Shown here: piece by piece, positions 1 through 22,029 of the stretch
Layout: each line of letters opens with the position of its first letter
How positions within the stretch are numbered: position 1 is the stretch's first letter
NCBI GenBank assembly: GCA_018238625.1
Contig: JABCSY010000067.1
Span: 1 to 22,029 of the forward strand
DNA length: 22,029 nucleotides
Direction: 5' to 3'
From: Promethearchaeota archaeon
GTDB taxonomy: Archaea > Asgardarchaeota > Lokiarchaeia > Sigyniarchaeales > SOKP01
Notes under the pieces: generated by a model
What the model was told of the DNA's origin: nothing
The model's input: only the letters and a program-made list of their open reading frames with translations
Database searches by the model: none
Position numbers and translations under genes: made by a program

Positions 1-159
1 CCCATAGTAGACTTTCACTGCCTAGCTATTACCCATGCCAGGCGCAATAATTTAGCAAATCATTCCCTATGTTTTTATATTTTATTGGTAATAAATTGCC
101 CAATAATCACATATATGTACTATTTCCATTCGAATCAATCCCTATTAAATTCATATAAT

Positions 160-609
160 TTATCGTTCAAAATCTATTCGTATCTTTTTTAAAAACAGAA
201 TAATAATAGCAAGCACTATCCATACAATTCTCAATCTAACTGCAGAACTACTACTTAGCAATGATGCTTGGGATGCAATAATAAAGGAAATGATCATAAC
301 AGAAAAAGAATCATATATTTTTATTGTTTCCTTGAACATCCTTATCCACATAAAAATAAATAAACAAAAAAGTAGCACTCCATATTCAACTAGTATCTCC
401 ACCCAAAAATTATGTAAATTAGTTCCACTAATTAATATACTCTGACCTGGACCCATTCCCATATAAAAATATTTATGCATGCTATTCAAAGCTGAAATAA
501 TCCAATATTTTCTACTAATATCACTACCTATATTTCCCAAACTATATGGTAGATTTATTTCAATCAACCCGATAATTTCATTATACAAAATAATTAATAC
601 TAAGAATCC
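160..609 (-). pseudogene. C-terminal fragment of an O-antigen ligase/polymerase (WaaL/Wzy-like) membrane protein
   Basis: Contains 'SR..YW..AL...KYFYMGMGPGQ....TNLHNFWVEILVEYG', matching the WaaL/Wzy G-x-G...HN...L.E.G loop motif, followed by TM helices. The frame stays open and hydrophobic upstream of the TTG at 588 (GFLVLIILYN) but reaches a stop at 645-643 inside the next gene, so only ~150 aa of a normally ~400-aa protein are present. Confidence 0.65.
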
Positions 610-630
610 AGATTTGTAAAGTGGAATAAA

Positions 631-1536
631 ATGAGTAAATTTCTAAAAGCCAATGAAATTATTAATAAAGGTTCAGAATCTCGATATAATTTTCAATTTT
701 TATCAAAAATGCAAATATTTAGCCGAACTACTGGCACAACTAGACATGGAAAACCCTATCTTGTCATTTCAATGAGAGATATAACTGGAAATATTTCAAA
801 TATAAAGAAATGGATTGATAACAATGACGATCTTGAAAAATATCAGGAGATTTTAAAAATTGGAAATGTTGTAGAAATAACCGGGGAATTTAATAAGGAA
901 TATAAAAGTGTTACAATTATTAATACGAAAGTAATAGATCCTGAGGATTATGAACTTAAAGAATTTGTCGATTTACCTTTTATTGATGAAGATCTATTAA
1001 TCAAACAATTATTTGATACTATTTCAAAAATTCAAAATAAATATCTAAAAAATCTTATAGAAAATATTTTTAATGATGAGGAAATAAAAAATAAGTTTTT
1101 TGAATGTCCATCTGCGATAAAACATCATCATTCTTATAGATGTGGTAATTTAGAGCATACAATAGGGATGATAAATGTATTTAGAAATTTTGAGGATTTT
1201 TATAATAGAAACACCGAACTTAATGTTGATTTAATTTATGCAGGAATTATTTTACATGATATCGGTAAAATATATGAATATGAGATATATAATGGAATTC
1301 CTATGAAGACAAGTAATTCATTAATTGGACATCACAGTCTAGGTTTTCAATTAGTCTCAAGATTTATTAATGAAATAAGTGATTTCCCAAATGACTTAAA
1401 AAACAGAATCTTACATATAATTTTAAGTCATCATGGGCGAAAGGAATGGGGTTCACCTGTAGAACCTCAATTTTCCGAGGCAGAGATAGTACATTATTTA
1501 GATATGATTGATTCCAGATTTAAATCACAATCATAA
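631..1536 (+). CDS. yhaM: YhaM/Cbf1-like 3'-5' exoribonuclease (N-terminal OB fold + HD domain)
   Basis: OB-fold start 'TTRHGKPYLVISMRDITGNI'; HD-domain motifs 'PSAIKHHHSYRCGNLEHT', 'ILHDIGKIYEY', 'LIGH', 'ILSHHGRKEWGSP', 'EAEIVHYLDMIDS'. Confidence 0.85.
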   Translation: MSKFLKANEIINKGSESRYNFQFLSKMQIFSRTTGTTRHGKPYLVISMRDITGNISNIKKWIDNNDDLEKYQEILKIGNVVEITGEFNKEYKSVTIINTKVIDPEDYELKEFVDLPFIDEDLLIKQLFDTISKIQNKYLKNLIENIFNDEEIKNKFFECPSAIKHHHSYRCGNLEHTIGMINVFRNFEDFYNRNTELNVDLIYAGIILHDIGKIYEYEIYNGIPMKTSNSLIGHHSLGFQLVSRFINEISDFPNDLKNRILHIILSHHGRKEWGSPVEPQFSEAEIVHYLDMIDSRFKSQS

Positions 1537-1604
1537 GCTTTCTTTAATTTTGTATCTTATCAAAATTTTTTCTTTTTAAGTTTTTAATTTAAGATACATT
1601 CATA

Positions 1605-1892
1605 ATGGACTCTAAGACTAGAGAAGATCCGTTTGACCTTAACTTCAAGAAGAGAGTTAAAATAAAGGATTTCTTAGTCTTTAAAGAATCGAACGACGAC
1701 CAAGATTGCTATACGATCAAACAATTCGAAAAAACAAAAGAGCAGAACCTTGAAGTTCTACAATTCATCCAGAGAACGATTAATAGCAATCCAGACATGA
1801 ACTCGAGTCAAGTAAAAGATTACTTAAAGCGCCAACGGTACTTTATTAAGCTATATTTGAAAGAAGTCAACAAAGAGCCTTCTGATAGGTAA
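1605..1892 (+). CDS. Hypothetical protein (95 aa)
   Basis: ATG-initiated ORF with a TATA-like TTTTTAAG (1573-1580) about 25 nt upstream and a T-tract after the stop; no recognisable motif. Confidence 0.65.
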   Translation: MDSKTREDPFDLNFKKRVKIKDFLVFKESNDDQDCYTIKQFEKTKEQNLEVLQFIQRTINSNPDMNSSQVKDYLKRQRYFIKLYLKEVNKEPSDR

Positions 1893-1969
1893 TTTTTTCT
1901 AATTTTTTTTTAAATACACGTGAGGTTTTTAACAGTAAAAAAACATAAATTGTAAAAAAATAAAGTAAA

Positions 1970-2239
1970 ATGAGTTCACAAGCAGAAAAGAAAGAAAACC
2001 GCGAATCGCTCTTATTAGAGATTTTGGAGTACGACAATATCGAAATTATCCTCTCGAAAATAATAGTCCCTTTTTCCAAGTTTGAGAAAGCCTCAAGCGC
2101 TCCCGACCTATATTCTGGGAGCGAGAAAATGCCATTCGAAGCGCGCGACCCGTTATACAAGAGCGCGATGAGGCAAGAATTTGCCGACGCAATAAAAAAC
2201 ATGTTTTTTATATCAGGCGATCAGCCGGATCGACTATAG
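1970..2239 (+). CDS. Hypothetical protein (89 aa)
   Basis: ATG after an A-rich leader; protein-like charged composition; its 3' end overlaps the convergent gene by 32 nt. Confidence 0.55.
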   Translation: MSSQAEKKENRESLLLEILEYDNIEIILSKIIVPFSKFEKASSAPDLYSGSEKMPFEARDPLYKSAMRQEFADAIKNMFFISGDQPDRL

Positions 2240-2690
2240 GTTTATTACCAAACATAGCATAAAATTCTTCTTCAGTTAAATCTTTTGGATTTTTGTAGGA
2301 CACGAGTTTTTTAACAGCAAAAGAGCAATAATCCATTCCATATTTCTTCTCAAACAGATTGGGAAATTTTGGTAATAAATCGTACCATAAGGCCTCGTAA
2401 TCGTCGTTGTTAAAACCGCAAACGTTACAGAAATTTATTAGCATTTCTGTTTCTTTATCACAGTTAATTGGATAATCCCCGTTATCGTAGTATAATCTTT
2501 CAGCTACACGATAATAAGTTTGACCATTTAAATTATCAGTATTATCATTCGTATTTTCTATAAGCTCAAATAACTCTTCTCCAATGTGTTTATATGCTTC
2601 AATTAACTCTAAGGACAGCATACTTTTGTATTCTTCGAGAGCGATGGTAGTTATTAAGTTTTTAAACTTTTCCTTGCTTATTTTGATCGT
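2208..2690 (-). CDS. Hypothetical acidic protein; probably starts upstream of the track's ATG (2621), at ACG 2690 (160 aa)
   Basis: The frame is open from 2702 to 2208. Upstream of ATG 2621 it reads (ACG)IKISKEKFKNLITTIALEEYKS-M. An SD-like GAGGT (2702-2698) lies 7 nt before the ACG. The gene is well supported; the start is inferred. Confidence 0.65.
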   Translation of the reverse strand, partial: TIKISKEKFKNLITTIALEEYKSMLSLELIEAYKHIGEELFELIENTNDNTDNLNGQTYYRVAERLYYDNGDYPINCDKETEMLINFCNVCGFNNDDYEALWYDLLPKFPNLFEKKYGMDYCSFAVKKLVSYKNPKDLTEEEFYAMFGNKPIVDPADRLI

Positions 2691-2751
2691 TTTAATTACC
2701 TCTTATTTAACCTACATCCACGGATTAATAAATTTATTGTATTTTTAATGA

Positions 2752-3327
2752 TTAATCCTTAGTCCGTTGATCTAACAGAAACTTTAACTCCAGTTGGTAG
2801 TAATAATTCTCGTTTTTTAGCACGGTTAAAATTCCTTGCTTTTTAAAACTTTTAATAAGTAATTTTAATTCCAAAGCCGGAATTCCGTAATTATCTGCCA
2901 TGATCTCGAGCAGGTATTTGGGAAATTTACCGTATAACTTTGAAAGTTCGAGCAGAACCTCGCTAAACGGTTCTTCAAAATCTTTTTTATTGTCGCTATC
3001 TCTTTCGCTATCTGATAGAACTTTTCTCTTACTTTTTTTAGCAGGGGTTTGAGTTGGAGTTTTGGTTGTAGCAACAACGAAATCGCCTTCCGACCTGAAC
3101 TCTGGAGTCGCAAGTTCGGTTTGTTTCTGTTTTACTACCTCTACAGCAGCGGTCATTCCATAAATTATTTCCCCTAGACTTAACAAGTTTTTTACTTGGT
3201 GCGTTCGACCGCAGCGCAAGCACTTCTTAGTTTTCTGGGTGGTTTTGACGTAGGAATATTGTCTGCATTTTTTGCAAGTAAAAACCAAATAAGGAGTTTC
3301 GTCTCTTTTAAAAGCTATTTCTTCCAT
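2752..3327 (-). CDS. DUF1922-like Zn-ribbon protein with C-terminal winged-helix-like domain
   Basis: 'YLVFTCKKCRQYSYVKTTQKTKKCLRCGRTH' (CxxC...CxxC); low-complexity linker; C-terminal 'IPALELKLLIKSFKKQGILTVLKNENYYYQL' resembles a wHTH recognition helix plus wing; 13 nt downstream of hef. Confidence 0.75.
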   Translation of the reverse strand: MEEIAFKRDETPYLVFTCKKCRQYSYVKTTQKTKKCLRCGRTHQVKNLLSLGEIIYGMTAAVEVVKQKQTELATPEFRSEGDFVVATTKTPTQTPAKKSKRKVLSDSERDSDNKKDFEEPFSEVLLELSKLYGKFPKYLLEIMADNYGIPALELKLLIKSFKKQGILTVLKNENYYYQLELKFLLDQRTKD

Positions 3328-3340
3328 TTTTTATTCGCTT

Positions 3341-5614
3341 TCAACCTTTATTTTTTTCTTTTTTCGAGTGTAGATATATGTTTTTTAAGATAAAATACAG
3401 TTCTTCGGGGTTGTCGATCGGGATCGCTTGTAAATCGTTTTGTTTGCCCCAAGCCTTTATTTTTTGCTTGAGCAACCTTTCTTCTTCCGAAAATTCCTCG
3501 TTGAAATCTACGAAATCGAAAACTGAAACTATTAGGTGGTATTTTTTACTCAATAGAGTATTTTTTTTTAAGAGCAAATCTCCCTCGAATTGGTGAGGGT
3601 CTATAACTTGAATTATTACGCGGTCGAACAAATTTAGGTGAATTATCGAGTTCACGATCGCGAAGGGGATTTTGTCGCGTTGGAGCTTCTTCCTCACGCC
3701 AAATTTAACGGAAAAAGACCGACTTATTTTAATTTCAACGCTCAAAGGTATTTCTTTTTTTACATTTGGAGTTTTTTCCACGCTAGGAGTTTTTTGAAAG
3801 TACGATTGTAAATTGGCTTGCTTTTGGTAGCTGCTAATTGTTTTCGCTTTTTCGAGCGGTTCTTCTTCTATTTCTGATAATTTTGGAACTTTTGATATTA
3901 TTGGTACTTCCGTTAATCGTACTTTTGGTATTTTTTGTATTAATCTCGGTTCAGCTGTAATTTCTACGGGAGTTTGCGAACTATCGTACGATGTTTTTAA
4001 TTGCTTCCCGCTTTTAAGGTTATAGTTCATCTTTTTTAGCTTGTTTAGGGCGATGTGCATGTAAATTTCGTCGTGTGTGTTCTTACAATAAAGGATAATT
4101 ACCTTACCTTCTCGATGCCGCGCGGTCCTTCCTTTTCTTTGGATAAACCTTATCTCTGACGCCACCACGTCGTAAAATATTACTAAATCGCACTCTGCTA
4201 TGTCAAGTCCTTCTTCTCCAACGTTAGTGGAAATTAATACGTTGTATTGCCCTTGTTTGAATTGCTCCAGTATTTCCAGTTGTTTTTTCTGAGATAACCC
4301 TTTATCGGTTTTAGATTTGTTCGATTGCCCTACGAATCGAGCGGCTTTAATTAATCCATCTGTTCTCGATGTTAATTTAGTTGCTATGTTTTTTACAGAG
4401 TCCCGAAGCTTAACGAACACTAAGACTCTTGAAGGCGGGTTTTTTTCAAATTCTTGAACTAACAACTTTTCTAACAAATAGAATTTAGGGTGAACTAATT
4501 TTTTAGGATAGTAATCTTCGTTTTTTTTAAGTTCTATAAATATTTGATTTATCCTATGGTCAGAGGCAAGTATTTTTACCGCTTTCGAGCTATTTTTTTT
4601 GCGAGCGTCTTGCTTAACTTTCGTTAGGTAGATCAACAAAACATCTAGACCTTGTTGTTCGATTAGCTCGAGCATGTGAAAAAGAATTAACCCTTGAGCG
4701 TTAACGGAAAGGGCGCTGTATACGCCCGTTTTATCGCCGTCTCCTTGAATTAATCTAACCAATTCGGCGTTGAGCTTTAACAAGTCCTTTCGGATCACCT
4801 TAGTGTAAAGACTATCAGCCTTGACGCTTAAAAATCCTAATTGCGATAGGTACTGTAACCTCTGTTCTAAAAGGCTTTGAACGGCGACGTAAGTTTCCTC
4901 CATTAATTCGGTCAAATTTACGCCGATTTTATAAATGTCCATAGGTTTTAAATAAGTTTTTACGTCGACATCTTTTCTCGTGCGCGTGTGTATGTTTTCC
5001 AGAGGAACGTGTAAGTTTTTACAGAGAACTCTAATTTTCTCTTTTGTAGATCCAGGGCTAGCCGTTAAGCCTAAAATCGTCCCTTCGGGATTTTGGTCTA
5101 CATACTCATCTGCTATCAAAGTGTAAGCGTAATCTCCAGATGCATGGTGCGCTTCATCGAATATAATTAAGCAAACACCATCCAAAGTGTATTTCCTATT
5201 AGCCAAATCGTTTCTTAGAGTTTGCGGCGTGTAAAAAATTATTTGGTTCTCTCGAAAAAAATCTATTCTTTTTTCAGGAGGAATTTTGCCAGTCAAAACT
5301 ACGAATTGCTCTTCTGGGATCGTCATTAAGCTCCTAAAAGAATCGTAGTGTTGGTTAATTAAAGGTCGCGTAGGGGCTAATACTATTACCTTGCTTTTTG
5401 GGGGAAACAGTTCTAAAACTTTTGCGGCAACATAGACTCCAATTATAGTTTTTCCCAGACCAGTTGGGAGCACCACCAACGAGTTTTTTGACGCGCAATC
5501 TTGAGCTATTTTCAGCTGGTATTCCCTGTGCTCTATCTGCTTTTCTCGCAAATATTTATTCTTGGAATTTTTAACACCGTTTTTTCCTTCTCGTGTTTCT
5601 TCTATTTCGATCAT
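3341..5614 (-). CDS. hef: Hef/FANCM/Mph1-family SF2 DEAH helicase with a degenerate C-terminal ERCC4-like domain
   Basis: Q motif REYQ, Walker A LPTGLGKT, LAPTRPL, IIFDEAHHASG, GLTASPG, RFVGQ, STNVGEEGLDIAECD, QRKGRTAR; SD AAGGAG 6 nt before the ATG. Confidence 0.92.
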   Translation of the reverse strand: MIEIEETREGKNGVKNSKNKYLREKQIEHREYQLKIAQDCASKNSLVVLPTGLGKTIIGVYVAAKVLELFPPKSKVIVLAPTRPLINQHYDSFRSLMTIPEEQFVVLTGKIPPEKRIDFFRENQIIFYTPQTLRNDLANRKYTLDGVCLIIFDEAHHASGDYAYTLIADEYVDQNPEGTILGLTASPGSTKEKIRVLCKNLHVPLENIHTRTRKDVDVKTYLKPMDIYKIGVNLTELMEETYVAVQSLLEQRLQYLSQLGFLSVKADSLYTKVIRKDLLKLNAELVRLIQGDGDKTGVYSALSVNAQGLILFHMLELIEQQGLDVLLIYLTKVKQDARKKNSSKAVKILASDHRINQIFIELKKNEDYYPKKLVHPKFYLLEKLLVQEFEKNPPSRVLVFVKLRDSVKNIATKLTSRTDGLIKAARFVGQSNKSKTDKGLSQKKQLEILEQFKQGQYNVLISTNVGEEGLDIAECDLVIFYDVVASEIRFIQRKGRTARHREGKVIILYCKNTHDEIYMHIALNKLKKMNYNLKSGKQLKTSYDSSQTPVEITAEPRLIQKIPKVRLTEVPIISKVPKLSEIEEEPLEKAKTISSYQKQANLQSYFQKTPSVEKTPNVKKEIPLSVEIKISRSFSVKFGVRKKLQRDKIPFAIVNSIIHLNLFDRVIIQVIDPHQFEGDLLLKKNTLLSKKYHLIVSVFDFVDFNEEFSEEERLLKQKIKAWGKQNDLQAIPIDNPEELYFILKNIYLHSKKEKNKG

Positions 5615-5650
5615 TTTTTTCTCCTTTGAACTAGATTAGATTAAATTTGA

Positions 5651-6226
5651 TTAGATTAATAGGATTGCGTAATCGCCTATTTTAAGTCGAGAAAACGACC
5701 TTTTGCTTCTATCGTAAGATAAGATCAAGTTACCCACGTCTACTGCCAATTTTGAAGGGTAGACCAAACCGTTCCCTTTACTTTCGAAAAAATACGGGTG
5801 GACTTTCTTGAGCTCTTTTACCTTTCTGGAAAGTTCAGTGCCGTTTCTTTTCAGGTCGAACCCTTTGCCAATTTTTACGCGTCGAAAAAAGTAGATGATG
5901 TCGCTTAGTAATTTAACCTGGTCTCGAGATAACTCGATTTCTTTAGCCTCGAGAACGCTATCGTCTTTAACTTCGGATTTAGCCTTTAAAACAAGGTAAG
6001 TTTTGTCGTTTTTCCACTTTTTACAAAGAACATAACCTTCAAAGGCTGAATTAAATAGTCGTTGGAATCGAAAAATAAGCTTTAAAACGTCTTCTAATTC
6101 GCTTCTAGATAATTTGAGGTATTCGGCTAACTTATCGAGATTAAATAAGCTATTTTTTCGGACTTGGAACTTTTCTAAAGCCAATAGGACCTGATTTAAC
6201 TGTTTAATTTTTGCGCTCTGAGCCAT
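5651..6226 (-). CDS. Basic hypothetical protein, probably two HTH/winged-helix domains
   Basis: 'NLDKLAEYLKLSRSELEDVLKLI' is HTH-like; a second unit 'ELSRKVKELKKVHPYFFESKGNGLVYPSKLA' looks like helix plus wing; 36 nt upstream of hef on the same strand. Confidence 0.65.
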   Translation of the reverse strand: MAQSAKIKQLNQVLLALEKFQVRKNSLFNLDKLAEYLKLSRSELEDVLKLIFRFQRLFNSAFEGYVLCKKWKNDKTYLVLKAKSEVKDDSVLEAKEIELSRDQVKLLSDIIYFFRRVKIGKGFDLKRNGTELSRKVKELKKVHPYFFESKGNGLVYPSKLAVDVGNLILSYDRSKRSFSRLKIGDYAILLI

Positions 6227-6329
6227 TACTACCTAAATTTGTCGTGAGAATAAAAAGGAAAAATTTTAGATTAAGGATTAAAAGACTTAGATAGAAAAAA
6301 AAGAAACTAAATTTATTTTGATTTGAATT

Positions 6330-9260
6330 TTAATATTTTTTTTTTTTTCGTAAATTCTTTGTTAAAGTGTCCTTTTTTAAGGTGCTAAAAAAAACTCCTG
6401 AGGAACCTGCAACCCCAATGATTACGACCAAAAAAGGGGTTAAGTTTGCGTCGCTTTCGTAACTTGGAATTGGATCGTCTCCGGGAATAGGATCTAAATT
6501 ATTATAAGTGTAAGTAATCTCGCTTACAAATTGCGAGCTCGAATGATAGGGATCTTCCATGTATAATTCAAAGCGATAATTTCCAGAGTAAGTAGGTCGA
6601 TAGACAAAAGTAAACGTGGTGCTTTTCAAACCGTCTTCCGAAGCGAAAAGTATAGAATCTGTGTAAGTACCGTCTTTATATACTTCTGCGCGCATAATTC
6701 CATCGTAAACAGGTTGTTCTCCAGAAACAAACCGTAAAGACGCGACAACCATTATTTCGATCCGCGATTCCGTTTTTGAGGAGGAAATGTTATAGATCGA
6801 ATCGAAAGTGGTCTGAAATGAGATCGGGTATTGCGCGACTTTCAAGCTACCATCGTACACGCACAGCGCTCCTTCGATTAAAGGGTAGTTCTGAGGGTCG
6901 ATAGGAACGTGTATTTCCTTTTGGTGAGTGTGGTTATCCATTTTATCTAATAGGATAGTTCCAAGTTGCTCGCTTTCTAGTTTAACCGTCGTATATTGTC
7001 CGAAATCAGATAAAATTAAGTTGCACAATTCGACAGAAATTAAGTTGTGCCCTCCTAATTGGATGGAGTTGGAATACTGGGCGTTAACTCTTACTTGATC
7101 GTTTTTAGCCATTTCGCAGATCCACGCGAAAACTTCTTGTTCCAGCGCGATCCTTTCCGCAGACTCAAAAAACTCGTAGTGAGTGCCAGAGTATATCGAT
7201 TGAATTAACGAGTGCGATTGTTCCACGTCAAAATTGACCTGTAAGTTTAATATTTCCGATATTTTGTAACTGTAATAGAGATTTTTGATGTTCGAATAAT
7301 TAAGGTGGTTAAAAACGAAGTTTTCTATTTTCGTACTATCAATATTGTACTCGTCAATTGCCTTCAAGACATAAATCGCGTAGTAAGTGTTCTCTAAAGC
7401 GACCTCGATAGAATTAGAGTATTTTACGTTAAAATAAAGATCTGTCGGAGATTCTACAATGTTTCTAACGATGTAAGTCGCTAAAGCCGATTCATCGAAG
7501 CCTAAGTTCTTAATAGGTCCTAACCCTAAATAATCGGCAATAAGCTCCATCACTTTTGTCGCGTAAAAAGAGTACTGCAAGTAAATCAAATGATTCTTCC
7601 ATTCCGAAGATTGATCCAGGTCATAGAAAAGAAAAGCTCCAAAATTTTCTTGGTATTCAGAATCCATAAATTGCGAATCGATTACATCCTGCAGCACGGA
7701 ATTAAGGTCGTGAGAGAAAGCAAAATCGTTAAGTTTGAATAATTTCTGAAGCGAATTAAGAATCGAGTACGTCTCTTTATGGGAAAAGAACGCGTTTATT
7801 TCTTCGAGATGTTTGTGATATCCTAAAGTGTAATAGTCAAGCGGTTTGGAACGGAAGGCCAGTACGTTTGCGTCCCGCTTAGTGCATGCGAAAAAGAAGT
7901 CTTTTTCCCACATATACAGCACGCTTCTTTCTAACAAGTCGTACAATCCTTGTATGTCTAAATCCGCGATTCGGTCGAAATAATCGTACGCAGAAATAAT
8001 ATTGTGGACAAGCTCTATTGAAGTGTAATCTTCCGAGAGCAATGAAAAGCCGTTATTTTGAGAGAAAAGTCGGATAAAAGATGCAATCTCATCTTTCTCG
8101 CTCAAGGTTAGTTCCGAGAGCGCTCCCGTGTTTGCGAGCGACCTTACGATTTGAAAAGTGTCTATTAATTCGTGATATTTTATCGTAGTCGAAGCGTCCC
8201 AACCGCCCAAAGCGTTTCTATTATTAATTATAAAACTAATTACTTCGTCTCTGTTAATACCTGTAAAGCCCGTGATATCTGATAATTCTAAATTTATAGC
8301 AGTTGCAACGATGTTAGTGTAATTATCGTGCCAGAAAACCGATGATATATCGAAATAGAAATCTTCGGGGTGATAAAGGTCGTTTAAGTTTTGGTTAAAC
8401 TTAGCTGTGTCAATGACGTTAATATAACTACTTCCAAAAGTTTCTAAGGTTTTTATAGCGTAAAAAGAGGCGAATTGATTCGGTTCCATTTCGAGCAGAG
8501 AATCAAATAATGGTTCGTTATCGTTATAGAATCCTGCGTTAGAGCCAACCGATTGTAACCCGTCTAAGTAGCCCACGATGTCGTTTCTTTCTTGAGAATA
8601 ACTGTTCCAGTCAGATATAAGAAAATCAAGCGTTATCACCGCATAATAGGTATTGTCCGCGGTAGGGATTTTAAAGCCTTCGTCTAACGAAGAGTCGTAT
8701 GGCTGACCTATAAACCCATGTAAGTTAGGATGGTAGCACTCCCAAATAAAATCGATGGTTTCGGCAGTATCGATTAAAGTTAAAGCGTTTAGAATGTTTA
8801 AAGAAAGCACCGCGTAGCAATTAACCTCTAACAAAGTAGTTAGGGGTAAATATAAGTTCGGTATTATAGAACTCAAGTATCTTTTTGCGCTTGAGTCAAC
8901 GAACTGGTGAGAGCTTGAGTTGTAAAACGACATTACATAGTTTATCACTTCTCCTTGGTTGATCTCGTCTAATTTTCCAATAGATTCCAATACAAAAAGC
9001 GCATAATATGTGGCTTGCAGCGAACCAGAGTAAATCTGAGGGTAATAACCGTAGGTCAAATAATCATTGTTCTTGGAGTCGAATATAGATTCGATTATTT
9101 CAAGATTTGTCGCATCGGAAGATTTTAAAATGTCGAAACTGACATCTTCTAAGAACTCAGGAGCATTATCATGAGAATTTTTATTACCAATAACCAAAAA
9201 ACAAGCTAAAAATACGATTGATATAATTCCAATTAAACCTATAATTTTTTTCGATTGCAT
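6330..9260 (-). CDS. Secreted, membrane-anchored prenyltransferase/squalene-oxidase-repeat (alpha/alpha barrel) protein
   Basis: N-terminal signal/TM (KKIIGLIGIISIVFLACFLVIG); recurring helices LQATYYALFVL, EVNCYAVLSL, ADNTYYAVITL, FASFYAIKTL, LIDTFQIVRSL, LQYSFYATKVM, LENTYYAIYVL, with GF/GGW turns; beta-rich C-terminal part, then a TM and a Lys-rich tail. Confidence 0.75.
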   Translation of the reverse strand: MQSKKIIGLIGIISIVFLACFLVIGNKNSHDNAPEFLEDVSFDILKSSDATNLEIIESIFDSKNNDYLTYGYYPQIYSGSLQATYYALFVLESIGKLDEINQGEVINYVMSFYNSSSHQFVDSSAKRYLSSIIPNLYLPLTTLLEVNCYAVLSLNILNALTLIDTAETIDFIWECYHPNLHGFIGQPYDSSLDEGFKIPTADNTYYAVITLDFLISDWNSYSQERNDIVGYLDGLQSVGSNAGFYNDNEPLFDSLLEMEPNQFASFYAIKTLETFGSSYINVIDTAKFNQNLNDLYHPEDFYFDISSVFWHDNYTNIVATAINLELSDITGFTGINRDEVISFIINNRNALGGWDASTTIKYHELIDTFQIVRSLANTGALSELTLSEKDEIASFIRLFSQNNGFSLLSEDYTSIELVHNIISAYDYFDRIADLDIQGLYDLLERSVLYMWEKDFFFACTKRDANVLAFRSKPLDYYTLGYHKHLEEINAFFSHKETYSILNSLQKLFKLNDFAFSHDLNSVLQDVIDSQFMDSEYQENFGAFLFYDLDQSSEWKNHLIYLQYSFYATKVMELIADYLGLGPIKNLGFDESALATYIVRNIVESPTDLYFNVKYSNSIEVALENTYYAIYVLKAIDEYNIDSTKIENFVFNHLNYSNIKNLYYSYKISEILNLQVNFDVEQSHSLIQSIYSGTHYEFFESAERIALEQEVFAWICEMAKNDQVRVNAQYSNSIQLGGHNLISVELCNLILSDFGQYTTVKLESEQLGTILLDKMDNHTHQKEIHVPIDPQNYPLIEGALCVYDGSLKVAQYPISFQTTFDSIYNISSSKTESRIEIMVVASLRFVSGEQPVYDGIMRAEVYKDGTYTDSILFASEDGLKSTTFTFVYRPTYSGNYRFELYMEDPYHSSSQFVSEITYTYNNLDPIPGDDPIPSYESDANLTPFLVVIIGVAGSSGVFFSTLKKDTLTKNLRKKKKY

Positions 9261-9447
9261 AATATTTCACGTGAATATGTTTTTAAGCTTTAAGACCAAA
9301 TTAAGCGTAAGTTTATAAAAGAAAAAAGAGGTTGGGAACAAATTCTATCTAAAGTATTTCCATCGCATTTGATCTATGAGAAAATATCCTTATTATTTGT
9401 TATATCCCACTAAACCGAGTTGATGAAAATGTTAATTGATATGTTTC

Positions 9448-9496
9448 CTAATAGACTGAAACACATATAAAGGAACATAACCTAATTATTCATTAC
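9448..9496 (+). promoter_or_regulatory. Conserved upstream block of NosD gene copy 1 with putative BRE/TATA (GAAACAC-ATATAAA)
   Basis: Block repeated almost exactly at 10464-10522 before copy 2; TATAAA at 9466-9471 follows purine-rich GAAA. Confidence 0.45.
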
Positions 9497-9533
9497 TTAC
9501 AAATCATATTCTTGTAATGATGGCGAAAATAAA

Positions 9534-10460
9534 ATGAAATCAAACACAAAATCGAAAATTTTAATCGCTTTAGGAATCCTTTTCGCTTTATCACCAATAA
9601 TTGCAACTAATCTTAGGTTTAATTTGGGCAGTAGCAACAAAAGTTCGAAATATAGCGATGATATTAATTTAGATAAGGAAAATTTGAAAATCTCAGCAAT
9701 ATCTGGAAAAATACATATAATCAATAATTCCGGATGGGTTGATTTTAAAAACGCGGGAAATTGTACCGGAGAAGGCACTTATTCCGAGCCTTATGTCATA
9801 AAAGATTTGGAAATTGATTACGCAGGCTCGGAAAGTTGTATCTGGATTGAAAATTCTGATGTATACTTTAGGATTGAAAATTGTACTCTCTATAGTTCGG
9901 GATTTTTCCTGAATATAGGAATCAGATTTTCATATGTTAACAATTCCCAATTAACCAATAATAATTGTTCAAATAATTATAATGGAATCTATTTATATAA
10001 TAGCTACAACAATACTATCGCAAGAAACACCATATGTGATAACTATAAATTGGGGATAGAGTTATCTCATAGTTTCTATAATAATATTACGGGGAATACA
10101 GTAAATAGAAACGAACGTGGGATACAATTATATTTAAGTGATTATAATACCATCTCGAAGAACGCCGCAAATAACAACCACTTTTATGGAATAGGTTTAA
10201 GTGAAAGTGATCACAACACAATCTCAGGTAATATCGCTAACAACAACCAGGAGGGAATATCTTTATATAGTAGTGATTATAACACCGTCTCAGGAAATAT
10301 TCTCTTAGGAAACGATGAATGCATAGTAGAAAACGACTGCGAAGGTAATATTCTCGAAAATAACGATTGTGGAATAATTCCAGGATATAATCTATTCTTT
10401 ATACTTGGAATTCTAGCAATTGTAGTAATCATTATAAGTAAAAAACTAAAGAAATCTTAA
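9534..10460 (+). CDS. NosD/pectin-lyase-fold parallel beta-helix surface protein with IPGY + TM + basic tail (Loki-CTERM/PGF-CTERM-like anchor)
   Basis: Signal peptide MKSNTKSKILIALGILFALS; 'GEGTYSEPYVIKDL'; 22-aa repeats GI.L..S..N.I..N...NN; C-terminus IPGYNLFFILGILAIVVIIISKKLKKS. Confidence 0.88.
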   Translation: MKSNTKSKILIALGILFALSPIIATNLRFNLGSSNKSSKYSDDINLDKENLKISAISGKIHIINNSGWVDFKNAGNCTGEGTYSEPYVIKDLEIDYAGSESCIWIENSDVYFRIENCTLYSSGFFLNIGIRFSYVNNSQLTNNNCSNNYNGIYLYNSYNNTIARNTICDNYKLGIELSHSFYNNITGNTVNRNERGIQLYLSDYNTISKNAANNNHFYGIGLSESDHNTISGNIANNNQEGISLYSSDYNTVSGNILLGNDECIVENDCEGNILENNDCGIIPGYNLFFILGILAIVVIIISKKLKKS

Positions 10461-10559
10461 ACTCTAATAGACTGAAACACATATAAAACACATATAAAGG
10501 AACATAACCTAATTATTCATTAATTACAAATTATATTTTTCTAATATGGCGAAAACAAT

Positions 10560-12167
10560 ATGAAATCAAATGCAAAATCAAAAATAATCGTTTTAATCGC
10601 TTTAGGAATCCTTTTCGCTTTATTACCAATAATTACTTCTAATCTTTTTATTAATGCGGGAAATAACAAGACTAGCTTAGAATATGACGATGATATTAAT
10701 TTAGATAACAAAAATTTAAAAATCTTGGCAACTTCTGAGAGAATTCATATAATCAATAACTCCGGATGGGTTGCTTTTAAAAATGACGGAAATTGTACTG
10801 GTGAAGGCACTTATTCCGACCCTTATGTCATAGAAGATTTGGTAATAGATGGCGGAGGTTCGGGAAGTTGCATCTTAATTGAAAATTCCGACGTTTACTT
10901 TAAGATTGAAAATTGTACTGTCTACAGTTCAGGAGTAAGTTTTTTTTATGCAGGAATACGATTATTAAATGTAAATAATTCTCTGATAATCACGAATAAT
11001 TGTTCGTCAAATAATAATGGGATATATTTAAACAATAGTAATAATAACACCGTTTCGGGAAACACAGCAAATGATAACTATTATGGGATAAGGATAGGCG
11101 ATAGTAATAATAACACCATTTTGGGTAACATAATGAATGAATGCGGATTATATTTATCTGGAAATCTTGAGATGTTAAATTCACTTATCATAGATACTAC
11201 AAATCTAGTGAACGGAAAACCTTTATACTATTACCTCAATGAAATAAATTTAGGACCAAACAATTTTACAAACGCTGGGCAAGTAATTTTGGTCAGTTGC
11301 ACCGATTCACTAATATCAAACTTAAACACTTCTAAATGTTCTACTGGAATTTCATTACATTATTGTAATAATAACACCGTTTCGGGAAACACCGCAAATA
11401 ACAACTCTCGTGGGATATATTTATACAATAGTAATAATAACACCGTTTCGGGAAACACCGCAAATGATAATAATTATGGGATCTATTTATATGATAGCAG
11501 TAATAACACCGTTTCGGGAAACACTGTATATAATAACATCTGGGAGGGGATATATCTACAGCATAGTGATTATAACACCGTTTCGGGAAACACCGCAAAT
11601 TATAACCATTATGGGATATTTTTAAATGATAGCTATAGCAATACTATTTCAGGAAACACCGCAAATGGTAACTATTATGGGATACTTTTAGATTTGAGTG
11701 ATTATAACACCATTTCGGGAAACACCGCAAATAACAACACATATGGGATATGTCTACAGCATAGTTATTCTAACACCATTTCGGGAAACACCGCAAATAA
11801 CAACACATATGGGATATGTCTACAGCATAGTTATTTTAACACCATTTCGGGAAACACCGCAAATAACAACACATATGGGATATTCTTAGATGAATGCCAT
11901 AGCAATACAATTTCGGAAAACACCGCAAATAACAACTCTCGTGGGATATATTTATACTATAGTAATAATAACATAATTTCGAAAAATACATTATTAGGAA
12001 ACGATGAATGCATCGTAGAAGACAACTGTGAAGGTAATACTTTCGAAAATAATGATTGTGGTGAAGAATTTCCTTTCGAATTGTTTATTATTGTAATTTC
12101 TATTATTAGTGGAGGCGCTCTGTCGGTTGCTATAATCCTTATAAGTAAAAAACTAAAGAAATCTTAA
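10560..12167 (+). CDS. NosD/pectin-lyase-fold parallel beta-helix surface protein, paralogue of 9534-10460 with expanded repeats
   Basis: Closely similar N-terminus; 'NLVNGKPLYYY...GQVILVSC' insert; many N.TVSGNTAN.N..GI.L repeats; C-terminal TM ending ISKKLKKS. Confidence 0.9.
   Translation: MKSNAKSKIIVLIALGILFALLPIITSNLFINAGNNKTSLEYDDDINLDNKNLKILATSERIHIINNSGWVAFKNDGNCTGEGTYSDPYVIEDLVIDGGGSGSCILIENSDVYFKIENCTVYSSGVSFFYAGIRLLNVNNSLIITNNCSSNNNGIYLNNSNNNTVSGNTANDNYYGIRIGDSNNNTILGNIMNECGLYLSGNLEMLNSLIIDTTNLVNGKPLYYYLNEINLGPNNFTNAGQVILVSCTDSLISNLNTSKCSTGISLHYCNNNTVSGNTANNNSRGIYLYNSNNNTVSGNTANDNNYGIYLYDSSNNTVSGNTVYNNIWEGIYLQHSDYNTVSGNTANYNHYGIFLNDSYSNTISGNTANGNYYGILLDLSDYNTISGNTANNNTYGICLQHSYSNTISGNTANNNTYGICLQHSYFNTISGNTANNNTYGIFLDECHSNTISENTANNNSRGIYLYYSNNNIISKNTLLGNDECIVEDNCEGNTFENNDCGEEFPFELFIIVISIISGGALSVAIILISKKLKKS
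11370..11975 (+). repeat. Coding tandem repeat with ~66-nt period (core AACACCRTTTCGGGAAACACCGCAAAT)
   Basis: About nine consecutive units; copies starting at 11706, 11772 and 11838 share 45 identical nt. Confidence 0.9.
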
Positions 12168-12173
12168 ACTCTA

Positions 12174-12197
12174 TTTTTTTCCCTTTTTCTTTTCTTT
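12174..12197 (+). terminator. Oligo-T archaeal terminator candidate after NosD copy 2
   Basis: TTTTTTTCCCTTTTTCTTTTCTTT begins a few nt after the stop at 12167. Confidence 0.5.
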
Positions 12198-12373
12198 ACC
12201 TGTTAACCTTTTTGTTTCGCATTATGATTAAAATTACTAACTGCTTTACCGGTAAAAATAAGAATTTACTGGTTAATTTCAGAATAACCTTTATATTCCA
12301 GATTCAATAATAGAAATTTGATTATTATCAATAAAAAAGAGGGTAAATGAAAATGTGATAAAAAGTAATTAAA

Positions 12374-12451
12374 ACGAAATCAAATTCAAAAATAATTATT
12401 TTAATCACTTGTGGCGTATTTTCTGATTTAAATATAACACCAATTAGTTAA
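12374..12451 (+). pseudogene. Relic of a third NosD-type gene (signal-peptide exon-like fragment only), beginning with ACG
   Basis: ACG AAA TCA AAT TCA AAA ATA ATT ATT TTA ATC ACT TGT GGC = (M/T)KSNSKIIILITCG, which aligns with MKSNAKSKIIVLIALG of 10560; stop at 12449-12451. Confidence 0.6.
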
Positions 12452-12503
12452 ATTCCAAAGAATTTATTAATATGTAATGATAAACATTAAATTGTAGGCT
12501 TAA

Positions 12504-13418
12504 GTGGAGAGATTGAAGGATTTCTGGAGTGGTTATGCTTGTTTTGGGCTCATTGTTGGAGTAGCTATATTTACAATTACGTTAAATTTTGATTATACTC
12601 TTCCAGAATGGTTGCCAACTGTTATTTTTGGCATTTCTTGGATATCGGTGACCCTTATTTGTTGGATAATTGATGACATGATCGAGAAAACCCGCGCTAA
12701 AAAAAGAATGACGGGTATAGAAACAAATACGCCAAATCAGGTTCTGGATAGGATTAAAAATGCTCTTAAAATGAAAAAACCGTCGATATATGAAATTCTT
12801 AGCTATTTGTACATTTTACAGGCTACTAAACTTCTTTCTAATTTCGAATTTTTCGATATAATTGGGCAAACTTTTCAATCGAACCCTAAGTTTTTCATGC
12901 TATCGATTTATCCAAATATTCGGAGCAAATTTCGTAAGATTTATGGAGATGAGGGAATGCAAGTAATGAACAAAAATATTTTAGAGAAGTTTTGTTTAGA
13001 TGAAGGAGAGCAAATAATTTACGAATTAAATGGGACAATACGAAAGAAAGTCCCAAAAAAGTATACAATTAAGGTATTATATGGAACTATTTATGTTACC
13101 AATTATCGAATAGTTGTTCACGGAAAATTCGTTTTTGAGATAGAGGTAGCTTTTGGTGGATCGTTTAGGAATCCCAAGGAAACTAAAATTGCTTATATTT
13201 CTAACTCAACACCTTGTTATGGATACGCGTTTCCAATTAGAAATCTTCATGGTTTAATAAACCCTTCAGCTTTTAATAATCATAATCTAAGCTATTCTGT
13301 AAAACAAGATGAGAATTTATACAGTGATGATTGTAGAATCACTATTGACGCTTCTAAAAAAGAAGATTACGGAGAAAAACTCTTTGCAATTTTAGATAAA
13401 TTTCAAAGGATTAATTAG
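12504..13418 (+). CDS. Membrane protein with 2 N-terminal TM helices and a C-terminal PH/GRAM-like domain
   Basis: GTG start; two hydrophobic stretches; 'LDEGEQIIYELNG...GTIYVTNYRIVVHG' resembles the GE...G.L.lT..Rl pattern of GRAM/bacterial-PH folds. Confidence 0.6.
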   Translation: MERLKDFWSGYACFGLIVGVAIFTITLNFDYTLPEWLPTVIFGISWISVTLICWIIDDMIEKTRAKKRMTGIETNTPNQVLDRIKNALKMKKPSIYEILSYLYILQATKLLSNFEFFDIIGQTFQSNPKFFMLSIYPNIRSKFRKIYGDEGMQVMNKNILEKFCLDEGEQIIYELNGTIRKKVPKKYTIKVLYGTIYVTNYRIVVHGKFVFEIEVAFGGSFRNPKETKIAYISNSTPCYGYAFPIRNLHGLINPSAFNNHNLSYSVKQDENLYSDDCRITIDASKKEDYGEKLFAILDKFQRIN

Positions 13419-13487
13419 TGAAGCATAAAAGAAGAACAAAAAAGAGGAGTAAAGAAAAGAAATTTAAATCATAGCGTTGAACTTGTG

Positions 13488-14777
13488 CTAACACATTAAT
13501 GGAGGGCCTTTCGGATTGTAGTACTTCCACAACTCCAGTTTGATTACTTCTTTGTTTTCTGCTTTTCCAGCGCTTTGTGTTTTCTCTTGATTGTAATTTA
13601 CAAATCTTTTATCGGAATTATTGTAATTGTTGTGATTTTGAGTGATAGTTGCAAATAAGTAGCCGTTAATACTTTTTAAGAACAAGTAAAAATCTTTGCT
13701 CTCGTTTAAGTTGTTAAACACCTGAGTCACGTTTCCTAAGACCATTTGTACGAGGTCAGCGCCATCAACGAGTAGACCTTCGTGATCGACCGACCCTCCC
13801 TCTACATCGACAAATGTAGGTTCGAGCACTCCTAATTTAGCCATGACTTTTTTTAACAAGCTAGCGGATTTTACTAAGCTCCTAAAACCTGGCACTTTAA
13901 ATCGTTCTATAACTCTCCTCTCGACTTGCCTGTGGATCGTCGACATTTTGATCCCTAACCTTTCGCAAATAGCTGAAACGCTCACTCCCTCGGGTTGAGA
14001 ACAGAGCAAGGTGATGGAGGTTACCAAGCCTACTATGACGTCGTCCTTGGTGTTTTTAACGCTTTCGTAAAACCGAGACAATATCTTGAAAGACTGGTAA
14101 TAAAACGGCATGCCCAAATCGAAGTGTTCGGTAATTTCTAAAATTCTCTGAATTATGTATTCCTTGCGATCCCTCTCCTTGTATTGAGGCCATAATTTTA
14201 CCATAGTAATCTTGAACTCGTTGAAATCTTTTTTAGAAATCTTCGAAACTTCTATCAATTTTTTCTCATTTATTGGCGTATTATTGCGCTTGTAGTAAAA
14301 GTAGATCACGCAGGGAACTAGCATTTCGGCGCTCCTATATTTAGTGCCCTTTCCTAACTGCGCTCGAATTTTCTTAAAGATTTCTAAAACGCTAACAGAG
14401 TCGCCCAAAGGAAAGTCTAGGTTCGTTAATATACTTTTTATTGCAATCTTTGCCGATATTAAAACGTTTTCTTCGCTAGTACGGTGAGAGTCTAGCCTGT
14501 TTAAACCTTCGAGTCTAACGGAATTTTTCGTTGCGCGTCTTTCGTGCCTATATCCCATCTGAGTTTTACCTAAGACGGCGTATTGAACGATCTCGGCGTC
14601 GTATGGCCTATGATATTCTAATTTCTGGACTTCCAGAACGATACCACAGTCTCGACAGGTGTAACCCTCGCGAGTTTCGATAATATCGCAAGAACCGCAA
14701 ACATCGCAGCGCTCCAAAGAATTTTGAGCGGAGCAGACTTCTAGCGAATCGATTTTTACTAATTCGTGGGTTGCCAT
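13488..14777 (-). CDS. Divergent TFB/TFIIB-like protein (Zn ribbon + two cyclin-like repeats + C-terminal extension)
   Basis: 'CDVCGSCDIIETREGYTCRDCGIVLE' TFIIB Zn ribbon; 'RLEGLNRL'; 'YRSAEMLVPCVIYFYYK'; second-repeat HTH 'VSVSAICERLGIKMSTIHRQV'. Confidence 0.8.
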   Translation of the reverse strand: MATHELVKIDSLEVCSAQNSLERCDVCGSCDIIETREGYTCRDCGIVLEVQKLEYHRPYDAEIVQYAVLGKTQMGYRHERRATKNSVRLEGLNRLDSHRTSEENVLISAKIAIKSILTNLDFPLGDSVSVLEIFKKIRAQLGKGTKYRSAEMLVPCVIYFYYKRNNTPINEKKLIEVSKISKKDFNEFKITMVKLWPQYKERDRKEYIIQRILEITEHFDLGMPFYYQSFKILSRFYESVKNTKDDVIVGLVTSITLLCSQPEGVSVSAICERLGIKMSTIHRQVERRVIERFKVPGFRSLVKSASLLKKVMAKLGVLEPTFVDVEGGSVDHEGLLVDGADLVQMVLGNVTQVFNNLNESKDFYLFLKSINGYLFATITQNHNNYNNSDKRFVNYNQEKTQSAGKAENKEVIKLELWKYYNPKGPPLMC

Positions 14778-15460
14778 AATTTTTTAATCACTAACTTTTT
14801 TTATTTTCAAAGAATGAAGATCACCACTTTGCCATATTAAGGTTTGCAATTTGGAAAAAAGTTCAAAAATATAGGTAATATAAGCGTAAATAATGAGATT
14901 TGAAACGGAAATGGAGTTAAATCTCCTGAAATTCATATATTTATAGGTAAAGATTTCATATTTAGAAGACCAAAATAAGTTTTTTTGTAAAAAACACAAT
15001 TTTGCAATTCTATTAGAAAAAAAAAAAAAAGTGTTTTCACGGTTGTTAAATTTACAGATTAAATTAGGAATGTAAAAGAATTTGAATGCTAAAATTAACT
15101 TAATATTGAGATTTCAAATTGATTACAATAATAATCTTAATAGAATTAAAATCCAATCGAATTGAAAGAAGATTTCATAAATCATTAAAACTGGATTATT
15201 TTTATTCGACTTTTCTTAAGTCTTCCGTTGAAACTACATGTTAATTATTATATTTGTCATAAATTTATGAGAACTGTCCTATTTAAACCCCAACTTTTTG
15301 AATAGTTTTATGATATAATAATCATATCTTAAATCAGCCCTTTTTTTATTGATAATTAATCACTTTTTTTCCAACAAAGCATAATCATTATATAGGGATT
15401 TAACGAATTGAAATTATATAATTTAAAATTATATGAAATTCAAATTTTAATGGAAATAAA

Positions 15461-17371
15461 ATGATCAAAATGAGATCTAAAACAAAAAAAATATCAATTT
15501 TAATTATTGTTGGATTCGTCTTTCCGTTACTGGTGAACTTACGCTTTAATTTTAGTGTAGAACAAAATTTCATAGAGAATATCGAATGTTCGGCGTTACA
15601 AGCACCAATCTTTATTAATGGCTCTGCCACTGGCGTCAACGCGCATAATTGGACTTGGGCAGAAGAACAACCATGGTGTTCTGGTTCAGGAACAGATATT
15701 GATCCATATGTTATTCAAAATCTAACAATAAATGGTTTTGAGACAGTAAGCTGTATTGAAATAAGAAACTCAATTGCTTTTTTCATTATCAAAGACTGTA
15801 CGTTATACAATTCGTCCAACTCTTTTCCTCATGCAGGAATCAAATTAGTTAATGTCAATAACGGCACTTTATTTAATAATAATTGCTCATTCAATGAAAA
15901 TTTAGGGATTTATTTATCTGAGAGTGATTTCAATAATATCACGGAAAATACCGCAAACAACAACAATGGTGGCATTGGTATAATAATGTATATTGATTGC
16001 AATAACAATATCGTATCTGGAAATACAGCAAATAATAATCATGACGGAATATATATAGGTGAAAGTGATAACAATATCATAACCGGAAATACAGCAAACT
16101 ATAACAAATATGGAATTACTGATCAATGGGCTTGGTATAATACTTTTTCAAGGAATATTGTAAACTATAACACTGAAAGCGGTATGTATTTTTCCACAAG
16201 TAATTTCGCTAGCGTATCTGACAACACGGTAAATGGTAATATTGAGGGGATTACTTTAGAGAATTGGAACTATAATAGTACTTTCGCGGGAAATAATATA
16301 AATGGAAATGATTATGGGATATTTTTATACCGTAGTGATTTCAATAACATCTCAGGAAATAATATAAAAAATAACGAATATGGGATATATTTTGAAGTCC
16401 CTAATCCTTCTTATTCTTGCGATGACTATAATATTACTAAAAATATCTTATACAATAATACTATAGGAATATATTTCGAACTGGATTCTGATAACAACTC
16501 AATCTATGAAAATTTCTTCCTGAAAAATGGAAAACATGCTATCGATGAGGGAACTGATAACACTTGGAATAGCACGACAATTGGTAATTACTGGGACAAT
16601 CATACTGGACCAGATGTAAGCCCTATTGATGGAATTGTCGATGATCCATATACCTATATTGGTGGTTCTACCGGAAGTATAGATTATTTGCCAATAGCTG
16701 AAGATGGAGCACCAGTAATAGCAATTAATTCACCTTCTCAAGGGAGTTTTTTTGGTGTTTCTGCTCCATCTTTCGATGTAACAATCACCGATGATTATTT
16801 GGATAGTATGTGGTATACTCTTGATGGAGGGTTACATAACTACACTTTTACGGAAAATAGTATAATTAATCAATCTGTTTGGGATAGTATAACCGATGGT
16901 AGCGTTACTTTAACTTTTTTTGCTTCCGATATACCTAAAAATATCGGATTTTCTGAAGTTTCATTAATAAAAGACGCTACAGCTCCAACAATCGTTGTCA
17001 ATTCTCCTACGAGTGGTGAAGAATTCGGTAATAATGCGCCTTCCTTTAACATTTCCGTCACAGACAACCATTTGGACCTGATTTGGTATTCTTTTGATGG
17101 TGGTTTAACAACATATATTATTACTACTAATACCAGTTTTAATCAATTAGCTTGGTCCGCTTTACCTGAAGGAAGCGTTACTATTACTTTCTATGCGAAT
17201 GATACCTCAGGAAATGAAGAATCTGAGGATGTAATAATAACTAAAAGCATTCCTATTGAAGATCCGGGAACGGTTATTATTACAATTATTATCGTTTTCT
17301 CTGTTGTGGGAGGCGTAGTCCTGATTAGTGTCGCATACCTCTATCTTAAAAAACGATCGGCAACAGCATAA
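15461..17371 (+). CDS. NosD beta-helix surface protein with two Ig-like domains and a C-terminal TM anchor
   Basis: Signal peptide; 'WCSGSGTDIDPYVIQNL'; beta-helix repeats; NosD end 'GNYWDN...DGIVDDPY...DYLPI'; two homologous 'AP.I..NSP..G..FG..APSF...TD..LD..WY..DGG' domains; TM followed by KKR. Confidence 0.9.
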   Translation: MIKMRSKTKKISILIIVGFVFPLLVNLRFNFSVEQNFIENIECSALQAPIFINGSATGVNAHNWTWAEEQPWCSGSGTDIDPYVIQNLTINGFETVSCIEIRNSIAFFIIKDCTLYNSSNSFPHAGIKLVNVNNGTLFNNNCSFNENLGIYLSESDFNNITENTANNNNGGIGIIMYIDCNNNIVSGNTANNNHDGIYIGESDNNIITGNTANYNKYGITDQWAWYNTFSRNIVNYNTESGMYFSTSNFASVSDNTVNGNIEGITLENWNYNSTFAGNNINGNDYGIFLYRSDFNNISGNNIKNNEYGIYFEVPNPSYSCDDYNITKNILYNNTIGIYFELDSDNNSIYENFFLKNGKHAIDEGTDNTWNSTTIGNYWDNHTGPDVSPIDGIVDDPYTYIGGSTGSIDYLPIAEDGAPVIAINSPSQGSFFGVSAPSFDVTITDDYLDSMWYTLDGGLHNYTFTENSIINQSVWDSITDGSVTLTFFASDIPKNIGFSEVSLIKDATAPTIVVNSPTSGEEFGNNAPSFNISVTDNHLDLIWYSFDGGLTTYIITTNTSFNQLAWSALPEGSVTITFYANDTSGNEESEDVIITKSIPIEDPGTVIITIIIVFSVVGGVVLISVAYLYLKKRSATA

Positions 17372-17564
17372 TTCTACTTAATTTTTTTTTTCCAAATGAT
17401 TTTATTGATTTAATTTAAGGTAATCATAAATCTCTTTTACGCTAAACAGTTTATTTATAAAAAATCGAAGAATTTCTACAAAGCCTTAATCTTTATATTA
17501 TTATATTGAATATTTTATATTGAAGTCAAAAACAATAAATAATTGAAAATTAAAATATTAGGTA

Positions 17565-17816
17565 ATGCCGAATCGTAAAAACAAGTTAGAACATAAGGAA
17601 AAACATAGAGACCTTCGATTCGCAAAATTAAGTTGCCCGCGATGTAAGTCCAAGAAGATGATTAGGTTTGCGTGGGAGTCTGGGGCTGAACTCGAATGCA
17701 CAGAGTGCGGAGAGCGATTTGACGAAGAAGACCTGTTAACTATCGACGACCCATCGAACATTTTAACGGTCAAAGAAAAGTTAGCGTTTGTTCGCACCTT
17801 TAAAGAAAGCGATTAG
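17565..17816 (+). CDS. Small Zn-ribbon protein
   Basis: CPRC...CTEC pair; SD-like AGGT just before the ATG. Confidence 0.7.
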   Translation: MPNRKNKLEHKEKHRDLRFAKLSCPRCKSKKMIRFAWESGAELECTECGERFDEEDLLTIDDPSNILTVKEKLAFVRTFKESD

Positions 17817-18104
17817 TTCTGATTTATTAAAGAAATCTACAAGAGAAGAAATTCATTTTCTTTAACAACAATTTTTATATTACTTTCCGCTCTTACACCA
17901 CTATGTATAATTCCTCCTATTTTTAATTCTCTAACTTCAAGTCTTTTTTCTAAGTCTTCGATTAATTTAATATCGTTTATTACTTCTCTTTTTTTTTTTG
18001 TTAACTTTTTATTACGTCGCGTCCTATTACAATAATAACAAGTTATAAATTCGCGGCGAACGATATAAAACTCATGACATGAATTAAAAGAGGAGACAAA
18101 AAAA

Positions 18105-18785
18105 ATGGGGTTGCAATTTGTTATAGTACACGGAGAGAAGATTGAAGTAAAGAAAGATATAACTTTGGAACTTTCAAAGATGAATATTAAAGACATTTCC
18201 GATATTAAGGGTTTGGAATCCCTCGCTAATCTAAAAATTTTAGATCTTGGTGGGAATCAGATTACCGAGATCAAGGGTTTGGAATCCCTCGCTAATCTAA
18301 AAGGGTTAAATCTTGGTGGGAATCAGATTACCGAGATCAAGGGTTTGGAATCCCTCGCTAATCTAAAACATTTAAATCTTGGTGGGAATCAGATTACCGA
18401 GATCAAGGGTTTGGAATCCCTCGCTAATCTAAAAGAATTATATATTTATCTTAATCAGATTACCGAGATCAAGGGTTTGGAATCCCTCACTGATCTACAA
18501 GATTTAAGTCTTAGTTTTAATCAGATTGCCGAGATTAAGGGTTTGGAATCCCTCGTTAATCTACAAGAGTTAGATCTTAATAGAAATCAAATTAGCGAGA
18601 TCAAGGGTTTGGAATCCCTCGATAATCTACAACGTTTAAATCTTAATAATAATCAGATTACCGAGATCAAGGGCTTGAAATCCCTCGATAATCTACAAAG
18701 TTTAGCTCTCTATAGTAATCAGATTCCAGAAGACTTGATTAATGAATTAGGCACTGACGCCAAAAAATATATTGATTACTGTTGA
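18105..18785 (+). CDS. SDS22-like leucine-rich repeat protein (22-aa repeats)
   Basis: Eight LxxLxNLxxLxLxxNQIxEIKG repeats; strong SD GAGGAG upstream; no signal peptide. Confidence 0.93.
   Translation: MGLQFVIVHGEKIEVKKDITLELSKMNIKDISDIKGLESLANLKILDLGGNQITEIKGLESLANLKGLNLGGNQITEIKGLESLANLKHLNLGGNQITEIKGLESLANLKELYIYLNQITEIKGLESLTDLQDLSLSFNQIAEIKGLESLVNLQELDLNRNQISEIKGLESLDNLQRLNLNNNQITEIKGLKSLDNLQSLALYSNQIPEDLINELGTDAKKYIDYC
18206..18725 (+). repeat. Coding 66-nt tandem repeat (45-nt near-constant block + 21-nt variable block)
   Basis: AATCAGATTACCGAGATCAAGGGTTTGGAATCCCTCGCTAATCTA or close variants start at 18255, 18321, 18387, 18453, 18519, 18585, 18651, with a partial at 18717. Confidence 0.95.
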
Positions 18786-18887
18786 AAAGAAGCTAAGAGG
18801 TTAGAAAATATTAAGAAAGATTAATCTTGATTTTTTGAAATTTTTTGTTTGATAATTATTTACAATTCCCATAAATCTAATTTTTTC

Positions 18888-18895
18888 TTTATAAA
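18888..18895 (+). promoter_or_regulatory. TATA box for a probably leaderless transcript of 18917
   Basis: TTTATAAA centred about 26 nt upstream of ATG 18917, the usual archaeal spacing. Confidence 0.5.
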
Positions 18896-18916
18896 TATTC
18901 ATCGTACTTTGATTTT

Positions 18917-19678
18917 ATGTTGGACCTATTCTTTTGGCTGTTCTTTATGCTATTAGTTTCCATCGTAGTTCAATCTTGGTATAGACGCGCTCATACCCCG
19001 GGTTTCAAAACCATTCTGCACGTTTTAGCCTTCGTTGGAGTTTTTGTCCACGAAGTGGCTCATTACACCTTCTGCGTTCTATTTGGCGTCAAAGTCGACA
19101 AAATTAGGATTAAGTATCGCAGCGAAGACAAAATAAGAGTCGCCCCTCACGGTTCGGTTGGCACACCCGAGCTCGAGCGAAATTCTTTCTTACAAACTTT
19201 TGCCGTCAGCGTAGCTCCGTTGCTGGTTTCCACCTTCCTTTTTCTCTTCTGCTTAGACGTCATTTTCAACATTGAAACTGATCCGTGGGTAAATGTAGTT
19301 GCCATCTTTTTCTGCGTATCGCTTATGATCGGTTCCGAACCTTCGGGACAAGACATGAGACTAATTGGCGTGACTTTTAGAAAGGACCCGAAATATTCGG
19401 TTTATCAAATAGCTTTAATCGTCGCGTCGGGGCTTATCGTGTGGTTTTTCGTCGACCTTTACTTTATCAGCCTACCCTTCGAAGTTCTTTACTATGTAGA
19501 ATACTTCTTTTTCGTTGTATTCGGTTATTTCGTTTTGAAAATTGCCTTTTGGATCGTCGGTCGTAGCTTCAGTGCTTTAAGCAAGACCAAATTTCCAAGC
19601 GTAAGGTTACTAACTCGAAAAAGAAGGTTTAAAATGTTTAGTCCAAGAAAATTACAAGAAAAAGAGGCGCAATGGTAA
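18917..19678 (+). CDS. Membrane-embedded HEXXH metallopeptidase (M50/M50B/DUF3267-like)
   Basis: 'GVFVHEVAHYTFC' within a TM; 'SVAPLL' (AGP-like) and 'EPSGQD' (PSxxD) motifs; multiple TM helices. Confidence 0.78.
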   Translation: MLDLFFWLFFMLLVSIVVQSWYRRAHTPGFKTILHVLAFVGVFVHEVAHYTFCVLFGVKVDKIRIKYRSEDKIRVAPHGSVGTPELERNSFLQTFAVSVAPLLVSTFLFLFCLDVIFNIETDPWVNVVAIFFCVSLMIGSEPSGQDMRLIGVTFRKDPKYSVYQIALIVASGLIVWFFVDLYFISLPFEVLYYVEYFFFVVFGYFVLKIAFWIVGRSFSALSKTKFPSVRLLTRKRRFKMFSPRKLQEKEAQW

Positions 19679-20023
19679 GTGAAAGGTTTTTGTTTAGTCG
19701 CGGTCGTAGTGGCTATGTTAATGTTTTACCAAAAAGAACCCGTATACACCTTAGTTATTATCGGTGTAGGACTGTTCTTCTATTTGTTCTATAAAGCGAG
19801 AAAGAGCGGAAATGGATTACTTGGAGTTCTTGCGAGCGGAAACCAAACTTCGCAAGATAGAAGATTCGACGATTTAATGGCATTAATTATGCTCCAACAA
19901 CTACTATCGAACGATCCTCAAGGCTCGAGCGCTTCGAGGGAAATATCTAACGAGAGCCAGAAGCGCCGAGAAGATGTAGATAAAATTCAGAGAGAAGTTT
20001 TAGACTTACTGGATAGCGATTAA
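19679..20023 (+). CDS. Small membrane protein (2 TM + helical tail)
   Basis: GTG directly after the upstream TAA in the same frame; two hydrophobic helices, then a charged coiled-coil-like C-terminus. Confidence 0.7.
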   Translation: MKGFCLVAVVVAMLMFYQKEPVYTLVIIGVGLFFYLFYKARKSGNGLLGVLASGNQTSQDRRFDDLMALIMLQQLLSNDPQGSSASREISNESQKRREDVDKIQREVLDLLDSD

Positions 20024-20043
20024 ATTTTAGATGTGATTAAATC

Positions 20044-20754
20044 ATGATCGAGCTCGAAAAATCGGCGATTTTTTCTTACATTTTCGATTTATCTAAGGAC
20101 AATGGACTTATATCGATCGCGGGAAAATCAGGTACAGGTAAGACCACCTTAGCGCTACAATTTGTTAGCACCCTTATAACTATCAAAATTCCTTACCGTG
20201 ACCAGTGCGTCTGGATACAAGCCAGCGAACAATTCCCTAAAAAAAGGTTAAGATCTCTTTTTAAAAGTTTTCCTGATAAAGTCAATTACATTCTGAAAAA
20301 TATTTTTGTTGCTCCTGGAATAAAACCTTTTTCAAACTACCAAAAGCAGTCGGCTTACTTTAGAAAATTGAAGACCACGATTTTTCCGAATAATGTCAAA
20401 ATTATCGTTATCGACAATATTTCTCATTTTCTGCGCTATTCTATCGCTTCTAACTCGGATTTTAAAAAGCGAGGTGCCATTTTGGACGAATTTTTCAGCG
20501 TCCAGTTATTTCCTTTAATAATGCGTTGCCTAAGAGAGAAAATAATTCTAATCTTGATCCACGAAGTATCTTTCGATCCTAACTCAGGCAAGACAAAACC
20601 TTTTTTTAGCAAGTTATACGATAGAATAAACTCGATAAATGTCAACTTATCGAAAGCTATAGGTTCGGGTTTAAAACAGATGGAAGTTAGTTCGAATGGT
20701 ACTTCTACGAAGTTTGTCTATGAAATTGGAGAATCCGGAATCGCAAATTTGTAA
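20044..20754 (+). CDS. RadB-like RecA/Rad51-family paralogue (ATPase core only)
   Basis: Walker A GKSGTGKTT; 'CVWIQASEQFPKKRL' (cf. YIDTE.F...RL); Walker B IIVIDNI; no N-terminal HhH; the RadB KHR triplet is not seen. Confidence 0.78.
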   Translation: MIELEKSAIFSYIFDLSKDNGLISIAGKSGTGKTTLALQFVSTLITIKIPYRDQCVWIQASEQFPKKRLRSLFKSFPDKVNYILKNIFVAPGIKPFSNYQKQSAYFRKLKTTIFPNNVKIIVIDNISHFLRYSIASNSDFKKRGAILDEFFSVQLFPLIMRCLREKIILILIHEVSFDPNSGKTKPFFSKLYDRINSINVNLSKAIGSGLKQMEVSSNGTSTKFVYEIGESGIANL

Positions 20755-20844
20755 TAAGGGTTAGCATTTCCGATTATATAAAGGCAAAATTTTCGTGTGC
20801 CAATTTTCCTTTTCCTTTAAATACATAGGTGAAGAATCTTATTT

Positions 20845-21222
20845 ATGATCAATGCGCCAAACTTCACGATCTCGAACGGGATAAAATGTTCGATCTGCCG
20901 AGCTGACATAAAAGAGCGACATAAGATGTACCAGACAAGCTTGAAGCTTGGAGTGATCTGTAGGTCGTGCCGAAAATGCTTTTCAGACGAAGATATTGAA
21001 ATGATAGTGAATTTATTTTTTGCTTTTGGAGGTTATTTTGGCAAATTCGACAAATCCGAGTTTTATATCGATGAAGTTATAGTTGAGTTCGCTGATCAGT
21101 TAGAAAATAGAGAAATAAATCTTCACTCTGCTAACGTTAAAATGTGGCACAAAGTCTTAACCCACGGTATTACACCGCAAGAATTTTTAGAAGAATTATC
21201 TATATATATTGAACAAATATAA
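20845..21222 (+). CDS. Zn-finger protein (CxxC...CxxC) with helical C-terminus
   Basis: CSIC...ICRSC; TTTAAATA (20816-20823) and SD-like AGGTGA upstream. Confidence 0.7.
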   Translation: MINAPNFTISNGIKCSICRADIKERHKMYQTSLKLGVICRSCRKCFSDEDIEMIVNLFFAFGGYFGKFDKSEFYIDEVIVEFADQLENREINLHSANVKMWHKVLTHGITPQEFLEELSIYIEQI

Positions 21223-21372
21223 TTCAATTTTAAGACAACCATTCAAGAATTTTCTTAGCGATCAAGAAGACTAAATTCGTAAAATTTTCTCAATTCTCTT
21301 GTTTTTTTCTTTATTAATAACCGTTTCTAATCTGATTTAATTCAAATTACAACATGGAGTTGATATCGAAAA

Positions 21373-22029
21373 ACGTCAGATTTAGACCAAGTAAAAGGGA
21401 TCAACGCTCGACAAATTAAGCTCATGCAAGAGAGCGGTATTAGCACGGCGGAGGCTTTAGCGATGTCCCCACATAATATCATATCGGAGATCGATGGTCT
21501 AGGCGATAAAACCGCCAAAAAACTGATTTGGAACGCACGAAACGCGTTAGGAATGACTGAGTTCATACCAGCAGAGGATATCTACGAGAACACCGAGTAT
21601 ATTACCACCGGCTCTTCCGAACTAAACAGAATTTTAGGCGGAGGATTCCAAACCGGCAAACTTACCGAAGTGTATGGGCCCTTTAAGTCCGGGAAAACTA
21701 ATTTAGCCCACACGATCGCTGTAACCATTCAGCTTCCTAAAAAACAAGGAGGTTTAGGTTCGACTGTAGCCTACATCGACACCGAAAACACATTTTCTAA
21801 GGAAAAGATCAAAAGAATCGCTAAAAGGTTTGGACTCGAACCAAAAAAGGTACTATCGCAGATCTATCACGCCAGGATTTATTCGTCGGACCATCAATCG
21901 CAAATGATTCAAAAAGCGGAGGCGCTATGTAAAACTCGAAATGTGCGGCTAATCGTAGTAGACAGTTTGATGGCTCTATTGCGGACTGAATACGTGGGTA
22001 TTGGCATGTTAGCTCGCCGACAAAGCTTT
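21373..22029 (+). CDS. radA: RadA/Rad51-family recombinase (divergent), 3'-truncated by the window end; start codon anomalous
   Basis: Own translation: (ACG)SDLDQVKGINARQIKLMQESGISTAEALAMSPHNIISEIDGLGDKTAKKLIWNAR (HhH domain), EFIPA (FxxA), ITTGSSELNRILGGGFQTGKLTEVYGPFKSGKT, LPKKQGGL, YIDTENTF, LIVVDSL, EYVGIGMLARRQ. Missing from the ORF track because no stop falls in the window. Confidence 0.9.

Follow-up and report, generated by a model that had tools for sequence, protein, structure and literature searches.

Probable near-cognate initiation at ACG in a RadA/Rad51-family paralogue of a Loki-type Asgard archaeon

The bacterial genes infC, which encodes IF3, and pcnB start at AUU. ACG is a poor initiator in bacterial systems, which counts against the ACG start that we propose below, and to our knowledge ACG is not among the start codons of NCBI translation table 11. 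In eukaryotes, the aIF1 homologue eIF1 determines how stringent near-cognate initiation is. For archaea, the passages on start codons in two reviews of initiation name AUG, GUG and UUG only (PMC7531240, PMC4705826) and, according to a passage in the latter, a model mRNA with AUU is prevented by aIF1 from binding in a Sulfolobus system (PMC4705826). Our full-text literature search turned up no archaeal gene reported to start at ACG, AUA or AUU. Here, we describe a RadA/Rad51-family gene of a Loki-type (Promethearchaeota) Asgard archaeon that most likely starts at ACG, and compare its first codon and leader with those of homologous copies from genomes and metagenomes.

The gene and its reading frame

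The window analysed is a stretch of 22,029 nucleotides that comprises an entire contig (C4) of the metagenome-assembled genome (MAG) G000, whose estimated contamination is 7.6%. The gene under study is cut at position 22029 by the contig end, so that 219 codons were read. The features that define its frame are:

21361..21363, + strand: in-frame TGA closing the RadA frame (read from the sequence)
21373..21375, + strand: proposed start codon ACG, defined by the aligned codon in homologues and by the HHH_5 and RadA models, which begin at residues 3 and 2
21424..21426, + strand: first in-frame canonical ATG, codon 18 (read from the sequence)
21373..22029, + strand: radA-paralogue coding sequence, with an HhH domain and a RecA-type ATPase core (Pfam and NCBIfam matches)

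Upstream of the ACG, the frame is closed by the TGA, which is followed by TAT CGA AAA, while the nearest canonical in-frame start downstream is the ATG at 21424, 17 codons past the ACG. An earlier note on this DNA, made from the sequence alone, had proposed the ACG start, and its positions for the TGA, the ACG, both ATGs (21354 and 21424) and the A5 run all proved correct on re-reading. It had also argued that a start at 21424 would cut into the conserved beginning of the HhH domain, and this holds: 15 residues of the N-terminal HhH domain would be lost. In the fragment read from the ACG, as in a full-length sister copy, residues 3-56 match Pfam HHH_5 (positions 3-56 of its 57-position profile). 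The match to the NCBIfam RadA model starts at residue 2 (profile position 5) of the protein read from the ACG. Pfam Rad51 matches residues 76-218 of the window fragment and 76-312 of the sister copy, and the Walker A motif GPFKSGKT is present in the window translation.

The sister copy, on contig C73 of the same MAG, shares 93% identity with the window gene. It scores 330.9 against NF003301 (cut-off 259), for which the window fragment scores 223.1 bits, under the cut-off because it is truncated by the contig end, and 291.1 against TIGR02236, below the cut-off of 361.15. Two further G000 genes, on contigs C63 and C58, reach archaeal RadA model scores of approximately 450 and 430, respectively. 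Based on these scores, the window gene is a divergent third RadA/Rad51-family paralogue. This paralogue carries an extra C-terminal HhH region of approximately 100 residues. The closest complete relatives also contain a 31-nt frame-breaking insertion further downstream in the gene, which is shaped like a spliceable bulge-helix-bulge (BHB) element and is followed by an intact frame.

First codon and leader among homologous copies

Alignment with same-genus orthologues, which the earlier note had put forward as a check, placed the ACG opposite an ATT, ATA or ATG first codon. Across 28 same-genus copies the aligned first codon was ACG in 6, ATT in 8, ATA in 7, ATG in 6 and TTG in 1, and in relatives outside the genus it was ATG. 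Metagenome pattern matching recovered 52 loci, of which 46 were radA (34 ATT, 12 ACG). Among 70 homologous copies the position was occupied by ATT (n = 38), ACG (n = 18), ATA (n = 7), ATG (n = 6) and TTG (n = 1) and by no other codon, a restriction that exceeds chance. Of the 21 near-cognate copies within the genus, 20 have an in-frame stop at most five codons upstream, and in 15 the interval from that stop to codon +12 holds no canonical start. The 18 ACG copies come from independent assemblies (6 genomes and 12 metagenomes) and all keep the frame offset; they may descend from a single change, in which case they are not independent of one another.

The codons that follow the aligned position vary as a coding sequence would. 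Over codons 2-17 of the 70 copies (57 unique), we counted 44 extra synonymous codon types vs 16 extra amino-acid types; third positions were variable at all 16 codons and second positions at 6, and Arg13 was encoded by six different codons. As change in codons 2-17 is mostly synonymous, this stretch is under purifying selection and appears to be translated. The canonical ATG at codon 18 was found in only 5 of the 70 copies, with CTT, CTC or TTG in the rest.

The region upstream of the ACG contains the following features:

21310..21319, + strand: candidate archaeal TATA box TTTATTAATA, a conserved A/T block approximately 55-60 nt upstream of the start codon
21334..21353, + strand: leader block GATTTAATTCAAATTACAAC, conserved, after the putative promoter and before the Shine-Dalgarno
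21356..21364, + strand: extended Shine-Dalgarno GGAGTTGAT, with 8 of 9 bases matching the complement of the 16S 3' end
21365..21372, + strand: A-rich spacer ATCGAAAA of 8 nt between the Shine-Dalgarno and the ACG, holding most of the A5 run (21369-21373)
21354..21419, + strand: out-of-frame upstream open reading frame (ORF) of 21 codons and TAA, its ATG overlapping the Shine-Dalgarno; its translation is MELISKNVRFRPSKRDQRSTN followed by the stop, with the RadA frame at +1 to this ORF

By the archaeal promoter consensus, we read TTTATTAATA as a putative TATA box. A block CTTTAT(A/T)A lies at equal distance upstream in same-genus orthologues, and a transcript from such a promoter would have a leader some 30 nt long. 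Within the leader, AATTCAAATTACAA and AATCTCAAATTACAA are conserved across genus and metagenome copies.

The 16S 3' end in this MAG (contig C22) reads GGATCACCTCCT, and its predicted duplex with GGAGTTGAT has an energy of -10.0 kcal/mol, within the top 5% or so among 1719 unambiguous ATG starts. Exact GGAGTTGAT was detected in 17 of the 21 near-cognate copies of the genus and in none of the 7 with a canonical start, and the mean Shine-Dalgarno duplex energy was -9.8 kcal/mol in 21 near-cognate copies vs -3.7 kcal/mol in 8 canonical ones. The spacer was constant at 8 nt and variable in sequence in all 46 metagenome radA copies, and was also 8 nt in the genus ACG and ATT copies with exact GGAGTTGAT, with one exception (L034, 9 nt); the length of its A run varied from 5 to 9. 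This spacing is 2-3 nt above the genomic mode, with GGAG at -17 still within the range of ATG starts. Shine-Dalgarno use is weak in this genome, and both the longer spacing and this weak use count against the ACG reading. The locus nonetheless combines what is expected of a near-cognate start, namely a conserved and apparently translated N-terminus, an aligned position held only by ATG and its one-base neighbours and a ribosome-binding site at a working distance.

Weak starts in other genes and the initiation machinery

The earlier note had counted three ACG starts in the window by adding two sites with the same AAA-ACG context. Both sites exist as it described them, with little or no evidence of start function at either, and the count of three does not stand. 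They belong to:

2208..2690, - strand: orphan ORF, its start placed by the earlier note at ACG 2690, with ATC 2687 and ATG 2621 also possible
12374..12451, + strand: 25-codon remnant, TKSNSKIIILITCGVFSDLNITPIS followed by a stop, of the MKSN... paralogue family at 9534 and 10560

The start of the orphan ORF is ambiguous; it is preceded by AAGAGGTAAT (duplex energy -8.0 kcal/mol), and neither a Pfam match nor a homologue in the 41 other genomes of the genus was found for it. At 12374, the ACG does align with the ATG of the paralogues at 9534 and 10560. This remnant is a pseudogene fragment, in which a decayed ATG is to be expected, and provides no evidence of initiation.

ACG, and also CTG, occupied orthologue-defined first codons in four families. 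Within the genus, codon 1 was ACG in 19 and ATG in 10 members of an HGD-D-like family (n = 29), whose ACG-started protein would begin (M)SLYADDVV, whilst a response regulator family (n = 30) had ACG in 5, ATA in 15, ATG in 2 and TTG in 2, along with others. In DUF1326 it was ACG in 2 and ATG in 11 (17 rows aligned, 3 of them misaligned), and in a subtilase it was CTG in 11 of 18. The pheT gene started at ATA (n = 17), ATT (n = 4) or ATG (n = 9) within the genus and at ATG (n = 36), TTG (n = 5) or GTG (n = 1) in 42 genomes outside it, so that its non-standard start is confined to part of one genus. Use of the first canonical start would truncate Pfam domains in response regulator, pheT, AhpC, DUF1326, ABC-2, HIT, AAA_5 and amidohydrolase genes. 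An ACG in an aldehyde ferredoxin oxidoreductase (AOR) gene (C32:8208), a hit of the refined scan described below, was rejected as a start; it is codon 2, and the codon before it is ATA in 7 genomes and ATG in 3. That the lineage may initiate at ACG, as the earlier note had suggested, is supported by the aligned ATT, ATA and ATG codons, by purifying selection and by three ACG families besides radA.

A refined genome-wide test considered codons at optimal Shine-Dalgarno spacing in regions without a canonical start. Near-cognates made up 26 of 48 such codons with a Shine-Dalgarno vs 412 of 2192 without one (p=7e-8). ACG alone accounted for 5 of 48 vs 7 of 2192, and for 3 of 48 (p=0.001) once two doubtful matches were removed. 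A crude genome-wide scan behind any Shine-Dalgarno-like site gave no near-cognate excess (110 observed vs 100.8 expected), and a filter-free triplet count per spacing after GGTGA or GAGGT was swamped by coding periodicity and uninformative.

An ordinary initiator tRNA(CAU) is encoded at C22:10405. A pattern search for initiator-type anticodon stems returned this CAU gene as its sole real match, plus two unrelated sequences. Aragorn reported only 12-19 tRNAs and the Rfam tRNA model at least 28, with 150 of 351 candidates scored; these low counts are probably due to introns, so that a second initiator-like tRNA with a different anticodon may exist. The aIF1 gene apparently starts at ATT (AUU) across its family and was present mostly as one copy per genome in 81 genomes, a copy number that does not set the genus apart from its relatives.

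Competing readings, mechanism and comparison with known systems

Several other readings of the radA start were weighed. Translation could begin at ATG 21354 and enter the RadA frame because the ribosome slips by +1 within the A run (AAA-A) or because the RNA polymerase leaves out one A, either of which would yield MELISK-TSDLDQ... This ATG is present at a +1 offset in all 18 ACG copies (6 genomes and 12 metagenomes), tRNA-Lys would be able to re-pair on AAA after the slip and, as in prfB, the shift site is preceded at a distance of a few bases by a Shine-Dalgarno-like sequence. In the HGD-D family, too, most ACG copies have an out-of-frame ATG within a Shine-Dalgarno-like motif. We nevertheless regard this reading as very improbable. 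In six ATT genus copies with exact GGAGTTGAT, the position of ATG 21354 is TAG, and in the ATA copies it is TAG (4/7) or TTG (3/7), for which a start at the aligned codon is still required; of the 34 metagenome ATT copies, 32 likewise lack the upstream ATG and 2 have it. The 0-frame A-site codon is AAC, neither a stop nor obviously slow, and an A5 run is short for transcriptional slippage. Elsewhere, the response-regulator ACG starts have no comparable upstream ATG, and in DUF1326 an ATG overlaps the Shine-Dalgarno with either an ATG or an ACG start. Neither the conserved upstream 0-frame start nor the slow A-site codon of a programmed +1 frameshift was thus found.

A start at ATG 21424, with the first HhH helix absent and the ACG region serving as untranslated leader, is very improbable. 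That ATG exists, gene finders restricted to ATG, GTG and TTG would pick it and both starts could be in use, but it is not preceded by a Shine-Dalgarno, the codon is ATG in only the five copies noted above, codons 2-17 are under purifying selection family-wide and the HHH_5 and RadA models begin at residues 2-3. Even less probable is C-to-U editing of the mRNA as in plant organelles, by which ACG would become AUG and initiation would be canonical. ACG is one such change away from ATG and recurs at the first codons of several genes; the same positions are ATT, ATA or CTG in sister species, from which C-to-U change cannot yield AUG, and we know of no mRNA C-to-U editing in archaea. The least probable reading is an artefact or decay, whether the assembly is wrong in a homopolymer or a single base or a start-less copy is becoming a pseudogene. 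The contamination of the MAG, its second copy on C73 and the 31-nt frame-breaking insertion in the closest complete relatives speak for this reading. The sequencing error in the A5 run that the earlier note had entertained is rejected by Logan contigs, which covered 21250-21500 in 4 runs from 4 studies, agreed across these independent run assemblies and carried no indel or variant at 21369-21375; 2 of the 4 runs carry the whole stretch identically. Artefact and decay are further opposed by the intact and conserved reading frame, by the kept frame of the 18 independently assembled ACG copies and by the BHB shape of the insertion, after which the frame is intact.

We therefore consider it probable that the radA paralogue is translated by near-cognate initiation at ACG 21373. 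On an mRNA with a leader of approximately 30 nt, the extended Shine-Dalgarno GGAGUUGAU would pair with the 16S 3' end and put the codon 8 nt downstream into the P site. This codon is ACG here; sister species have AUU or AUA, and relatives further away have AUG. The initiator tRNA (anticodon CAU) would decode ACG with one mismatch, and the protein would begin M-SDLDQVKGIN, with (M)SDLDQVKGINAR as its N-terminal peptide. The weak codon would be compensated by the strong Shine-Dalgarno; output would probably be low and may hinge on how abundant the fidelity factor aIF1 is. The readings differ in the N-terminal peptides they predict, which are (M)SDLDQVKGINAR, MELISKTSDLDQVK or a start at Met18.

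The radA ACG most likely belongs to a wider use of weak starts throughout the genus, which gene finders overlook. It is possible, although we would sooner doubt than assert it, that the genus has relaxed or re-tuned start selection as a whole. AUA, AUU, ACG and CUG would then be regular starts on Shine-Dalgarno mRNAs, including that of essential pheT, and aIF1, with its own AUU start, would set the stringency through an autoregulatory loop governing a weak-start regulon that includes the RadA paralogue. If the near-cognate reading holds, gene finders truncate or miss the N-termini of dozens of genes in these genomes, including RadA-family, response regulator and PheRS domains, and expression of the recombinase paralogue would be low or dependent on factors. 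By analogy with infC and eIF1, the apparent AUU start of aIF1 points to a possible fidelity-feedback loop, which is open to in vitro study because archaeal 30S and aIF systems exist.

Compared with known systems, the locus resembles infC and pcnB in that a ribosome-binding site precedes a weak codon one base off AUG, which relatives have kept and which points to expression that is low or sensitive to factors; the apparent AUU start of the Asgard aIF1 family extends the likeness to infC. Unlike in infC and pcnB, the codon here is ACG, which mismatches at its middle base, the host is archaeal and has aIF1 and aIF2 of the eukaryotic type in place of IF3, and many genes of one genus are affected, essential pheT among them. 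As at the near-cognate starts of eukaryotes and viruses, the initiator tRNA would, on the proposal made here, read ACG and CUG despite a single mismatch. Unlike those starts, the Asgard start would be placed by Shine-Dalgarno pairing rather than by scanning and a Kozak context. The locus shares with prfB a slippery codon shortly preceded by a Shine-Dalgarno-like element, together with a 0-frame ATG upstream; it differs from prfB in that the 0-frame A site holds neither a stop nor a rare codon and in that the upstream ATG is missing from most of the homologues that share the leader.

Position and identity of the proposed radA start

The earlier note had proposed that the RadA/Rad51-family open reading frame (ORF) at the 3' end of the window, which runs off the contig, begins at ACG, and re-reading of the sequence returned exactly its coordinates for the TGA, the ACG, both ATGs and GGAGTTGAT. 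The contig (C4; 22,029 bp) belongs to a metagenome-assembled genome (G000) of 4.29 Mb, 201 contigs and ~33% G+C.

Sites around the proposed start
21354, +: ATG of a 21-codon ORF, relative to which the RadA frame is +1
21356-21364, +: GGAGTTGAT, Shine-Dalgarno sequence
21361-21363, +: TGA, upstream in-frame closure of the RadA frame
21373, +: ACG, proposed start, separated from the TGA by TAT CGA AAA
21424, +: first in-frame ATG of the RadA frame

For the protein read from the ACG, Pfam HHH_5 aligned over residues 3-56 (profile positions 3-56 of 57) and Pfam Rad51 over residues 76-218, and the match to the NCBIfam RadA model began at its profile position 5. The sequencing error in the A5 run that the note had offered as an alternative was contradicted by assemblies of four public runs from four studies and by homologous genes. 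Contigs, rather than raw reads, assembled independently over 21250-21500 were free of indels and base differences at 21369-21375 (one run may be the source sample), and the whole stretch was unchanged in two of the four. Stronger support for DNA accuracy comes from 18 homologous ACG copies from other assemblies; because these keep the ATG-to-ACG distance at 19 nt although their A runs vary in length (5-9) and their spacer sequences differ, a homopolymer error is ruled out.

The full-length sister copy on contig C73 (411 residues, 93% identical to the window gene) passes NF003301 (330.9; cut-off 259), falls below TIGR02236 (291; cut-off 361) and has an extra C-terminal HhH region. From these scores, and the presence of two higher-scoring RadA genes (about 450 bits), we class the window gene as a putative divergent third RadA paralogue.

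RadA-family genes of G000 besides the window gene
C73:3648-4883: sister copy
C63:19527-20789: higher-scoring RadA
C58:13891-14910 (-): higher-scoring RadA

G000 has four RadA-family genes, two high-scoring and two copies of the divergent paralogue (C4 and C73), a pair that could represent strain mixture (estimated contamination 7.6%) or true paralogues; the relative G007 has three copies. Six of the 28 genus copies, including that of the window's closest complete relative, carry an exact 31-nt insertion (L002, L003, L004, L032, L035 and L036) after the DAIGGN codons, about 790 nt into the gene and past the end of the window contig. It breaks the frame to leave a 283-codon ORF, with the normal C-terminus resuming intact in the +1 frame, and folds into a bulge-helix-bulge shape, in which two bulges of 3 nt accompany a 4-bp GGAA:UUCU helix and a hairpin of 5-6 bp shows compensatory changes. 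The insert resembles an mRNA intron of the kind that the tRNA-splicing endonuclease would cut.

First codons of homologues and competing explanations

Of the 42 genomes in the genus, 25 had the radA paralogue, and 28 copies were alignable at the start after the 5'-partial L044 was dropped.

Codon aligned with ACG 21373 in 28 genus copies
ATT: 8
ATA: 7
ACG: 6
ATG: 6
TTG: 1

The orthologue alignment that the note had suggested as a check supports the start position, with ATT, ATA or ATG at the ACG in relatives; four relatives that belong to a different family in the order carry ATG at the aligned codon or one codon later. An upstream in-frame stop lies at most five codons away in 20 of the 21 copies with a near-cognate codon (other than ATG, GTG or TTG), and 15 of the 21 contain no ATG, GTG or TTG between that stop and codon +12. 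In nine of those copies the first canonical codon is Met31, and starting there would remove the first HhH motif. The other six near-cognate copies have a canonical alternative nearby: ATG 15 codons upstream (L034), ATG at +5 (L042, L043), GTG at +6 (L038) or TTG within the Shine-Dalgarno sequence (L041, L013).

Scanning metagenome contigs for the pattern gave 52 loci, of which 46 were the radA paralogue (34 ATT, 12 ACG), one was a decayed radA copy with ATC and five were unrelated. Across 70 copies, codon 1 was restricted to ATT, ACG, ATA, ATG and TTG, and Thr at this codon was ACG in 18/18; at internal codon 25, among the codon types listed, 66 Thr copies used all four Thr codons and three copies had Ser. 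At least seven start-codon changes are required on a maximum-likelihood tree of 32 rows, and a single change could account for the ACG copies.

The N-terminus behind the ACG appears to be translated. Counted over codons 2-17 of the 70 copies, 57 of which are unique, extra synonymous codon types number 44 and extra amino-acid types 16, and the third position varies at 16/16 codons against six for the second; Arg13 and Leu17 are both invariant, each with six codons. A start at Met18 (ATG 21424) is contradicted by this conservation of codons 2-17. For the ACG clade, a +1 shift from ATG 21354 into the RadA frame is possible, as an equivalent of this ATG occurs in every ACG copy of the paralogue. 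However, the shift site has no slow 0-frame codon, and among copies sharing the leader the upstream ATG is missing from all ATA copies, from 32 of the 34 metagenome ATT copies and from the six ATT genus copies with exact GGAGTTGAT. Of the other genes with ACG, those for response regulators lack such an ATG, and most copies of an HGD-D-like gene have an out-of-frame ATG inside a Shine-Dalgarno-like motif. C-to-U editing would convert ACG to AUG, but leaves the ATT, ATA and CTG seen at these positions unaccounted for.

The 16S rRNA of G000 ends in GGATCACCTCCT, the complement of which matches GGAGTTGAT at 8/9 positions (duplex -10.0 kcal/mol). A duplex as strong as -10 kcal/mol was reached by only ~5% of 1719 unambiguous ATG starts and by 2.3% of the internal positions used as controls; G000 thus makes sparing use of Shine-Dalgarno sequences, and that of the radA paralogue is strong. 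The distance from GGAGTTGAT to the start is 2-3 nt past the genomic mode, still inside the observed range. Mean duplex energy was -9.8 kcal/mol for near-cognate (n = 21) and -3.7 for canonical (n = 8) copies, and exact GGAGTTGAT occurred in 17/21 versus 0/7, a correlation rather than an independent test because the copies are related.

Proposed non-standard starts in other genes

The two further ACG starts claimed in the window fared less well than 21373. ORF 2208-2690 (-), with AAGAGGTAAT upstream, no homologue in 41 other genus genomes and no Pfam family, could start at ACG 2690, ATC 2687 or ATG 2621. The remnant of 25 codons that begins with ACG 12374 can be aligned to the N-termini (MKSN...) of the genes at 9534 and 10560; as this copy is dead, the mutation of its ATG is uninformative on initiation. 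These genes form a tandem family (9534-10460 and 10560-12167) with hydrophobic MKSN.KSKI... N-termini, followed by the remnant of a third copy (12374-12451).

The genome scan retained codons that followed an in-frame stop, preceded any canonical start by 10 codons or more and had coding-like sequence downstream. Near-cognates accounted for 26/48 at optimal Shine-Dalgarno spacing versus 412/2192 without a Shine-Dalgarno sequence (p = 7e-8), and ACG for 5/48 versus 7/2192 (p ≤ 0.014 in each of five parameter sets); ACA/ACT/ACC and AAG/AGG were not enriched at this spacing in G000. The ACG of aldehyde ferredoxin oxidoreductase (AOR) was rejected as a start, being codon 2 after ATA or ATG in orthologues, and that at C32:4696 is doubtful, with ATT preceding it; excluding both left 3/48 (p = 0.001). 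Among 21 proteins scanned with Pfam (19 scan candidates, the C73 sister and ORF 2208-2690), the domain already began upstream of the first canonical codon for the response regulator, PheRS-beta, AhpC, AOR, DUF1326, ABC-2, HIT, AAA_5 and amidohydrolase.

Aligned first codons of orthologues inside the genus, with orthologue-supported non-standard starts in G000
pheT, C141:23533 (+): ATA 17, ATT 4, ATG 9 of 30
Response-regulator family, C7:53310 (+): ATA 15, ACG 5, ATG 2, TTG 2; CTG, ATT, ATC, GCG, TTA, TTT 1 each; of 30
DUF1326, C48:47776 (-): ATG 11, ACG 2, TTG 1; 3 misaligned of 17 rows aligned
HGD-D-like gene, C60:33501 (-): ACG 19, ATG 10 of 29
S8 subtilase with signal peptide (1598 residues, CTG start), C150:63321 (+): CTG 11, ATG 2, TTG 2, GTG 1, 2 unclear; 18 aligned

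The essential pheT of G000 has its ATA start behind AGGTGA, with the Pfam B1 domain aligned from residue 2. In 42 genomes of the order outside the genus, pheT was always canonical (ATG 36, TTG 5, GTG 1), and the near-cognate start is therefore limited to part of the genus. In the response-regulator paralogue L150 (G056:C52), the codon aligned with the first codon is GCG, two changes from ATG; it follows AGAGGTGAT, and the next ATG is 40 codons downstream. Further candidate ATT or ATA starts in G000 lie behind GGTGA-type sites at C60:38714, C100:20093 (-), C93:34356, C183:5844 (-), C150:27472, C37:13120 and C43:46313 (-), and among such candidates the first canonical start would truncate a Pfam domain (AhpC, ABC-2, HIT, amidohydrolase, AAA_5).

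Initiation machinery and comparison with known starts

The simplest reading is that the Shine-Dalgarno sequence would position the near-cognate codon for initiation and the normal initiator tRNA would read it. G000 has a typical initiator tRNA gene (C22:10405-10510, +) with anticodon CAU and an anticodon stem containing three G:C pairs; an intron interrupts its T-arm region. Long or oddly placed introns occur in many G000 tRNA genes, such that standard finders detect only 12-28.

Accounts of archaeal aIF1 include destabilization of complexes on non-AUG (AUU) model mRNAs (PMC4705826, PMC6237735). In 19 of the 22 family sequences of the aIF1 (SUI1) gene examined (G000:C22:35797-36012, -; relatives L276-L295), no ATG, GTG or TTG lies between an in-frame TGA and the conserved zinc-knuckle, and AGGTTGTGA is followed at a distance of 9 nt by a conserved ATT (ATC in one); the remaining sequences carry GTG or TTG in frame. 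This start-codon fidelity factor probably begins at AUU, which would allow autoregulation. G000 has a second aIF1 gene (C60:41226-41441, -; SUI1 75 versus 56 bits for the genus-typical copy), which may be contamination or transfer because most relatives have one copy.

Archaeal start codons are given as AUG, GUG and UUG only in passages of two reviews (PMC7531240, PMC4705826), near-cognate starts are absent from the list in a review of archaeal recoding (PMC8211752), and our literature searches, which did not cover subscription journals and supplements, found no paper on archaeal ACG, AUA or AUU starts. The putative AUU start of aIF1 has the same architecture as that of bacterial infC. The latter begins at AUU, a near-cognate start, whereas the start proposed for the window gene is an archaeal ACG. 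Eukaryotes are known to use near-cognate ACG and CUG starts; in this Asgard genus, ACG and CTG occupy orthologue-aligned first codons.
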